NCBI GenBank assembly: GCA_030680855.1
Contig: JAUXUN010000084.1
Span: forward strand, 54,079-118,078
Length of the DNA stretch: 64,000 nt
From: Aestuariivirga sp.
GTDB lineage: Bacteria > Pseudomonadota > Alphaproteobacteria > Rhizobiales > Aestuariivirgaceae
Reading direction: 5' to 3'
A model generated the notes under the pieces. That model was not told where the DNA came from. It worked only from the letters and a program-made list of their open reading frames with translations, and made no database searches. Each line of letters opens with the position of its first letter. Position 1 is the first letter of the stretch. Made by a program: the position numbers and the translations under genes. Shown piece by piece: positions 1 through 64,000 of this stretch.

Positions 1-30
1 CCTCGCTGAATTCCTTCAAAAACCTCACGA

Positions 31-59
31 TTGACTTTTGTAAGCAATATGCTTACACT
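31..59 (+). promoter_or_regulatory. sigma70 promoter of higBA-1 with overlapping palindromic operator
   Basis: TTGACT (31-36), 17-bp spacer, TACACT (54-59). A perfect inverted repeat TGTAAGCA-ATA-TGCTTACA (39-57) fills the spacer, the typical position for antitoxin autorepression. Confidence 0.8.
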
Positions 60-64
60 AGCTT

Positions 65-343
65 GTGATTGTTAGCTTCAGGAACAAGGCTTTGGCTGAT
101 TTGTGGTCATCGGGGCGCAGCGCCAAGATTGACAAACGGCTCCACGGCAGGATTTTGCTCAGGCTCGACCGGCTGGATGCCTGTTCCGGTCCGGAGGAGA
201 TGAATTTGCCGGGATTTGATTTCCATGCCTTGCGTGGGTTTGATCCCGTCCGTTACACGGTTCATGTGAATGGGCCATGGTGCCTTACGTTTGAATTCAT
301 CAAGGGCGATGCGCTTCGCATTGACCTAGAGCAGTATCATTAG
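65..343 (+). CDS. higB: HigB/RelE-family toxin (plasmid maintenance system killer type)
   Basis: 92 aa; MIVSFRNKAL..., LHALRG/RYTVHVNGPWCLTFEF...IDLEQYH motifs typical of HigB; upstream of an HTH antitoxin. Confidence 0.88.
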   Translation: MIVSFRNKALADLWSSGRSAKIDKRLHGRILLRLDRLDACSGPEEMNLPGFDFHALRGFDPVRYTVHVNGPWCLTFEFIKGDALRIDLEQYH

Positions 344-354
344 GAGTGAACGGC

Positions 355-666
355 ATGGCCGAACATGTTGCAAAGAGAAATCCTGCCCGCTGCCCCAGCC
401 ATCCCGGGGCGTTGCTTCGCGAGGTCGTCATTCCCTCCACGGGCCGCACCAAAGTGGAAATTGCCGCCCTGCTCGGCATTTCGCGCCAGCATCTTTATGA
501 CTTGTTGCGGGAAGCAAAACCCATTTCGCCGTCGGTGGCGGTGCGGCTTGGCAAGCTGTTTGGCGATGGGGCAGCGCCGTGGCTGCGCATGCAGGCTGCC
601 CATGACACGTGGCATGCGGAAAAAACAATCGACGTGAAATCAATCCCGACTATCCGGGCCGCGTAA
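355..666 (+). CDS. higA: HigA-family antitoxin (XRE HTH)
   Basis: HPGALLRE...A.LLGISRQHL..L...ISP.VAVRLGKLFG...WLRMQ pattern. ATG 355 follows AGGAG (342-346). Confidence 0.88.
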   Translation: MAEHVAKRNPARCPSHPGALLREVVIPSTGRTKVEIAALLGISRQHLYDLLREAKPISPSVAVRLGKLFGDGAAPWLRMQAAHDTWHAEKTIDVKSIPTIRAA

Positions 667-668
667 GG

Positions 669-1832
669 TCAGCTCCCGAACCCGTCCCAGAAGGCCTTGG
701 CCTTGGCGAAGAAGCCTTCGGATTCCGGCGAGTTATTGCGGGCCTCTTCGCTGAACTCCTTCAGGATCTCGCGCTGGCGGCGCGAGAGGTTGACCGGCGT
801 TTCAACATTCACCTGGATATACATGTCTCCGGCCTGGGCCGAGCGCAACACCGGCATGCCCTTGCCCTTCAGGCGGAACTGCTTGCCGGTTTGCGCGCCC
901 TCGGCAATGGTGACGCGGGCTTTCTTGCCATCAATGGTCGGCACTTCGATTTCACCGCCAAGGGTTGCCGCCGCCATGGAGATCGGCACCTTGCAGAAAA
1001 GATCAGCGCCATCCCTTTGGAAAAATTCATGGGGGCGCACGGTGAGGAAAATATAGAGATCGCCGGCGGGGCCGCCGCGCAAGCCCGCTTCTCCCTCATT
1101 GGCAAGCCTGATGCGGGTGCCATCTTCCACGCCTTGCGGAATGTTGACCGAGAGGTTGCGCTCCTTGGTGACGCGGCCCTGGCCGCCGCAGCTGCCGCAA
1201 GGATCGGAGATAACCTGCCCACGGCCCTGGCAGGTGGGGCAGGCGCGCTCCACCGTGAAGAAGCCGGATTGCGAACGTACCGCGCCCGCGCCCTTGCACG
1301 TCGTGCAGGTTTTGGGGCTGGTGCCGGGCTTGGCGCCGGAGCCCTTGCAGGTGTCGCAGGAGACCGAGGTCGGCACGCGGATTTGCGCTGTCTTGCCGGA
1401 ATAGGCCTCGGTCAGGGAAATTTCCATGTTGTAGCGGAGATCGGCGCCGCGCGCCGCGCCGCCGCCGCCCCGCCCGCGCTGGCTGGTGCGCTGGCCGCCA
1501 CCACCCATGAAATCACCGAACAGGTCTTCGAAAATATCCGACATGGAGGAATTGAATTCGGGGCCGAAGCCGGCGCCGCCGGGTCCGCGCCCGCCGCCCG
1601 CGCCATTTTCAAAGGCCCGGTGGCCGAAGCGGTCGTAGGCGGCCTTTTTCTGGGGGTCTTTCAGGATGTCATAGGCTTCGCTGATTTCCTTGAACTTGGC
1701 TTCAGCGGCCTTGTCGCCCGGATTGGCATCGGGATGGAATTTCTTGGCGTGATTGCGGTATGCGGCCTTGAGCGCCTTTTCGTCGGCTCCCTTTTGAAGC
1801 CCCAGGACTTCGTAAAAATCACGTTTGGCCAT
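669..1832 (-). CDS. dnaJ: Chaperone DnaJ
   Basis: J-domain with HPD, G/F-rich linker, four CxxCxGxG zinc-finger repeats. Confidence 0.98.
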
Positions 1833-1855
1833 TTATATCCACGCCCTCGAATCGG

Positions 1856-1888
1856 AAGGCCCCCCAACACGCACGAGCTGGGGGGCTT
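1856..1888. other. Intergenic stem-loop between dnaK and dnaJ
   Basis: AAGGCCCCCCA...TGGGGGGCTT inverted repeat; possible mRNA stabiliser or attenuator. Confidence 0.4.
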
Positions 1889-1896
1889 ATCTCTGT

Positions 1897-3816
1897 TTAG
1901 GACGTTTTTTTGTCGTCGTCACCGACTTCCGTGAAGTCGGCATCAACGATGTCGTCGCCGGCATCGTCCTTTTCCATGTTCGGCACTTCGCCGTCGGTGG
2001 ATGCGCCGCCGCCCTGCTGCTTGTACAGGGCCTCGCCCAATTTCATGGCCGCCTGGGCCAGGACGTTGGTTTTTTCCTTGATCACCTCGGCATCCTCGCC
2101 TTCAAGGGCCGACTTGAGATCAGCCACCGCCGCTTCAACAGCTTCCTTGTCGGCAGGTGCAATCTTGTCGCCGAGTTCAACCACGGATTTCTGCGTCGAG
2201 TGCATGAGGCTTTCGGCGTGGTTCTTGGCTTCCACCACGTCCTTGCGCTTCTTGTCCTCGGCGGCATTGGCTTCCGCCTCCTTCACCATTTTGTCGATCT
2301 CGCCTTCGGAGAGACCGCCGGAGGCCTGGATGCGGATCTGCTGTTCCTTGTTGGTGGCCTTGTCCTTGGCCGAGACATTCACAATGCCGTTGGCGTCGAT
2401 ATCGAAGGTCACTTCCACCTGGGGCACGCCGCGCGGCGCCGGGGGCAGGCCCATCAAATCGAACTGGCCCAGCATCTTGTTGTCGGCCGCCATTTCACGC
2501 TCGCCCTGGAAGACGCGGATGGTCACCGCCGTCTGATTGTCATCAGCGGTCGAGAACACCTGGCTCTTCTTGGTGGGGATCGTGGTGTTGCGGTCGATGA
2601 GGCGGGTAAACACGCCGCCCAGGGTTTCAATGCCCAGTGACAGGGGCGTTACGTCGAGAAGGAGAACATCCTTCACTTCGCCCTGCAGCACGCCTGCCTG
2701 AATGGCAGCACCGATGGCCACCACTTCGTCCGGGTTCACGCCCTTGTGGGGCTCCTTGCCGAAGAACTGCTTTACGACTTCGATCACCTTGGGCATGCGC
2801 GTCATGCCGCCCACCAGAACAACTTCCTTGATCTGGCCTGCGGTCACGCCCGCATCCTTCAGGGCCTGGCGGCAGGGCTCAACAGTCTTCTGGATGAGGT
2901 CATCCACAAGGGCCTCGAGCTTGGAGCGCGTCAGCTTCAGGGTGAGATGCTTCGGGCCGCTCGCATCCGCCGTGATGAAGGGCAGGTTGATTTCGGTCTG
3001 GGTTGCAGAGGACAGTTCGATCTTGGCTTTTTCAGCGGCTTCGCGCAGGCGCTGGAGGGCCAGCTTGTCCTTGCGCAGATCGATCGACTGCTCTTTCTTG
3101 AATTCATCGGCGAGGTAATCGACAATGCGCATGTCAAAGTCTTCACCGCCGAGGAAGGTATCGCCGTTGGTGGACTTCACTTCGAAGACGCCGTCGCCGA
3201 TTTCGAGAACCGACACGTCGAAGGTGCCGCCGCCCAAATCGTAAACCGCGATGAGGCCGGCTTCGGCCTTGTCGAGGCCATAGGCGAGGGCTGCGGCAGT
3301 GGGCTCGTTGATGATGCGCAGCACTTCAAGACCGGCGATCTTGCCTGCATCCTTGGTGGCCTGGCGCTGGCTGTCGTTGAAGTAGGCGGGAACCGTGATA
3401 ACGGCCTGAGTGACAGGTTCGCCCAAATAGCGCTCCGCCGTTTCCTTCATCTTGGTCAAGGTATAGGCCGAGATCTGCGAGGGGGCATATTTTTGCCCGC
3501 GGGATTCAACCCAGGCATCGCCATTGTCGGCCTTGACGATATTGTAGGGCACAAGCTTCTTGTCCTTGGCCACCATGGGATCTTCCATGCGGCGGCCAAT
3601 GAGGCGCTTGATTGCAAAGAACGTGTTTTCCGGGTTGGTTACGCCCTGCCGTTTGGCGGGCTGGCCGACGAGGGTTTCGCCTTCGGCGTTGAAAGCGACG
3701 ATAGAGGGCGTAGTGCGGGCCCCTTCCGCATTTTCGATTACCTTGGGGGTCTTGCCCTCCATGACGGCGACGCAAGAATTTGTCGTTCCAAGGTCAATAC
3801 CAATAACTTTAGCCAT
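1897..3816 (-). CDS. dnaK: Chaperone DnaK (Hsp70)
   Basis: [30 protein letters not shown] motifs. Start trimmed to ATG 3816, which follows a GAGGAG Shine-Dalgarno. Confidence 0.98.
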
Positions 3817-3893
3817 GTTTTTCTCCTCTAGGCAGGCAGCATGCGAAAGCCCCATCAGGCGCTCACAGTCCCGCTGCCTCCTCTCTTGTCCGC

Positions 3894-3971
3894 ATATGGT
3901 TCGCCTTTTCCCTGATTCCAAGGGAAAAATCGTTCGGGCGGTATATAGTGGGATGTTTCTTTGGCAGCAAG
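3894..3971 (-). promoter_or_regulatory. Tandem RpoH (sigma32)-like promoters for dnaK-dnaJ
   Basis: Minus strand: CTTGCT-N16-ACTATAT (3971-3943) and CTTGGA-N16-ACCATAT (3922-3894), both close to the rhizobial RpoH consensus CTTGAA-N15/16-CCTATAT. Confidence 0.55.
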
Positions 3972-3995
3972 AGAATAGGCAGGCAGATTTACTCC

Positions 3996-4589
3996 ATGCG
4001 ATACCTCCCGGAATTCCTCGACCGCAGCGCCCAGGAGCAGATTTTACGGGATTTACGCGAAGCGGTAGCACGGGCCCCGCTGTTTACCCCGGTAATGCCC
4101 GGAACCGCCAAGCCGTTTTCGGTGCGGATGAGCAATATGGGGGTTTTGGGCTGGGTTTCCGACAAGGCGGGCTACCGCTATCAGGCCAGCCATCCGGAGC
4201 TTTTAACCCCGTGGCCAGGCATTCCTGAAAGCATTCTGGCGGTGTGGAACCGGGTTTCAAATTATCCCCATGCACCGGAAGCCTGCCTCGTTAATTTCTA
4301 TGGGGGCGAAGCCAAAATGGGGTTGCACCAGGACCGGGACGAAGAGGATTTTGAAGCCCCGGTGGTTTCCATTTCGCTGGGCGACACGGCCCTCTTCCGC
4401 TTGGGCGGCACGACGCGCGGCGGAAAGACGCAATCGCTGAAACTGGCGTCAGGCGATGTGCTGATCCTGGAAGGCCAATCACGCCTCGCCTTCCACGGCA
4501 TCGACCGGGTGATAGGCGGAAGCTCGACGCTGCTGAAAGACGGCGGCCGGATAAATCTTACGCTGCGGCGGGTGACGAAGTCTCTTTAG
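3996..4589 (+). CDS. alkB: AlkB-family alpha-ketoglutarate/Fe(II) dioxygenase
   Basis: CLVNFY, HQD...H...RINLTLR motifs. Start trimmed to ATG 3996. Confidence 0.9.
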
Positions 4590-4611
4590 TTTTTAATTGA
4601 AGAACTTGTTG

Positions 4612-4746
4612 AAGAGGCCCTCATCCGCCCGTTGGGCACCTTCTCCCATGCGAAGACGCACGGGAGAAGGCGATAATCCCAAAAAGTTTTGCCTTCTCCC
4701 GTTCGAAGGATGGGAGAAGGTGGCCGAAGGCCGGATGAGGGCTCTT
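4612..4746. repeat. Gene-less composite palindromic element (RIME/REP-like)
   Basis: Outer inverted repeat AAGAGGCCCTCATCCG...CGGATGAGGGCTCTT; each half holds a CCTTCTCCC-loop-GGGAGAAGG hairpin. Lies between convergent alkB and grpE. Confidence 0.85.
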
Positions 4747-4768
4747 TGGTGCAGAATTCAAATGGTGA

Positions 4769-5332
4769 TTAGCCCTCGGCCTTCGCAACGCCAACCAGCG
4801 AAGGACGCAAGCAGCGCTCGCCCACGGCGTAGCCGGATTGCAGTTCCTGCATCACGGTGCCCGGCGGTTTTTCATTGGTGGGCACTTCGAACATGGCCTG
4901 GTGGAAATTGGGATCGAACTTCTGGCCCACCGCCTCAATGCGGCGGATGCCGTGGCGCTGGAACACGTTCAAGAGTTCGCGCTCGGTGACTTCGACGCCG
5001 GCGATCAAGTTCTTTTCAATTTCACCGGCACTGTCACGCTCGTCAGAGGGAAGGGCCTGCAGGGCGCGGCTCAAATTATCGGCCACGCTCAGAAGATCGC
5101 GGGCGAAGTTGGTGGCGGCATAAAGTGTCGCTTCGGCCTTCTCGCGCTCGGTGCGTTTGCGCAAATTCTCCATCTCGGCCGCCAAACGCAGGAGCCGGTC
5201 CTTGAGGGCTGCCGCCTCCTCCTTCAGGACGATGATTTCCTCATCGCGCTCATCAAGGGGGGCCGCCTCCATGGGCGATTCCATTTCGACGCCTTCCAGG
5301 CTTGGCTCTGACAGTGGTGTTTCGTCGTTCAT
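4769..5332 (-). CDS. grpE: Nucleotide exchange factor GrpE
   Basis: RLAAEMENLRKR, FDPNFHQAM, GY..GERCLRPSLVGV motifs; downstream of hrcA. Confidence 0.97.
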   Translation of the reverse strand: MNDETPLSEPSLEGVEMESPMEAAPLDERDEEIIVLKEEAAALKDRLLRLAAEMENLRKRTEREKAEATLYAATNFARDLLSVADNLSRALQALPSDERDSAGEIEKNLIAGVEVTERELLNVFQRHGIRRIEAVGQKFDPNFHQAMFEVPTNEKPPGTVMQELQSGYAVGERCLRPSLVGVAKAEG

Positions 5333-5364
5333 GGCATACTCAATTCATGTGCGGGATAACGGGC

Positions 5365-5393
5365 ATATCGGCCTGAACGGTCAAAAAATCAAG
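5365..5393 (-). promoter_or_regulatory. RpoH-like promoter of grpE overlapping the hrcA stop codon
   Basis: Minus strand: CTTGAT-N16-CCGATAT. Confidence 0.65.
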
Positions 5394-6480
5394 TGAGGAG
5401 ACGGCTCACGACCTTTGCGGTGTAATCCACCATTGGGATAATCCGGGCATAATTCATCCGGGTGGGCCCGATAATGCCCAAAACGCCGACAATTTTCTCA
5501 TCGCTGTTCTTGTAAGGAGCCACGATCAGGGAGGAGCCGGACATGGAAAACAGCTTGTTTTCCGAACCTATAAAGATGCGGACCCCTTCGCCGCCCTCGG
5601 CAGCGCCCAGGAGCTGGACCAATTCCTTTTTGTTTTCAATATCTTCGAAGAGTTTCCGGATTTTCTCCAGTTCCTCAAAGGCCTTGGTATTTTCGAGGAG
5701 ATTGGCCTGGCCCCGGACGATCAGGGTCTTGGAATCGGCATCGCTTTCGCCAGACCAGACGGCAATGCCGGTTTCGACGATCCTGGCGGAGACCTCGTCG
5801 AGCTCGCGGCGCAGGGTATCCATTTCCAGCTTCATGAACAGCTGGACCTCGGCAATGGTTTTGCCCTGGAAGCGGGTGGAGAGATAGTTGGAAGCCCGGG
5901 TGAAGGTGGACGGCGGCAGGCCGGGGGGCACATCGATGATGCGGTTTTCAACGGCGCCATCTTCGCCCACCAGAATGACCAGGGCGCGGCCCGGGGCCAG
6001 GTTCACAAATTCGATATGCTTGAGCCGGGCGTTCATTTTGGGCGACATCACCACCCCGGCGCAGTGCGAGAGCCCGGAGAGAAGCGTCGAGGCCTCGCCC
6101 AGCACATCTTCCAGGCGGCGCGGGCGGTTGGAGGCGGCAATCTCGGCGTCAATGCGGGCCCGCTCATCGGGGGTGACGGCGCCCACTTCCATCAGGGCAT
6201 CGACAAAAAACCTGAGGCCCGCCTCGGTGGGCACCCGGCCGGCGCTGGTATGGGGCGAATAGATGAGGCCTGAATCCTCAAGGTCCATCATCACATTGCG
6301 CACCGACGCTGAAGAAAGGCTCGCAGGCAGGATGCGCGAGATGGTGCGCGAGCCCACGGGTTCACCGGTCTCGAGATAGGTATCGACCAGCCGGCGGAAA
6401 ATATTGCGCGAGCGCTGGTCAAGATCAGCAAGGCCCGAGGGCCTGTCGTCCAACAGGGGGCGGGGCGGAATGATGCTCAT
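5389..6480 (-). CDS. hrcA: Heat-inducible transcription repressor HrcA
   Basis: YLETGEPVGSRT, SSASVRNVM.DLE..G....PHTSAGRVPT motifs. Start trimmed to ATG 6480. Confidence 0.97.
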   Translation of the reverse strand: MSIIPPRPLLDDRPSGLADLDQRSRNIFRRLVDTYLETGEPVGSRTISRILPASLSSASVRNVMMDLEDSGLIYSPHTSAGRVPTEAGLRFFVDALMEVGAVTPDERARIDAEIAASNRPRRLEDVLGEASTLLSGLSHCAGVVMSPKMNARLKHIEFVNLAPGRALVILVGEDGAVENRIIDVPPGLPPSTFTRASNYLSTRFQGKTIAEVQLFMKLEMDTLRRELDEVSARIVETGIAVWSGESDADSKTLIVRGQANLLENTKAFEELEKIRKLFEDIENKKELVQLLGAAEGGEGVRIFIGSENKLFSMSGSSLIVAPYKNSDEKIVGVLGIIGPTRMNYARIIPMVDYTAKVVSRLLT

Positions 6481-6487
6481 GGGGATA

Positions 6488-6516
6488 ATGTAGGGGGTGA
6501 TGGGGCGGGGGACAAT
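6488..6516 (-). promoter_or_regulatory. RpoH-like promoter of hrcA, probably leaderless
   Basis: Minus strand: ATTGTC-N16-CCTACAT, then 7 nt to the ATG; no Shine-Dalgarno visible. Confidence 0.5.
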
Positions 6517-6522
6517 GCTCAA

Positions 6523-6582
6523 CCTCGCCCCCATGAACATGGGGGAGAGGTGGCGCGGGCGAAGCCCGTGACGGAGAGGGGG
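6523..6582 (+). repeat. Left arm, cassette 1
   Basis: CCTCGCCCCCATGAACATGGGGGAGAGGTGGCGCGGGCGAAGCCCGTGACGGAGAGGGGG; reverse complement of 7110-7170 except in one loop. Confidence 0.95.
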
Positions 6583-6598
6583 TGATTGGAGCGAGGGG

Positions 6599-7048
6599 TT
6601 AGCCTCTAACGCTTTTTCCCGCGGCAAACACAAACCTCAAATCTGAAGCCGCAACATCTCCTGTTAACCGGCCATCAAGCGCTGCAAGAATCGTATCGGC
6701 CACGGCGTTCCGCTGCCGAAGCACATCTGCACTCCAGAATCTTATCACCGAATATCCTGCATTGCGCATGTAATCATCCCTCACCCGATCCCGCTTGCTG
6801 TCAACATGTTGACTGCCATCAACTTCAACAACCAAGTGTTGTTGACGGCAAAGAAAGTCTGCGAAATAGGGACCAACCGGAAATTGCCGCACGAACTTGT
6901 ATCCGCCAAGGCGCTTGGCCTTCAATTCGCTCCACATTGCGGCTTCGGCGTCATTGTCAGCTTGACGCAATGAGCGCGCCCGAGACGTTGCTCCCGGTTT
7001 TCGACGGGTGCGGGAAGGCCGCTCTAGTTTTGTCGGGGTTGGATCCAT
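6599..7048 (-). CDS. DUF559 / Vsr-like endonuclease-domain protein, copy 1
   Basis: AEAAMWSELK..RLGGYKFVRQFPVGPYFADF...LVVEVDGSQH...RD.Y....GY.VIRFW, the DUF559 pattern. Confidence 0.9.
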   Translation of the reverse strand: MDPTPTKLERPSRTRRKPGATSRARSLRQADNDAEAAMWSELKAKRLGGYKFVRQFPVGPYFADFLCRQQHLVVEVDGSQHVDSKRDRVRDDYMRNAGYSVIRFWSADVLRQRNAVADTILAALDGRLTGDVAASDLRFVFAAGKSVRG

Positions 7049-7109
7049 TCCACAAACTTAGCGAGGGAAAACAGCATTTGAATAGGCCGACTTTATGCCT
7101 TGGCCAAGT

Positions 7110-7170
7110 CCCCCTCTCCGTCACGGGCTTCGCCCGCGCCACCTCTCCCCCATTTGCATTGGGGGCGAGG
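7110..7170 (-). repeat. Right arm, cassette 1
   Basis: CCCCCTCTCCGTCACGGGCTTCGCCCGCGCCACCTCTCCCCCATTTGCATTGGGGGCGAGG. Confidence 0.95.
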
Positions 7171-7208
7171 CAAAGTTGGGTATTTCCCCTTTCAAGTAAT
7201 TGCTCGCC

Positions 7209-7823
7209 TCAAGCCGCAGGGCGCGTGACGGTCACGCGGATGGGCGTGGGGTTGTAACCGTTGCAAGGGTTATGCATTTGCGGGCAGTTGGAGAGCACGG
7301 CCAGCACATCGCGCTCGGCCCGGAGCGCCACATGGCTTCCGGGCTTGAGCGCGGCGGTTGCCACACCGGCGCTGCCGTCCGCAAGTACCGGAACGCTCAT
7401 GAACCAGTTCACATTGGGCACGATGGCCGAGGGGCCGAGACCGAAGCGCTGCAGGACCGTTTCGAAGTTCGAGTAGCAGGACTCCGTCGTGTGAACGCCG
7501 TAGCGCAGGAAGTTGTTGGGATTGCTGCAACAGCCATAGACGGTGTCGTGCCGGCCAACCGTATCTTCAATCACCGTCATGAGTGCTGCGCCGCTATCGG
7601 AATAAAGCACGCTGCCTGCGCTCACGAAGATGTTGCCCTGGACCTTCACCGTGTTGGTGGCGGAGTAGCGGTCCTGCAGATTTGCTCCGTCATAGCAGAG
7701 GAAATCAACGGCCTGCTGGCCTTCGAGGTCGATGATGGTGAGAATATCGTTCGCCGCAATGCGCGCACCCCAGGGTTTTCCAGCCGGAACAACTTCATCA
7801 AGAATGATCTTGGCCTGGCTCAT
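7209..7823 (-). CDS. DUF1989 urea/guanidine carboxylase-associated protein (CgdB-like)
   Basis: IIDLEGQQAVDF, GRHDT..GCCS, C..NF, NVNWFMSVPV, SNCPQMHNPCNGYNPTPI motifs. Confidence 0.88.
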   Translation of the reverse strand: MSQAKIILDEVVPAGKPWGARIAANDILTIIDLEGQQAVDFLCYDGANLQDRYSATNTVKVQGNIFVSAGSVLYSDSGAALMTVIEDTVGRHDTVYGCCSNPNNFLRYGVHTTESCYSNFETVLQRFGLGPSAIVPNVNWFMSVPVLADGSAGVATAALKPGSHVALRAERDVLAVLSNCPQMHNPCNGYNPTPIRVTVTRPAA

Positions 7824-7862
7824 CGCTCCTCTGGTCTCTCACAACGACGGAATGCCGGTTGG

Positions 7863-7890
7863 AAAAAGAGCGGCCCCGATGGAGCCGCTC
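7863..7890 (-). terminator. Stem-loop with U-tract downstream of dctP
   Basis: Minus strand: GAGCGGCTCCATCGGGGCCGCTC-TTTTT. Confidence 0.65.
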
Positions 7891-7913
7891 CCTGTAATTT
7901 AAACCTGCGCCCA

Positions 7914-9002
7914 TCAACGATAGGGGTAGCCGGCCTTTTCCATAACCGCAGCGTATTGCTTGAACGCCTCGACCACGCGGCCGGCACGCGGGCTGCTTCC
8001 GGCCACTTCATCCCAGAATGCCGTTGAGTCCGCAGTGACCTGGGCCCATTCGGCATCGGGGAGCGAGGTGAGCTCCATCTTCTTGCCTTCGACGCGGAGC
8101 TTGGCTTCGCCGCCCCAGTACCAGACATTGCGGTAGTAGTGGGACTGGTCGATGGTGGAGCGGAAGAGCTGCTGCAGATGCGGCGGCACCTTGTTCCAGC
8201 TTGCCGTATTGGCGAAGTAGGAGCCGCACCAGGCGCCCGTAACGCTGTTGGTGAGGGCATAGTTGCAGACATCGGCCCAGCCCACTTCATAGGCTTCGGT
8301 GAAGCCGCACCAGGCAACGCCATCGAGTTCGCCGGTCTGGATGGCGACTTCGACGTTATCCCAAGGCACGGTCACCGGCACCAGGCCGTATTTCGACAGG
8401 AACTTGCCCGCCGTCGGCACGCCGAACACGCGCTTGCCGTTCATGTCGGCGAGGCTGCGGATCGGTTCCTTGGTGAAGATGTGGAGCGGATCCCAGGCGC
8501 CGGCCGACAGCCACGTCACGTTGTCTACTTCGCCATAGGCCTCGGCCCAGATTTCGTTCAGGCCGTAATAGGCAAACAAGGCGGGCAAATCGAGGCTGAA
8601 ACGGGTGTTGAAGGGGAAATAGCCGCCGAACACCGAGATATCCACCGGCGAGGCCATGGTGGCGTCGTCCGACTGGACCGCGTCAATGGTGCCGTTCTGC
8701 ATCGCCCGGAAGAGCTCCGCGGTGGGCACGAGCTGGTCGGCATAGTAGAGCTCGATTTCCATCTCGCCGTTCGCCGCGGCGTTGAACGCGTCAATCTGCG
8801 GCTTGATCACATGGGCGCCGAGCGGCGCACCGGAATAGGTCTGGAGGCGCCACTTGATGGCGCTTTGGGCGCGCACAATGGCGGGCGCCGCCAGTGCCGA
8901 GGCTGCGATTGCCGCCCCGCCGAGGCTGAAATTGCGCAGCATCTTCCTGCGGCTTTCGAGAATTTTCCCGGACGGGCAGTTCAGGTCCTTGTCTTTTGTC
9001 AT
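7914..9002 (-). CDS. TRAP transporter substrate-binding protein (DctP/TakP-like), Tat signal
   Basis: SRRKMLR twin-arginine leader, APAIVRAQ..IKWRLQT, AMQNGTIDA, QTGELDG motifs. Confidence 0.88.
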   Translation of the reverse strand: MTKDKDLNCPSGKILESRRKMLRNFSLGGAAIAASALAAPAIVRAQSAIKWRLQTYSGAPLGAHVIKPQIDAFNAAANGEMEIELYYADQLVPTAELFRAMQNGTIDAVQSDDATMASPVDISVFGGYFPFNTRFSLDLPALFAYYGLNEIWAEAYGEVDNVTWLSAGAWDPLHIFTKEPIRSLADMNGKRVFGVPTAGKFLSKYGLVPVTVPWDNVEVAIQTGELDGVAWCGFTEAYEVGWADVCNYALTNSVTGAWCGSYFANTASWNKVPPHLQQLFRSTIDQSHYYRNVWYWGGEAKLRVEGKKMELTSLPDAEWAQVTADSTAFWDEVAGSSPRAGRVVEAFKQYAAVMEKAGYPYR

Positions 9003-9065
9003 GGTTCAGTTACTCCCTGGTTATTATAATTCTTGAATTCAGGCTTTGGTTTCCGCCAGTTGACC

Positions 9066-10388
9066 TTACTTGGCATAGAGGGTGTTTGGCAACCACAGGG
9101 CCAGGCCGGGGAAAAATGCCACCAGCATAATGACCGAAACCATCATCACAACAAAGGGCCAGATGGACCGGTATATATCCACCAGACCTATCTCCTTGGG
9201 CGCCATGGCCCGCATCAGGAAAAGGTTATAACCGAAGGGCGGCGTTATGTAGGCGATCTGGCAGGTGATGGTATAGAGGATGCCAAACCAGATGAGGTCG
9301 TAGCCAAGTATCCGCACGAGCGGAATGTAGAGAGGGGCCACGATCACCAGCATGGCGGTGTCGTCCAGAAATATACCCAGGATGATGAAGGTTGCCATCA
9401 TCATGGTGAGCACCATCCACGGCTCCAGATGCAACTGGCCGATGAACAGGTTTTCCAGGGCCCGCGCGGCTCCAAGGCCGTCAAACACCGCGCCGAAGGC
9501 AAGGGCCGCCAATATCAGCCAAAGAAACATCGACGAAATGGCAAGCGTCTTGCGTGATGTTTCTTTCAGCATGGGCCAGTTCAAACGGCCTTTGACGGCA
9601 GCGGCCACGGTGGCGGAGGTGGCGCCTACGGCTGAGCTTTCGACGAGGCTGGTGTAGCCCATGACAAACAGGCCGGTCATGAAGAAGAAGATCAGGAAGG
9701 GCACGATTCCGGCCCGCAGCAACCGCAGTTTCTCGACCATCGGCATATTGAGGTCTTCGTCCTTGACGGTGGGGGCCAGGGCGGGATTGAGCCGGCACCG
9801 CACCATGATGTAAATCACGAAAATCGTCGCCATCATCAGGCCGGGTATGACGCCCGCCAGCCAGAGCTGGCCTACGGGCTGGCGGGCGATCATGCCATAG
9901 AGGACCAGCACGACGCTGGGCGGAATCAGAATGCCGAGCGACGAACCGCCCTGCACCACGCCGGTGATCATGACCTTGTCATAGCCGCGCCTGATCATTT
10001 CCGGCAGGGCGATGGTGGCGCCAATCGCCATGCCCGCTACGGAAAGGCCGTTCATGGCCGAGATGATCACCATGAGCAGGATCGTGCCGATGGCCAGCCC
10101 GCCGCGAATGCGGCCAAACCAGACATGCAGCATGCGGTAGAGGTCTTCGGCGATCCCCGCTTCCGAAAGCACGTAGCCCATATAAATGAACAGGGGCAGG
10201 GTGAGCATCGGGAACCAGTTGAACAGCTTGAACACCTGGCTGAAGGGCATCTCGATGGCGCCGGTGCCGTAGAGCAGCAAGGCAGCGCCGGAGGCCACAA
10301 ATCCAATGGCGGCAAACACCCGCTGGCCAGTGAGCAACATCACCATCATGGCCCCAAACATGGTCAGGGCGATCAGTTCATAGCTCAT
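9066..10388 (-). CDS. TRAP transporter large permease (DctM)
   Basis: Highly hydrophobic; GILIPPS, ITPPFGYNLF motifs. Start trimmed to ATG 10388. Confidence 0.92.
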   Translation of the reverse strand: MSYELIALTMFGAMMVMLLTGQRVFAAIGFVASGAALLLYGTGAIEMPFSQVFKLFNWFPMLTLPLFIYMGYVLSEAGIAEDLYRMLHVWFGRIRGGLAIGTILLMVIISAMNGLSVAGMAIGATIALPEMIRRGYDKVMITGVVQGGSSLGILIPPSVVLVLYGMIARQPVGQLWLAGVIPGLMMATIFVIYIMVRCRLNPALAPTVKDEDLNMPMVEKLRLLRAGIVPFLIFFFMTGLFVMGYTSLVESSAVGATSATVAAAVKGRLNWPMLKETSRKTLAISSMFLWLILAALAFGAVFDGLGAARALENLFIGQLHLEPWMVLTMMMATFIILGIFLDDTAMLVIVAPLYIPLVRILGYDLIWFGILYTITCQIAYITPPFGYNLFLMRAMAPKEIGLVDIYRSIWPFVVMMVSVIMLVAFFPGLALWLPNTLYAK

Positions 10389-10897
10389 GAGAGAGAAGTT
10401 CCCCGGATGGTGGCGGTGTGCTTGATGGCGAGGGAAATGGTCTGAAGCAGCATAAGAATGAGACAGGCGACCATGAGCGCCTTGATAGGAATCATCGACG
10501 GATTCCACATGGAGAAGCGCCTTTCTCCCGTGGCGATGGCGTATTGCAGGCTCGAGATGCTCCCCGTCAGCAGGACGGCGAGATAGAAGAACAGGCATGC
10601 ACTTGTGACCAAATCCATCCACGCCTTGCCCTTCACCGACAGCCAGTCGTAGAACAGGTCCATGCGGACGTGGCTATTGTTCTTCAAGGTTACCGGCCCG
10701 CCCATGAAATAATAAGCCGCAAGGGTGAATTGCGCGAGCTCGATGCACCAGTGCAAAGGCATCCTGATCAAATTCCGGGTCACCGCGTCGAGCAGCAGAA
10801 TTCCGATCATGGCCGCGATCAGGGCCATGGCGACAATTCCCACCTTGTCGGAAATGTAATCGACTATGCGGACATAGTTCTTTGCGAGTTTCCCCAT
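10385..10897 (-). CDS. TRAP transporter small permease (DctQ)
   Basis: Four TM segments, HVRMDLFY motif. Start trimmed to ATG 10897; overlaps dctM start by 4 nt. Confidence 0.9.
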   Translation of the reverse strand: MGKLAKNYVRIVDYISDKVGIVAMALIAAMIGILLLDAVTRNLIRMPLHWCIELAQFTLAAYYFMGGPVTLKNNSHVRMDLFYDWLSVKGKAWMDLVTSACLFFYLAVLLTGSISSLQYAIATGERRFSMWNPSMIPIKALMVACLILMLLQTISLAIKHTATIRGTSLS

Positions 10898-11032
10898 TCG
10901 CTCCCCGTGATCGGCGCCAAACTGGCGCAGCCAGATGGGCGCACAACCTTTAGCTGTCACCAATTTCGCAAGAAGAACTGATACGGCCTCTTAAGTCAAG
11001 CAGTGTCGCCAGTCCTAAAGCTTGCCTGGATT

Positions 11033-11839
11033 TCAGGCGGCGAGAGCCTTGATGGCCCAGGCCCTTGCATTGAGAGCAATCGTGCCGTTGTCCTGGCGCG
11101 GCAGATCATCGCTGAGCTTCTGGCGCAGTTTTTCGCGCGCTTCGGCGGGGAGGCTGACGCAATATCCAGGTGCTGGTCCGGCGCCGAGCGTAAAGGGGCG
11201 CCAGAAGTCGTCGAAGTCCGCAAAGACGGTGGGAATTTCCAGCGCCGTGCATTCCACTGATTGCAGGCCCGCGTTCGTAACCAGCTCGGTAAGCCCGGAG
11301 GATGTACAGAAGGGAAATCGTTTGCCCTCGGCAAAGCCGGATGCGCCGGGGTCAAGTGCTATGGCGGCATCCCAGAAGGCCCGCATGAATCCCATGCCGC
11401 CGCCGGGATAATCCCAGACATAGAATGCAACGGTGCCGCCGGGCTGCGCCACGCGCTTCATTTCAAACAAGGCCTGTGGAATGTCCGGCACAAAATTCAG
11501 AACAAGGGCGGAGGCCACGATGTCCTTGCTGTGATCCTCAAGCGGCAGCTTTTGCGCATCGCCCACTTCAAACCTGGCGCGCTTGTCCTCAACATTTCTT
11601 TGCGCCGTGGCGACAAAGCCGGCGGACTGTTCGATGCCGACAAGACTTCGGGGATCGCAACGGCTGAGAACCGCCGACGAAAGCGCGCCGGTGCCGCAGC
11701 CCACGTCGAGCCAGTCGCATTTTTCTGCCGGCTTGAGCCAGTCAAGAAACCGCGTTGCCATCTTCCGGCTCCAACGCCCCATATAGGCATCGTAGCTGTC
11801 GCCAGCACTCCACGCGTCATGTTTGGCAACTTCGGACAT
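11033..11839 (-). CDS. Class I SAM-dependent methyltransferase
   Basis: YDAYMGRWS, WLDVGCGTGAL, GDAQKLP, LVLNFVPD motifs. Confidence 0.9.
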   Translation of the reverse strand: MSEVAKHDAWSAGDSYDAYMGRWSRKMATRFLDWLKPAEKCDWLDVGCGTGALSSAVLSRCDPRSLVGIEQSAGFVATAQRNVEDKRARFEVGDAQKLPLEDHSKDIVASALVLNFVPDIPQALFEMKRVAQPGGTVAFYVWDYPGGGMGFMRAFWDAAIALDPGASGFAEGKRFPFCTSSGLTELVTNAGLQSVECTALEIPTVFADFDDFWRPFTLGAGPAPGYCVSLPAEAREKLRQKLSDDLPRQDNGTIALNARAWAIKALAA

Positions 11840-11924
11840 CCGACAGCTCCTTTACAAATCCAAAGGCATTCAAAACCTGACCGGGCGGGGTTGCAAGTCA
11901 TTCAAGCGGCGGTCATGCGACCCG

Positions 11925-14504
11925 TCAGGCAATGGCCCGATGATCGGGATTTCCATGGAGCAGCAGCGCATCGCTGATCCGGCCCGCCGGGATTGCAGGG
12001 CTGAACAGAAAACCCTGGCCCTGCTGGCACCCCAGAGCGCGCAGGATATCAAGCTGTTCCTGGGTCTCGATGCCCTCGGCCAGCGTCATGAGGCCCAGGC
12101 TGTGACCGATATTGATTGCGGCCCGGACCAGTTCCTTTGACCTTGGCTTGCATCCCAGGTCCCTGATGAAGGAGCGGTCAATCTTGATCTTGTCGATTGG
12201 GAAACTATTGAGGTAGCCCAGCCCGGAATATCCGGTGCCGAAGTCATCCAGGGCGATCACCACGCCAAGCTCTTTCAGGCTCTTCAAGATATCGAGTGTC
12301 TCGGAGGACTTTTCCAGCAGGAGCGACTCGGTGATCTCGAGCTCAAGCCGATGGGCGGGAAGGCCATATTTCTTGAGGGCAGCCGAGACGACATCAACGA
12401 GTTCGCCGGACTTGAACTGGGCGGGGGATATATTTACCGCGACGGAGAGATTTTTCTGCAGGGTGGCGGCCAACTTGCAGGATTCCTCCAGCACCCAATT
12501 TCCCATGGGCACGATCATCCCGCTTGATTCCGCGATCGGGATGAAGTCGGCCGGTGAAATCATGCCCTTTTGCGGATGGTTCCAGCGCAGGAGGGACTCG
12601 AATCCAACTTCGACGCCGCGCTCAATTTCCATCAATGGCTGATAGTGAATCACAAGCTGGTCCCTGGCCAGGGCCTGGCGAAGATCCCGTTCCATCTCGC
12701 GGCGCAGCATGATCTGCAGCGACATCTGCGGTTCGTAAACCCGGCATATGCCGCGGCCATCGGTCTTTGCCTTGTAGAGCGCCAGGTCGGCATTCTTCAG
12801 CAGGGTCGAGGAATCGACCGAATCGTCCATGCTGAAACTGACCCCGGCGCTAACGCCTGTCTGCAAATGGTGATCGCTCACATGGAGTGGGCCATTGAAG
12901 GCCTTCACCAGTTCGGCTGCAACGGCTTCAGCGGCGCCAAGCTCGGTCAGCATGGGAAGCAGTACGGCGAATTCGTCACCGCCCAGCCGGGCCACAAAGC
13001 CCCGGTCGCCAACGCACTCTTCCAGCCTGGAGGCCACCGCGATAATGAGTTCATCGCCCACGTGATGCCCGAGGGTGTCATTGACGCCCTTGAAGTCGTC
13101 GATATCGACGAGAATAATCGACGTGTAATAATGCCTCTGCTTTTTTTGAGAAAGCGACCCTTCGAGCACGTCAAGGAAAAGCCTGCGGTTGGGAAGGCCG
13201 GTCAGCGCATCATGTTCCGCAAGATACTGAATGCGCGCGTCCTGCCTGCGGCGCTCGGTGACATCGATGACAGCAACAATTGCTGCGTCCCTATTTTCGA
13301 ATTCTATGGGTTTGGAATAGGTAGTCACTATAATCTCGCTGCCGTCAGCCTTGAGATGTATCCAGTCCTCTTCACCATCGTCCTCGCCAAACTTCGTTCT
13401 GGCGTCCTCCAGTATCCTCTCATGTTCTCTCTCAGGCCGAATATCCACCAGGGTCATCTTCAGGAACTGATCACGTGTATAGCCATAATGTTTCAGAGCG
13501 GCAGAGTTGACGTCAATGTACCTCTGGCTTGATTTTTCGACGACCCACATGGGAACCGGGTTGTTCTCGAACAGCAGCCTGAAGGATTCCGCCGCGTTCC
13601 TGTCGTCGGTCACATCAGTTCTGACAAAGATCTTTTTTCCGTCAGGGGTCAGGTGCTGATCGTAGCGGATCCAGCGCCCGTCGCGGAAATTCTGTTCGAC
13701 AATCGAATCCCCCCGGTCAAGGGCGGCGAGCCGCTGCTTGATCCACGCCTCCTCGGCCGCGGCATCCATCTTGGTGAACTGGCGTTCATTCTCCATGAAA
13801 GAGCGGTAGATTGATTCGATGCTGGCGCCCGGCTTGATGTAAGGGGCCGTGTTGGGGAACATTTCTTCATAGTTCCGGTTCCACAGAAGAAGCCTGTTCT
13901 GCTCGTCCAGCAGGACAATGGCTTCCGGCAGGCATTCGATGACCTGGCGGAGCTCGGCGTGGCCCGAGACCGCGTGCTGGCAGGCCTCTTCGGCGACCGC
14001 AACAGTCTCACGCAGTTCAACCTGGGCCTTTCTGAGCTCCATGCGGCCAAGGGCTATGTTTGCCAACTTCTGGAGCGAATCCTTTTGCTGTTCGGTGACC
14101 ACATGCGGCACTGTGTCGGCGACAGCCAGTGTGCCCATGGCAAAGCCGTCGGCATCCCGCAGCGTAACGCCAGCATAGAATCGGATGTTAAGCGGCCCGG
14201 TCACCATGGGGCTCCCCGCGAACCTCTTGTCGAGCGTTGCATCCGCAACGACCATGACGCCCTCTTGCTTCACGGTATGGTCGCAGAAGCTGATGGAGCG
14301 GGGAACTTCCTCCAGATCAATTCCAATGCGGGACTTGAACCAATGGCAATGCGCTTCAGTCGTGCAAAGGTAGGCTATCGGAGCGTTGAACAGGACAGCC
14401 AGCAATCTGGTGATGTCGTCAAAGGCCGCTTCCGGAGGGGTGTGCGAAATCCTGTATTGCTCGAGGCGGCGGAGCCTTTCCTGTTCTTTGGGATTGTCGC
14501 TCAT
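11925..14504 (-). CDS. GAF-PAS-PAS-GGDEF-EAL diguanylate cyclase/phosphodiesterase
   Basis: N-terminal GAF (IRFYAGVTL), PAS folds, HDALTGLPNR, intact GGDEF, EAL variant ESL, DDFGTGYS. Start trimmed to ATG 14504. Confidence 0.93.
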   Translation of the reverse strand: MSDNPKEQERLRRLEQYRISHTPPEAAFDDITRLLAVLFNAPIAYLCTTEAHCHWFKSRIGIDLEEVPRSISFCDHTVKQEGVMVVADATLDKRFAGSPMVTGPLNIRFYAGVTLRDADGFAMGTLAVADTVPHVVTEQQKDSLQKLANIALGRMELRKAQVELRETVAVAEEACQHAVSGHAELRQVIECLPEAIVLLDEQNRLLLWNRNYEEMFPNTAPYIKPGASIESIYRSFMENERQFTKMDAAAEEAWIKQRLAALDRGDSIVEQNFRDGRWIRYDQHLTPDGKKIFVRTDVTDDRNAAESFRLLFENNPVPMWVVEKSSQRYIDVNSAALKHYGYTRDQFLKMTLVDIRPEREHERILEDARTKFGEDDGEEDWIHLKADGSEIIVTTYSKPIEFENRDAAIVAVIDVTERRRQDARIQYLAEHDALTGLPNRRLFLDVLEGSLSQKKQRHYYTSIILVDIDDFKGVNDTLGHHVGDELIIAVASRLEECVGDRGFVARLGGDEFAVLLPMLTELGAAEAVAAELVKAFNGPLHVSDHHLQTGVSAGVSFSMDDSVDSSTLLKNADLALYKAKTDGRGICRVYEPQMSLQIMLRREMERDLRQALARDQLVIHYQPLMEIERGVEVGFESLLRWNHPQKGMISPADFIPIAESSGMIVPMGNWVLEESCKLAATLQKNLSVAVNISPAQFKSGELVDVVSAALKKYGLPAHRLELEITESLLLEKSSETLDILKSLKELGVVIALDDFGTGYSGLGYLNSFPIDKIKIDRSFIRDLGCKPRSKELVRAAINIGHSLGLMTLAEGIETQEQLDILRALGCQQGQGFLFSPAIPAGRISDALLLHGNPDHRAIA

Positions 14505-14576
14505 AGGTTCACTCCGTCCCTGGCAACAAGGCTTCTGCGAGCCAGTTCCCCTGGCCACGACTCTGGCGCAGAAAAT

Positions 14577-14641
14577 TTTATGACCTGTTAACGGTAACTC
14601 TCAGACAGCTGACTTCCATCTGTTGGTTAATCAAAGGTGAA
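14577..14641. promoter_or_regulatory. Two CtrA-like boxes upstream of the GGDEF-EAL gene
   Basis: TTTA-N7-TTAAC (14577-14592) and TTAA-N7-TGAA (14627-14641), each one mismatch from TTAA-N7-TTAA. Confidence 0.35.
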
Positions 14642-14660
14642 TTTTTCCGGCTTTCCCTAA

Positions 14661-14720
14661 CCTCGCCCCCATGAACATGGGGGAGAGGTGGCACGGGCGA
14701 AGCCCGTGACGGAGAGGGGG
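14661..14720 (+). repeat. Left arm, cassette 2
   Basis: 59/60 identical to 6523-6582. Confidence 0.95.
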
Positions 14721-14743
14721 TCTTTGCAGTAAGGGATTAGCCT

Positions 14744-15187
14744 CTAACTTTTTTCTCTCGATGCAAACACAAACCGCAAGTCAGAAGCTGCAATATTTTC
14801 TTTTAGCCGGCCATCAAGCGCGGCAAGTATCGTATCGGCAACGGCGTTCCGTTGCCAAAGCACATCTGCACTCCAGAATCTTATCACTGCGTATCCTGCA
14901 TTGCGCATGTATTCATCCCTCACTTGATCTCGCCTGCTGTCAACGTGTTGACTGCCATCAACTTCAACAACCAAGTGCCGGTGACGACAGAGAAAGTCAG
15001 CGAAATAAGGGCCAATCGGAAATTGCCGCACGAATTTGTATCCGCCAAGGCGCTTGGCCTTCAACGCACTCCACATTGCTGCTTCGGCGTCATTATCAGC
15101 TTGGCGCAAGGTGCGCGCCCTGGCGGTCGCTCCGGGTTTTCGGCGAGAGCGGGAAGGTCGATCCGATTTGGCTGAAGTTGAGTCCAT
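14744..15187 (-). CDS. DUF559 / Vsr-like endonuclease-domain protein, copy 2
   Basis: Same motifs as copy 1; about 82% amino-acid identity by manual alignment. Confidence 0.9.
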   Translation of the reverse strand: MDSTSAKSDRPSRSRRKPGATARARTLRQADNDAEAAMWSALKAKRLGGYKFVRQFPIGPYFADFLCRHRHLVVEVDGSQHVDSRRDQVRDEYMRNAGYAVIRFWSADVLWQRNAVADTILAALDGRLKENIAASDLRFVFASREKS

Positions 15188-15248
15188 TCCACAAACTTTG
15201 CGATGAAAAATAGTAATTGAATAGACCGGCTTTATGCTTTGGCAAAGT

Positions 15249-15309
15249 CCCCCTCTCCGTCACGGGCTTTGCCCGCGCCACCTCTCCCCCAATTGCATTG
15301 GGGGCGAGG
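15249..15309 (-). repeat. Right arm, cassette 2
   Basis: 59/61 identical to 7110-7170. Confidence 0.95.
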
Positions 15310-15384
15310 AAAAGTTGCGTGTTTCCCCTTTCAAACAATCCGCGGTAGAAGCCTCTCAAATTCATGAAAGGACCATTTGGAGAG

Positions 15385-15774
15385 ATGATTGATTTCAGAA
15401 ACGTCTGGCTGCCTCAGATCATAGGATATGCAGTGTTGATTGCTGACGACAAAGCGTTGAGAAGCGTCTGGATTTCAGGGGACCAATCCCTCACGTCGGT
15501 AATAAGCTTTGACGAACTCATTGAACAAATGTTCGACGACTTGGATTCTGAAGCCATATGGAGTTAACACAAGGGAGAATTGGTAGATCGCGTCAGCCTG
15601 CAGTCATCTATTGATGCCTTTCTCCGTGCGCTCTTAGAAGCCGATGAGCCATTTGGGAGAAAGAATTGTACAGATCATGCCGCACTACTTTCTTCTCCTA
15701 TTTGGTTGCAAGTCCGCGAAACTGCTGAGCTTGTCGTCAAGTGTGCGGATGAGGCAAAGTTGACTTATTTCTAG
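15385..15774 (+). pseudogene. AT-rich hypothetical gene interrupted by an in-frame TAA
   Basis: ORFs 15364-15567 and 15580-15774 are in the same frame, separated by one TAA (15565-15567). ATG 15385 follows GGAGAG. Confidence 0.55.
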
Positions 15775-15888
15775 GACTATTTCTGACTCAAAGCCGACAT
15801 TCAAAGCCATTCACCCCCTCTATTTATTGCCATTTCCATTTGCCGCCATGGCGCGCTAGAAGACCCGAAATCACAAAAGGAATGACCC

Positions 15889-16602
15889 ATGCGCCCCTCA
15901 GGCCGTAAGCCCGACCAACTCCGTGCCGTCAGTTTTGAACGAAACTACATTAAGCATGCGGAGGGCTCGTGCCTCGTTCGTTTCGGCGACACCCATGTGC
16001 TGTGCACGGCGAGCCTTGAGGAGCGGGTGCCGCCGTGGATGAAGGGGCTGGGCAAGGGCTGGGTCACCGCCGAATACGGCATGCTGCCGCGCTCCACGGG
16101 GGACAGGATGCGGCGCGAGGCGTCTGCGGGCAAGCAGTCGGGCCGCACCCAGGAAATCCAGCGGCTGGTGGGCCGCAGCCTCAGGGCCGTGGTTGACCTT
16201 GTGGCGCTGGGCGAAAAGCAGATCACGCTGGATTGCGATGTCATCCAGGCTGATGGCGGCACGCGCACCGCGGCCATCACCGGGAGCTGGATCGCGCTCC
16301 ATGATTGCCTCAAATGGATGGAGGCGCGCGCCATGTTCAAGACCTGGCCCATGAAGAACCATGTGGCGGCGATTTCCTGCGGCATCCATGGTGACGGCGT
16401 GGTGCTTGATCTGGATTACGAGGAAGACTCATCGGCGGGCACCGATGCAAATTTCGTGATGACGGGCTCCGGCGGCATTGTGGAAGTTCAGGGCACAGCG
16501 GAGGGGGAGCCGTTTTCGGAAGCGCGTTTTCTCGAACTCATGGCTTTGGCCCGCAAGGGCATTGATGAGTTGGTCGGTATGCAGAAGGCGGCAATTGCGT
16601 GA
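15889..16602 (+). CDS. rph: Ribonuclease PH
   Basis: [48 protein letters not shown] motifs. Confidence 0.97.
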
Positions 16603-17612
16603 TGAAAGCCGGGCCCATACTCGAAACTGTTCTGTATGCGGAGGATTTGACCGCCGCACGGCATTTCTATGAAACAGTTCTGGGTCTCACTCTCTATTGG
16701 GAAATCAGCCCAAGATTTGTTTTCTTTCGCAATCGGGAGCAAATGCTTCTGGTGTTCAATCCAAAACTGTCCAGCGCGCAAAATGCTAGCGAGGGTCCGC
16801 CTCCCCACGGGACAACGGGCTCTGGTCATGTCTGCTTTCGCAGCACATTGGCAGAACTTGAGGACTGGAAAAAACAATTCGTGGCCCATGGAATTGCCAT
16901 TGAACGCGATATGGAATGGCCCGATGGCGGAAGGTCAATCTATGTCCGCGATCCCGCCGGAAACTCGGTGGAGTTTGCCGAGAGCCGCATCTGGGACTTG
17001 CCAGAGTTCAAGACTCTCAGAAACCAGAAGATTGTCGTCGCCACCCATAATCAGGGCAAGCTACGCGAGATCAATGAACTGCTGTCGCCTCATGGGGTGA
17101 CAGCCGTGTCCGCAGTATTACTCGGCTTTGATGAACCAGAAGAGACCGAATCCACCTTCACCGGCAATGCCAAGCTGAAAGCCGTCTATGCGGCGGAGCG
17201 TTCGGGGCTTGTGGCGCTGGCCGATGATTCCGGCCTGTGCGTTGATGCGCTGAATGGCGATCCCGGGGTTTATACGGCAAATTGGGCGGGGCCCACGCGG
17301 GATTGGGCCATGGCCATGCGCCTGGTTGAGGAAAAGCTGCAGGCGCTTGGCGCCACAACGCCGGAGAAGCGCCGCGCCAATTTCAATTGCACACTCTGTC
17401 TGGCGTGGCCCCACGGCGAAGTGCAGTTTTTTGAAGGCCGTGTTTACGGCCATCTGACCTGGCCGCCGCGGGGCACACGCGGCTTTGGCTATGACCCCAT
17501 GTTTGTGCCGGATGACGATACGCAAACTTTCGGTGAAATGGATCCGGCGCGGAAAACCTTGATGTCGCATCGCGGCCGTGCCTTCGGAAAGCTTGTCGAT
17601 GCCCTCCTCTAG
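16602..17612 (+). CDS. rdgB: VOC/glyoxalase domain fused to RdgB/HAM1 non-canonical purine NTP pyrophosphatase
   Basis: N-terminal ~135 aa VOC (ILETVLY, GHVCF, SIYVRDPAGNSVEF); C-terminal HAM1 (VATHNQGKLRE, ADDSGL, GFGYDPMF, SHRGRA); one continuous frame. Confidence 0.88.
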   Translation: MKAGPILETVLYAEDLTAARHFYETVLGLTLYWEISPRFVFFRNREQMLLVFNPKLSSAQNASEGPPPHGTTGSGHVCFRSTLAELEDWKKQFVAHGIAIERDMEWPDGGRSIYVRDPAGNSVEFAESRIWDLPEFKTLRNQKIVVATHNQGKLREINELLSPHGVTAVSAVLLGFDEPEETESTFTGNAKLKAVYAAERSGLVALADDSGLCVDALNGDPGVYTANWAGPTRDWAMAMRLVEEKLQALGATTPEKRRANFNCTLCLAWPHGEVQFFEGRVYGHLTWPPRGTRGFGYDPMFVPDDDTQTFGEMDPARKTLMSHRGRAFGKLVDALL

Positions 17613-18750
17613 CGAAGCCTTCGGCATTTACGTCCATTGGCCGTTCTGCAAGGCCAAGTGCCCCTATTGCGATTTCAACTCGCATGTGCGCCACCAGGAC
17701 GTCGATACAATGTCATTCGCCGAGGCGCTGACGGAGGAATTGCGCTGGTTTGCGGGGATTACGCCGGGCCGCACGGTCAGCAGCATTTTCTTCGGCGGCG
17801 GCACGCCATCGCTCATGCCGCCTGCGGCAGTGGCCGAAGTCATTGACCAGATCGCGCAGCTTTGGCCCGTTGCCGAGACGGTCGAGATTACCCTCGAGGC
17901 CAATCCCACCAGCGTCGAGGCCGAAAATTTCCGGGGCTACCGCACGGCGGGGGTGAACCGCGTTTCGGTTGGCGTGCAGGCGCTCAATGAAACTGATTTG
18001 AAGGCGCTAGGCCGCCAGCATACGCCGGATGAAGCGCTGAAGGCTTTCCGTTTGGCGGCAAAGATTTTTCCACGCGTCTCCTTCGACATGATTTATGCGC
18101 GGCCGCAGCAGACAACGGCGCAATGGAAAGACGAGCTGACGCAGGCCCTCGGCGAGCAGGAGGGCCACATGTCGCTCTACCAGCTTACCATCGAGCCCGG
18201 CACCGCCTATTTCGATTTGCAGGCACGCGGCTCGCTCATGGTGCCCGATGAGGACAGCGCCACGGACCTGTTCGAACTCACGCAAAGCCTCACCGAGAAG
18301 CACGGGCTTTCGGCTTACGAAGTTTCAAACCATGCCAGCGAAGGCCAGGAATCGCGGCACAACCTGCTCTACTGGCGCTACGGCGAATATGTGGGGGTTG
18401 GCCCGGGCGCGCATGCGCGCATTGCCGAAGGCGAGAACCGCCGGGCCATCGCCATGGAAAAATATCCGGAGACCTGGCGCAAGCAGGTGAATGACAAAGG
18501 CCATGGCATTGTTGAAGACAACATAGTCCTGCCAGTGGATCAGGCTTCGGAATATCTCATCATGGGGCTTCGCGTCAGCGACGGCATTGATCTCAGGCGC
18601 TATGAAAAATTGCGTGGGGCATCCATGGACCCCAACAAGATTGCCGGATTGAAATCACTGGGCCTCGTCAAGCGTGAAGGCCCGCGCCTGATGGCGACGA
18701 CGCAGGGCCGCCGCCTGCTCAACGCCTTGATCACCGAACTGGCGAACTAG
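17599..18750 (+). CDS. hemW: Radical SAM heme chaperone HemW
   Basis: YVHWPFCKAKCPYCDFNSH, FFGGGTPS, EITLEANP motifs; follows rph-rdgB. Confidence 0.93.
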   Translation: MPSSSEAFGIYVHWPFCKAKCPYCDFNSHVRHQDVDTMSFAEALTEELRWFAGITPGRTVSSIFFGGGTPSLMPPAAVAEVIDQIAQLWPVAETVEITLEANPTSVEAENFRGYRTAGVNRVSVGVQALNETDLKALGRQHTPDEALKAFRLAAKIFPRVSFDMIYARPQQTTAQWKDELTQALGEQEGHMSLYQLTIEPGTAYFDLQARGSLMVPDEDSATDLFELTQSLTEKHGLSAYEVSNHASEGQESRHNLLYWRYGEYVGVGPGAHARIAEGENRRAIAMEKYPETWRKQVNDKGHGIVEDNIVLPVDQASEYLIMGLRVSDGIDLRRYEKLRGASMDPNKIAGLKSLGLVKREGPRLMATTQGRRLLNALITELAN

Positions 18751-18759
18751 AAGGCCAAA

Positions 18760-19419
18760 TCATTTCCTGCCGTAGGCGGCGAGGAATATGCGCACCGCCT
18801 CCGCCGCATGCCGGCGCAGCTCCGCCTGCTTTGGAATGGCTGCGTCTCCCAGCAGCATGGCCCGGTTCAAGGGGTCCGCCATGATCAGCCAGTTGAAATG
18901 GGAGGCTGCAACCCAGGGATCTTCGATCACCAGCACGCGGCGGTCGGCCAGATGTTCGAACAGGGCTGCAAGGGCTGCCACGGCGCGCATGGGGCCGCGC
19001 TCGTAGAGCACCTTGGCCAGATCCGGAAAGCGGCTGACCTCGCCGATCACCAGGCGGCGCAGCTGCATGACATGCGGCGTCAGTACCGCTGTGAGCTGGC
19101 GATAGGCATAGTTGCGGAGATACTCGGCCACGTCGCCGCTGCCGTCGAGTTCGGCCACTTCACTCCGCACGATGTCGCCGGTCTCGTCGGTCATGCTGCT
19201 CACGACCGCGATGAACAGCGCTTCCTTACTGGCAAAATGCTTGTAGACGGTCTGCTTCGAGACTTCGGAAAGGGCTGCGATCTCGTCCATGTTGGTGCCG
19301 AGATAGCCGCCCTTCAGGAAAATTTCCGTGGCGGCATCGAGAATGGCTTTGCGCTTGCGCGCCGAACGGGGCGAGTCACTTCCACCTGCCATCTTTTTCG
19401 CTGCAGCCGATTTCGCCAT
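18760..19419 (-). CDS. TetR/AcrR-family transcriptional regulator
   Basis: AILDAATEIFL..GY.GTNMDEIA....VSKQTVYKHFASKEALF. Start trimmed to ATG 19419. Confidence 0.92.
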   Translation of the reverse strand: MAKSAAAKKMAGGSDSPRSARKRKAILDAATEIFLKGGYLGTNMDEIAALSEVSKQTVYKHFASKEALFIAVVSSMTDETGDIVRSEVAELDGSGDVAEYLRNYAYRQLTAVLTPHVMQLRRLVIGEVSRFPDLAKVLYERGPMRAVAALAALFEHLADRRVLVIEDPWVAASHFNWLIMADPLNRAMLLGDAAIPKQAELRRHAAEAVRIFLAAYGRK

Positions 19420-19462
19420 GAGGCCATCAATTTCCGAGAAAACCCAAAATCCCTGACTCATT

Positions 19463-19512
19463 AGTACTGGACAGTCCAGTTTAATGCAAATACAGTACTG
19501 GACGGTCTAGTT
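19463..19512. promoter_or_regulatory. Tandem palindromic TetR operators
   Basis: ACTGGAC-A-GTCCAGT (19466-19480, perfect) and ACTGGAC-G-GTCTAGT (19497-19511), both preceded by AGT, 31 bp apart, between tetR and its divergent target. Confidence 0.8.
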
Positions 19513-19536
19513 CACAAATTTTCAGGAGACACTGCC

Positions 19537-20382
19537 ATGGCCCGCCCCACCACCCCGTCCACGCTGAAAGTGCCGGGTGCCAGCATTTATTATGAGATAC
19601 AGGGGTCCGGGCCCACCCTGCTGATCATCCCCGGCGGCCCTCAGGACGCCGGCGTTTTTGCCGATGTTACGCGGTGCCTCGCCCGCCACTACACCGTCAT
19701 TGCCTATGACCCCCGCGGTAATTCGCGCAGCACCTTCGACGGCGCGCCCGAAGGCCTGCAGCTTGATGTGCAGGCCGATGATGCGGCGGCGCTGATCAAT
19801 GCGCTCTGCGGAGGAGCAGCCTATGTTTTCGGCACTAGCGGCGGGGCGCAGATCGGACTCAATCTCGCGGCGCGTTATCCGCAGCGGGTGCGCGCGCTGA
19901 TGGCGCATGAACCGCCGAGCATGATGCTGCTGCCCGACCCGGCGGAGGACGTAGCCGCCGCGCAAGAGATCTATGACACTTACGCCCGCGAAGGTGTCGA
20001 CGCGGCGATGCAGAAGTTTTTTTCTGGCAACGGCCTGATGGAGCAGGACGATGCGCCGCCGGAATTCACCATGTCCCCCGAGGCTGCCGGGACATTTGCC
20101 CGGGTCAGCGGCAATTTCGAGCATTGGCTTGCGCATGGCATGATGCCGCTCTCCCTCTACCGTCCCGACGTGGTGGCCTTGCGCGCTGGCAAGCCCCGCA
20201 TCATGGTGGGGATCGGCGAAGGGTCTGCCGGGCAGCCAATCGAGCGCATGGCGCTGGCGCTTGCCGGCAAGCTCGGAACCAAACCGATCGGCTTTCCCGG
20301 CGATCATATGGGCTTTGAACTTCACGCCGAGGCCTTCGCCGAAACCCTGCACCGGGCGTTCGAACAGGAGAAGGAAATCTGA
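19537..20382 (+). CDS. Alpha/beta fold hydrolase
   Basis: IAYDPRGNSRS, nucleophile elbow GTSGG, HEPP, late GDH motif. Confidence 0.88.
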   Translation: MARPTTPSTLKVPGASIYYEIQGSGPTLLIIPGGPQDAGVFADVTRCLARHYTVIAYDPRGNSRSTFDGAPEGLQLDVQADDAAALINALCGGAAYVFGTSGGAQIGLNLAARYPQRVRALMAHEPPSMMLLPDPAEDVAAAQEIYDTYAREGVDAAMQKFFSGNGLMEQDDAPPEFTMSPEAAGTFARVSGNFEHWLAHGMMPLSLYRPDVVALRAGKPRIMVGIGEGSAGQPIERMALALAGKLGTKPIGFPGDHMGFELHAEAFAETLHRAFEQEKEI

Positions 20383-20383
20383 C

Positions 20384-20689
20384 ATGGCCGTGGCGAAATC
20401 CCCAAAGATCGAAATACAAAACGTGATGAGCCCCGGGCATATCGTCCGTGTCGATGCCGACAAGTATGAGGCGATGAAGCGGGCTTTTCTGAAGGTGCTT
20501 CCAAAAAAACCGCCAGGCCTGACGGCGGCGGAAATCGGGGCGGTGATCCTCCCCCATCTGCCTGACGATTTGTTTCCGGGTGGCGCCAAGGCCGGCTGGT
20601 GGAAGAAGGCGGTGCAGCTTGATCTGGAGGCGAAAGCCGTCGTGGCGCGGGAAGACAGCAAACCGCTGCGCTGGCACAGGTTGAGGTGA
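20384..20689 (+). CDS. Small conserved hypothetical protein (DUF6958-like)
   Basis: ATG 20384 after AAGGA; KYEAMK, LP.DLFPGGAKAGWWKKAVQLDLEAK resembles a recurrent small-protein family; directly downstream of the hydrolase. Confidence 0.6.
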   Translation: MAVAKSPKIEIQNVMSPGHIVRVDADKYEAMKRAFLKVLPKKPPGLTAAEIGAVILPHLPDDLFPGGAKAGWWKKAVQLDLEAKAVVAREDSKPLRWHRLR

Positions 20690-21838
20690 TTACTGGGCTG
20701 GTGCTGCGAAACTCGTTGGCGCCTGCTGGATCACGTCGGGGCCGCCGGGGCCCATTTGCAGGATCGCAAGGCCGCGCTCGATCAGGCCGTTCTCGCGGAA
20801 GCGGAACAGGCCGTTTGAGCCCTGGAAGCCCGTGGGGCTGGCAATCCCCACTTCCGACACGTCACCGGTTTTCTGCAGGTTCACGGCAAAGGCCACGGCA
20901 TCATAGGCAAGGCTGGCGATGCGCGGCGGCTTCACGCCGTAGCTTGCCTCGTATTTCTGCTCGAAGGCCTGCACGAGTTGCGGGGCAACGCCCGCATACC
21001 AGCCGCCCTGGGCAATAGGAGTATTGCGGGTGAGCCCGTCATCCCACAGGCCGGTGCCGAGAATTTTCGTGCTGCGCGGGCTGATGCCGTTTCCTTCCAG
21101 AGCCCCGCTGACGGTGCGCAGCATCTGGCCGCCCTCGGGCAGGAGAAGGGCCGAGCCCTGGCCGGAAAGCGACGCGGCGATAACTTGGGCGGGCTGGGTC
21201 ACGGCGGCGGCTTCGCGGGCGTAGCTTTTCGCGGCCACAACGGTGCTGCCTTCGTTGAGCGCCGAACGGGAAAGGGCCTGCTCGATGGCCGCGCCATATT
21301 GCGAGGCGGGATAGAGCAGCGAGATGTTGCGGTAGCCCTTGCCCGCCGCATAGCGCACCACGTTGGAGACTTCCTCATCAGGCAGGAAGCTCATCAGGAA
21401 GGTGCCTTGCGTGGCAACCGAGCTTACCGAGGAGAAAGCAATCACATTTACATTGCGGGCCCGCGCTACAGGGGAGACGGCCTGCACCTCGGTGGAAAGC
21501 AGCGGCCCCAGAATGATGCCGGCCCCTTCATCAAGGGCGGCCTGCGCCGCGGTGCGGGCCATATCAGCCGTGCCGCCTGAATCCTTGATGATCAAAGTGC
21601 CGCCGCCCACATCCTTGACGGCGAGTTGGGCTGCCTGCTGCAGGGCCCGCGCAATATTCTGGGTTTCACCGGGGGCCGAAAGCGGCAGGAGCAGGGCAAT
21701 GCTGGTGGTTACGGCAGGCGGGGTCTGCGGGGCGGCAGGATCATCGCTGAACAGGTCGCCGACGCGGGACATGCCGCCGCAGCCCGCAAGCAAAAGCAGC
21801 AGGAAAACGGCAAGCAGATTTGGCCACTCCCGCCCCAT
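20690..21838 (-). CDS. Penicillin-binding protein activator (LppC/LpoA-like lipoprotein)
   Basis: Lipobox LAGC, IALLLPLS, ILGPL, ASLAYDAVA, F.GSNGLFRF...G..ERGLAI; divergent from rsmI. Start uncertain (21838-21868). Confidence 0.82.
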   Translation of the reverse strand: MGREWPNLLAVFLLLLLAGCGGMSRVGDLFSDDPAAPQTPPAVTTSIALLLPLSAPGETQNIARALQQAAQLAVKDVGGGTLIIKDSGGTADMARTAAQAALDEGAGIILGPLLSTEVQAVSPVARARNVNVIAFSSVSSVATQGTFLMSFLPDEEVSNVVRYAAGKGYRNISLLYPASQYGAAIEQALSRSALNEGSTVVAAKSYAREAAAVTQPAQVIAASLSGQGSALLLPEGGQMLRTVSGALEGNGISPRSTKILGTGLWDDGLTRNTPIAQGGWYAGVAPQLVQAFEQKYEASYGVKPPRIASLAYDAVAFAVNLQKTGDVSEVGIASPTGFQGSNGLFRFRENGLIERGLAILQMGPGGPDVIQQAPTSFAAPAQ

Positions 21839-21890
21839 GACGGCTTGCGCTAGACTCAACTTCTTCACATCGCCACCCCAACGGTATTCA

Positions 21891-22793
21891 ATGACGCCAC
21901 AGACGATATCCACCTCCCGACGCTATAGCATAGGTGCCAGCCAATTCGAGGCGGAAAAATTGGCGTGCGGGCTTTATGTGACGGCAACGCCCATTGGGCA
22001 TTTGGGTGATGTCACGCTCCGGGCGCTATCCACCATGGCCGCCGTTGATGTTCTCTTGTGCGAGGACACACGCACCACGGCCAAGCTGCTGGAACGCTAC
22101 GGCATCCGCACCAGGCTCATGGCCTATCATGAGCATAATGCGGCGAAGGTGCGGCCCGCCATCCTCCGCTCCTTGGGTGAAGGGCAGGCCATCGCCCTGG
22201 TGAGTGATGCGGGCATGCCGCTGGTTTCCGATCCGGGCTACCGGCTGGTGGCGGAGTGCGTGGCCAATAGCATTCCGGTCACCGCAGTCCCCGGCGCTTC
22301 TGCGGTCCTGACGGCGCTGGCCCTTTCCGGCCTGCCCACGGACCGCTTCGCTTTCCTCGGCTTTCTTCCGGCCAAATCGGGCGAGCGCAAAAAGCTGTTC
22401 ACCGAATTCATGGGGGTGAAGGCAAGCCTCATCGCTTTTGAAAGCCCGCACCGGATTGTCGATGCGCTGGGTGATGTGGCGGGCGTGTTGAGCAACCGCC
22501 GGGTAGCCGTGTCGCGCGAGTTGACCAAGCTGCATGAGGAGGTGTTGCGCGGAACGGCCACGGAGGTTCAGGAAATTCTTGCGGCGCGGCCTTCGGTGAA
22601 AGGCGAGATCACGCTGGTCATTGCGCCGCCGGAACAAGGCGCGGTGCAGGCGAGCGCGGAAGATATCGAAGCGGCCATTGATGCGGCGCTTGAAACCATG
22701 CCGGCGGCAAAGGCGGCGGCGGATATCGCCAAACGTTTTGATCTTGCCAGGAAGGACATCTATGCCCGCATCCTGGCGCGTAAAAATGACTAG
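21891..22793 (+). CDS. rsmI: 16S rRNA (cytidine1402-2'-O)-methyltransferase
   Basis: LYVTATPIG.LGDVT, CEDTR, LVSDAGMPLVSDPG, FESPHR, RELTKLHEE motifs. Confidence 0.95.
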   Translation: MTPQTISTSRRYSIGASQFEAEKLACGLYVTATPIGHLGDVTLRALSTMAAVDVLLCEDTRTTAKLLERYGIRTRLMAYHEHNAAKVRPAILRSLGEGQAIALVSDAGMPLVSDPGYRLVAECVANSIPVTAVPGASAVLTALALSGLPTDRFAFLGFLPAKSGERKKLFTEFMGVKASLIAFESPHRIVDALGDVAGVLSNRRVAVSRELTKLHEEVLRGTATEVQEILAARPSVKGEITLVIAPPEQGAVQASAEDIEAAIDAALETMPAAKAAADIAKRFDLARKDIYARILARKND

Positions 22794-23151
22794 GTCGCGC
22801 GCCAAGGCCGAAGCTCACGGCCATTTCGCCGAATTCGTGGCGCTCACCTATCTGCGACTGAAGGGTTACCGCCTGCTGGCCCAGCGTTTCAAGACGCCGC
22901 AGGGCGAAGTGGACCTCATCATGCGGCGGCGCGACGTCACCGCCTTCATCGAGGTCAAGGCGCGCGGCAGCCGCGATCACGGCGTGGAAGCCGTCACCAT
23001 CACCCAGTCCAAACGCATCTCGGCGGCGGCGCGTTTCTGGATGGCGCGCGACAAAATATCCAACCGGAATTTCTGCCGTTTTGACATCGTGGTTGTGAGC
23101 CCCTACCTTTTGCCGCACCATATCGAGAATGCCTTTCCGGGAGACGCGTGA
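22786..23151 (+). CDS. yraN: YraN-family putative endonuclease
   Basis: GEVDLI, FIEVKAR, RFDIV motifs; follows rsmI. Confidence 0.9.
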   Translation: MTRSRAKAEAHGHFAEFVALTYLRLKGYRLLAQRFKTPQGEVDLIMRRRDVTAFIEVKARGSRDHGVEAVTITQSKRISAAARFWMARDKISNRNFCRFDIVVVSPYLLPHHIENAFPGDA

Positions 23152-23154
23152 ACC

Positions 23155-24102
23155 ATGTCGCTCAATGTCGCCGTCCAGATGGACCCGATCGAGAACATCA
23201 CCATCAAGGGTGACTCCACCTTCGCGATGATGCTGGAAGCGCAACAGCGCGGCCACACGCTGTTCTACTACCAGACGAAAACCCTGGCGCTGGCGTCGGG
23301 CATTCTTTCGGCCACCGGCCATGCGGTCAAGGTGCGTGACGAGCTCCCGAAATATTTCACGCTTGGCGAGGAAGAGCGCGTCAGCCTCAGCGACTTCGAC
23401 GTGGTGCTCATGCGCCAGGATCCGCCCTTCGACATGGGCTACATCACCGCAACCCACATGCTGGACCATATCCATCCCACGACGCTGGTGGTGAATGACC
23501 CCACGGAAGTGCGCAATGCGCCGGAAAAACTTTTCGTCCTGAAGTACAAGGAGTTCATGCCGCCGACGCTGATCACGCGCGATGCCTCCGAGCTTGCGGC
23601 CTTCCGCATGCAGCATGAGGACATCATCCTCAAGCCGCTTTACGGCAACGGCGGCGTTGGCGTCTTCCGCATCAGGGGGAGCGACCAGAATTTCTCCTCG
23701 CTGCTCGAGATGTTCAGCCTCACCTATCCGCACCAGCCCTACATCGCGCAGAAATATCTTGCCGATGTGAGGAAGGGCGACAAGCGCATCATCCTGGTGG
23801 ACGGAAAATTTGCCGGCGCCATCAACCGGGTGCCCGCCGCCCATGAGAGCCGCTCCAACATGCATGTGGGCGGAAGGCCGGAGCCGGCGACGCTCACCCG
23901 GCGCGAGCGCGACATTTGCGAGGCCATGGGGCCGGAGCTGAAAAAGCGCGGATTTATTTTCGTCGGCATCGACGTGATCGGCGACCTGCTCACCGAGATC
24001 AACGTGACCTCGCCCACCGGCATCCGCGAGGTAAAGCGCTTCGGCGGGGCGGATATCGCGGCGCTGATCTGGGACGCGATCGAGGAGCGGATGCTAGGGT
24101 GA
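23155..24102 (+). CDS. gshB: Glutathione synthetase
   Basis: [42 protein letters not shown] motifs. Confidence 0.97.
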
Positions 24103-24915
24103 GTCCACCGCTGACTTGAATTTTCCGCTTTTCATGTGGTGGACAATAAAGAAGCTGAAGAGCATCAGGCTTGCGATCATGATCACGCCGCTTTCGCCGC
24201 CCACATATTCCAGCACAAGGGCGGACTTGGTCTCCGTCATTTCAGTCATGAGCTCCCAGGCGGTATTGGCCGCCGCATGGGCGATGGCCACGGCCCAGAC
24301 GCTTCCGGTCCACAGCCTGAGGAAACCAAAGAACACGCCGGCAAGGGTGAGCGTCACCAGAAACAGGGGCACCACAAGCAGCGGATTTCCGCTGTTGTGG
24401 TACAAGTCGGTGGCGAGCATGAGCGGCAGATGCCAGACGCCGTGCAGGAAGCCCACCAGCAGCATGGCCGGCACAACGCCGCGCCCCAGCAGGCGCGGCA
24501 GCATGTAGCCGCGCCAGCCGATTTCCTCGCCCAGCGCGAAGAGCGTGCCGATCGCAAGGCCTGTGGAAATCTTGAAAATTGCGAAACCAACGGATCCGCT
24601 CAATTGGGGAGCGGCGAATACGGCAAGTCCGGCGACCGTCAGGATAAAAAGGCCCGCAAGATGGACGACAGCGGGTCCGGCGATGGCGAGCGGCCAGCCC
24701 CTGAATCCGGCGCGGTCAAGGCCGAGCAGCGACAGGACTTTGCGAAGTCCGCCTTCGGGCGCAATCCATGCCAGCATGATCAGCGTCGCAATGGCCGGTG
24801 TCATCATGGTCGCGACAAGATTCACCTCGCCAGGGAACGGCAAGGTAAACGCCACCGCCACGGCAAGCGCCAGCGTGATCGCATAAAAGGTGAAGGCCTT
24901 GCGCGGGTTTTCCAA
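24094..24915 (-). CDS. CPBP-family (CAAX protease-like) intramembrane metalloprotease
   Basis: [27 protein letters not shown] motifs; TTG start. Confidence 0.88.
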
Positions 24916-24930
24916 GGTCAGGGTAACTGG

Positions 24931-25350
24931 CTAGTTGAAAGCCACCACCGCGAACAACACGGCAAGCAGCGCGGAGATGCCGGCCATTGGCCCCAGCCTG
25001 GGAAGGCGCGCGGCGAGCGCCACATTGCCTTTGCGGATTTCCGCATAGGTCATGTGGATGAGGCCGGTGACGATAGTGAGCGAGGCGATGAAGATGGCCT
25101 TCACCCAGAACATTTGCGGCAGGCTGCCGAAGCCATCGAATTTGGTCCACACCAGGATGAGGCCGGAGGCCCAGAGCAGCGCCAGGCCGATGCCCGAGAC
25201 ATTCGCCAGGATCGGCCCAAGGCCCTTGACCACTTTCGCCTCATCGGCTGGCAGCACAAGCGCGCGGCGCATGATCACGGCGCTGGCAAAACCGCCGGCG
25301 GCGCCGAGCATCAGGCCAACTAAATGCAGAAACAAAAGCGCTTCGTTCAT
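24931..25350 (-). CDS. Four-TM hypothetical membrane protein
   Basis: 139 aa, four hydrophobic segments, N-terminal FLHLVG; AAGGGG Shine-Dalgarno. Confidence 0.7.
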   Translation of the reverse strand: MNEALLFLHLVGLMLGAAGGFASAVIMRRALVLPADEAKVVKGLGPILANVSGIGLALLWASGLILVWTKFDGFGSLPQMFWVKAIFIASLTIVTGLIHMTYAEIRKGNVALAARLPRLGPMAGISALLAVLFAVVAFN

Positions 25351-25437
25351 TTCAAATCCCCTTGCTGATGGTTTTTCCCCGGAGGATTTAATACATGAAG
25401 TCCGCTGCGGTGAAAAGACGGCAGCATTGGAGCCAGA

Positions 25438-25698
25438 TTATTCCCCTTCGAAAGGGATTCGCTTGTAAAGCCCCCAGGACTTTGTCCAGCCTTCCGTTTT
25501 CCAGCGGAAAAAGAAATGCAGACAAATCCCTGCGAGGGAAAGCAGAAGGAACAAGAGTCCTACGGCAGCCAAACCCATCCACGCATATACACCAACCGCG
25601 ACCACGAGCAGCACGATGTATTTGACAATGCGAAACCTGCTGGACTGCGCGTGCAGGGCGATATATTTTTCCTTCCTGTAGAAATCTTTGAGGGCCAT
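25438..25698 (-). CDS. Small hypothetical membrane protein
   Basis: 86 aa from ATG 25698 after GAAGGAG; two TM segments. Confidence 0.65.
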   Translation of the reverse strand: MALKDFYRKEKYIALHAQSSRFRIVKYIVLLVVAVGVYAWMGLAAVGLLFLLLSLAGICLHFFFRWKTEGWTKSWGLYKRIPFEGE

Positions 25699-25717
25699 AG
25701 TCTCCCCCTCCTTCGCT

Positions 25718-26005
25718 TCACGCCGCATCTGCTGGGTGAACGCGCTTCTTGATTTCCGCACCATGTTTGCGATCCACAACAGCGATGTCGTACTGGCTTT
25801 GCAGGTCGAGCCAGAATTGGGCGGAGTTGCCGAAGTAGAGCGCCAGCCGAAGCGCGGTATCCGCCGTGATGGAGCGGCGGCTGTTGAGAATATCGGTAAC
25901 GCGCCCCGATGGCACGCCGAGATCGAGCGCAAGGCGGTTGGCACTGAGTTTGCGCGCCTCCATTTCGCGGCGGAGAAGACGTCCGGGATGTATTGCAGGT
26001 GCCAT
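25718..26005 (-). CDS. higA: HigA-family antitoxin (second module)
   Basis: IHPGRLL, LALDLGVPSGRVTDILN.RRSITADTALRLA.YFG.SAQFWL.LQ motifs. Confidence 0.9.
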   Translation of the reverse strand: MAPAIHPGRLLRREMEARKLSANRLALDLGVPSGRVTDILNSRRSITADTALRLALYFGNSAQFWLDLQSQYDIAVVDRKHGAEIKKRVHPADAA

Positions 26006-26008
26006 TGT

Positions 26009-26296
26009 TTACCCCTTGTGATAATCGACAATTTCCACTTCATGGGCGTCACCGTCCCGAAATTCGAAACAGATGCGCCAGCGCGCGTTCACCGTCATGG
26101 CCCATTGGGACTTGCGGCTGCCCTTCAGCTTGTGAAGGCCAACGCTTTTCAACGGGCTCAAGTCATTCAGGCTCTTTGCCACATTGAGAGCTGCCAGCAG
26201 CTCCAAGGCCGTATCTAAATCCATGCCGCGAAAACGGCCGGAGCGCTCGTCGTCCCAGAGTTTTCGCGTTGCCGCATTTCGCCAAGTGCGGATCAT
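26009..26296 (-). CDS. higB: HigB-family toxin (second module)
   Basis: LHKLKG.R..QWAMTVNARWRICFEF..GDA..VEIVDYH. Start trimmed to ATG 26296. Confidence 0.9.
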   Translation of the reverse strand: MIRTWRNAATRKLWDDERSGRFRGMDLDTALELLAALNVAKSLNDLSPLKSVGLHKLKGSRKSQWAMTVNARWRICFEFRDGDAHEVEIVDYHKG

Positions 26297-26302
26297 GGCA
26301 AA

Positions 26303-26331
26303 AACGTAGTACATTTCCCGTTCAATGACAA
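26303..26331 (-). promoter_or_regulatory. sigma70-like promoter of higBA-2, probably leaderless
   Basis: Minus strand: TTGTCA-N17-TACGTT, then 6 nt to ATG 26296. Confidence 0.55.
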
Positions 26332-26416
26332 GGCAGCGTCTGCGGGTATTAGCGAACCAGCCGCGAGCGGGGTCAGATTGGGAAATTGGGCGTAAAAATT
26401 TATTTTCCTACACCCC

Positions 26417-26445
26417 TTGACACGTTCCTATTCTAGGATTATACT
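26417..26445 (+). promoter_or_regulatory. Near-consensus sigma70 promoter
   Basis: TTGACA (26417-26422), 17-bp spacer, TATACT (26440-26445). Confidence 0.75.
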
Positions 26446-26475
26446 CCTCTTCGAACTGTTCCAAAGGAGGGGACG

Positions 26476-26778
26476 ATGTCGACAGCGTCTCGAAATTGCG
26501 GAACAGTTTGCAGCGCCCGCGGCCCATGGTCTAACGCACCAGAAGTCCCGGGAGTTTCCGGCAAGCCCGGCGGGCACTACGACCCGCGCGCCGCGAGGCA
26601 GTTAGGCGGTCCGCTCAGGACAGGGCCGAAGTGCGACCCGGAAGTTAAAACCGCAGCGTTCGCGAGCCGAGGCTCCGCGCATAAATCTACCCTACCCCGG
26701 CGTGGAGCCAGGCTCCGGCAATCCCCTCCATTTCCTTCCCTTTCCCAACCCCCGCCAAATTCTGGAGATGTCAGATGA
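26476..26778 (+). CDS. Orphan ORF, 100 aa, Pro/Gly/Arg-rich
   Basis: Strong AGGAGG Shine-Dalgarno (26465-26470); stop overlaps the next start (ATGA). No recognisable family; may instead be a structured non-coding leader. Confidence 0.35.
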   Translation: MSTASRNCGTVCSARGPWSNAPEVPGVSGKPGGHYDPRAARQLGGPLRTGPKCDPEVKTAAFASRGSAHKSTLPRRGARLRQSPPFPSLSQPPPNSGDVR

Positions 26779-27068
26779 CAGATAGTTACCCCCGCGTGAA
26801 ACCACTCGGCACATGCCCGCATACCTCCTGTGGCCGCGGCGACAAGACTTGCCGGAAGCTGGCTGCCGGAAATGCCTGCCTGAAAACCCACTTCGCAACA
26901 CACCACGACTGGGAGCAATTCATGGTCGCGCGCTTCAACGATCTGGAGCGGTTCACGAACGCTCTTGGAAAACTCGACGAGGAAGAGATGTGGAATGACG
27001 ATGCGATGTTTCACGCCCTTTGCCGGCGCATTGACGACCGGCGCATCAAAGAACCGGTTGTTCACTAA
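26775..27068 (+). CDS. Orphan Cys/His-rich small protein, 97 aa
   Basis: GGAG Shine-Dalgarno; N-terminal C-x4-C-x5-C-x8-C-x3-H, then an acidic helical C-terminus. Confidence 0.55.
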   Translation: MTDSYPRVKPLGTCPHTSCGRGDKTCRKLAAGNACLKTHFATHHDWEQFMVARFNDLERFTNALGKLDEEEMWNDDAMFHALCRRIDDRRIKEPVVH

Positions 27069-27131
27069 ATGTTCTTGCGCCGGAATGTGATGTGGGCTAG
27101 CGTCCTGTTTCTGCTGGGCGGGAACAGGGCG

Positions 27132-28664
27132 ATGACCTCACGGGTAGCAACGGTGGCGTTTCAGGGCATTGAGGCCGTGGCGGTCGATGTGCAGGCGCAG
27201 TTTCTTTCGGGCCAGGTGCAGTTTCATATCGTGGGCCTGCCCGACAAGGCGGTGGCTGAAAGCCGCGAGCGGGTGCGCGCTGCACTTTATGCCATCGGCC
27301 TCGGCCTGCCGGGCAAGCGGCTTGCCATCAATCTCTCGCCCGCCGATCTGCCCAAGGAAGGCAGCCATTTCGATCTGCCGATTGCGCTCGCGGTGCTCTC
27401 GGCACTCGGCGTCATTCCGCCGGATTTTTTGAACCGCTATGTGGTGCTGGGCGAGTTGGCCCTTGATGGCGCGCTGATGGCGGTGGCGGGTGCATTGCCT
27501 GCGGCAATTGCGGCGAACGGCCGGGAGATGGGGCTGATCTGCCCCAAGGCCTCGGGGGCGGAAGCGGCCTGGGCCGGCGAGGATATCGACATCCTGGCGC
27601 CCGACAATCTCATCCAGCTCATCAATCATGTGAAGGGCACGCAGGTGCTCTCGGCGCCGAAGCCGGCGCTGGCGCCCGAGCCAGGGGTGCTGCCTGATCT
27701 TCGCGACATCAAGGGACAGGAGAGCGGAAAGCGGGCGCTGGAGGTTGCGGCGGCCGGCGGGCATCATCTCTTGATGGTGGGACCGCCCGGTGCGGGCAAG
27801 TCCATGCTGGCCCAGCGCCTGCCCTCCATCTTGCCGCCAATGGATCCGCGCGAAATGCTTGATGTCAGCATGGTGGCCTCGCTTGGCGGGGAATTGAAGG
27901 ATGGCAGGCTGTCGCGGCGCAGGCCCTTCCGTTCGCCCCATCATTCGGCTAGCATGCCGGCTCTCGTCGGCGGCGGGCTTCGCGCCAAGCCCGGCGAAAT
28001 GGCGCTGGCCCATCACGGCGTGCTGTTTCTCGATGAGCTCCCCGAATTCCAGCCCCGCGTTCTGGAAAGCCTGCGGCAGCCGCTGGAGACGGGCGAGACG
28101 GTTGTGGCGCGGGCCAATTATCACGTCACCTATCCGGCGCAGTTTCAACTCATCGCCGCGATGAACCCATGCAAGTGCGGCATGGCGGGTGAGCCCGGGC
28201 ACACTTGCAAAAAAGGCCCGCGCTGCGCCACGGACTATCAGGGGCGGATTTCCGGGCCACTGCTTGACCGGATGGATATCCAGATTGAACTGCCCGCGGT
28301 GCGCATTGCCGATCTCGCCTTGCCGCCGCCCAAGGAAACCAGCGCCGATGTGGCTGCCCGCGTTGCCGCGGCGCGGCTCAGGCAAAAGCAGCGCTTTGAA
28401 AAACTCGGCATGGCGCAGTTGCGCATCAATGCGCAGGCCGACGGCGCGCTGCTCGAAGAAATCGCCCAGCCGGATCAGGCAGGCCTCAAACTCATGCGTG
28501 ATGCCGCCGATGCCATGGGCCTATCAGCCCGCGGCTATCACCGCGTATTGCGCGTGGCCCGCACCCTCGCCGATCTTGATGGCCGCGAGCAGATTGCGCG
28601 GCTGCACATCGCCGAGGCCCTGAGCTACCGCCAGAAGCTGGCGGCGTTTCAGGTGGCCGCCTGA
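27132..28664 (+). CDS. comM: YifB/ComM Mg-chelatase-like AAA+ ATPase
   Basis: VGLPDKAVAESRER, NLSPADLPKEGSHFDL, GPPGAGKS, RPFRSPHH, LFLDELPEF motifs. Confidence 0.93.
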   Translation: MTSRVATVAFQGIEAVAVDVQAQFLSGQVQFHIVGLPDKAVAESRERVRAALYAIGLGLPGKRLAINLSPADLPKEGSHFDLPIALAVLSALGVIPPDFLNRYVVLGELALDGALMAVAGALPAAIAANGREMGLICPKASGAEAAWAGEDIDILAPDNLIQLINHVKGTQVLSAPKPALAPEPGVLPDLRDIKGQESGKRALEVAAAGGHHLLMVGPPGAGKSMLAQRLPSILPPMDPREMLDVSMVASLGGELKDGRLSRRRPFRSPHHSASMPALVGGGLRAKPGEMALAHHGVLFLDELPEFQPRVLESLRQPLETGETVVARANYHVTYPAQFQLIAAMNPCKCGMAGEPGHTCKKGPRCATDYQGRISGPLLDRMDIQIELPAVRIADLALPPPKETSADVAARVAAARLRQKQRFEKLGMAQLRINAQADGALLEEIAQPDQAGLKLMRDAADAMGLSARGYHRVLRVARTLADLDGREQIARLHIAEALSYRQKLAAFQVAA

Positions 28665-29435
28665 TCAGGCCGCGTCGGCGTATTCCGCTCCGGTCTTGGC
28701 GCCGGTGATATAGGCGACGACGTCTTCGCCGCTGGTTTCGTGCTTCAACAGGTTCGCCACGATCCGCCCGCGGCGGAAGACGACGATCCGGTCCGCCAGG
28801 TCGAAGACCTGCCGCATGTTATGGGAGATTATGATCAAGGGCTCGCCGTTGGCCTTCAAGGTGCGGATGATGTTTTCAACCTGCGTGGTCTCCTGAACGC
28901 CAAGTGCTGCCGTGGGCTCATCCATGATGATGAGCTTCGAGGCGAAGGTTGCGGTGCGGGCAATCGCCACGCATTGGCGCTGGCCGCCCGACATTTTGCG
29001 GATGGAGTTGCCAAGGTTCGGAATCTTGACCGCGGTGCGCAGTAACGCTTTCTCGGTTGCGGCGCGCATCCCCTTGAAATCGAGGATCGAGAAGGGACCA
29101 AGATTGAGCCAGATTTTTTCCCGCCCCAGGAACAGGTTCGAGGGAACGTCGAGATCGTCGGCCAGGGCCAGGTTCTGGAACACGGTCTCTATCCCCGCCT
29201 GGCGGGCATCAAGCGGGCCTTTGAAGTGCACCTCCTGCCCGCCGAAGATGACTTTTCCGCTGGTGCGCTGCTCGACGCCGGTGATCTGCCGGACGAAGGT
29301 TGACTTGCCCGCGCCATTGTCGCCCATGATGGCGACATGCTCGCCCATGCGCAGTTCAAAGTTCGCGTTCTCCAGGGCATGGACGCCGCCATAGTGCTTG
29401 GTCAGCCCTTCGGTGCGCAGAATGACTTCTTCCAT
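28665..29435 (-). CDS. Sugar ABC transporter ATP-binding protein
   Basis: Walker A GDNGAGKS, signature MSGGQ, Walker B IIMDEPT. Confidence 0.93.
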   Translation of the reverse strand: MEEVILRTEGLTKHYGGVHALENANFELRMGEHVAIMGDNGAGKSTFVRQITGVEQRTSGKVIFGGQEVHFKGPLDARQAGIETVFQNLALADDLDVPSNLFLGREKIWLNLGPFSILDFKGMRAATEKALLRTAVKIPNLGNSIRKMSGGQRQCVAIARTATFASKLIIMDEPTAALGVQETTQVENIIRTLKANGEPLIIISHNMRQVFDLADRIVVFRRGRIVANLLKHETSGEDVVAYITGAKTGAEYADAA

Positions 29436-29438
29436 GGC

Positions 29439-30521
29439 TCAGCCCCCTATTGCCTGGCGGCGCTGCCGCCATTGATCCAATACCACGGCGCCCACGATGA
29501 TCACGCCCTTCACCATCTCCTGGTAATAGGCATCGAGCTTCAGGAAGGTGAAGCCCGAAATGATCACGCCGAAGATCAAGGCGCCTATGACCGTGCCGAT
29601 GATCGAACCCCGGCCGCCGGCGAGCGACGCGCCGCCGATCACGGTCATGGCGATTGCATCGAGCTCATACATCACGCCCATGCCGGCCTGCGCCGTGAGG
29701 TTCTTGGAACTCAAAACCAGCGCGGCCACCGAGGCCAGGACACCGGCTATCACATAGACAAGAACCTTGTGATGCTCGACCTTGATGCCGGAAATGCGCG
29801 CGGCCTCCTCGTTGGAGCCTATGGCGTAGCAGTGCCTGCCGTATTTTGTGTAGCTCATGATGAGCTGGAACAGGATGGCAAGCGTTATGAAAATCACGAC
29901 GGGCATCAGCCCCTTGCCAATGGCGGCGTAGCTTTCGGTGGGAAAGGAAATGGGATTGCCCGTTGACCACCAGCGCGACATGCCGCGCGCCGCCACCATC
30001 ATGCCAAGCGTGGCGATAAAGGGCGGAATGCGTGTGTAGGCAATCAATGACCCATTGATCAGGCCGGCAATGAGCCCGCAGCCCATCCCCACCAGTATCG
30101 GCACGATGACGGGCAGGTCGAGCCAGCCCAGCTCCGGAAAAATCGCTTTCGGATTGGGGTTGCCGTTGACGATGGCAACCTGCGCGAAAGACATGGCGAT
30201 CATGGCGGTGGCGCCGACGATGGAGCCTGAAGACAGGTCTATGCCCCCGGTGATGATCACCTGGGTGACGCCGATCGCGATGATGCCGACGATGGAGACC
30301 TGGAGAATGATGACTTCCAGCCGCTGCTGGTTGAAAAGGCCTACAACATTTTCGCGGGTGTTGAACAGGAAGCTGTCGCCGATCACGAGGCGGCCCAGAA
30401 TTTCGAAGACCGCGGTAATGAGCAGCAGCGCCACAAATACGTTTAGTTCCGCCGGCCGCGCCCGTTTCGAAGCATCATACTTCAGGCCGCCAACACCATG
30501 AGTTGCTTGTGCCACCTTCAT
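29439..30521 (-). CDS. Sugar ABC transporter permease
   Basis: GGIDLSSG, IPPFIATLG, YELDAIA..VIGG.SL.GG.G motifs. Confidence 0.93.
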   Translation of the reverse strand: MKVAQATHGVGGLKYDASKRARPAELNVFVALLLITAVFEILGRLVIGDSFLFNTRENVVGLFNQQRLEVIILQVSIVGIIAIGVTQVIITGGIDLSSGSIVGATAMIAMSFAQVAIVNGNPNPKAIFPELGWLDLPVIVPILVGMGCGLIAGLINGSLIAYTRIPPFIATLGMMVAARGMSRWWSTGNPISFPTESYAAIGKGLMPVVIFITLAILFQLIMSYTKYGRHCYAIGSNEEAARISGIKVEHHKVLVYVIAGVLASVAALVLSSKNLTAQAGMGVMYELDAIAMTVIGGASLAGGRGSIIGTVIGALIFGVIISGFTFLKLDAYYQEMVKGVIIVGAVVLDQWRQRRQAIGG

Positions 30522-30593
30522 CCTCCACTGACGGGCGCGCCCTGCGCCCGCCTCCCAGCTTCAACTTACATTAGAGCAAGATGCCGCATTATG

Positions 30594-30620
30594 AAAAGGA
30601 GCGGCGCCGATGCGCCGCTC
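30594..30620 (-). terminator. Stem-loop downstream of the sugar-binding protein gene
   Basis: Minus strand: GAGCGGCGCATCGGCGCCGCTC-CTTTT. Confidence 0.55.
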
Positions 30621-30644
30621 CGAAATGCCGTGTTATAATGTGAC

Positions 30645-31586
30645 TCAATTCTTTTTCAGGAAGTCGCCGATATTGGCCGGCGTCACCAGCTGGAAGGGGA
30701 TGTAAACCTTCTGGTCCACCGCCTCGCCCTTGGCCAGCTTGAGCGCTGCATCAAGCGCACCAGCGCCCTGGCCCGCGGCATCCTGGAACACGGTTACGTC
30801 CAGATCGCCCGCTTGCATGGCCACAAGCGCGTCCTGGGTTGCGTCCACGCCGCCCACGACAACCGCCTTCATGTCAACGTTAGCCGCCTTCATCGCCTGG
30901 ATGGCGCCAATGGCGCTTTCATCATTGTTGGCAATCACCCCGTCAAAGGCCGTGCCAGTCGAGAGCCAGTTGGTCATCAGGTTCTGGGCCTCGTCGCGGC
31001 GCCAGTTCGATGTCTGCTTGTCGATGATCTTGATGAAACTGCACTCCGGCGTGGCGATCACGTCGTCGATATCCTGGGTGCGCATCACGGCGGCCTGATT
31101 CGAGAGCTCGCCCATGATCACGTAGACCTTGGCTTCGGTCTTGCCCGCTTCCTTGAACAGGCGGCAGACTTCCTGAGTTTCAAGAGTGCCTGAATCCTTT
31201 TCGTTGGAGGCGACGAAAGCCTGGTTATCCGGCAGCGTGTCGACGTTGACCGGCTCGCGGTTCACATAGACCAGCGGGACGTTAGCGGCTGCGGCGGCGT
31301 CCGACATTGCCTGGGTCGCCGAGGTGTCAACCGGGTTCACAATGATCGCATCAACGCCCGAAGCGATGAAGTTCTTGATCTGGTCAAGCTGCTTGGCCAC
31401 ATCGTTCTGCGCATCCTCAACCTGCAGGTCGACGCCTTCCATGCCTTTTGCCTGGGCGACCATGCCGTTGCGCAGCACGGTCAGGAAGTTGTCATCGAAC
31501 AGGGCCATGGATACGCCGACATTTGCGGCAAGTGCGGTGCCGGACATGAGCGCTGTCATGGCGGCCGCGAGAATAAATTTCTTCAT
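30645..31586 (-). CDS. Inositol/rhizopine-type sugar ABC substrate-binding protein (MocB/IbpA-like)
   Basis: Signal peptide; GVSMALFDDNFLTVLRNGM, EDAQNDVAKQL, VNPVDT, GVDAT.DAL motifs. Confidence 0.85.
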   Translation of the reverse strand: MKKFILAAAMTALMSGTALAANVGVSMALFDDNFLTVLRNGMVAQAKGMEGVDLQVEDAQNDVAKQLDQIKNFIASGVDAIIVNPVDTSATQAMSDAAAAANVPLVYVNREPVNVDTLPDNQAFVASNEKDSGTLETQEVCRLFKEAGKTEAKVYVIMGELSNQAAVMRTQDIDDVIATPECSFIKIIDKQTSNWRRDEAQNLMTNWLSTGTAFDGVIANNDESAIGAIQAMKAANVDMKAVVVGGVDATQDALVAMQAGDLDVTVFQDAAGQGAGALDAALKLAKGEAVDQKVYIPFQLVTPANIGDFLKKN

Positions 31587-31899
31587 GTTTGTATCTCCTC
31601 CGTGAGGGTGTCCGGCGGCACCCTTTTTGATTGGCCGGAATGACCCCTAGGCGGGGCTAGGCGTAAAAAGTCACGGTCGGACAAGATGTGGAAAACATTC
31701 AAATCCTCCCAAATGCCAGCCGCGCCTTATTGATCGGGCAGTCTGGAGCGATGGAACCGAGATGGAATATTTGGAACATCTCGACCCTAATTTGGATAGA
31801 ATATTCCACTTTCCGAGAGAGTCAAACATTCCTCTTGGGGTTGTACGCGAACCTATCAAAATCTATCATGCAGCCGGAGACCGTGCTTGATAGGGACTT

Positions 31900-32928
31900 T
31901 CAGATGTTTTCGCTGACAAATATTTCGGCGAGAAGCTGAACTAGAGTTCCGCCCTCGTGACGGCCGGAAACCACGGCATGGGCCATGGCCGCAACGGCGT
32001 GGGACGCCAGTGCCGCAACCGGCGTTGCCAGAACCAGATCAATGGTGCCATCGATAAGGGCACTGCGGGTGACCGGGATCAATTCGTTGCACACGGCGAT
32101 AATCCGGTCTCCGGCTTTCTCATCGCGCAGCGCCCGCACCAGCCCGTCCATGCCGCCGCCCGACATATAAATTCCAACGAGGTCCTCATTGGTCGAAATC
32201 ATGTCTTCGACGGCCTCATAGGCAATGCGCTGGTCATCGAGATTTACCAGCGGCTCAAGCACCTGGAACTGGGGGGCATTCTCGCGCATGTAGCTCCTGA
32301 AGCTGATCTCGGCGGTTTCCTGGCTGAGATAACGGTGGCTGCCGAGGAGGATGCCAATTTTTCCCGGCTTCCGTGCCAGACGGGATATGGTCCATGCCGC
32401 GGTGCGGCCGGCTTTTCTCGCATCCACACCAATATATCCGGCCCTGGCCGGCGTAGTGAGATCGCTCAGCAGTGTGAATACCGGCTTGCCCCTGGCAACA
32501 ATTTCTTCAACGGCTTCGCTCACCAGCGGATGGTCAACGGCGACCACCGCCAGGGCGTCAACCCGCGCACCGATGTCGCGGATCTTCGCGGCAATGAAGG
32601 AGGGAACAAGTTCATCCATGAACTCGATGACGGCCTTGCCACGAATGGAAGAGGCGGACTTGGTGGCATTCAGAAGTTCATTGGCAAGCGCCTGGTAGAA
32701 ATCATCGCCGCGCTTTTGCAGCAGGAACCCCATGGTGCAGGGCCTGACTTCGGTCATGCGCTGCTTGAGGAGGCCGGTGGCATGATACCCAATGGCTTCG
32801 GCGGCGGCCACAACGCGAAGCGCCGTATCCTCGCGCACCGGCAGGCGCCGGTTCAGGACCCGGTCGACGGTGGCAACGCTCACCCCCGCCTCACGCGCCA
32901 GATCGGCAATTGTCGCCCGTTTGCCCAT
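31900..32928 (-). CDS. LacI-family transcriptional regulator
   Basis: ATIADLAREAGVSVATVDRVLN HTH plus a periplasmic-binding-fold C-terminus. Confidence 0.93.
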   Translation of the reverse strand: MGKRATIADLAREAGVSVATVDRVLNRRLPVREDTALRVVAAAEAIGYHATGLLKQRMTEVRPCTMGFLLQKRGDDFYQALANELLNATKSASSIRGKAVIEFMDELVPSFIAAKIRDIGARVDALAVVAVDHPLVSEAVEEIVARGKPVFTLLSDLTTPARAGYIGVDARKAGRTAAWTISRLARKPGKIGILLGSHRYLSQETAEISFRSYMRENAPQFQVLEPLVNLDDQRIAYEAVEDMISTNEDLVGIYMSGGGMDGLVRALRDEKAGDRIIAVCNELIPVTRSALIDGTIDLVLATPVAALASHAVAAMAHAVVSGRHEGGTLVQLLAEIFVSENI

Positions 32929-33059
32929 CGTGGTTTCCTTCAGCACTTCACTCCCTAGCACATGAAAGTTTCTGATGCAATTTGATAGAGTATGTCAGAA
33001 TCAGTTTGCCCCTTTGACAATCCTCTACTATGGGAAGCAGCACATTTCGGAGTAACCCC

Positions 33060-34127
33060 ATGAATGTGATTGCCACGCCGCGCGACTATGGCCTTCTCGG
33101 CCGTGACGCCAAGCTCGCCGAGGAAATGGGGCTGGCGTCGGCGCAGTGGTATCAATGCCCGATGCCGCGCAAGCGGCTCAAGGAACTGATGCAGCGCCGG
33201 GATGCGCCGGCCATTCTCGACACTGTCATCTGGATTGCTTCGTTCCTGGTCAGCGGCGGTCTCGCCTATTATTTCTGGCCAACCTGGGCGGCCCTGCCAT
33301 TTTTCCTGATCTACGGCGTGCTCTACGGCTCATCCACCGACTCGCGCTGGCATGAATGCGGCCATGGCACCGCCTTCAAGACCCGCTGGATGAATGACGC
33401 CATCTATCACATCGCCTGCTTCATGATCATGCGGGAACCTACGGTCTGGCGCTGGAGCCATACGCGCCACCACACGGATACCATCATCGTGGGACGCGAC
33501 CCGGAAATCGCCGTCATGCGCCCGGTGTTGATCCTCAAGGTGATTTCCATGTTCTTTGCCATTCCGCAAACCTGGGGGGCGATCAAGAGCATTGTCCGCC
33601 ATGCTTTCGGAAGACTTGGCGATGAGGAGGCGACCTTCATTCCCGAAATGGAGCGGGGCAAGGTTTATCTGGTGGCCCGCATCTGGATCGTGATCCATGT
33701 TGCCGTCATTGCCAGTGCATTCTATGCGGAATCAATCCTGCCGATGCTGTTTGTGGGCCCGCTGCCTACCATGTATGGGGCCTGGGTCCATGTGATGACC
33801 GGCCTCACCCAGCATGGCGGATTGGCCGAGGATGTGCTTGACCACCGCCTGAACAGCCGGACAGTCCTCTTGAATCCCGTCCTGCGGTTCATTTACTGGA
33901 ACATGAATTACCACATCGAGCATCACATGTTCCCCATGGTGCCCTATCACGCGCTTCCGGAACTGCACAAGGATTTGCAACCCTACCTGCCGCGGCCAAA
34001 TTCCGGCATCATCGATGCCTACCGCGATATCATTCCGGCCCTGTGGCGGCAACGCAAGGAACCGGACTGGCACATCGAACCCAAATTGCCAGCGGGTGTT
34101 TCCCCTGTTACAGCTGCGGCGGAATGA
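33060..34127 (+). CDS. MocD-like fatty-acid-desaturase-family di-iron oxygenase
   Basis: His boxes HECGH, HTRHH, HIEHH; followed by a Rieske ferredoxin and reductase as in mocDEF. Confidence 0.85.
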   Translation: MNVIATPRDYGLLGRDAKLAEEMGLASAQWYQCPMPRKRLKELMQRRDAPAILDTVIWIASFLVSGGLAYYFWPTWAALPFFLIYGVLYGSSTDSRWHECGHGTAFKTRWMNDAIYHIACFMIMREPTVWRWSHTRHHTDTIIVGRDPEIAVMRPVLILKVISMFFAIPQTWGAIKSIVRHAFGRLGDEEATFIPEMERGKVYLVARIWIVIHVAVIASAFYAESILPMLFVGPLPTMYGAWVHVMTGLTQHGGLAEDVLDHRLNSRTVLLNPVLRFIYWNMNYHIEHHMFPMVPYHALPELHKDLQPYLPRPNSGIIDAYRDIIPALWRQRKEPDWHIEPKLPAGVSPVTAAAE

Positions 34128-34137
34128 AGGACAGCCA

Positions 34138-34455
34138 ATGGGCCAGTGGATTGAAGTGTGTGCGGCAGGAGACATCGACGCGGAAGATGTCATGCGCTTT
34201 GACCATGGGGGGCAGACCTTTGCCATCTACCGCTCACCCGATGACGAGTTTTATGCCACCGACGGCCTTTGCACCCATGAAAAAGTGCATCTCGCCGACG
34301 GGCTGGTGATGGACAACATCATTGAATGCCCCAAGCACAATGGCCGGTTTGACTATCGCAATGGTGCTGCAATGGGCGCGCCGGCCTGCGTCAATCTCAA
34401 AACCTATCCGGTCAAAGTCGAAGCTGGAAAAGTCCTGATCGATACAGGCGCATAG
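34138..34455 (+). CDS. MocE-family Rieske 2Fe-2S ferredoxin
   Basis: CTH...CPKH Rieske ligands. Confidence 0.9.
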   Translation: MGQWIEVCAAGDIDAEDVMRFDHGGQTFAIYRSPDDEFYATDGLCTHEKVHLADGLVMDNIIECPKHNGRFDYRNGAAMGAPACVNLKTYPVKVEAGKVLIDTGA

Positions 34456-34456
34456 C

Positions 34457-35677
34457 ATGACTGAAGCCAGCATGGTGATTGTGGGCGGCGGCAAAGCGGG
34501 GGCGCGGGCTGCCGTTGCGTTCCGGGAAAATTCCTGGAAGGGCCCGGTTACCCTCATCAGCGATGAGGCGCTTGCTCCCTACGACAGGCCGCCGCTATCC
34601 AAGGCGGCCATCATGGAGGAGGCCGAACCGCAACCCGTCTATTTGCTCGATGAAGGCATGATGGCCTCGCTTGAGGTCAATTTTTTGCGCGGTGTTGCGG
34701 CAACGGCAATAGACCGGAACGCAAAAACCCTGTCGCTCGCCGACGGCAAAAACATTTCCTACGACCGCCTGTTGATTGCAACGGGGGCGGAGCCCCGGCG
34801 GCTTTCGCAGGCGGGCGCAGAGCGCGCCCTGCTGCTGCGCGATCTCGCCGATTCCGCCAAAATTCGATCTGAATTCATCAGCGGAAAAAGCGTCGCCATC
34901 ATCGGCGGTGGTTTTATCGGGCTGGAACTTGCCGCAAGTGCCGCCAAGCGCGGCTGCCACGTCACCGTCATCGAGGCGCAACCGCGCGTTCTCATGCGCG
35001 GTGTCCCGCCGGACATCGCAGCGCGCATTGCCGCACGCCATGCGGAAGCGGACGTCGCAATTTTGACAAGTGCCAGCATCGCGGAAATCGGTTCCGACAG
35101 GATTCTTCTATCAGACGGGCGCGAGGTTCCGGCCGATATCGTAATTGCCGGCATCGGAGCCGCACCGCGCATCAAGCTCGCCGAAGAGGCAGGCCTTGCA
35201 CTGGACAACGGCATCGCCTGCAACACTTATCTGCAAACATCGGATTCCTATATTTTCGCGGTTGGCGATTGCTGCTCATTTCCCCATCCCGTGTTCGGCA
35301 ATGAGCGTTTGCGCCTTGAGGCGTGGCGAAATGCCAGTGACCAGGCCATTGTTGCCGTTGAAAACATGCTTGGCGGGCAAAAGCCCTATGAAGCCGTGCC
35401 GTGGTTCTGGACGGATCAATATGAACTCAACCTGCAAATCGCAGGGCTACCGCAGCAGGGCGTTTCGATCGTTCAGCGCGTGCCGAAGGAAGGTGCCTTG
35501 ATCCTTTGCCATCTGGATGCCGAGGGCCGCCTGGTGGGGGCCAGCGGCATTGGGCAGGGCAATTCCATTGCCCGCGACATTCGCCTGCTCGAGATGCTGA
35601 TTGGAAAGAAGGCCGCTCCCGACCCGGCCTTGCTTGCCGATCCGGCGTTCCAGTTGAAGTCCCTGCTCAAACCCTGA
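34457..35677 (+). CDS. MocF-like FAD/NAD ferredoxin reductase
   Basis: GGGKAG, PYDRPPLSK, IGGGFIGLE, FAVGDC, PWFWTDQY motifs. Confidence 0.92.
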   Translation: MTEASMVIVGGGKAGARAAVAFRENSWKGPVTLISDEALAPYDRPPLSKAAIMEEAEPQPVYLLDEGMMASLEVNFLRGVAATAIDRNAKTLSLADGKNISYDRLLIATGAEPRRLSQAGAERALLLRDLADSAKIRSEFISGKSVAIIGGGFIGLELAASAAKRGCHVTVIEAQPRVLMRGVPPDIAARIAARHAEADVAILTSASIAEIGSDRILLSDGREVPADIVIAGIGAAPRIKLAEEAGLALDNGIACNTYLQTSDSYIFAVGDCCSFPHPVFGNERLRLEAWRNASDQAIVAVENMLGGQKPYEAVPWFWTDQYELNLQIAGLPQQGVSIVQRVPKEGALILCHLDAEGRLVGASGIGQGNSIARDIRLLEMLIGKKAAPDPALLADPAFQLKSLLKP

Positions 35678-35687
35678 GGAAGCCGCG

Positions 35688-36494
35688 ATGACCCGCAAGA
35701 GACCTACCGTAGCCGATGTCCGCGCAATGAAAGGCAAGCATCAATACACGATGCTGCGGGTTGAAAGCATGGAGGAGGCGGAAGCCGCAGAGCAGGCCGG
35801 CATCGACATGGCTTCGGTTTCTCCGGAACTGATCTGCAATCCACAGTTTCGCGACGCGGCGCCCGGACTTTTTGCAGTTCCGGGCCTGGATTATTTTGAG
35901 GTGGGCACCGCCGATGATTTCGTCCGCTGGGCCTTTCGCATGGTCAAGGCCAGCGCCGATGCCATTTACTGCAGCGCCAGCCTGCAAACCGTGCAGCGGC
36001 TCAGCGAGGAAGCCATTCCGGTTATTGGCCATGTGGGATTGGTTCCCTCAAAGCGCACGTGGACCGGCGGCTTCAAGGCAGTTGGCAAAACCGCCCGCAG
36101 CGCCATGCAGATTTTCGACGCGGTCAAGGCGTATGAACGTGCCGGGGCCTTTGGCGCGGAGATTGAAGTTGTGCCCAGCGAAGTTGCAAGCGAAATTTCC
36201 AAACGCACCACGCTGTTCATGGTCTCCATGGGGGCGGGAACAGGCTGCGATGCGCAATATCTTTTTGCCGAGGATGTGCTTGGCGGCCACACGGGCCATT
36301 ATCCCCGGCATGCGAAGCGCTACCGCGATTTCGTGGCGGAGAATGCCCGCCTGCAAAGGGAACGCGTTGCGGCATTTGCGGAATTTTCCCGGGATGTGAA
36401 GACAGGCGCCTATCCGGAGCCGCGCCATGAAGTGGCAATTGCAAAGAGCGAGATGCAGGGCTTCAGGAAAATGCTCTCATCGGTGCGCTCCTGA
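35688..36494 (+). CDS. PanB-like ketopantoate hydroxymethyltransferase family protein (divergent paralogue)
   Basis: IPVIGHVGLVP, GGFKAVGK, AGAFGAEIEVVP, GAG.GCDAQ; the canonical N-terminal T.YD...LVGDS motif is not evident. Confidence 0.78.
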   Translation: MTRKRPTVADVRAMKGKHQYTMLRVESMEEAEAAEQAGIDMASVSPELICNPQFRDAAPGLFAVPGLDYFEVGTADDFVRWAFRMVKASADAIYCSASLQTVQRLSEEAIPVIGHVGLVPSKRTWTGGFKAVGKTARSAMQIFDAVKAYERAGAFGAEIEVVPSEVASEISKRTTLFMVSMGAGTGCDAQYLFAEDVLGGHTGHYPRHAKRYRDFVAENARLQRERVAAFAEFSRDVKTGAYPEPRHEVAIAKSEMQGFRKMLSSVRS

Positions 36495-36616
36495 CATTTA
36501 AAATTTTAGCTAATTTTTTCATGCCGCATTTACCCTCTCCATGCGGCGTAATTATTTTGAAAGACTGCGCTGCCATGTTCGGGCAATACACCAAGACATC
36601 ATGACAGGCAGTGCAT

Positions 36617-38488
36617 ATGAGTGACCGCGACAGCGATGCGATAGATCAGCGCGAGAAGGGCGTGCTTGAAGAAATCAACCGCCTGGCGCGCCCTTCAATG
36701 CCGCATACGGTGCAGAACATTCTGTGGGCCGCGGGCCTTGCCGGGCTTTTCCTGTCAGTTTCCATTCTTTTCCGCGAGCAGGACCTCAGGCTCAAGGAGT
36801 TGCTGGGCTACCTTGCCATTGCCGCACTTGCGCTCACCCTCGGCGCCCTGTTTGTCACAGCAGCGCGGCGGCGCGCCACGGACCGCAGGATCATGGCGCT
36901 TACGACGACAATCGCCGCCCTGCAGCAGGCCCGGGCCCAGGCGGAGACGTCAAACCGCGCCAAGTCAAGATTCCTTGCGACGATGAGCCATGAAATACGC
37001 ACCCCAATGAACGGCATTCTCGGCATGATCGGGCTCCTGCGTGAAACCGAACTGACGGCTGAGCAGGCAAGCTATGCGCAGGCTGCCGATGCTTCGGGCC
37101 GAACGCTCATGTCCATCATCGATGAAATTCTTGATACTTCAAAAATTGAATCGGGCCGGCTTGACCTGGAGCGCAGCCCGTTTGACCTTTCCACGCTCGC
37201 CGAAAGCGTGACCGAACTTCTGGCGCCGCGGGCTCACGCGAAAGGAATTGAAATCTCCTGCCGGGTCACCGGCAATGTTCCCGCCGTTATCATTGGCGAC
37301 GAGACCCGGACCCGGCAAATCCTGTTCAACATCTGCGGCAACGCAATCAAGTTTACCGAGCAGGGCGGCGTGGCGCTGTTCATTGACTACGACAGCAAGG
37401 CCAAAGCACTGACACTTGATGTTACCGACACGGGCATTGGACTGTCGCCAGGCGAGATTACCCATATCTTCAATGAATATGCGCAGGCCAACAGCAATAC
37501 GACGCGGCGTTTTGGCGGTACGGGACTGGGGCTTTCGATCAGCAAAAAACTCGTTGAGGGAATGGGCGGCAGGATTGCCGTGTCGAGCAAGACGGGGCGC
37601 GGTTCAAAATTCTCGATTATCCTTCCCTATGCCAAGGACGATGACGGCGAACTGAAGGCAAAGCCGCTTCTCGCCAGAAACTATGAACTTGCGGCGCCTG
37701 CTGGCCCCATCCGGCAGCACCTAGAGGCCCTCCTGGTGGAACTAGGGGCGTCGGTGCGCATCATCGCAAGCGCCCAGGAGGTTCGGGAGGCGCTTTCGCC
37801 TAAGAGCGGCGACCGGTCGGCAATTCTGATATGCGACTCGTCCTTTGCGACCGAACTTCGCAAGTGGGCGCAGCAGAACAGGAAACCCGGCGATTCCAAG
37901 CAGGTATGGGTGCTGATGCAGGCTGAGCAGCGCCGTGCCTTGCGCGAGTTTTTAGTGCAGCCTTTCGCCGGCTACCTGCTGAAGCCGTTCCGGAAAGTGA
38001 CCGTAGCACGGCAACTGATGTCGCGTGATGCGCAGATGATAAGCGGTGCCGTCAAGGAACTCCGCCAACTCGTCAAGAGGTCCAAGCCGGAACGGCCGCT
38101 CAATGTGATTCTGGCGGAAGATAATCCGGTAAACGCCCTGTTGGCCAAGACCATGCTGGAAAAGGCGGGCCACGCGGTTCATCATGTCACCTCGGGCTTG
38201 CAGCTGCTTTCGCTGCTGGGCAGCAAGAAAAAATTTGACCTGGCGGTCATGGATGTTGAGATGCCGGAACTGGACGGGCTGGAGACAACCCGGCGGGTCC
38301 GCGCCATGGAACGGAAATCAGGCTCAGGCTCGCATCTGCCCATTCTGGCGCTCACGGCCAACGCGCGGCCGGAAAACTACCTGGAATGCATGGCGGCAGG
38401 CATGGACGGGCATCTGTCCAAGCCCTTTGACCGGCAGGACATGGATGAGGCGGTAACCAAGATATTGAGCCTAAGATCCGCCGCCTGA
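36617..38488 (+). CDS. Membrane-bound hybrid histidine kinase/response regulator
   Basis: Two TM segments, H-box [13 protein letters not shown] boxes, a degenerate receiver, then a C-terminal receiver (AEDN, MDVEMP, KP). Confidence 0.92.
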
Positions 38489-38537
38489 CCCTGTCACCAA
38501 ACTTTCATAATACTCCTGATTATGGCAGTTTGCCGCA

Positions 38538-39395
38538 ATGACACCGGAGCCGCCATTGGACCGCCTTTCGCCTGTGCAGGAATCCCTGGGAACACGCAAT
38601 GACCTGTGCGTTCGCCTGGCGCGCGGCGCGCGGGAAGTTGCGACGGCGCAGGAATTGCGGTTCAACGTATTCTATGAAGAACTGAAGGCAAATCCGGACG
38701 CCGCCTCGTTGCAATCGCGCCGGGATGCGGACCGGTTCGACGCGTTCTGTGACCATCTGATTGTCGTTCGCCGGACGGCAAAAGATGAAGTGGGGCAGTT
38801 CGGTGTTGACGACGGCAAGATGGTTGGCACCTACCGCCTGCTGCGCCAATCGGTGGCCGAGCAGAATGGCGGATTTTACACCCAAAGCGAATTCGACATC
38901 GCGCCACTTCTCGTGGCAAAGCCCGCATTGAAGTTTCTGGAGCTTGGAAGGTCCTGTGTCCTGAAGCAATACCGGACAAAGCCGGTGGTTGAGCTCCTTT
39001 GGCAGGGCATTTGGAACTATGTGAGGCATCATGGACTGGACGTCATGCTGGGCTGTGCCAGCCTTGAGGGAACCGATCACGGCGTTCACGCCCCGACCTT
39101 AAACTTCCTGGCGCAAAACTGCGCGGCTCCCCCGGAGTGGCGGGTGCGTGCGGTGCCCGAGCGATACGTTGAGATGAGATCAAATTCCGAGGCTGTCATC
39201 GATGCCAAGGCCGCGCTGAAGGCTTTGCCGCCCCTGATCAAGGGCTATCTGCGCCTGGGCTGCTACATCGGGGATGGGGCGGTGATCGACCGGCAGTTCA
39301 ACACCACCGATGTGCTCATTATCCTGCCGGTTTCAAATATCAATCCGCGCTACTTCGCGCACTTTGGCCAGCCCAACGAAACCATCACCGGTTGA
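38538..39395 (+). CDS. olsB: Ornithine lipid N-acyltransferase (OlsB-like GNAT)
   Basis: [42 protein letters not shown] motifs. Confidence 0.75.
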
Positions 39396-41664
39396 TATCG
39401 AAAGCGGCGATTGCTGCCAGGTTGACGATGTCCGTTGTGGTTGCCGACATGGAGGCAATCTGCACTGGCTTTGCCAACCCGGTGAGCAAAGGCCCCACAA
39501 CCGTGATGCCGCCAAGCTGCTGAAGCATCTTGGTTGAAATCGAAGCCGAATGGGCCGCCGGCATCACCAGAACGTTTGCCGGTGCGGTCAGGCGGCAAAA
39601 CGGATAGAGCGCCATGGCATCACGCGACAGCGCAACGTCGGCGGCCATCTCACCGTCATACTCAAAATCAACATTGCGCTTGTCAAGGACGGTCACGGCG
39701 TTTCTCACATACTCAGCGCGGTCGCCGCGGGGATAGCCAAAGGTGGAATAGGACAGGAAGGCCACGCGCGGCTCATAGCCGAAGCGCCGGGCCACGCCAG
39801 CGGCCTCCTGTGCGATATCGGCGAGCTCTTCGGCGGTCGGCAATTCATGAATAGACGTATCGGCAATGAATACCGTCCGTCCACGCACGAGCGCCATCGA
39901 CACGCCGATGGGGCGGTGCCCCGGGCGGTTGTCAATGGCGTGGCGCACGTTGTCGAGGGCCACGGAAAAATTCCGCGTGAGGCCGGTGACGAGCGCATCG
40001 GCATCGCCAAGGGCCACCATGCAGGAGGCGAATACGTTGCGGTCCTGGTTTACGAAGCGCTGGCAATCGCGAAACAGGAAGCCGTTACGCTGCAGGCGTT
40101 CGTAGAGGAAATTGGCATAGTCGACGTTTCTGTCGGTCAACCTGGCATTGAGAATTTTAACATCCTCGTGCAACTCCAGACCGCTTGCGACGAGGGTTTT
40201 TTCAATCTCGGCCTCGCGGCCAATGAGGATGGCGTTGCCCAATCCCGCTGTTGCGTAAGTGTTGGCGGCGCGGATCATCCGGTCCTCTTCGCCTTCGGCG
40301 AAGACAACCCGCTTGGGCTTGGATCTCACCTGGTCATAAACTGTCTGAAGGGTGCCGGCGATGGGATCAAGCCTGGCGGAGAGTTGCGCAGTGTATTCAT
40401 CGATGTCGGCGAGGTGCTTGCGCGCCACGCCCGAATCCATGGCGGCTCTGGCCACGGCAACCGGAATTCTTGAGATAAGCCGCGGGTCGAATGGAACCGG
40501 AATCAGGTATTGCGGGCCAAAGGCAAGGCGCGAGCCATGGTAGGCGGCGGCCACCTCATCGGGAACATCCTCGCGCGCAAGGCTTGCAAGGGCCTGGGCG
40601 GCGGCGATCTTCATTTCCTCGTTGATGGTGCGGGCACGCACATCAAGGGCGCCCCGGAATATGTAGGGGAAGCCCAAGACATTGTTCACCTGGTTGGGAT
40701 AATCGGAACGGCCGGTCGCCATGATGGCGTCCGATCTGATCTTGGCCACTTCTTCGGGCAAGATTTCCGGATCGGGATTTGCCATGGCAAAGATGATCGG
40801 ATTCTTGGCCATGCTCTTGACCATCGCCGGGGTCAGGGCGCCGGCAACCGAGAGGCCGAAAAACACGTCAGCCCCATCCACGGCATCGGCCAGGCTGCGG
40901 GCCTTGGTGGCCGTTGCATGGGCGGATTTCCACTGGTTCATGCCTTCAGTACGACCTTGGTAAACCACGCCTTTCGAATCTGCCAGGATCACGTTTCCAG
41001 CCGGAACGCCCATGGACTTTATCAGTTCGACGCAGGCGATGGCCGCTGCACCCGCGCCATTGCAGACAAGCTTGAAATCCTTGATGTCGCGCTTGGTGAT
41101 GTGGAGCGCATTGATCAGCGCCGCCGTGGCAATGATGGCCGTTCCATGCTGGTCGTCGTGGAACACCGGAATATCCATGATCTCACGCAGGCGCTGCTCG
41201 ATCATGAAGCATTCAGGGGCTTTTATGTCTTCGAGATTTATGCCGCCAAAAGAGGGGCCGAGGTAGCGCACAGCGCCGATGAACTCATCGACATCCTTGG
41301 TGTCAACCTCAAGATCAATGGAATCAACATCGGCAAAGCGCTTGAAGAGGACGGCCTTGCCTTCCATGACCGGTTTCGAAGCGAGTGCCCCCAGGTCGCC
41401 CAGGCCCAGAATGGCGGTGCCATTGGTGATGACGGCGACGAGATTGCCCTTGGCCGTATAATCATAGGCGGCGTCAGGGTTCTCAGCGATGGCGCGCACC
41501 GGAACCGCAACACCCGGACTATAGGCCAGCGACAAATCGCGCTGGGTGGCCATGGGCTTTGTTGGATTGATCTCAATCTTGCCGGGCTTTCCCATACTAT
41601 GAAATTCAAGGGCTTCTTCATCGGTAATGGACGGCTTCCGGCTGGCTTTTCTATCGCTGCTCAT
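39385..41664 (-). CDS. maeB: Malic enzyme with C-terminal phosphotransacetylase-like domain
   Basis: [39 protein letters not shown] motifs. Confidence 0.95.
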
Positions 41665-41792
41665 TGACACTCATTTCATGCTTACCCTGCTGCGGGGCGA
41701 GACTAGAGGGAGCGCTGGCAATGCTCAAGCCTCTAAATTTCAGCAAATATAGGGGGTGACAGTCTTGCCCCGGTATCTGTTATAAAACCGCC

Positions 41793-44498
41793 ATGAACGA
41801 AATGGCGACTTTGACAGGAACAACCGCGGCGGCAGACCGCCCAACACCGATGATGGCACAGTTCCTCGAAATCAAGGCCGCCCATCCCGGCTTCCTGCTG
41901 TTTTACCGCATGGGCGACTTTTATGAAATGTTCTTCGACGACGCGGAAACGGCATCGCGGGCCCTGGGGATTGCGCTCACCAAGCGCGGCAAGCATCTGG
42001 GCGCGGATATTCCCATGTGCGGCGTGCCTGTCCATGCGGCGGAGCAATATTTGCAGAAGCTAATCCGCCTCGAACACCGGGTGGCCGTCTGCGAGCAGAT
42101 GGAGGATCCGCAGGAGGCAAAGAGGCGCGGCGGAAAATCAGTTGTCCGCAGAAGCGTCATAAGGCTTGTCACGCCGGGCACGCTCACCGAGGATACGCTG
42201 CTTGAATCGCGAACGAGCAATTATGTTGCAGCCCTTGCCGTCACCCGGGGCACGCAGGAGATGGCGCTTTCCTGGGCCGAGATTTCTTCCGGCGAATTTT
42301 CCGTCTTGCTTACGGATCACAAGCGGCTGGCGGCGGAACTGGCGCGGCTGGAACCGCGCGAGATTGTGTTCAGCGAAGGCCTGCGGAGCGATAAAGCAAT
42401 CGAAGGAATTCTGGAAGCAAGCGGCATTCCGTTGAGTCCGCAGCCCGCCTCGCGTTTTGACAGCACTGCTGCCGATAAGCGCCTTCGGGAACATTTCAGT
42501 GTATTGGCTTTTGACGGATTCGGGGCCTTCTCACGCGCGGAGATCGCCAGTCTCGGGGGCCTTCTTGACTATATTCTGCTGACGCAGGTCGGAAAAATTC
42601 CCCATCTTCGCATTCCCCGCAAGGAAGAGGGGCAAGCGGGCCTCCAAATCGATGCCGCAACACGGGCGAACCTCGAACTCACCCGCAAGCTCTCGGGTGA
42701 AAGAGATGGAAGCCTTCTTTCGGTCATCGACTTCACCGTGACGGCAGCAGGGGCGCGGTTGCTCGCAAACCGGCTTGGGCAACCCCTTAGTCAAGTCGCT
42801 GCGATCGAAGCGCGGCTCGACGAGGTCAGCCACTTTGAAGCCATGCCGGAGCTCAAGGATAATTTGCGGCGCCGGCTCGAATCGATGCCGGACCTTGAGC
42901 GCGCCCTGGGACGGCTGACACTTGGCCGCGGCGGCCCGCGCGACCTGGCGGCCATCCGCGATGGCTTGAAATGCGCCGAAGCCATCGGCGATCTGCTGGA
43001 TATCAACAATCCGCTGAACCAGCTTCCGGAAAATCTTGCGGCGGCAAGAAGCATCATCAAGAATCTGCCGCATCATCTGGTGCAGCGCCTTGATGAAGGG
43101 CTTTCCGACAGCCTTCCCATGCTGGCACGGGACGGCAATTTCGTCAGGCGGGGCTTTAGCCCGGACCTCGACACTGCCCGCGCCTTGCGCGACGATACGC
43201 GACAGGTCATTGCCGACTTGCAATTGCGTTATTCCGAAACCGCTGGCATCAAGAACCTGAAAATCCGCCACAACAACATGATTGGCTATTTCATCGAAGT
43301 GGCCACGCCGAACGCTGCGACATTGAGCGATGAAAAATTCGAGGCTCAATTCATCCACCGCCAAACGATCGCCAATACCACCCGGTTCACCACGCTTGAG
43401 CTTTCGCAGCTCGAACAGCGCATTGCTTCGGCGGCCGAACGGGCGCTCGCCATTGAACTTGAAGCGTTCAACGGCTTTGTCGAAAGCGCCGGGGCTAAAA
43501 GAGAAAACATTTCAAATATCGCCGCGGCTCTTGCGGCACTCGATGTGGCCTCGTCGCTATGCGAACTGGCCCAGAGCAGCCGCTATGTGCGTCCCGTTGT
43601 CGATCACTCGCGGAGCTTCAAAATCGATGGTGGCCGGCACCCGGTGGTGGAACAGGTTCTGCAGAAACGCGGCGAAAGTGCTTTCATCGCCAATGACTGT
43701 GACCTCTCGGCCCAGAACCACCGGCTTTGGCTGCTGACCGGCCCCAATATGGCTGGTAAATCCACGTTTCTGCGGCAAAACGCCCTCATCGCGATTCTGG
43801 CCCAAATGGGCTCCTATGTGCCCGCCGGAAGCGCCCATATCGGCGTTGTCGACCGCCTTTTCAGCCGCGTGGGGGCCGCCGATGACCTGGCGCGGGGGCG
43901 CTCGACGTTCATGGTTGAAATGGTGGAAACTGCGGCAATCCTCAATCAGGCAACGGAGAACTCTCTGGTTATCCTGGACGAAATTGGCCGCGGAACCTCG
44001 ACCTTTGACGGGTTGTCCATTGCCTGGGCTACGGTTGAGCATCTGCATGAAAGCAACCGCTGCCGCGCCTTGTTTGCCACGCACTACCACGAATTGACGA
44101 CCCTTGCGGCACGGCTTGATGGCCTTCATAACGCCACCGTCAAGGTACGGGAATGGAAGGGCGATGTGATATTTCTCCATGAGGTCACAAGCGGGGTGGC
44201 GGACCGGTCCTATGGCATTCAGGTTGCAAAACTGGCGGGATTGCCGCAGGCGGTGACGGAACGCGCCGCAACCATCCTCTCGCAACTGGAAAGAAGTGAA
44301 CAAGCGTTCAAACGCAAGACGCTTGTCGATGATTTGCCGCTGTTTTCCGCCTTGCAAACATCATCCAGCGCGCCTTCACAACCCAAGAACGACGAAATCC
44401 GCGAGATGCTGGAGTCCGCCAGGCCGGACGAGTTGAGTCCGCGCGATGCACTGGCATTCCTCTATGCCCTGAAGGCGAAAGCAGCCGAAGCGCAATGA
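41793..44498 (+). CDS. mutS: DNA mismatch repair protein MutS
   Basis: TPMMAQF, YRMGDFYEMF, TGPNMAGKST, STFMVEM, DEIGRGT, SYGIQVA motifs. Confidence 0.98.
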   Translation: MNEMATLTGTTAAADRPTPMMAQFLEIKAAHPGFLLFYRMGDFYEMFFDDAETASRALGIALTKRGKHLGADIPMCGVPVHAAEQYLQKLIRLEHRVAVCEQMEDPQEAKRRGGKSVVRRSVIRLVTPGTLTEDTLLESRTSNYVAALAVTRGTQEMALSWAEISSGEFSVLLTDHKRLAAELARLEPREIVFSEGLRSDKAIEGILEASGIPLSPQPASRFDSTAADKRLREHFSVLAFDGFGAFSRAEIASLGGLLDYILLTQVGKIPHLRIPRKEEGQAGLQIDAATRANLELTRKLSGERDGSLLSVIDFTVTAAGARLLANRLGQPLSQVAAIEARLDEVSHFEAMPELKDNLRRRLESMPDLERALGRLTLGRGGPRDLAAIRDGLKCAEAIGDLLDINNPLNQLPENLAAARSIIKNLPHHLVQRLDEGLSDSLPMLARDGNFVRRGFSPDLDTARALRDDTRQVIADLQLRYSETAGIKNLKIRHNNMIGYFIEVATPNAATLSDEKFEAQFIHRQTIANTTRFTTLELSQLEQRIASAAERALAIELEAFNGFVESAGAKRENISNIAAALAALDVASSLCELAQSSRYVRPVVDHSRSFKIDGGRHPVVEQVLQKRGESAFIANDCDLSAQNHRLWLLTGPNMAGKSTFLRQNALIAILAQMGSYVPAGSAHIGVVDRLFSRVGAADDLARGRSTFMVEMVETAAILNQATENSLVILDEIGRGTSTFDGLSIAWATVEHLHESNRCRALFATHYHELTTLAARLDGLHNATVKVREWKGDVIFLHEVTSGVADRSYGIQVAKLAGLPQAVTERAATILSQLERSEQAFKRKTLVDDLPLFSALQTSSSAPSQPKNDEIREMLESARPDELSPRDALAFLYALKAKAAEAQ

Positions 44499-47272
44499 AA
44501 TCCAATACCATTCAACTTCCGGAGCGGCTGATTGACACTACGGCGCTGCGCGCGACGCTGGACCGGCTTGTCGCCGCGCCGCCTTTCGACGTCGTAAAAA
44601 TCCGCCCGGTGATTGTTGATGTCCTCAAGGCAGTTATGAAATCGGCAAGGACTGAGGCGGAGAACCGGCTTTGCAATGACGGCAAGGGCACGCAGTGCGC
44701 AAAAAACCTCGCCTATGTCCAGGATGAGATCATCCGTACGCTCTATGAATTTTCCAGGGAGAAAATCCATCCGCGTGCAAACCCGAGCGAGCTGCAGGAA
44801 GTTGCCATCATTGCCACGGGTGGTTATGGCCGCGGCACGCTGGCTCCCGGCTCCGACATTGACCTCCTGTTCCTGCTGCCCGGAAAACAGGACGAAACAA
44901 GCGGGCGGCTGATTGAATTCATTCTCTATACGCTTTGGGACATGCGCCTGAAGGTCGGCCACGCGACACGCAGCACGGAGGAATGCATCCGGCTGGCCAA
45001 GACCGACAACACCATCCTCACTTCCATTCTCGAGGCGCGCTTCATTTGCGGCAATGAAAGGCTCAGCAAGAGCATGCAGTTTCATTTCCGCCGAGACATT
45101 GTGCAGGCCGGCGCCCGGAAATTCGTGGCCGACAAGCTTGCCGAGCGCGATGTTCGCCTGGCCAAGAGCGGCGAAAGCCGTTACCTGGTTGAGCCCGACC
45201 TGAAGGACAGCAAGGGGGGCCTCCGCGATCTTCACACGCTGTTCTGGATCGCGAAGTTTCTCTACGACACAAATTCCCCTGAAGAGCTTGCCGACAAGGG
45301 CGCGTTTACCCACGAGGAGCTGTCGCGATTCCAGAAGTGCGAAGACTTTCTCTGGGCGGTTCGTTGCCACTTGCATTTCATTTCGGGCCGCGGCGAGGAC
45401 CGCTTGAGTTTTGACCGCCAGTCGGAGCTTGCGAGCCGTCTTGGCTACCAGTCCCATGCAGGACTGAAAAATGTCGAACGCTTCATGAAGCATTATTTTC
45501 TGATCGCCAAGGAAGTGGGCGATCTCACGCGGATTTTCTGCGCGAGCCTGGAAGCAAAACAGGTGAAGGACATTCCGGTGTTGAGCCGCGTCATGGGGCG
45601 GTTCAGGCCGAAACCTGTGGTCAAGATTCCGGAAAACAAGAATTTCCAGATTGAAAGCGGCCGCCTGACGTTGGTCAAGCCAACTGTATTCCGCGATGAC
45701 CCGGTGAACCTCCTGCGTCTGTTTTCAGTGGCCAGCACCTATAGCGCCGAGATTCACCCCGATGCCCTCAAGACGGTCCGGAAGTCGCTTTCCCTGATCG
45801 ACAAGGAGCTTTGCAACAATCCGGAAGCCAACGCCCTGTTTCTGGACATGCTGATCAACAGCGACTCGTCGGAAACGCTGCTGCGCATGATGAATGAAGC
45901 GGGCGTTCTCGGCCGTTTCATTCCGGAATTCGGCAAGGTCGTGGCGATGACGCAGTTCAACATGTATCATCATTTTACGGTGGATGAGCATCTCATTCGC
46001 GCGGTCGGTATCCTGGCTGCACTTGAGAAAGGGCGGCTGTCGGAGGAACATCCGCTTGCGGTGGTCCTTTTTCCAACACTCAAGAGCCGCCGCTCGCTCT
46101 ATGTGGCAACTCTTCTGCATGACATTGCCAAGGGCCGAGAAGAGGATCATTCCATCGCCGGGGAACGCATCGCGCGGGCGCTTGGCCCGCGCTTTGGCCT
46201 TACGCCGGAAGAAACGGAAACAGCGGCCTGGCTTGTGCGCCATCATCTGCTGATGAGCGAGACGGCCCAGATGCGCGATCTCAACGATTTCAAGACCATC
46301 CTGGATTTCACCGCTGTCGTGCAAAGCCCGGAAAGGCTGAAGCTTTTGCTGATCCTGACGGTCGTTGACATCCGCGCGGTCGGGCCCGGCGTGTGGAACG
46401 GCTGGAAAGGCCAGCTTCTGCGCAACCTCTATGCGGAAGCGGAACCAGTGCTTACCGGAGGCCATACGGGGAGCTCACGCCAGGAAAGGATCAAAGAAGC
46501 GCAAGCCGCTTTTCTGGCGCATTTTCCGAATTGGACGGAAAGCCAGATCAGGACCGCCACATCGCGCCACTATGATGCCTATTGGCTGAATGTCAGCCTC
46601 GAGAAGCAAATCGCCCACCAGGCGCTGATCGACAGGTCGTCGCCCCGGGACATTGTGACGGAGGTTCATACGGACGCGTTTACGGCCATCACGGAGCTGA
46701 CAATCTACGCGCCGGACCATCCGCGCCTGCTGGCTTTGATAACGGGCGCCTGCGCCGCGGCGAATGCCAACATCATGGGGGCCCAGATCTTCACGACCAC
46801 GGATGGAATGGCGCTGGACACAATCCTCATCCAGAGGGAATTCTCCACCGAGGATGATGAGACACGCCGGGCCGAGCGGGTCACCGAAATCATCCGTCTG
46901 GCCTTGCAGGGAAAGCTGCGGTTGAAGGACGCGGTTGCCAGCGCCACCCAGCAGCGGTCGCGCCTCAAGGCCTTCTCGGTAGCTCCCCGCGTTATCATTG
47001 ACAATCAATCGTCGAACCGTTTCACGGTGATCGAGATCAACGGGCTCGACCGGATCGGGCTGCTTTACAAGCTCACCGAAGCGCTGTTTCACCTGAGCCT
47101 GAATATTGCCTCGGCCCACATCACCACCTTTGGCGAAAAGGCCATTGACGTTTTCTACGTCACAGACCTCATTGGTGACAAGATTCTCAACCCGGCGCGG
47201 CATGCGCAAATTGAGCGGGAGCTGATGAAGGTCCTGGCGCCCATTCCGGAAAGGCTTGCAAACTCCGCATGA
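44495..47272 (+). CDS. glnD: Uridylyltransferase/uridylyl-removing enzyme GlnD
   Basis: GGYGRG.LAPGSDIDL, GGLRD, HD domain (LLHDIAKG), two C-terminal ACT domains. Confidence 0.97.
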   Translation: MKSNTIQLPERLIDTTALRATLDRLVAAPPFDVVKIRPVIVDVLKAVMKSARTEAENRLCNDGKGTQCAKNLAYVQDEIIRTLYEFSREKIHPRANPSELQEVAIIATGGYGRGTLAPGSDIDLLFLLPGKQDETSGRLIEFILYTLWDMRLKVGHATRSTEECIRLAKTDNTILTSILEARFICGNERLSKSMQFHFRRDIVQAGARKFVADKLAERDVRLAKSGESRYLVEPDLKDSKGGLRDLHTLFWIAKFLYDTNSPEELADKGAFTHEELSRFQKCEDFLWAVRCHLHFISGRGEDRLSFDRQSELASRLGYQSHAGLKNVERFMKHYFLIAKEVGDLTRIFCASLEAKQVKDIPVLSRVMGRFRPKPVVKIPENKNFQIESGRLTLVKPTVFRDDPVNLLRLFSVASTYSAEIHPDALKTVRKSLSLIDKELCNNPEANALFLDMLINSDSSETLLRMMNEAGVLGRFIPEFGKVVAMTQFNMYHHFTVDEHLIRAVGILAALEKGRLSEEHPLAVVLFPTLKSRRSLYVATLLHDIAKGREEDHSIAGERIARALGPRFGLTPEETETAAWLVRHHLLMSETAQMRDLNDFKTILDFTAVVQSPERLKLLLILTVVDIRAVGPGVWNGWKGQLLRNLYAEAEPVLTGGHTGSSRQERIKEAQAAFLAHFPNWTESQIRTATSRHYDAYWLNVSLEKQIAHQALIDRSSPRDIVTEVHTDAFTAITELTIYAPDHPRLLALITGACAAANANIMGAQIFTTTDGMALDTILIQREFSTEDDETRRAERVTEIIRLALQGKLRLKDAVASATQQRSRLKAFSVAPRVIIDNQSSNRFTVIEINGLDRIGLLYKLTEALFHLSLNIASAHITTFGEKAIDVFYVTDLIGDKILNPARHAQIERELMKVLAPIPERLANSA

Positions 47273-47310
47273 ATCAGAGGAAGGAAGGGCCTGAACTTGG
47301 GTATTGAGAC

Positions 47311-48867
47311 ATGTCGCTCCTGAAATCGGCAGCAACCGTCGGCGGCTTTACCCTGCTTAGCCGGCTGCTTGGCTTTGTACGCGACCAGCTTATCGCCTTC
47401 ACGCTGGGAACCGGGCCCGTCGCCCAAGCATTTTTTGTCGCCCAAAGATTTCCAAACATGTTTCGCGCCCTGTTTGCCGAAGGGGCTTTCAATTCCGCCT
47501 TTGTGCCGCAGTTTGCGAGACGTATCGAAGGCGATGGGGAAAGCGCGGCGCATAAATTCGCAATAGAAATATTCTCTGCCCTGCTGGCCTGGCTCCTGGT
47601 GTTCACGGCCGTTGCGATGATCGCCATGCCCTGGCTCATCTATCTCATAGCACCAGGGTTTTCGAACGACGCGCAGAAGCTTCAGCTGACGGTTGAGCTG
47701 ACTCGGATTTGCTTTCCCTATCTGCTCTTCATGTCGCTCACGGCGTTGCAATCGGGAGTGCTTAACAGCCTCAACCGGTTTTCGGCGGCAGCGGCGGCAC
47801 CCATACTTCTCAACATATTCATGATCCTCGCAATCCTGATTTCATGGATTTTCGAAACGGGTGACAGCGCTCTAACCGGATACATCCTTGCTGCAGGTGT
47901 TTCCATGGCGGGCATTGCGCAGTTCCTGCTTCTGGCATTTGTCTGCAGGCGCGCCGGAATGCCGCTCGTTCCGAAATGGCCGGAATTTTCACCAGACGTC
48001 AAACGCGTTCTGGCGCTCTCAATTCCTGGAATAATTTCGGGCGGAATCATGCAGATCAACCTGCTCATCGCCACCGTTATTGCCACAAGCATAGACCGCG
48101 CGGTGGCCTATCTTTATTATGCGGACCGGCTTTACCAGCTTCCGCTTGGCGTCATTGTCGTGGCAATTGGCGTGGTATTGCTGCCGGATCTTTCACGCAA
48201 GCTCCGTGCGGGCGATGATCGTGCTGCGCTGAACAGCCAGAACCGGGCGCTGGAGCTCTCACTGTTTCTGACCGTTCCCGCCGCGATTGCCCTGATGACG
48301 ATCCCGGTGCCGATCATTCGTACGGTTCTTGAACATGGTGCATTCACTGCGGCCGATACACTCGCAGTGGCCCCCACGGTGCTGGCCTTTGCAACCGCAC
48401 TTCCTGCCTTTGCCATGACCAAGGTGTTCCAGCCCGGCTTCTATGCCCGCGAAGACACCAAGACACCGATGCAGTTTGCGGTCATTTCGGTGGCGATCAA
48501 TATTGCGGCAAGTCTGCTGCTGTCGCGCTGGTACGGCCATGTCGGCATTGCGGCTGCAACATCCATCGCGGCCTGGGCCAATGCCATCCTGCTTGCCACC
48601 GCATTGACGAGGCGCGGGCACTACCAGATGGATAGCCGTTTGAAGACAAGACTGCCCCGCATTCTCGTTTGCGGCCTACTTCTGGGGCTGCTGCTGCTTC
48701 TCGGCCTCTGGTTCCTGCAGGAAAATTTTGCCGAAACCGCAAGCTTCTCCAGTGCGGCCTGGGGATTGGTTGTTCTCGTATTTGGTGGGGCCACCGCCTA
48801 CTTTGCGTTGGCTCATTTCTCGGGTGCAATGAGCCTTGCAGAAATCAGGGCCGCGACAAAACGCTAA
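47311..48867 (+). CDS. murJ: Lipid II flippase MurJ
   Basis: SRLLGFVRD, FRALFAEGAF..AFVP, DRLYQLPLG, FYAREDTKTP motifs. Confidence 0.96.
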   Translation: MSLLKSAATVGGFTLLSRLLGFVRDQLIAFTLGTGPVAQAFFVAQRFPNMFRALFAEGAFNSAFVPQFARRIEGDGESAAHKFAIEIFSALLAWLLVFTAVAMIAMPWLIYLIAPGFSNDAQKLQLTVELTRICFPYLLFMSLTALQSGVLNSLNRFSAAAAAPILLNIFMILAILISWIFETGDSALTGYILAAGVSMAGIAQFLLLAFVCRRAGMPLVPKWPEFSPDVKRVLALSIPGIISGGIMQINLLIATVIATSIDRAVAYLYYADRLYQLPLGVIVVAIGVVLLPDLSRKLRAGDDRAALNSQNRALELSLFLTVPAAIALMTIPVPIIRTVLEHGAFTAADTLAVAPTVLAFATALPAFAMTKVFQPGFYAREDTKTPMQFAVISVAINIAASLLLSRWYGHVGIAAATSIAAWANAILLATALTRRGHYQMDSRLKTRLPRILVCGLLLGLLLLLGLWFLQENFAETASFSSAAWGLVVLVFGGATAYFALAHFSGAMSLAEIRAATKR

Positions 48868-48929
48868 CTCTTTTCAAGTGGTGCAATTGCGGGCATAAGG
48901 CGGCCTGATCAGTCCACAGGATTTCCTTG

Positions 48930-49967
48930 ATGACCACTTTCACCCCACGGGTTTTCTCCGGCATGCAGCCCACGGGCAATTTGCACCTCGGCAATTATCT
49001 CGGCGCCATGCTGAACTGGATCAAACTGCAGGAAACCCAGGAATGCATCTATTGCGTGGTCGACATGCATGCCATCACCCTGTGGCAGGAGCCGAAGGAA
49101 CTGCACAAGGCCATTCTTGAAGTAACGGCGGCCTATCTGGCTTGCGGGCTGGACCCGAAACGCTCGATCATTTTCAACCAGAGCCAAGTGCAGGAACATG
49201 CGGAACTGGCCTGGATCTTCAACTGCGTGGCGCGCATGGGCTGGCTCAACCGGATGACCCAGTTCAAGGAAAAGGCCGGCAAGGACAAGGAGCAGGCCTC
49301 GGTGGGGCTCTATGTTTATCCCAACCTCATGGCGGCGGACATCCTGGCCTACAAGGCAACCCATGTGCCGGTTGGCGAAGACCAGAAGCAACATCTGGAG
49401 CTGGCGCGCGATATCGCCGGAAAATTCAACCTGGATTTCGGCGATGCCATCCGTGAGGCTGGCTACAACGGCGATTTTTTTCCGCTGCCGGAACCCTTCA
49501 TTATCGGGCCTGCTACCCGCGTCATGTCGCTGCGCGACGGGGCAAAGAAAATGTCGAAATCGGACCCCTCTGACCTTTCCCGCATCAATTTGTCCGACGA
49601 TGCTGACACGATTGCCCGCAAGATCCGTAAGGCCAAGACCGATACGGACGGCCTGCCTTCGGAGGCGGCCGGGCTTAAGGGCCGGCCGGAAGCAGAAAAC
49701 CTTGTTGGCATCCATGCGGCCCTGTCGGGCCAGTCGGTGGAGCAGGTTCTGGCCCAATTCGGCGGCGGACAGTTTTCCCGCCTGAAGGAAGCCCTGGCCG
49801 AATTGTCAGTCGCCAAGCTTGGCCCTATTGGCCGGGAAACCAGGCGTTTGAAGGCAGATCCTGGCCATGTTGAGGGTATTTTGGCGGATGGCTCGGCCCG
49901 GGCCCGGGCCATTGCGGCGCCAATCCTGCGGGAAGTTCGTAAAATTGTCGGTTTTGTTGTCTCTTAG
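48930..49967 (+). CDS. trpS: Tryptophan--tRNA ligase
   Basis: [27 protein letters not shown] motifs. Confidence 0.98.
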
Positions 49968-49980
49968 CGCGCCGCAACAG

Positions 49981-50008
49981 TTTGAAATGATTCCAAACTA
50001 GCCTATAT
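49981..50008 (+). promoter_or_regulatory. RpoH-like promoter of nfu
   Basis: TTTGAA-N15-CCTATAT. Confidence 0.7.
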
Positions 50009-50028
50009 AGAGGGGCAGAGGACATATC

Positions 50029-50589
50029 ATGTTTATTCAGACCGAAGCCACGCCAAACCCTGCCACCCTGAAGTTCATTCCGGGAAAGCCCGTGCTGCCT
50101 GGTTCAACACGCGAGTACCGCGCGGCGGACGAGGCCGGCGACTGCGCCCTGGCCCAACAGCTGTTCACGATTTCCGGCGTTTCAGGCGTTTTCCTGGGAC
50201 AGGACTTCATCACGGTCAGCAAGAGCAAAGGCGAATGGCAGCATCTCAAGCCCGCCATCCTCGGCCATATCATGGACCATTACCTGTCAAATTCACCCAT
50301 GCTGGTGGGCGAGAAGCCCATCACGGTGACCGACAGCGGCGAATTTTTTGACGAGTCGGACAGGGCTATTGTCGGCACCATCAAGGAACTTCTGGAAACC
50401 CGCGTCCGGCCAGCGGTTGCGCAGGATGGCGGTGACATCACTTTTCATGGCTTCAAGGAAGGCGTTGTCTTTCTCAACATGAAGGGCTCATGCGCGGGCT
50501 GCCCGAGTTCAACCGCCACGCTCAAGCACGGCATCGAGAACCTGTTGCGGCACTTCGTTCCGGAAGTCACCGAGGTCCGCCCGGTTTGA
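50029..50589 (+). CDS. NifU/Nfu Fe-S cluster carrier protein
   Basis: MFIQTEATPNPATLKF, RPAVAQDGGDI, GSCAGCPSS (CxxC). Confidence 0.95.
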   Translation: MFIQTEATPNPATLKFIPGKPVLPGSTREYRAADEAGDCALAQQLFTISGVSGVFLGQDFITVSKSKGEWQHLKPAILGHIMDHYLSNSPMLVGEKPITVTDSGEFFDESDRAIVGTIKELLETRVRPAVAQDGGDITFHGFKEGVVFLNMKGSCAGCPSSTATLKHGIENLLRHFVPEVTEVRPV

Positions 50590-50591
50590 GC

Positions 50592-51365
50592 CTATCGATT
50601 TTTGAAAACGGGTTTGCGCTTTTCAACGAAGGCGGCCATCCCCTCTTTTTGATCGTCCAGCGCGAACAGCGAATGCATCAGGCGGCGCTCAAAACGGAGG
50701 CCCTCGGCAAGGCTCGTTTCAAAGGCGCGGTTCACCGCTTCTTTCGCCATCATGACAACGGGCTGGGAGAACGCCGCGATCTTCGCGGCGGTCGCCACGG
50801 CCTCATCCAATAGTTTTTCGGGCGCAACGATGCGCGACACCAATCCGCAACGCTCCGCCTCGGCGGATTCCATCAAACGGCCTGTCAGAATCATGTCCAT
50901 GGCCTTGGCCTTGCCAATAAAGCGCGCAAGCCTTTGTGTGCCACCGGCACCTGGCATGACCCCTAAGGTAATTTCCGGTTGGCCGAACCTTGCCGTATCG
51001 GACGCGATAATGAAATCGCACATCAATGCCAGTTCGCAGCCGCCGCCCAGGCAATAGCCAGAAACGGCGGCGATCACGGGCTTGCGGAACTCCGCAACCC
51101 TGTCCCACGCCGACAGAAAATTTCCGAGATAGACATCGGTAAAACTTTTGTCCTTCATCTCGCGGATATCAGCGCCGGCGGCAAAGGCCTTGTCACTGCC
51201 TGCGATAATCACGCAGCCAATGGCAGCGTCTTCCTGAAAATTTGAAAGGGCCTGGTTCAACTCATCAATAAGCTGCTCATTCAGGGCATTCAGCGCCTTT
51301 GGCCGGTTGAGGGTAATGATTCCCACGGCATCCCGGGTCTCGCTGATGATGTTTTCATAGGCCAT
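50592..51365 (-). CDS. Enoyl-CoA hydratase
   Basis: [39 protein letters not shown] motifs. Confidence 0.95.
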
Positions 51366-51374
51366 ATTGATTTC

Positions 51375-52268
51375 CTATTTCTGGCAGGACGGGCAGTAAA
51401 AGGTTGAGCGTCCCGACTGCACTATACGACGTACGGTACCACGGCAACCCGGGGTCTGGCATTTTTCACCGGCACGGTCGTAAACCGCGAAACGCTGCTG
51501 AAAAGCCCCTTCGCTGCCGTCGGTAGAGGAAAAGTCCCGCAGGGTCGAGCCGCCCGCCGCAATGGCCTCGTTCAGGATATCCCGGATATGGCGGACAACA
51601 TCATTCAGGCGGTCATCGTGCGTGCTTTTCCGGACCAGGGTTCCCGCCTTGCGCCGGGGTGAAAGGCGGCTACGGTGCAGCACCTCGCTCACATAGATGT
51701 TGCCCAGCCCCGCAATGATCCGTTGATCGAGCAGGGCGGCTTTCAGGGGGGCTGATTTCTTCCTGAACCGGCTTGCCAGAAAGTCGGCGCTGAATTCATT
51801 GCCGAGGGGCTCCACGCCTATATCTTTTAGAAGCTTGTGGCTTGCCATTTCATTTTCATGAAGAAGGTCCATGACGCCGAAGCGGCGATGGTCGGTGTAG
51901 ATAATCTGCACGCCATTATCGAGGAGGAAAACCACATGGTCATGGGGGCCGGAACCGGCGCCATCGGCACTCGGCTCAAAATAGAATTCTCCCAGTTTGT
52001 TTGGCCGGGCGTTTTCATCCAGAACCGTGAAGCGCCCGGTCATGCCGAGATGCACCAAAAGGCAATGGCCGTCGTCAAGGTTAACCAGAATATACTTGGC
52101 CCGGCGCTGCAGGCCCATGACGTGCCTGCCCGTCAGCCGGGCCGCGAAACCAGCCGGAAAGGGAAAGCGCAGTCCGGCCCTGCGAAGCTCCACGCCGGCA
52201 ATGGAACGGCCAGCGAGGACCGGGCTAAGTCCGCGCATAACAGTTTCAACTTCGGGAAGTTCCGGCAT
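51375..52268 (-). CDS. mutM: Formamidopyrimidine-DNA glycosylase
   Basis: MPELPEVE, HLGMTG, GLGNIY, C-terminal zinc finger RSTFYCPSCQ. Confidence 0.97.
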   Translation of the reverse strand: MPELPEVETVMRGLSPVLAGRSIAGVELRRAGLRFPFPAGFAARLTGRHVMGLQRRAKYILVNLDDGHCLLVHLGMTGRFTVLDENARPNKLGEFYFEPSADGAGSGPHDHVVFLLDNGVQIIYTDHRRFGVMDLLHENEMASHKLLKDIGVEPLGNEFSADFLASRFRKKSAPLKAALLDQRIIAGLGNIYVSEVLHRSRLSPRRKAGTLVRKSTHDDRLNDVVRHIRDILNEAIAAGGSTLRDFSSTDGSEGAFQQRFAVYDRAGEKCQTPGCRGTVRRIVQSGRSTFYCPSCQK

Positions 52269-52342
52269 GATTGTTAAGCAATAAGCGTTAAGCCGCCACA
52301 CTGGCAATAGAACTCATGAAACCTTTGGTTTATGATGGCTCC

Positions 52343-53107
52343 ATGATTGAACCTGTTGAAAAAGACGTGGACTTCGGCTTTCGCCGGGTGGGCGAAAACG
52401 AGAAGCAAGGCCTGGTCAATGAGGTCTTTTCCAAGGCCGCCGAACGCTATGACCAGATGAATGACCTGATGTCGGGGGGTCTGCACCGGTTCTGGAAGGA
52501 CGATCTTGTCACCCTGCTTAACCCGCCGCGAAAATCTGGGCCTTTCAGGGTGCTTGATGTGGCGGGCGGCACGGGCGATGTGGCCTTCCGCATTGCCCGG
52601 GCGGGCGGGGCTGGAACCCATGTGTCAGTTGCCGATATTTCTCCTGAAATGGTGCATGCGGGCAAGAAACGCGCCGAACGCGAAGGCCTGCTTGACCGTT
52701 GCGACTTCACCGTGGGAAATGCCGAACGCCTGGCTTTTCCCGACCGGAGCTTTGATGCCTATACAATTGCCTTTGGCATTCGCAATGTCACCCATATTGA
52801 CCGGGCCCTGGCGGAAGCGCACCGCGTGTTGAAGCCGGGTGGGCATTTTCTCTGCCTGGAATTTTCCCATGTTGACATGGCGCTCCTTGAGAAAGCCTAT
52901 GACGCGTTTTCGTTCACGGTCATTCCAGCCGTTGGCAAGGTCGTCACCGGCGATGGCCAGCCCTACCGCTATCTGGTCGAGAGCATCCGCAAATTTCCCA
53001 AGCAGGATGACTTCAAGGCCATGATTGATGCGGCAGGCTTTGCCCGGACGAGCTATCGCAATCTTTCGGGCGGAATTGTCGCCATTCATTCGGGCTGGCG
53101 GATTTGA
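52343..53107 (+). CDS. ubiE: Ubiquinone/menaquinone C-methyltransferase UbiE
   Basis: [32 protein letters not shown] motifs. Start may be 52316. Confidence 0.96.
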
Positions 53108-54648
53108 TGATTTCAACGGTGAAAAATATGTGGCGGCTGGCCCGCGCCGGACGGACCATGGCGCGCTATGATTTTTTCCTGCAGCCCGAACAGGTTTCCG
53201 ACTTGCCATGGTTTGCACGGGCGCTTCTGAAAACTGCCAAATTTGGCGCCGCCGCACCGACGGTTGATTCCGGCAGCCGGGTGACCGCAGCACTTTCGTC
53301 GCTTGGACCGAGCTACATCAAGCTTGGGCAATTTCTGTCAACCCGCCCGGACGTGATTGGCGCCAAGCGGGCCTTTGAATTGAAATCCCTGCAGGACCGC
53401 CTGCCGCCCTTCAGCATGACGGAGGCGCGCGACACCATCCGGCTCAATCTTGGCCAGAGCGTTGAAGGGCTGTTCAAAGAGTTTGGCGAGCCGGTTGCCG
53501 CAGCATCGATTGCGCAGGTTCACAAGGCAACAACAAAAGACGGAGAATTGGTCGCGGTCAAGATCCTGCGTCCCGGGGTTGAGAAGCGCTTTGCCGATGA
53601 CCTCTCAAGTTTCTTTTTTGCGGCGCGGATGATGGAGCGGTTCTCACGCGAGGCACAACGCTTGCGCCCCGTGGCCGCGGTTGAAATGCTCGAGCATTCC
53701 ATGAAGCTCGAACTTGACCTCCGCATGGAGGCGTCGGCCATTTCGGAAATGGCCAAGGCAACCGTTGATGATCCGAATTTCCGCCTGCCAACGGTCAACT
53801 GGCCGCTCACCGCCCGCCAGGTTCTGACGACCGAATGGATTGAAGGCACGCCCATTGCGGATATCGCAACCCTGCGGACGAAGGGCTTCGATCTCAAGGC
53901 GCTGGGTGACAACATCATCCAGAGCTTCCTGCGCCATGCCATTCGTGACGGGTTCTTCCATGCTGACATGCATCAGGGAAATCTTTTCGTCGATGCAAAC
54001 GGCCATCTTGTGGTGGTGGACTTCGGCATCATGGGCAGGCTGAGCGAGGGCGACCGCCTTTTCCTCGCTGAAATTCTTTTTGGCTTCATCACGCGGGACT
54101 ACACGCGGGTCTCCCAGGTGCATTTCGATGCGGGCTATGTACCGCGTGACCAGGATGTAGCCGATTTCGCCCAGGCGCTGCGCGCCATCGGCGAGCCCAT
54201 CATGGGCCTTGCGGCAAATGAAATCTCCATGGCGCGGCTTTTGACCCAGCTTTTTGAAGTGACGGGGCAGTTCAACATGGTGACCCAGCCGCAACTCCTG
54301 CTGCTGCAAAAGACCATGGTTGTGGTTGAAGGGGTTGCCCGCACCCTTAACCCGGAGCTCAACATGTGGATTACCGCGGAGCCCGTGGTCAGAAGCTGGA
54401 TCGAACGGAAGCTGGGGCCCATCGGCAAGCTGGAAGGGGCCGTGCAAAGTGCGGCTTCGCTTGGCCGCCTGGCCTCCATGCTGCCTGATGTGGTGACCGA
54501 AATCGTGCAATCCGGCAGCATCAAGCTCGACACCGACACGACAAACCGCATTGCCATCGCCCACCATCACGCAAACCGCTTCCAGCGCTATGCTGTTATG
54601 GCAGGGGCGGCTGCGCTGGTGGCAATCGCCCTCAAACTCGTCCTTTAA
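53107..54648 (+). CDS. ubiB: Ubiquinone biosynthesis kinase-like protein UbiB
   Basis: LGPSYIKLGQ, AASIAQVH, VAVK, GFFHADMHQGN, DFGIMG motifs. Confidence 0.96.
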   Translation: MISTVKNMWRLARAGRTMARYDFFLQPEQVSDLPWFARALLKTAKFGAAAPTVDSGSRVTAALSSLGPSYIKLGQFLSTRPDVIGAKRAFELKSLQDRLPPFSMTEARDTIRLNLGQSVEGLFKEFGEPVAAASIAQVHKATTKDGELVAVKILRPGVEKRFADDLSSFFFAARMMERFSREAQRLRPVAAVEMLEHSMKLELDLRMEASAISEMAKATVDDPNFRLPTVNWPLTARQVLTTEWIEGTPIADIATLRTKGFDLKALGDNIIQSFLRHAIRDGFFHADMHQGNLFVDANGHLVVVDFGIMGRLSEGDRLFLAEILFGFITRDYTRVSQVHFDAGYVPRDQDVADFAQALRAIGEPIMGLAANEISMARLLTQLFEVTGQFNMVTQPQLLLLQKTMVVVEGVARTLNPELNMWITAEPVVRSWIERKLGPIGKLEGAVQSAASLGRLASMLPDVVTEIVQSGSIKLDTDTTNRIAIAHHHANRFQRYAVMAGAAALVAIALKLVL

Positions 54649-54678
54649 GAAAGTGCGTTTAATCGCTACATTGGCACC

Positions 54679-55896
54679 ATGACCGCAGTCTCGGGAAAAA
54701 CAATACTTCTCATCATTGGGGGCGGAATTGCCGCCTATAAGTCCCTTGAATTGATCCGTCTACTGACGGGCAAGGGGGTGAGCGTCCGCACCATCATGAC
54801 CAAGGCGGCGGAAGAGTTTGTTACGCCCCTGTCGGTTGCCAGCCTCACCAGGCAAAAGGTTCACACGGCGCTGTTCAATCTCACCGATGAAGTTGAAATG
54901 GGCCATATTGAATTGTCGCGTGCGGCGGACCTGCTGATTGTGGCGCCCGCCACGGCGAACCTCTTGGCCAAGATGGCCCATGGCCAGGCCAATGATCTTG
55001 CCTCGACGACGCTGCTTGCCACGGACAAGCCAGTGCTGATCGCCCCCGCCATGAATGTGCGGATGTGGCATCACGCGGCAACCCAGCGCAATCTTCAGCA
55101 ATTGAAGCGCGATGGCATTCTCTTGGTCGGTCCCAATGAGGGCGACATGGCCTGCGGCGAGTATGGGCTGGGGCGCATGGCAGAACCTGCCGAGATTGTT
55201 GCGGCAATTGAAGCGGCACTGGCTCCCAAAGCACAACCTCTCAAGGGCAAGAAGGTGCTGATCACCGCAGGGCCCACACGCGAAGCCATTGACCCGGTGC
55301 GCTACATTTCCAATTATTCTTCCGGCAAGCAAGGCTATGCCATTGCCGCTGCGGCGGTAGCGCTCGGGGCCGAAACGGTTCTGGTTTCGGGACCTGTTGA
55401 CCTGCCAATTCCTCCCGGCGTGCAGATGATCCCGGTGACAAGTGCTGTTGAAATGCTGGCGGCAAGCGAGCGCGAGCTTCCCTGTGACATCGCCATCTTC
55501 ACCGCCGCGGTTGCCGATTGGCGCGTAGCGGAAGAGAAAGGCCAGAAGATCAAGAAGGATAAGAGCGGTATTCCTTCGCTGCAACTGGTGGAAAATCCTG
55601 ACGTCCTGCAAACCATTGCCAAACGCACAGCGAAGCGGCCAAAGCTTGTTGTCGGCTTTGCGGCAGAAACTGAAAACCTCGTGGAAAATGCCCGCGAGAA
55701 GCTCAAGAAAAAAGGCTGTGACCTGATTGTCGCCAATGATGTGAGCAAAGAGCGCGGGGTTTTTGGCAGCGATAAAAACACCGTGCAACTCGTTTCGGCT
55801 TCCGGTGTTGAAAGCTGGGGGCTTCTGTCGAAGCAGGATGTGGCGCAGCGTTTGATGGCTCAACTCGCCGCGCAATTTACAACAGGCAAGGCATGA
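54679..55896 (+). CDS. coaBC: Bifunctional CoaBC
   Basis: [40 protein letters not shown] motifs. Confidence 0.97.
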
Positions 55897-56333
55897 CTCG
55901 CTTGAGGATCATGCGGCTGGCCAATGGCGAGAATCTTCCGCTGCCCGCCTATGAATCGCCGGGTGCCGCGGGCATGGATCTTCGTGCCGCTGAAGATACA
56001 ATTCTGAGACCCGGCGGGCGCTTCCTGATGCCCACGGGTTTTGCCATAGCACTTCCCGATCACCATGAAGCGCAGGTGCGGCCCCGGTCCGGACTTGCAG
56101 TCAAGCATGGCGTCACCGTTCTGAACGCGCCGGGCACGATCGACAGCGATTACCGCGGCGAAATCAAGGTGCCTTTGATCAATCACGGTACGGCGGATTT
56201 TATCATCAAGCGCGGCGACCGCATCGCCCAGATGATTGTGGCCACGGTGGCGCGCGCCACATTGCACGAAGTTGCGGCGCTTGATGATACGGCGCGGGGA
56301 AACAATGGTTTTGGTTCATCAGGAGTCCGCTGA
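55893..56333 (+). CDS. dut: dUTP diphosphatase
   Basis: [33 protein letters not shown] motifs. Confidence 0.97.
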
Positions 56334-57124
56334 TGGCGTTGTCACCGGATGAACTTGAACGCTACGCCCGGCATATCGTCATGCCCGAGGTTGGCGGCCC
56401 GGGGCAGGCAAAGCTGATCAATGCAAAGGTTCTGGTCATCGGGGCCGGCGGCCTTGGCGCACCGGCGCTGCTTTATCTCGCGGCGGCAGGAATTGGCACC
56501 ATCGGCATCTGTGACAACGACACGGTGAGCCTTTCAAACCTCCAGCGCCAGGTTGTCCATACAACTGCGGCGGTAGGAGAATTTAAAACGAAAAGCGCCA
56601 AGGCGACTTTGCAGGCGATCAATCCGCATCCCAAAATCATTGAGCATCGCCTGCGCCTTGATGCTTCAAACGCGCTCGACATCATCCAGCAGTACGACAT
56701 CGTTGCCGATGGCTGTGATAATTTCCCCACACGGTTCCTGGTCAGTGACGCCTGCTATTTTGCAAGAAAGCCTTTAGTCTCCGCCGCCGTGGGCCAGTTC
56801 GACGGGCAGATTTCAACCTTCAAGCCCTATGAAAAGGCGCCCTCGGGCGAGCCGTGGCCAACCTATCGCTGCTTTATCGGCGAACTTCCGGAAAGGGGGC
56901 TTTTTCCGGCCTGCGAAGAAGTGGGCATCTTGGGAGCGCTTCCCGGCATCGTGGGTTCCATGCAGGCCATGGAAGTGATCAAGGAAATCCTCGGGATCGG
57001 CGACAGCCTGACGGGCCGCCTTGTCATGTACGATGCCCTGGCAACGCGGTTTTATGAAACCAAATTGTCGTGGAACCCGGACAATCCCCTCACCGGCCGG
57101 AAGCCCACGATCTTCTCGCTGTGA
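56333..57124 (+). CDS. moeB: MoeB/ThiF-family adenylyltransferase
   Basis: RYARH, VIGAGGLG, SNLQRQ, DGCDNF.TR motifs; the usual CxxC zinc ligands are only partly present. Confidence 0.85.
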   Translation: MALSPDELERYARHIVMPEVGGPGQAKLINAKVLVIGAGGLGAPALLYLAAAGIGTIGICDNDTVSLSNLQRQVVHTTAAVGEFKTKSAKATLQAINPHPKIIEHRLRLDASNALDIIQQYDIVADGCDNFPTRFLVSDACYFARKPLVSAAVGQFDGQISTFKPYEKAPSGEPWPTYRCFIGELPERGLFPACEEVGILGALPGIVGSMQAMEVIKEILGIGDSLTGRLVMYDALATRFYETKLSWNPDNPLTGRKPTIFSL

Positions 57125-57144
57125 TCGCAGACCTATATTTGAGA

Positions 57145-57164
57145 ATATAAAGAAATCTTTATGT
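57145..57164. promoter_or_regulatory. SahR-type palindromic operator upstream of ahcY
   Basis: ATATAAAGAAATCTTTATGT with core ATAAAGA-AA-TCTTTAT; resembles the ArsR-family SahR box recalled from comparative regulon studies. Confidence 0.6.
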
Positions 57165-57241
57165 CCTTATTGCAAGGCTCTGCAACGCCTGCTATAGGCA
57201 CGGCTTCAATCGTTAATTTCCCTGTTTTGGAGCACTCCCCC

Positions 57242-58648
57242 ATGGCCGCTTTCACTGATTATCATGTTGCCGACATCAAGCTTGCGGATTGGGGGCGCAA
57301 GGAGCTCGACATGGCCGAGGTTGAGATGCCGGGCCTGATGTCAACCCGGGAAGAATATGCCAAGGCCCAGCCGCTGAAGGGTGCGCGCATTTCCGGCTCG
57401 CTCCACATGACGATCCAGACCGCTGTTCTCATCGAAACCCTGAAGGCGCTGGGTGCAGACATCCGCTGGGCCTCGTGCAACATCTATTCGACCCAGGACC
57501 ATGCCGCCGCCGCCATTGCCGCCGCGGGCATTCCGGTTTTTGCCTTCAAGGGCGAGACGCTCAAGGAGTACTGGCAGTACACCGCAAAGATTTTCGACTG
57601 GGCCGATGGCCAGACGACCAACATGATCCTTGACGATGGCGGCGATGCAACGCTTTACATCCTGCTCGGCGCAAGGGCCGAGACTGATCCGAAACTCATC
57701 GCCTTCCCCAAAAGCGAGGAAGAGGAATGCCTCTATGCGGAGATCGCCAAGCGCCTGAAGGCCAGCCCCGGCTGGTTCAGCAAAGTGCGCGCTTCGATCA
57801 TTGGGGTATCGGAGGAAACCACCACAGGTGTCCATCGCCTCTATGAACTGCAGAAGAAAGGCGAGCTTCCCTTCCCTGCCATCAACGTGAACGACAGCGT
57901 CACCAAGTCGAAATTCGACAACAAGTATGGCTGCCGGGAATCGTTGGTGGATGCCATCCGGCGCGGCACGGACGTGATGATGGCCGGCAAGGTGGCGGTT
58001 GTCTGCGGCTATGGCGACGTCGGCAAGGGCTCGGCGCTTTCGCTTCGCGGTGCTGGGGCCCGCGTGGTGGTGACCGAGGTTGATCCCATCTGCGCGCTGC
58101 AGGCGGCGATGGATGGCTATTCCGTGCAAACCCTTTCGGATGTGGTAGGCAGCGCCGATATTTTTGTCACCGCGACGGGCAACAAGGACGTCATCACGGT
58201 TGATGACATGAAGCAGATGAAGGACATGGCCATCGTCTGCAACATCGGCCATTTCGACAATGAAATCCAGGTGGCCGAACTCAAGAACTTCCAGTGGACC
58301 AACATCAAGCCGCAGGTTGACCTCATACATTTCCCCAAGGGGAACCGCATTGTGCTTCTCTCGCAAGGACGCCTGGTCAATCTTGGCAATGCAACGGGGC
58401 ATCCGAGCTTTGTCATGTCGGCCTCGTTCACCAACCAGACGCTGGCGCAAATTGAGCTCTTCACCAATGCCAAGACGGGCAAGTACAAGAACGAGGTTTA
58501 TGTGCTGCCGAAGCATCTCGATGAAAAGGTGGCAAGCCTCCATCTGGAAAAGCTCGGGGTCAAGCTGACCAAGCTTCGCGATGATCAGGCGGCCTATATC
58601 GGGGTGACCCCCAGAGGCCCGTTCAAGCCTGATTATTACCGCTACTAG
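57242..58648 (+). CDS. ahcY: S-adenosylhomocysteine hydrolase
   Basis: [47 protein letters not shown] motifs. Confidence 0.98.
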
Positions 58649-58760
58649 ACAAGATATGGGGGGCTGCCTCGCTTCCCATGAAGTAGTTCCGACACGCTAT
58701 TTTTGAGTCTATATCTCCGGATGGGACAGATGCGGCCTGATTCGGGCCCGCATCTCGCAG

Positions 58761-61250
58761 GTGGCCGGAGAAAAAATGCGGGAAGGCAACAGCACAATGA
58801 ACGCGTTTATGCGTCATATCGCGGTTGCCGGTTTCGCATTTTTGCAGTGTGGCAGCGCCCATGCGGCGGCCTTCCAGATCCCCGACGTTGACCCCCTTTT
58901 GAGTTTCCTCACGCTGGCCGCGGTGGCGGTTTTTGTCTGGGCGTTCCACGTGGTCAGGAAGCTGAGCCAGGGCGAGAACAGGGCGCGCCAGCGCATCAAT
59001 GAACTGGAGATCAGGCTCAATGAGGCGGAGACGGCCTTTGCCGCCGAAGCCCATGTCATGGTGGTCTGGCGCGGGAAGGAGGAGCTCCCCAGCCGCGTTA
59101 TCGGCAGCATGTATGGCAGCGCCAAGGTTCCCACGGCTGTTGCCGAAATGCTGAATTTTCCCGCTTGGCTGGAAGCTGATTCCAGCAACGTCATTGAGGA
59201 CTGCATCAGAACCCTGCGGGAGATGGGCAAACCCTTCAACATCGGCGTCAAGACACTCAACAATGAATTGCTTGAAGCCGATGGGCGCGCCGCGGGCGGT
59301 ATGGCGACATTGCGGTTTCGCCCGCTCTCCGGCGAGCGGCGGCAGATCACCGAACTTAATTACGATGCGCGGAAATTGGGGATGCAGGTCGAGCGCCTGA
59401 GCGCGGTGCTTGATTCGGCTCCCCTGCCCATATGGCTTCGCGACGGGGATGGCAGGCTGAGCTGGGTCAACCAGGCCTATGTCAAGGCGGTGGAATTGCC
59501 CGACAGCGCGTCGGTTCTGCGATCGCTGATCGAGGTTGCCTCGCCGGAGCGGATCGACACGACGAAGGCCAACCCCAGGACCGGACTCCTGGGAAGAACC
59601 CACGCGGTCTTTGCAGGCGCCATGCGGGCCCTCAATATCCATGAAGTGGCCCTGCCGGAAGGCAAGGCTGGGTTTGCGGTGGATGTTTCGGAGCTGGAAG
59701 AAATTGAAAAGGAGCTTGACCGGCACATCAAGGCCCATGCCTCGACGCTCAACAAACTTGATACGGCAATCGCCATCTTCGGGCCGGACCAGCGTCTGCG
59801 CTTTCACAACATGGCCTTTGCCCAGCTCTGGCCGCTTGACGGGAAATGGCTCGACATGCATCCCACCGATGGCGAGATACTCGACCGCCTGCGGGCCCAG
59901 CGGTGCATTCCGGAACAGGCGAACTACCGCGAATGGCGGGCCAAGCAGCTTTCCTCCTATACGACACTCGAAATGCGGGAAAGCTGGTGGTACCTGCCCG
60001 ATGGGCGCTCGCTGCATGTGGTGTGCGAACAGCATCCGTTTGGCGGCGTCACTTACCTGTATGAAAACGTCACCAAGGAAATCCAGCTCGAGAGCCGCTA
60101 CAATGAGCTCATCGGGGTGCAGCGCGAAACCCTCGACAATCTCGAAGAAGCCATTGCACTGTTCGGGTCCGATGGCCGCTTGAAGCTCTTCAACCCGGCC
60201 TTTTCGAAATTCTGGAATTTTGACGGCGCCTTTCTCCAGAGGGAACCGCACGTCGACCAGCTTGCCAGTGATGCGGTGGTGATACGGGAAGCGGGGGCCG
60301 CCTGGCAGGAGATCAAATTCGGTGTCACCGGCATGGAATCGGAGCGCCGGGCGCTCCGCGGCCGGATGACGGCCAGTGACCGCATTCTGCAATACAGTTC
60401 GGTTCCGCTGCCCGATGGCAACACGCTTCTGACCTTCTCGGACATTTCGGATCCGGCAAAAATGGAGCGCGCCCTGCGCGACCGCACGGAAGCGCTGGAA
60501 GCGGCTGACCGCCTCAAGAACGCCTTTCTCAGCAATGTCTCCTATGAAGTGCGCACGCCGCTTACGAGCATCCTGGGCTTTGCCGAAACGCTGGACCTCG
60601 GCCTGGTGGGGGAGCTTTCGCCAAAGCAGCGGGAATATGTTCTCGACATCAAGCGGTCATCGGAGGAATTGAAGGCCATCATTGACGCCATCATCGACCT
60701 GTCGGCGATTGATGCCGGCGCCATGGAACTGAAACTGACCAAGCTGGATGTGGCCTCGATCCTGCAAACCGTTGCAGAAAAACTGTCGCCGACCATGATC
60801 CGGCGCGACCAGACCCTGAGCATAGAGCTGGCGGAAGACTCGCTTGCATTTGTCGGCGATACGATGCGGGTGGAACAGATCATTTCAAACCTGCTGTCAA
60901 ATGCCATCGGATTTTCGGCAAGGAGGAGCCAGATTCGCATGGGGGCTCGGCGCTCCGGCGCCAATGTCCAGATCTGGATTGCCGACTCGGGCCGGGGCAT
61001 TGACCCGGAATTCCAGAAAAAGGCCTTTGAGAGATTCCAGTCCAAACCCCTGCCGGGCAGCCACCGCGGGCCGGGGCTGGGCCTCGCCATCGTCAAGAGC
61101 TTCACGGAACTTCACGGCGGCAATGTTTCCCTCATTTCCAAGCTTGACCGCGGCACAACTGTTGTGTGTAGCTTCCCGGTTGATGGACCCGCAAGACAAA
61201 GCCTCAAGAGCAGCCCGGCTGAACGCCTCAGCCCGCAACGGGTTGCCTAA
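58761..61250 (+). CDS. divL: DivL-like PAS pseudo-histidine kinase
   Basis: Multiple PAS folds; H-box reads NVSYEVRTPL (Tyr in place of His); syntenic with ahcY and tsaE. Start uncertain (58761 or 58797). Confidence 0.85.
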   Translation: MAGEKMREGNSTMNAFMRHIAVAGFAFLQCGSAHAAAFQIPDVDPLLSFLTLAAVAVFVWAFHVVRKLSQGENRARQRINELEIRLNEAETAFAAEAHVMVVWRGKEELPSRVIGSMYGSAKVPTAVAEMLNFPAWLEADSSNVIEDCIRTLREMGKPFNIGVKTLNNELLEADGRAAGGMATLRFRPLSGERRQITELNYDARKLGMQVERLSAVLDSAPLPIWLRDGDGRLSWVNQAYVKAVELPDSASVLRSLIEVASPERIDTTKANPRTGLLGRTHAVFAGAMRALNIHEVALPEGKAGFAVDVSELEEIEKELDRHIKAHASTLNKLDTAIAIFGPDQRLRFHNMAFAQLWPLDGKWLDMHPTDGEILDRLRAQRCIPEQANYREWRAKQLSSYTTLEMRESWWYLPDGRSLHVVCEQHPFGGVTYLYENVTKEIQLESRYNELIGVQRETLDNLEEAIALFGSDGRLKLFNPAFSKFWNFDGAFLQREPHVDQLASDAVVIREAGAAWQEIKFGVTGMESERRALRGRMTASDRILQYSSVPLPDGNTLLTFSDISDPAKMERALRDRTEALEAADRLKNAFLSNVSYEVRTPLTSILGFAETLDLGLVGELSPKQREYVLDIKRSSEELKAIIDAIIDLSAIDAGAMELKLTKLDVASILQTVAEKLSPTMIRRDQTLSIELAEDSLAFVGDTMRVEQIISNLLSNAIGFSARRSQIRMGARRSGANVQIWIADSGRGIDPEFQKKAFERFQSKPLPGSHRGPGLGLAIVKSFTELHGGNVSLISKLDRGTTVVCSFPVDGPARQSLKSSPAERLSPQRVA

Positions 61251-61261
61251 GCCCGTAACCC

Positions 61262-62758
61262 ATGATCATTGAACGCCGCTCCACCACGCTCACCGCCATG
61301 GAGGCCCTTGCGCGGGAACTTTCGCTGTGGGCGCGGCCCGGTCTCGCCATCCACCTCTCGGGCGAACTGGGGGCCGGAAAATCCGCTTTCGCTCGGGCCT
61401 TTATCCGGGGGCTGGCGCTGGATGACAGGGAGTTCGATATTCCGAGCCCGTCATTTTCGCTAGTCCAATCCTACGACGCCTTAAGGGTGCCGGTGGCCCA
61501 TGTTGATCTCTACCGGATCAGCTCGGCTGCGGAAGTAGCCGAACTGGGACTTGAAGAGTTTTTGGCCAAGTCCCTGATGATTATTGAATGGCCGGAAAAG
61601 CTGCCGGAAAATATTTCTCCCGATCACCTAAAAATTTCCTTCGCCGGATCAGGCGACACCCGTGACCTGAGGCTTGAGGCGGCCGGAAAGTGGATTGAAA
61701 TTCTCAAGCGGGATCAAACAATCAAGGAATTTGTGAATCAGTCTCAGGTGAAGGGTGGAACACGGCATCATTTCGAGGGGGACGCTTCGGCCCGGCGTTA
61801 TGAACGGGTTGCTGGCCGAGCCGCCACACTATTGCTGATGGACATGCCCAGCAGGCCGGACGGCCCGGCGGTGAAGAACGGCAAGCCCTACAGCGCCATT
61901 GCCCACTTGGCCGAAGGCATCAGCGCGGTGGTGGGCATCAATGATTATCTTTTTAACTTGGATTACAGTGTTCCCCGGATTTATGCGGCGGACGTCAACC
62001 TTGGCCTGGCTCTTATTGAATCCCTTGGCGACAAGGTTTTCAGCCGGATGATGGCGAGGGGCGAAGACATTGATGAACCCATGAAAGCAGCGGTGGACGT
62101 TCTTGCCGACATGGCTGCAAGGGAGTGGCCCAGCGCAGTTCCAGTGCGGGGCGGCACGGAGCATCACGTTGTACCTTATGATCTTGATGCCATGATGATC
62201 GAGGTTGATCTTCTGCCGTCATGGTTCTGGCCGCTGCAAAAAAAATCCGCCGCGGGCGATGAGGTGAAAGCGGAATTCTCAGCGATCTGGCAAACGCTCC
62301 TCACCGGCATCGGCTCCCACAGGCCGGTCTGGACCTTGCGGGATTATCATTCGCCCAACCTGCTTTGGCTGCCGGAGCGCAAGGGGCGTCGCCGCGTCGG
62401 GATCATCGACACGCAGGATTGCGTCTTGGGGCATCCGGCCTATGACCTTGTCTCCATGCTGCAGGACGCCCGCGTCGATATAGATTTCAAACGGGCCGAG
62501 GAACTCTTCGAGCATTATTGCACGCTTCGCTCTGCTCAAGGCCCATTTAACGCCCGTGAATTTTCCCTGGTCTTTGCAATCCTGGGGGCCCAGCGCGCCA
62601 CCAAGATTCTGGGGATTTTTGCGCGCCTTTCCAAGCGTGACGGGAAGCCCATCTACCTCAATCATATTCCCCGCGTTTGGCGCTACCTCAAGCGCAATCT
62701 GCAACACCCCGATCTTGCGGTTCTCAAGAATTGGTATGAGCGGAATTTACCATTATGA
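61262..62758 (+). CDS. tsaE: TsaE fused to an aminoglycoside-phosphotransferase (AmgK-like) domain
   Basis: GELGAGKS, PSPSF, HVDLYR; then GDASARRY, RDYHSPNL, IDTQD motifs. Confidence 0.9.
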   Translation: MIIERRSTTLTAMEALARELSLWARPGLAIHLSGELGAGKSAFARAFIRGLALDDREFDIPSPSFSLVQSYDALRVPVAHVDLYRISSAAEVAELGLEEFLAKSLMIIEWPEKLPENISPDHLKISFAGSGDTRDLRLEAAGKWIEILKRDQTIKEFVNQSQVKGGTRHHFEGDASARRYERVAGRAATLLLMDMPSRPDGPAVKNGKPYSAIAHLAEGISAVVGINDYLFNLDYSVPRIYAADVNLGLALIESLGDKVFSRMMARGEDIDEPMKAAVDVLADMAAREWPSAVPVRGGTEHHVVPYDLDAMMIEVDLLPSWFWPLQKKSAAGDEVKAEFSAIWQTLLTGIGSHRPVWTLRDYHSPNLLWLPERKGRRRVGIIDTQDCVLGHPAYDLVSMLQDARVDIDFKRAEELFEHYCTLRSAQGPFNAREFSLVFAILGAQRATKILGIFARLSKRDGKPIYLNHIPRVWRYLKRNLQHPDLAVLKNWYERNLPL

Positions 62759-63468
62759 CCGAAGCCATCGGCAGCCATGCAATGATCCTTGCCGCGGGCT
62801 TTGGGGTGCGCATGCGGCCCTTGACCAATGATCGCCCCAAGCCCCTCATTGAGGTGGCCGGAAAGGCGCTCATTGACTACGGCTTTGACCGGCTGCGCGA
62901 AGCAGGCGTTCAAAAGGCGGTAGTCAACGGCCACTACAGGGCCGCGCAGATATTGCAGTGGTCACAGCAGCAGACAGCGCCCGAGGTTGCATTCTCGGAT
63001 GAACAGGCGGTGATTCTTGATACGGGCGGTGGCATCGCGAAAGCCCTTCCACTTCTTGGCCGCCAGGCTTTTTTCGTGCTTAACAGTGACAGTTTCTGGA
63101 TTGACGGAAGGGTTCCGGCCCTCAGCCGCCTGCGTGCCGTGTGGGATGATGCAACGATGGATTGCCTGCTTCTTTTATGTCACGTTGACCGCACCATTGG
63201 TTACGATGGCCGGGGGGATTTCCGCCTGGAGCGCGACGGGCGCCTCGCCCGCCTGCAGGGGTCAGGGGCTCTTGCCTATATCGGCGGCTATCTCGTGCAC
63301 CCCCGCCTTTTCAGGGATGCACCTCCCGGAAAATTCTCAATGAATGTCTTGTGGGACAAGGCAATTTCCGAGGGCCGCCTGCATGGCATGGCGCACAGCG
63401 GAAAGTGGTTTCACGTGGGAACGCCGGACGCTGTGGGTTTGGCTGAGGCCGAACTTGCCAAGACCTAG
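62755..63468 (+). CDS. Nucleotidyltransferase (MurU-like)
   Basis: AMILAAGFG.RMRPLT..RPKPL, LDTGGG, WFHVGTP motifs; follows the AmgK-like domain. Confidence 0.88.
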   Translation: MTEAIGSHAMILAAGFGVRMRPLTNDRPKPLIEVAGKALIDYGFDRLREAGVQKAVVNGHYRAAQILQWSQQQTAPEVAFSDEQAVILDTGGGIAKALPLLGRQAFFVLNSDSFWIDGRVPALSRLRAVWDDATMDCLLLLCHVDRTIGYDGRGDFRLERDGRLARLQGSGALAYIGGYLVHPRLFRDAPPGKFSMNVLWDKAISEGRLHGMAHSGKWFHVGTPDAVGLAEAELAKT

Positions 63469-63471
63469 CTC

Positions 63472-64000
63472 ATGAGCGAGAGGCCGCAGCGCGTCTACAC
63501 CATCGCCAGCGATGCCCCGTTCCTGGACATTCTGGCGAAGGCGGTTCTGAGGGGCTTTCCCTATGCGATGGGCCACCAACATCCCTCGCTTGCCGCCTGG
63601 ACCATTCTTGTGCCCACACGGCGCGCGGCGCGCGAGCTTCAGGACAAGCTGCTTATCGAGAGCGGAAAGCCGGCGCTTGTGCTGCCGCAGATCAGGCCCA
63701 TCGGAGACCTAGATGAAGATGTTCTTGAAGCGCAGCGCCCCTATGTGGGCTTGCTCGATGCGATCAGCGATATCGGCCGTGAATTTGCCCTCATCGACCT
63801 CATTGATAAATGGGCCGCTGAACATCCGCAGCTTCGCCTGGCGCAGGAGCTAGCGCAAGCGCCGCAACAGACGCAATCCCTGGCGGCGAGCCTTGCAGAG
63901 CTTATTGACGTCATGGAAACAGAGGAGGTTTCATTTGACCGTCTGCCGGAAGCCTATCTGATTGATCTCGCGGTTCACCGGGAGGCCATCCTCAGTCTGT
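63472..64000 (+). CDS. addB: Double-strand break repair protein AddB (partial, runs off the window)
   Basis: Manual translation MSERPQRVYTIASDAPFLDILAK...TILVPTRRAAREL...LPQIRPIGDLDE; conserved synteny. Confidence 0.88.
   Translation, partial: MSERPQRVYTIASDAPFLDILAKAVLRGFPYAMGHQHPSLAAWTILVPTRRAARELQDKLLIESGKPALVLPQIRPIGDLDEDVLEAQRPYVGLLDAISDIGREFALIDLIDKWAAEHPQLRLAQELAQAPQQTQSLAASLAELIDVMETEEVSFDRLPEAYLIDLAVHREAILSL

Follow-up and report, generated by a model that had tools for sequence, protein, structure and literature searches.

DUF559 proteins form a large nuclease family whose role is largely unsettled. The dispersed repeats known as BoxC, PIT or TM_ECO (Bergler 1992; Hoyne and Maher 2000, 2002; Holder et al. 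2015, PMC4666352) number 3610 in 262 proteobacterial genomes and 23 in E. coli K-12. Since the 1990s they have been without a known function: their biophysics has been studied, but neither a role nor a partner gene nor a way of spreading has been assigned to them. The published TM pattern is CCCTCNCCC-N3-6-GGGNGAGGG-N3-GGGNGAGGG. In vitro, only the E. coli motif has been shown to form the triplex, in vivo footprinting in E. coli did not reveal a stable one, and purine-motif triplexes are formed by DNA, not by RNA (PMC4666352). The TM loci of E. coli are rearrangement-prone, generally unstable spacers (PMC4666352), and the E. coli locus carrying ycjD and BoxC has been replaced at least twice (PMC12817139). 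In the literature, we found no paper tying DUF559 to BoxC, PIT or TM repeats.

The window, the whole 64-kb stretch of DNA that was analysed, contains two diverged copies of a unit of about 675 bp, unit A (6521-7196) and unit B (14659-15335), which share one orientation. Each consists of a DUF559 gene (Vsr-like PD-(D/E)xK) flanked by inverted arms of 60 and 61 nt. A preliminary description had proposed a DUF559 gene packaged in structured inverted arms, present in two copies; the arms, the open reading frames and the Pfam match together confirm a real, recurrent unit. The features are the following.

6482..15851, no strand: 9.3-kb insertion in the hrcA-rph spacer, from synteny with L107, L108, L110 and L112 (spacer of 77-112 nt).
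6523..6550, plus strand: unit A downstream arm, hairpin hp1 (gene-distal), CCTCGCCCCC-ATGAACAT-GGGGGAGAGG, with one G.A mismatch within the stem.
6551..6572, plus strand: unit A hairpin hp2, TGGCGCGGGC-GAA-GCCCGTGAC, with a C(GAA)G triloop; replaces loop 2 of the triplex motif.
6573..6582, plus strand: unit A G-box, GGAGAGGGGG, gene-proximal, mirroring the hp1 purine strand; candidate third strand of an intrastrand purine-motif triplex.
6599..7048, minus strand: unit A DUF559 gene, 149 aa, from Pfam, the PDB 3HRL match, alignment, a structure model with Foldseek, and dN/dS.
7110..7170, minus strand: unit A upstream arm; read on the minus strand, hp1 with loop AATGCAAAT, hp2 and G-box.
7171..7196, minus strand: unit A 26-nt extension, coding strand TTGAAAGGGGAAAYACSCAACTTTK, common only to the two window copies.
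14661..14720, plus strand: unit B downstream arm, 59/60 identical to its unit A counterpart.
14744..15187, minus strand: unit B DUF559 gene, 147 aa, 85% identical to copy A.
15249..15335, minus strand: unit B upstream arm and 26-nt extension; the arm, 15249-15309, is 59/61 identical to that of A.

The two arms of unit A, at 6523-6582 and 7110-7170, were paired by a repeat finder over 55 nt with 95% complementarity. A 42-nt arm core occurs four times within the window, versus zero expected from 100 shuffles, and beyond the four arms of units A and B no additional arm copy was found there. The G/A asymmetry of hp1 is reversed from one arm to the other, which makes them true inverted repeats, and a long direct duplication of a palindromic target was rejected. 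Homology between A and B continues 26 nt past the right arm, to 7196 and 15335, respectively; this extension is not present in L001 and L006, and a search of it for a sigma-70-like promoter gave no match.

Each arm reads CCTCGCCCCC-loop-GGGGGAGAGG, followed by GGC(G/A)CGGGC-(G/A)AA-GCCCGTGAC and then by GGAGAGGGGG. Folding yields two hairpins, the left arms having z-scores of -4.2 and -5.2 and the right arms, folded with flank, -2.4 and -3.5, so that folding and sequence agree with the two hairpins and terminal motif per arm described at the start; the side-specific loops, ATGAACAT on the left and A(T/A)TTGCATT on the right, are also as described. What had been missed is that the terminal GGAGAGGGGG mirrors GGGGGAGAGG exactly. 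All four window arms have 10/10 compatible triplets in the mirror register, versus 8/10 in the direct register, and their third block runs antiparallel (mirror) to the purine strand of the hairpin, as the triplex motif demands. In the wider set of arms, the G-box co-varies with the hp1 purine strand in the mirror sense, the mirror arrangement being better in 52 parsed arms and the direct one in 7. The structure of hp2 is kept on differing stems, with C(GNA)G triloops in 27 of 39 distinct versions, and the G-box is always gene-proximal across the bracketed DUF559 loci. Judged from sequence, one strand of each arm could adopt a GC hairpin and a C(GNA)G mini-hairpin of high stability, with a third, G-rich strand running back on the first hairpin to make an intrastrand purine-motif triplex.

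The strict TM pattern has no match within the window (regular expression), because loop 2 of the window arms is a 22-nt insert with a second hairpin; many arms at other DUF559 loci fit the pattern outright. Their block pattern places the window arms, as a variant, in the already described BoxC/PIT/TM_ECO family of intrastrand-triplex repeats (PMC4666352); they are not a new hairpin type. An Rfam search on both strands matched no family at E <= 1, and a promoter and terminator scan gave no promoter and one terminator-like site, which was no better than those of shuffles.

The unit A protein matches Pfam DUF559 (PF04480) with 113.9 bits, against a cut-off of 20.6 (E 4e-33), and the NCBIfam YcjD model with E 1e-19, under its equivalog cut-off. 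It matches PDB entry 3HRL both by sequence (E 3e-23) and, as a model compared by Foldseek, by fold (E 6e-7, TM-score 0.81 over the target). The nearest solved folds also include the homing endonuclease I-Bth0305I (3R3P), which is the second-best structural match, and Vsr. The catalytic acidic residues D64, E75 and D77, together with H81, are invariant in an alignment of 14 diverse DUF559 sequences, E75 and D77 belonging to the motif E75-V-D77-G, and the catalytic core is intact and under purifying selection. No match of the protein to Y1_Tnp was found, the gene being DUF559/MTES_1575, nor any to the Vsr family (PF03852) at E <= 0.01. Membership of a defence system was rejected, as PADLOC and NCBIfam match only weakly, to the DUF559 domains of large defence helicases.

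The arms have diverged far less than the gene they enclose. Alignment of A with B confirms the identities first reported, 59/60 for the left and 59/61 for the right arms (one or two differing positions), and a global alignment likewise returns the reported figure of about 82% for the proteins, with BLASTP giving 85% over 143 aa. The two genes are separated by a dS of 0.58 with a dN/dS of 0.14, and dN/dS is 0.09-0.14 across the compared pairs. Arm cores carry 0-1 change where dS is 0.58 (A versus B), about 1.0 (L001 versus L006) and 2.1 (A versus L001). The same holds for the 42-nt core at orthologous Aestuariivirga loci with dS of about 0.6-1.0, and at the orthologous ptsN site the neighbour genes have dS of 0.6-1.0. 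This conservation of the arms is extreme and bears out the claim that they are much better conserved than the gene. The predicted co-variation of arm type with DUF559 phylogeny was also found (Mantel r 0.27, reached by 0 of 2000 permutations), a correlation that plain linkage or common host ancestry would also produce.

The bracket is a family-wide trait. Among metagenomic DUF559 loci with 38-64% identity to the query, inverted flanking arms (arm score >=45) are present at 47 of 67 testable loci, versus 0 of 81 control positions shifted by 1 kb; about 30% of the DUF559 loci are without a two-sided bracket. Two-sided brackets are also found in S. meliloti (114-nt arms), Sinorhizobium K101, Novosphingobium, Deinococcus, Azospirillum lipoferum and Sphingomonas, and one-sided arms at E. 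coli ycjD and in Shinella, A. brasilense and Methylobacterium. In S. meliloti, either side of the DUF559 gene is a complete doublet. As most DUF559 genes across bacteria have the bracket, DUF559 is a testable candidate partner of BoxC-type repeats. A whole-unit blastn search against the PLSDB plasmids gave no match.

Arms also occur without the gene. Nearly identical 146-bp gene-less doublets, with about 93-95% identity, occupy different loci in more than one MAG, one MAG containing two of them, and gene-less copies are present in 9 of 13 genome matches. The source sample contains gene-less doublets as well, and its reads cover the arms 3-15 times as deeply as the flanks, a depth that hints at an excess of arm copies in the source genome. 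S. meliloti has 19 arm places versus one DUF559 gene, and E. coli K-12 has 23 TM copies versus one ycjD. With gene-less copies at other loci, the view of the arms as dispersed repeats extending beyond the gene is upheld; a gene bracketed by inverted repeats that are dispersed beyond gene number is also the mark of REP/REPIN-RAYT systems. According to published per-strain counts, TM copies are most numerous (19-30) in ycjD-bearing E. coli phylogroups and number 1-2 in B2; in E. coli lineages without ycjD, 1-15 BoxC/TM copies persist, and the gradient of counts tracks phylogeny. A megablast search of 5,426 E. coli genomes with one 36-nt TM variant, which detects near-exact copies only, gave a median of 3. 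RNA-seq contig joints that skip the gene were rejected as evidence of excision or splicing, their short side being 29-30 nt; they are probably other arm arrangements in other organisms.

Units A and B lie at or near the two ends of the 9.3-kb insertion, which is not present in relatives: 40 nt precede unit A, 7.4 kb of cargo separate it from unit B, and about 516 nt follow. By Pfam, this cargo encodes DUF1989, TRAP DctPQM, a class-I methyltransferase and a PAS-GGDEF-EAL protein. A composite-transposon reading of this island is kept as a remark only; no repeat marks the island ends, and the right boundary is about 516 nt past unit B. Element flanks are A/T-rich (TTAA, TA), and inspection of at least 12 element ends by eye and alignment showed no consistent target-site duplication. 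The empty hrcA-rph and ptsN-DUF1150 sites differ through replacement of sequence instead of simple insertion, and at these two variable sites neither a clean insertion junction nor a recent transposition was found. A possible empty site in L014, compared with 56-57 kb of the window, has homology in the downstream gene only. Relatives lacking the unit at the ptsN site have an unrelated spacer, not a doublet. The unit at the ptsN site is the only clean case of presence and absence, and vertical inheritance with one loss is the best reading of it; such long vertical persistence is not the pattern of an active mobile element. The selfish, spreading element of the preliminary description is therefore retained in part: the unit recurs and gene-less arms are dispersed, but no insertion junction, target duplication or recent transposition accompanies them.

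The pairing of DUF559 with these repeats is real and ancient, and probably functional. We give an even chance to nuclease and repeat being a functional pair in which host repair copies sequence after arm recognition and cutting. The DUF559 protein would recognise the folded arm, its putative substrate, on transiently single-stranded or extruded DNA and would nick or cut there; host repair would then copy by recombination or gene conversion between arm copies. Such a cycle would keep the arms almost invariant and the gene enclosed by its own sites, would seed and homogenise gene-less doublets elsewhere, and would turn arm-bearing spacers into rearrangement hot spots. To our knowledge, a PD-(D/E)xK hydrolase alone cannot perform the cut-and-join chemistry of an HUH transposase; as a hydrolytic enzyme of this kind cannot join DNA, spread to new sites would need host functions.

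More tentatively, and with odds somewhat against it, DUF559 proteins may be structure-specific nucleases with the folded BoxC/PIT repeat (hairpin plus intrastrand triplex) as their natural substrate, in a second, independently evolved repeat-nuclease symbiosis beside REPIN-RAYT. If true, this would account for where BoxC/PIT repeats come from, why they are so extremely conserved and why they destabilise genomes. The physical link between DUF559 and repeat offers a cheap test for both in a model organism, with E. coli ycjD and the 23 BoxC copies. Were the link functional, repeat-enzyme partnerships would gain a second class, with fold and chemistry unlike those of RAYTs; intrastrand DNA triplexes would have a biological client, and the rearrangement hot spots at BoxC-type repeats a cause; and many DUF559 gene models, wrongly carried on through the arms, would be corrected.

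Gene-less doublets share their arm orientation with the units, G-boxes inside, and the sequences just inside the unit arms (ACTTGGCC..., ...GGCAAGA) resemble halves of the central stem of the doublet (ACTGGCCG-GAGATTCAA-CGGCCAGCA); therefore, the gene occupies the position of the central loop. This would suit a homing-type selfish gene, in which DUF559 is a free-standing homing endonuclease cutting the centre of gene-less doublets. The repeats would then spread by other means and break repair would copy the gene in, with the arms as homology, making the repeat a landing pad and not a product. The structural match to I-Bth0305I, the possibility of several diverged paralogues in one genome, as in the window, and the persistence of BoxC without ycjD are consistent with such a gene. 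We nevertheless consider it unlikely: no orthologous pair of doublet site and gene-bearing site was found among the loci compared, the S. meliloti gene has a complete doublet on either side, purifying selection over dS >=1 at one fixed locus is unusual for a homing gene after fixation, and homing alone does not explain the near-invariance of the arms.

The location of the arms in the 5' and 3' untranslated flanks raises the further possibility that they are cis-acting housekeeping signals without a role in mobility, serving the expression or insulation of a repair nuclease that could be toxic, for example as terminators, transcript stabilisers or an autoregulatory operator. Vertical inheritance of the unit under purifying selection would be expected of such signals, and both window units are directly upstream of, and co-oriented with, the next gene. 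The arms, however, have no promoter or terminator consensus, and PIT/BoxC elements in E. coli showed neither promoter nor terminator activity (Hoyne and Maher 2002, as related in PMC4666352). Most arm copies are far from any DUF559 gene, and the mirror co-variation indicates a DNA triplex, impossible for RNA, all of which leaves little probability for this explanation.

Ordinary Vsr-type repair, in which DUF559 would nick the T:G mismatches that a solitary cytosine methyltransferase leaves behind and repeats would merely accumulate in the same variable spacers, is improbable: it is proposed for Caulobacter VsrA (CCNA_02930), which has a DUF559 domain and a functional tie to the methyltransferase ScmA (PMC12907096), and is compatible with the Vsr-like fold and the instability of TM spacers (PMC4666352), but brackets at 47/67 loci versus 0/81 shifted positions, of fixed orientation, directly beside the gene and found from Deinococcus to Proteobacteria, are not coincidence, the unit A protein has no PF03852 match, and neither unit has a DNA cytosine methyltransferase among its neighbours, the nearest methyltransferase (11033-11839) being of the class-I small-molecule type.

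Compared with known systems, the units resemble MITEs in their terminal inverted arms and in having both a longer, gene-bearing form and 146-bp gene-less derivatives with sharp ends at several loci. They differ from MITEs in that no DDE or serine/tyrosine transposase is present, target-site duplication was not found at the examined ends, and the gene-less form joins two different arm subtypes. With I-Bth0305I (3R3P) and Vsr (1VSR/1CW0) the protein shares the catalytic fold (Foldseek E of 1e-3 and 0.04-0.3, respectively) and small size, these being enzymes that nick or cut DNA by site or structure. Identity to them is only 16-18%, however, and the unit gene lies outside any intron or intein; unlike Vsr, it is not beside a dcm-type methyltransferase and belongs to Pfam DUF559, not to the Vsr family.

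The arms share with BoxC/PIT/TM_ECO the succession of C-rich block, loop, G-rich block, loop and second G-rich block, the frequent single mismatch at N, and a dispersed, intergenic and highly conserved occurrence, often as inverted pairs of two subtypes and tied to variable loci. In the window arms the blocks are 10 nt long, loop 1 has 8-9 nt and lengthens the stem, and the second hairpin occupies loop 2; the published work found no associated gene or mobility function for the repeats, whereas here they bracket a nuclease gene. With REP/REPIN-RAYT the differences are chemical and structural: a PD-(D/E)xK hydrolase replaces the HUH Y1 tyrosine enzyme with its covalent intermediate, the arms start at CCTCGCCCC with no GTAG/CGTC head at either end and are of triplex type instead of simple REP hairpins, copy numbers are lower, and activity of the DUF559 units is putative. 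The likeness lies in a single nuclease gene, low-copy and vertically inherited, between inverted structured repeats that exceed it in number, occur as inverted doublets and follow its phylogeny in type. The REP/RAYT comparison drawn at the outset thus fails in chemistry, but with a recurrent unit, conserved arms, a phylogeny match and dispersed gene-less copies it is apt as logic: a bracketed nuclease gene, a presumed substrate and more repeats than genes.

The two DUF559 units of the window lie in a 9.3-kb accessory island, each gene flanked by inverted arms.

Features of the island and its two units
6482-15851: accessory island in the hrcA-rph spacer (40 nt, unit A, 7.4 kb of cargo, unit B, about 516 nt)
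6523-6582 and 7110-7170: inverted arms of unit A, flanking the gene on both sides (inverted-repeat detection)
6599..7048, minus strand: DUF559 ORF of unit A, 149 aa (Pfam DUF559 match, E 4e-33)
14661-14720 and 15249-15309: arms of unit B, flanking the second gene
14744..15187, minus strand: DUF559 gene of unit B, the second copy, 8 kb from unit A

When aligned, the left arms of units A and B are identical at 59 of 60 positions and the right arms at 59 of 61; coding-DNA identity is 84% and protein identity 85%. The left limit of this homology is sharp, between AA and CCTCGCCCCC, and the right limit lies 26 nt beyond the arm, at 7196 and 15335. The window has four instances of the 42-nt arm core, while 100 shuffled versions have none. 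Each arm contains two hairpins (hp1 and hp2), with folding z-scores of -4.2 and -5.2 for the left arms and -2.4 and -3.5 for the right arms with their flank. The preliminary description of two hairpins, inverted arms and a second copy was right in all details checked.

The arms also evolve far more slowly than the gene, as had been proposed from their near-identity in the window, and than the rest of their surroundings. At L001, a locus in an Aestuariivirga metagenome-assembled genome (MAG), the DUF559 protein is 72% identical to that of the window, while one arm core is the same as in the window over all 42 positions and the other differs at one. L001 and L006, from two species, are orthologous, with flanks 85% identical in nucleotides and the order rpoN-hpf-ptsN, unit, DUF1150-HSP20. 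Between them, dS is 0.58-0.99 for the neighbouring genes and 1.0 for DUF559, so inheritance of the unit was vertical; a single change separates the upstream arms over their 60 nt, and likewise the downstream cores. At this distance neutral DNA would be scrambled, unlike the arms.

The G-rich end of the arm, GGAGAGGGGG, mirrors the purine strand of hp1, GGGGGAGAGG. A literature text search for such repeat strings led to the element successively named BoxC, PIT and TM_ECO (TM), for which Holder et al. 2015 give the pattern CCCTCNCCC-N3-6-GGGNGAGGG-N3-GGGNGAGGG (PMC4666352). It forms an intrastrand purine-motif triplex in vitro, is present in 3610 copies in 262 proteobacterial genomes (23 in E. 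coli K-12), lies at unusually variable loci and forms inverted pairs that always bring two subtypes together; its authors gave it no function and never found an associated mobility function or common flanking gene (PMC4666352). The window arms do not match the strict pattern, differing in their 10-nt blocks and in a 22-nt insert with a second hairpin that replaces the 3-nt second loop; in mirror register, all 10 of their 10 triplets are compatible with the rule that defines the motif. They are a variant of it and not a new repeat.

Among 113 arms from many loci, the G-box (the terminal G-rich block) tracks the hp1 purine strand in the mirror sense, as in GGGGGAGGG with GGGTGGGGG, GGGGGAAGG with GGATGGGGG and GGGGAGAAGG with GGATGAGGGG; for asymmetric arms, the mirror sense is better in 52 and the direct sense in 7, with 42 ties. 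The second hairpin, hp2, has 39 distinct sequences, 31 of which fold clearly better than shuffles, and in 27 a GNA triloop is closed by C:G, the hallmark of exceptionally stable DNA mini-hairpins. Arms at four comparison loci (L031, L039, L046 and L027) share an hp2 sub-motif, GAGC-GAA-GCGAG, whose stem contains tandem G.A/A.G oppositions. Of the 32 arms with a mismatch, 19 have a single one at the same place in the hp1 stem, where the bracketed G of CCTC[G]CCC faces A; this corresponds to the commonest E. coli type, 'mm'. This mismatch spans arms from E. coli to Hyphomicrobiales (window examples, 6527/6546 and 7146/7165) and is notable since the adjacent gene encodes a protein folded like mismatch-nicking enzymes. 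Work cited in PMC4666352 reports that RNA does not form purine-motif triplexes; together with the mirror co-variation, this argues that the constraint on the arms most likely acts at the DNA level.

To examine the wider family, 80 DUF559 loci (38-64% identity to the query) were retrieved from metagenome contigs by a profile built on 14 diverse proteins and scored for an inverted repeat on both gene flanks (score of at least 45), with positions 1 kb off in the same loci as controls. Such a bracket is present at 47 of 67 testable loci versus 0 of 81 shifted controls, whose maximum score was 34. All arms at the bracketed loci are of BoxC/TM type, with the G-box facing the gene in every case, and 12 loci from annotated replicons give the same picture.

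DUF559 loci of annotated replicons
Sinorhizobium K101, Deinococcus proteolyticus, Azospirillum lipoferum, Sphingomonas: bracketed
Novosphingobium THN1: bracketed, with the two-hairpin arm design of the window
S. meliloti: 114-nt arms, each a whole doublet (inverted arm pair)
E. coli ycjD, Shinella, A. brasilense, Methylobacterium: arm on one side only ('negative' loci)

The E. coli ycjD frame (L025, 2001-2565) terminates within the first hairpin of a BoxC copy, with a second copy 170 nt beyond; Table S2 of Holder et al. places TM no. 9 between fabI and ycjD without comment (PMC4666352). Many database DUF559 proteins have 160-228 aa, the ORF call extending through the upstream arm (for example L021, 1857-2393) and adding a false N-terminal stretch in which P, L, G and A abound, such as '...PLPQPLPPAGGE...'.

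Within a unit the arms resemble each other at 87%, between units at 64%; units with more similar proteins also have more similar arms (Mantel r 0.27, reached by 0 of 2000 permutations). The suggested co-variation of arm type with DUF559 phylogeny is thus present and consistent with arm-protein co-evolution, but it is no proof of it, since linkage or shared host ancestry would give such a correlation too.

Arms also occur without the gene. Scanning 185,579 species genomes for the arm core returned 13 loci, all in Hyphomicrobiales MAGs, two with the gene and most others without. Four are 146-bp doublets (L013 7554-7697, L012 4487-4636, L009 7116-7267 and L002 6600-6742), built of a window-like arm, a short conserved hairpin in the centre (CTGGCCG-GAGAYTCAA-CGGCCAG) and, in inverted orientation, an arm of another subtype, whose hp2 is GTCTGC-TTC-GCAGAC. 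Identity among the four is about 93-95%, and their ends are sharp; two are in one MAG, and their contexts differ save for the orthologous pair L002/L009. They echo the E. coli pairs in which type A is always with type B. In gene-bearing units, both arms belong to one subtype. In the groundwater metagenome from which the window derives, contigs also run from an arm into a doublet centre of this kind, and summed contig depth is 40-180 over arms versus 11-13 on the flanks, as in soil and sediment runs. S. meliloti has the arm at 19 places on its chromosome record versus one DUF559 gene, and a 45-nt arm sub-module on pSymB, a replicon without the gene. A soil run labelled RNA-Seq (X16) has contigs over window 6522-6595 and 7114-7187, with raised arm depth and one contig entering a doublet centre; arms may be transcribed in some organisms, or DNA may have been carried over.

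The DUF559 gene of the window is a working gene, given its invariant residues and its dN/dS: 0.14 for unit A versus B (dS 0.58), 0.12 for two Aestuariivirga orthologues and 0.09 for window versus Aestuariivirga. In alignments, D64, E75, D77 and H81 are unchanged among relatives as distant as 38% identity. The closest solved structure by sequence is 3HRL, a N. gonorrhoeae DUF559 protein (E 3e-23), which is also the best fold match of the AlphaFold model (pLDDT 84), with the I-Bth0305I homing-endonuclease catalytic domain second and Vsr third. Profile searches gave no match to the Vsr family, HUH transposases or defence systems, in agreement with the earlier statement that the nuclease fold is not that of RAYT.

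The hrcA-rph spacer is 77-112 nt long in relatives with 85-94% identical HrcA. In one relative (L107, HrcA 94% identical) it holds another insert of 669 nt (9305-9973), with a 125-aa hydrophobic ORF that has no Pfam match; this and the window island make the spacer a recurrent insertion site. The island carries genes for DUF1989, TRAP DctPQM, a class-I SAM methyltransferase and a PAS-GGDEF-EAL protein. Its units are in direct orientation, one at the hrcA end and the other about 516 nt inside the rph end; between unit B and rph (15364-15774, plus strand) are two adjacent short ORFs of 67 and 64 aa, perhaps the halves of a single small gene interrupted by a frameshift. The relatives nearest to L001, with 90% identity in the flanks, lack the unit at the ptsN site and have an unrelated 73-nt spacer; the flanks give the tree ((L001, empty clade), L006), for which a single loss or replacement is the simplest history. 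The ptsN-DUF1150 spacer varies among close Aestuariivirga relatives (L116-L126): a DUF559 unit, a 73-nt AT-rich terminator-like spacer, a CTTCCTGTCCCC...GGGAAGGGAG hairpin, an HxlR and acyl-CoA dehydrogenase insert, or a different neighbour gene. Of 5426 complete E. coli genomes, 3378 (62%) carry ycjD; in strains without it, the efflux operon eefRABCD occupies the sapF-fabI site (L114, L115), where at least two independent replacements have been inferred (PMC12817139). All three sites are hot spots, agreeing with Holder's instability result. No clean insertion junction or target duplication was found at any of them, and the evidence for unit movement is indirect.

Published per-strain TM counts were combined with the published ycjD distribution (PMC12817139) and grouped by the phylogroups of the strains.

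TM copies and ycjD in E. coli
Phylogroups A, B1, C: ycjD present, 19-30 copies
Phylogroup E (O157:H7): ycjD absent, 11 copies
Phylogroup D: ycjD absent, 12-15 copies
Phylogroup F: ycjD absent, 6 copies
Phylogroup B2: ycjD absent, 1-2 copies

The highest counts coincide with ycjD, the gradient also tracks the species tree, and copies remain where ycjD is absent. Confounded as they are by phylogeny, the counts fit a role of ycjD in making or amplifying TM copies and speak against its being needed to keep them.

The simplest reading of a bracket retained from Deinococcus to Proteobacteria is that nuclease and folded repeat interact, because orientation is fixed, the arms are near-invariant, the catalytic core is intact and under selection, and free arm copies exist elsewhere. 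PD-(D/E)xK enzymes only hydrolyse DNA; nicking or cutting with host repair is therefore favoured. The DUF559 protein would nick or cut at folded arms, and host recombination or gene conversion would follow, a process nearer to homing and concerted evolution than to transposition. A serious rival, which we consider unlikely, is that the gene merely homes into pre-existing doublets. A purely regulatory role of the arms is somewhat less likely still: many arms are distant from any DUF559 gene, and published work reports an absence of promoter or terminator activity. A plain Vsr-type repair enzyme beside coincidental repeats is improbable, being unable to account for the bracket statistics.

DUF559 and BoxC/PIT/TM were each already known; their link appears to be new. 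No paper making it was found among the open-access papers and preprints searched, and an older or closed-access mention is possible. The proposed partnership of nuclease and repeat can be tested directly in E. coli K-12. As for the REP/RAYT-like unit first envisaged, the comparison stands as a presumed repeat-nuclease partnership with more arms than genes, but the arms are a known triplex-type repeat and the enzyme is a hydrolase, unable by itself to join DNA as transposition requires. REPIN-RAYT is likewise a partnership of repeat and nuclease, from which the proposed DUF559 pair differs in its protein fold and its triplex-type repeat.
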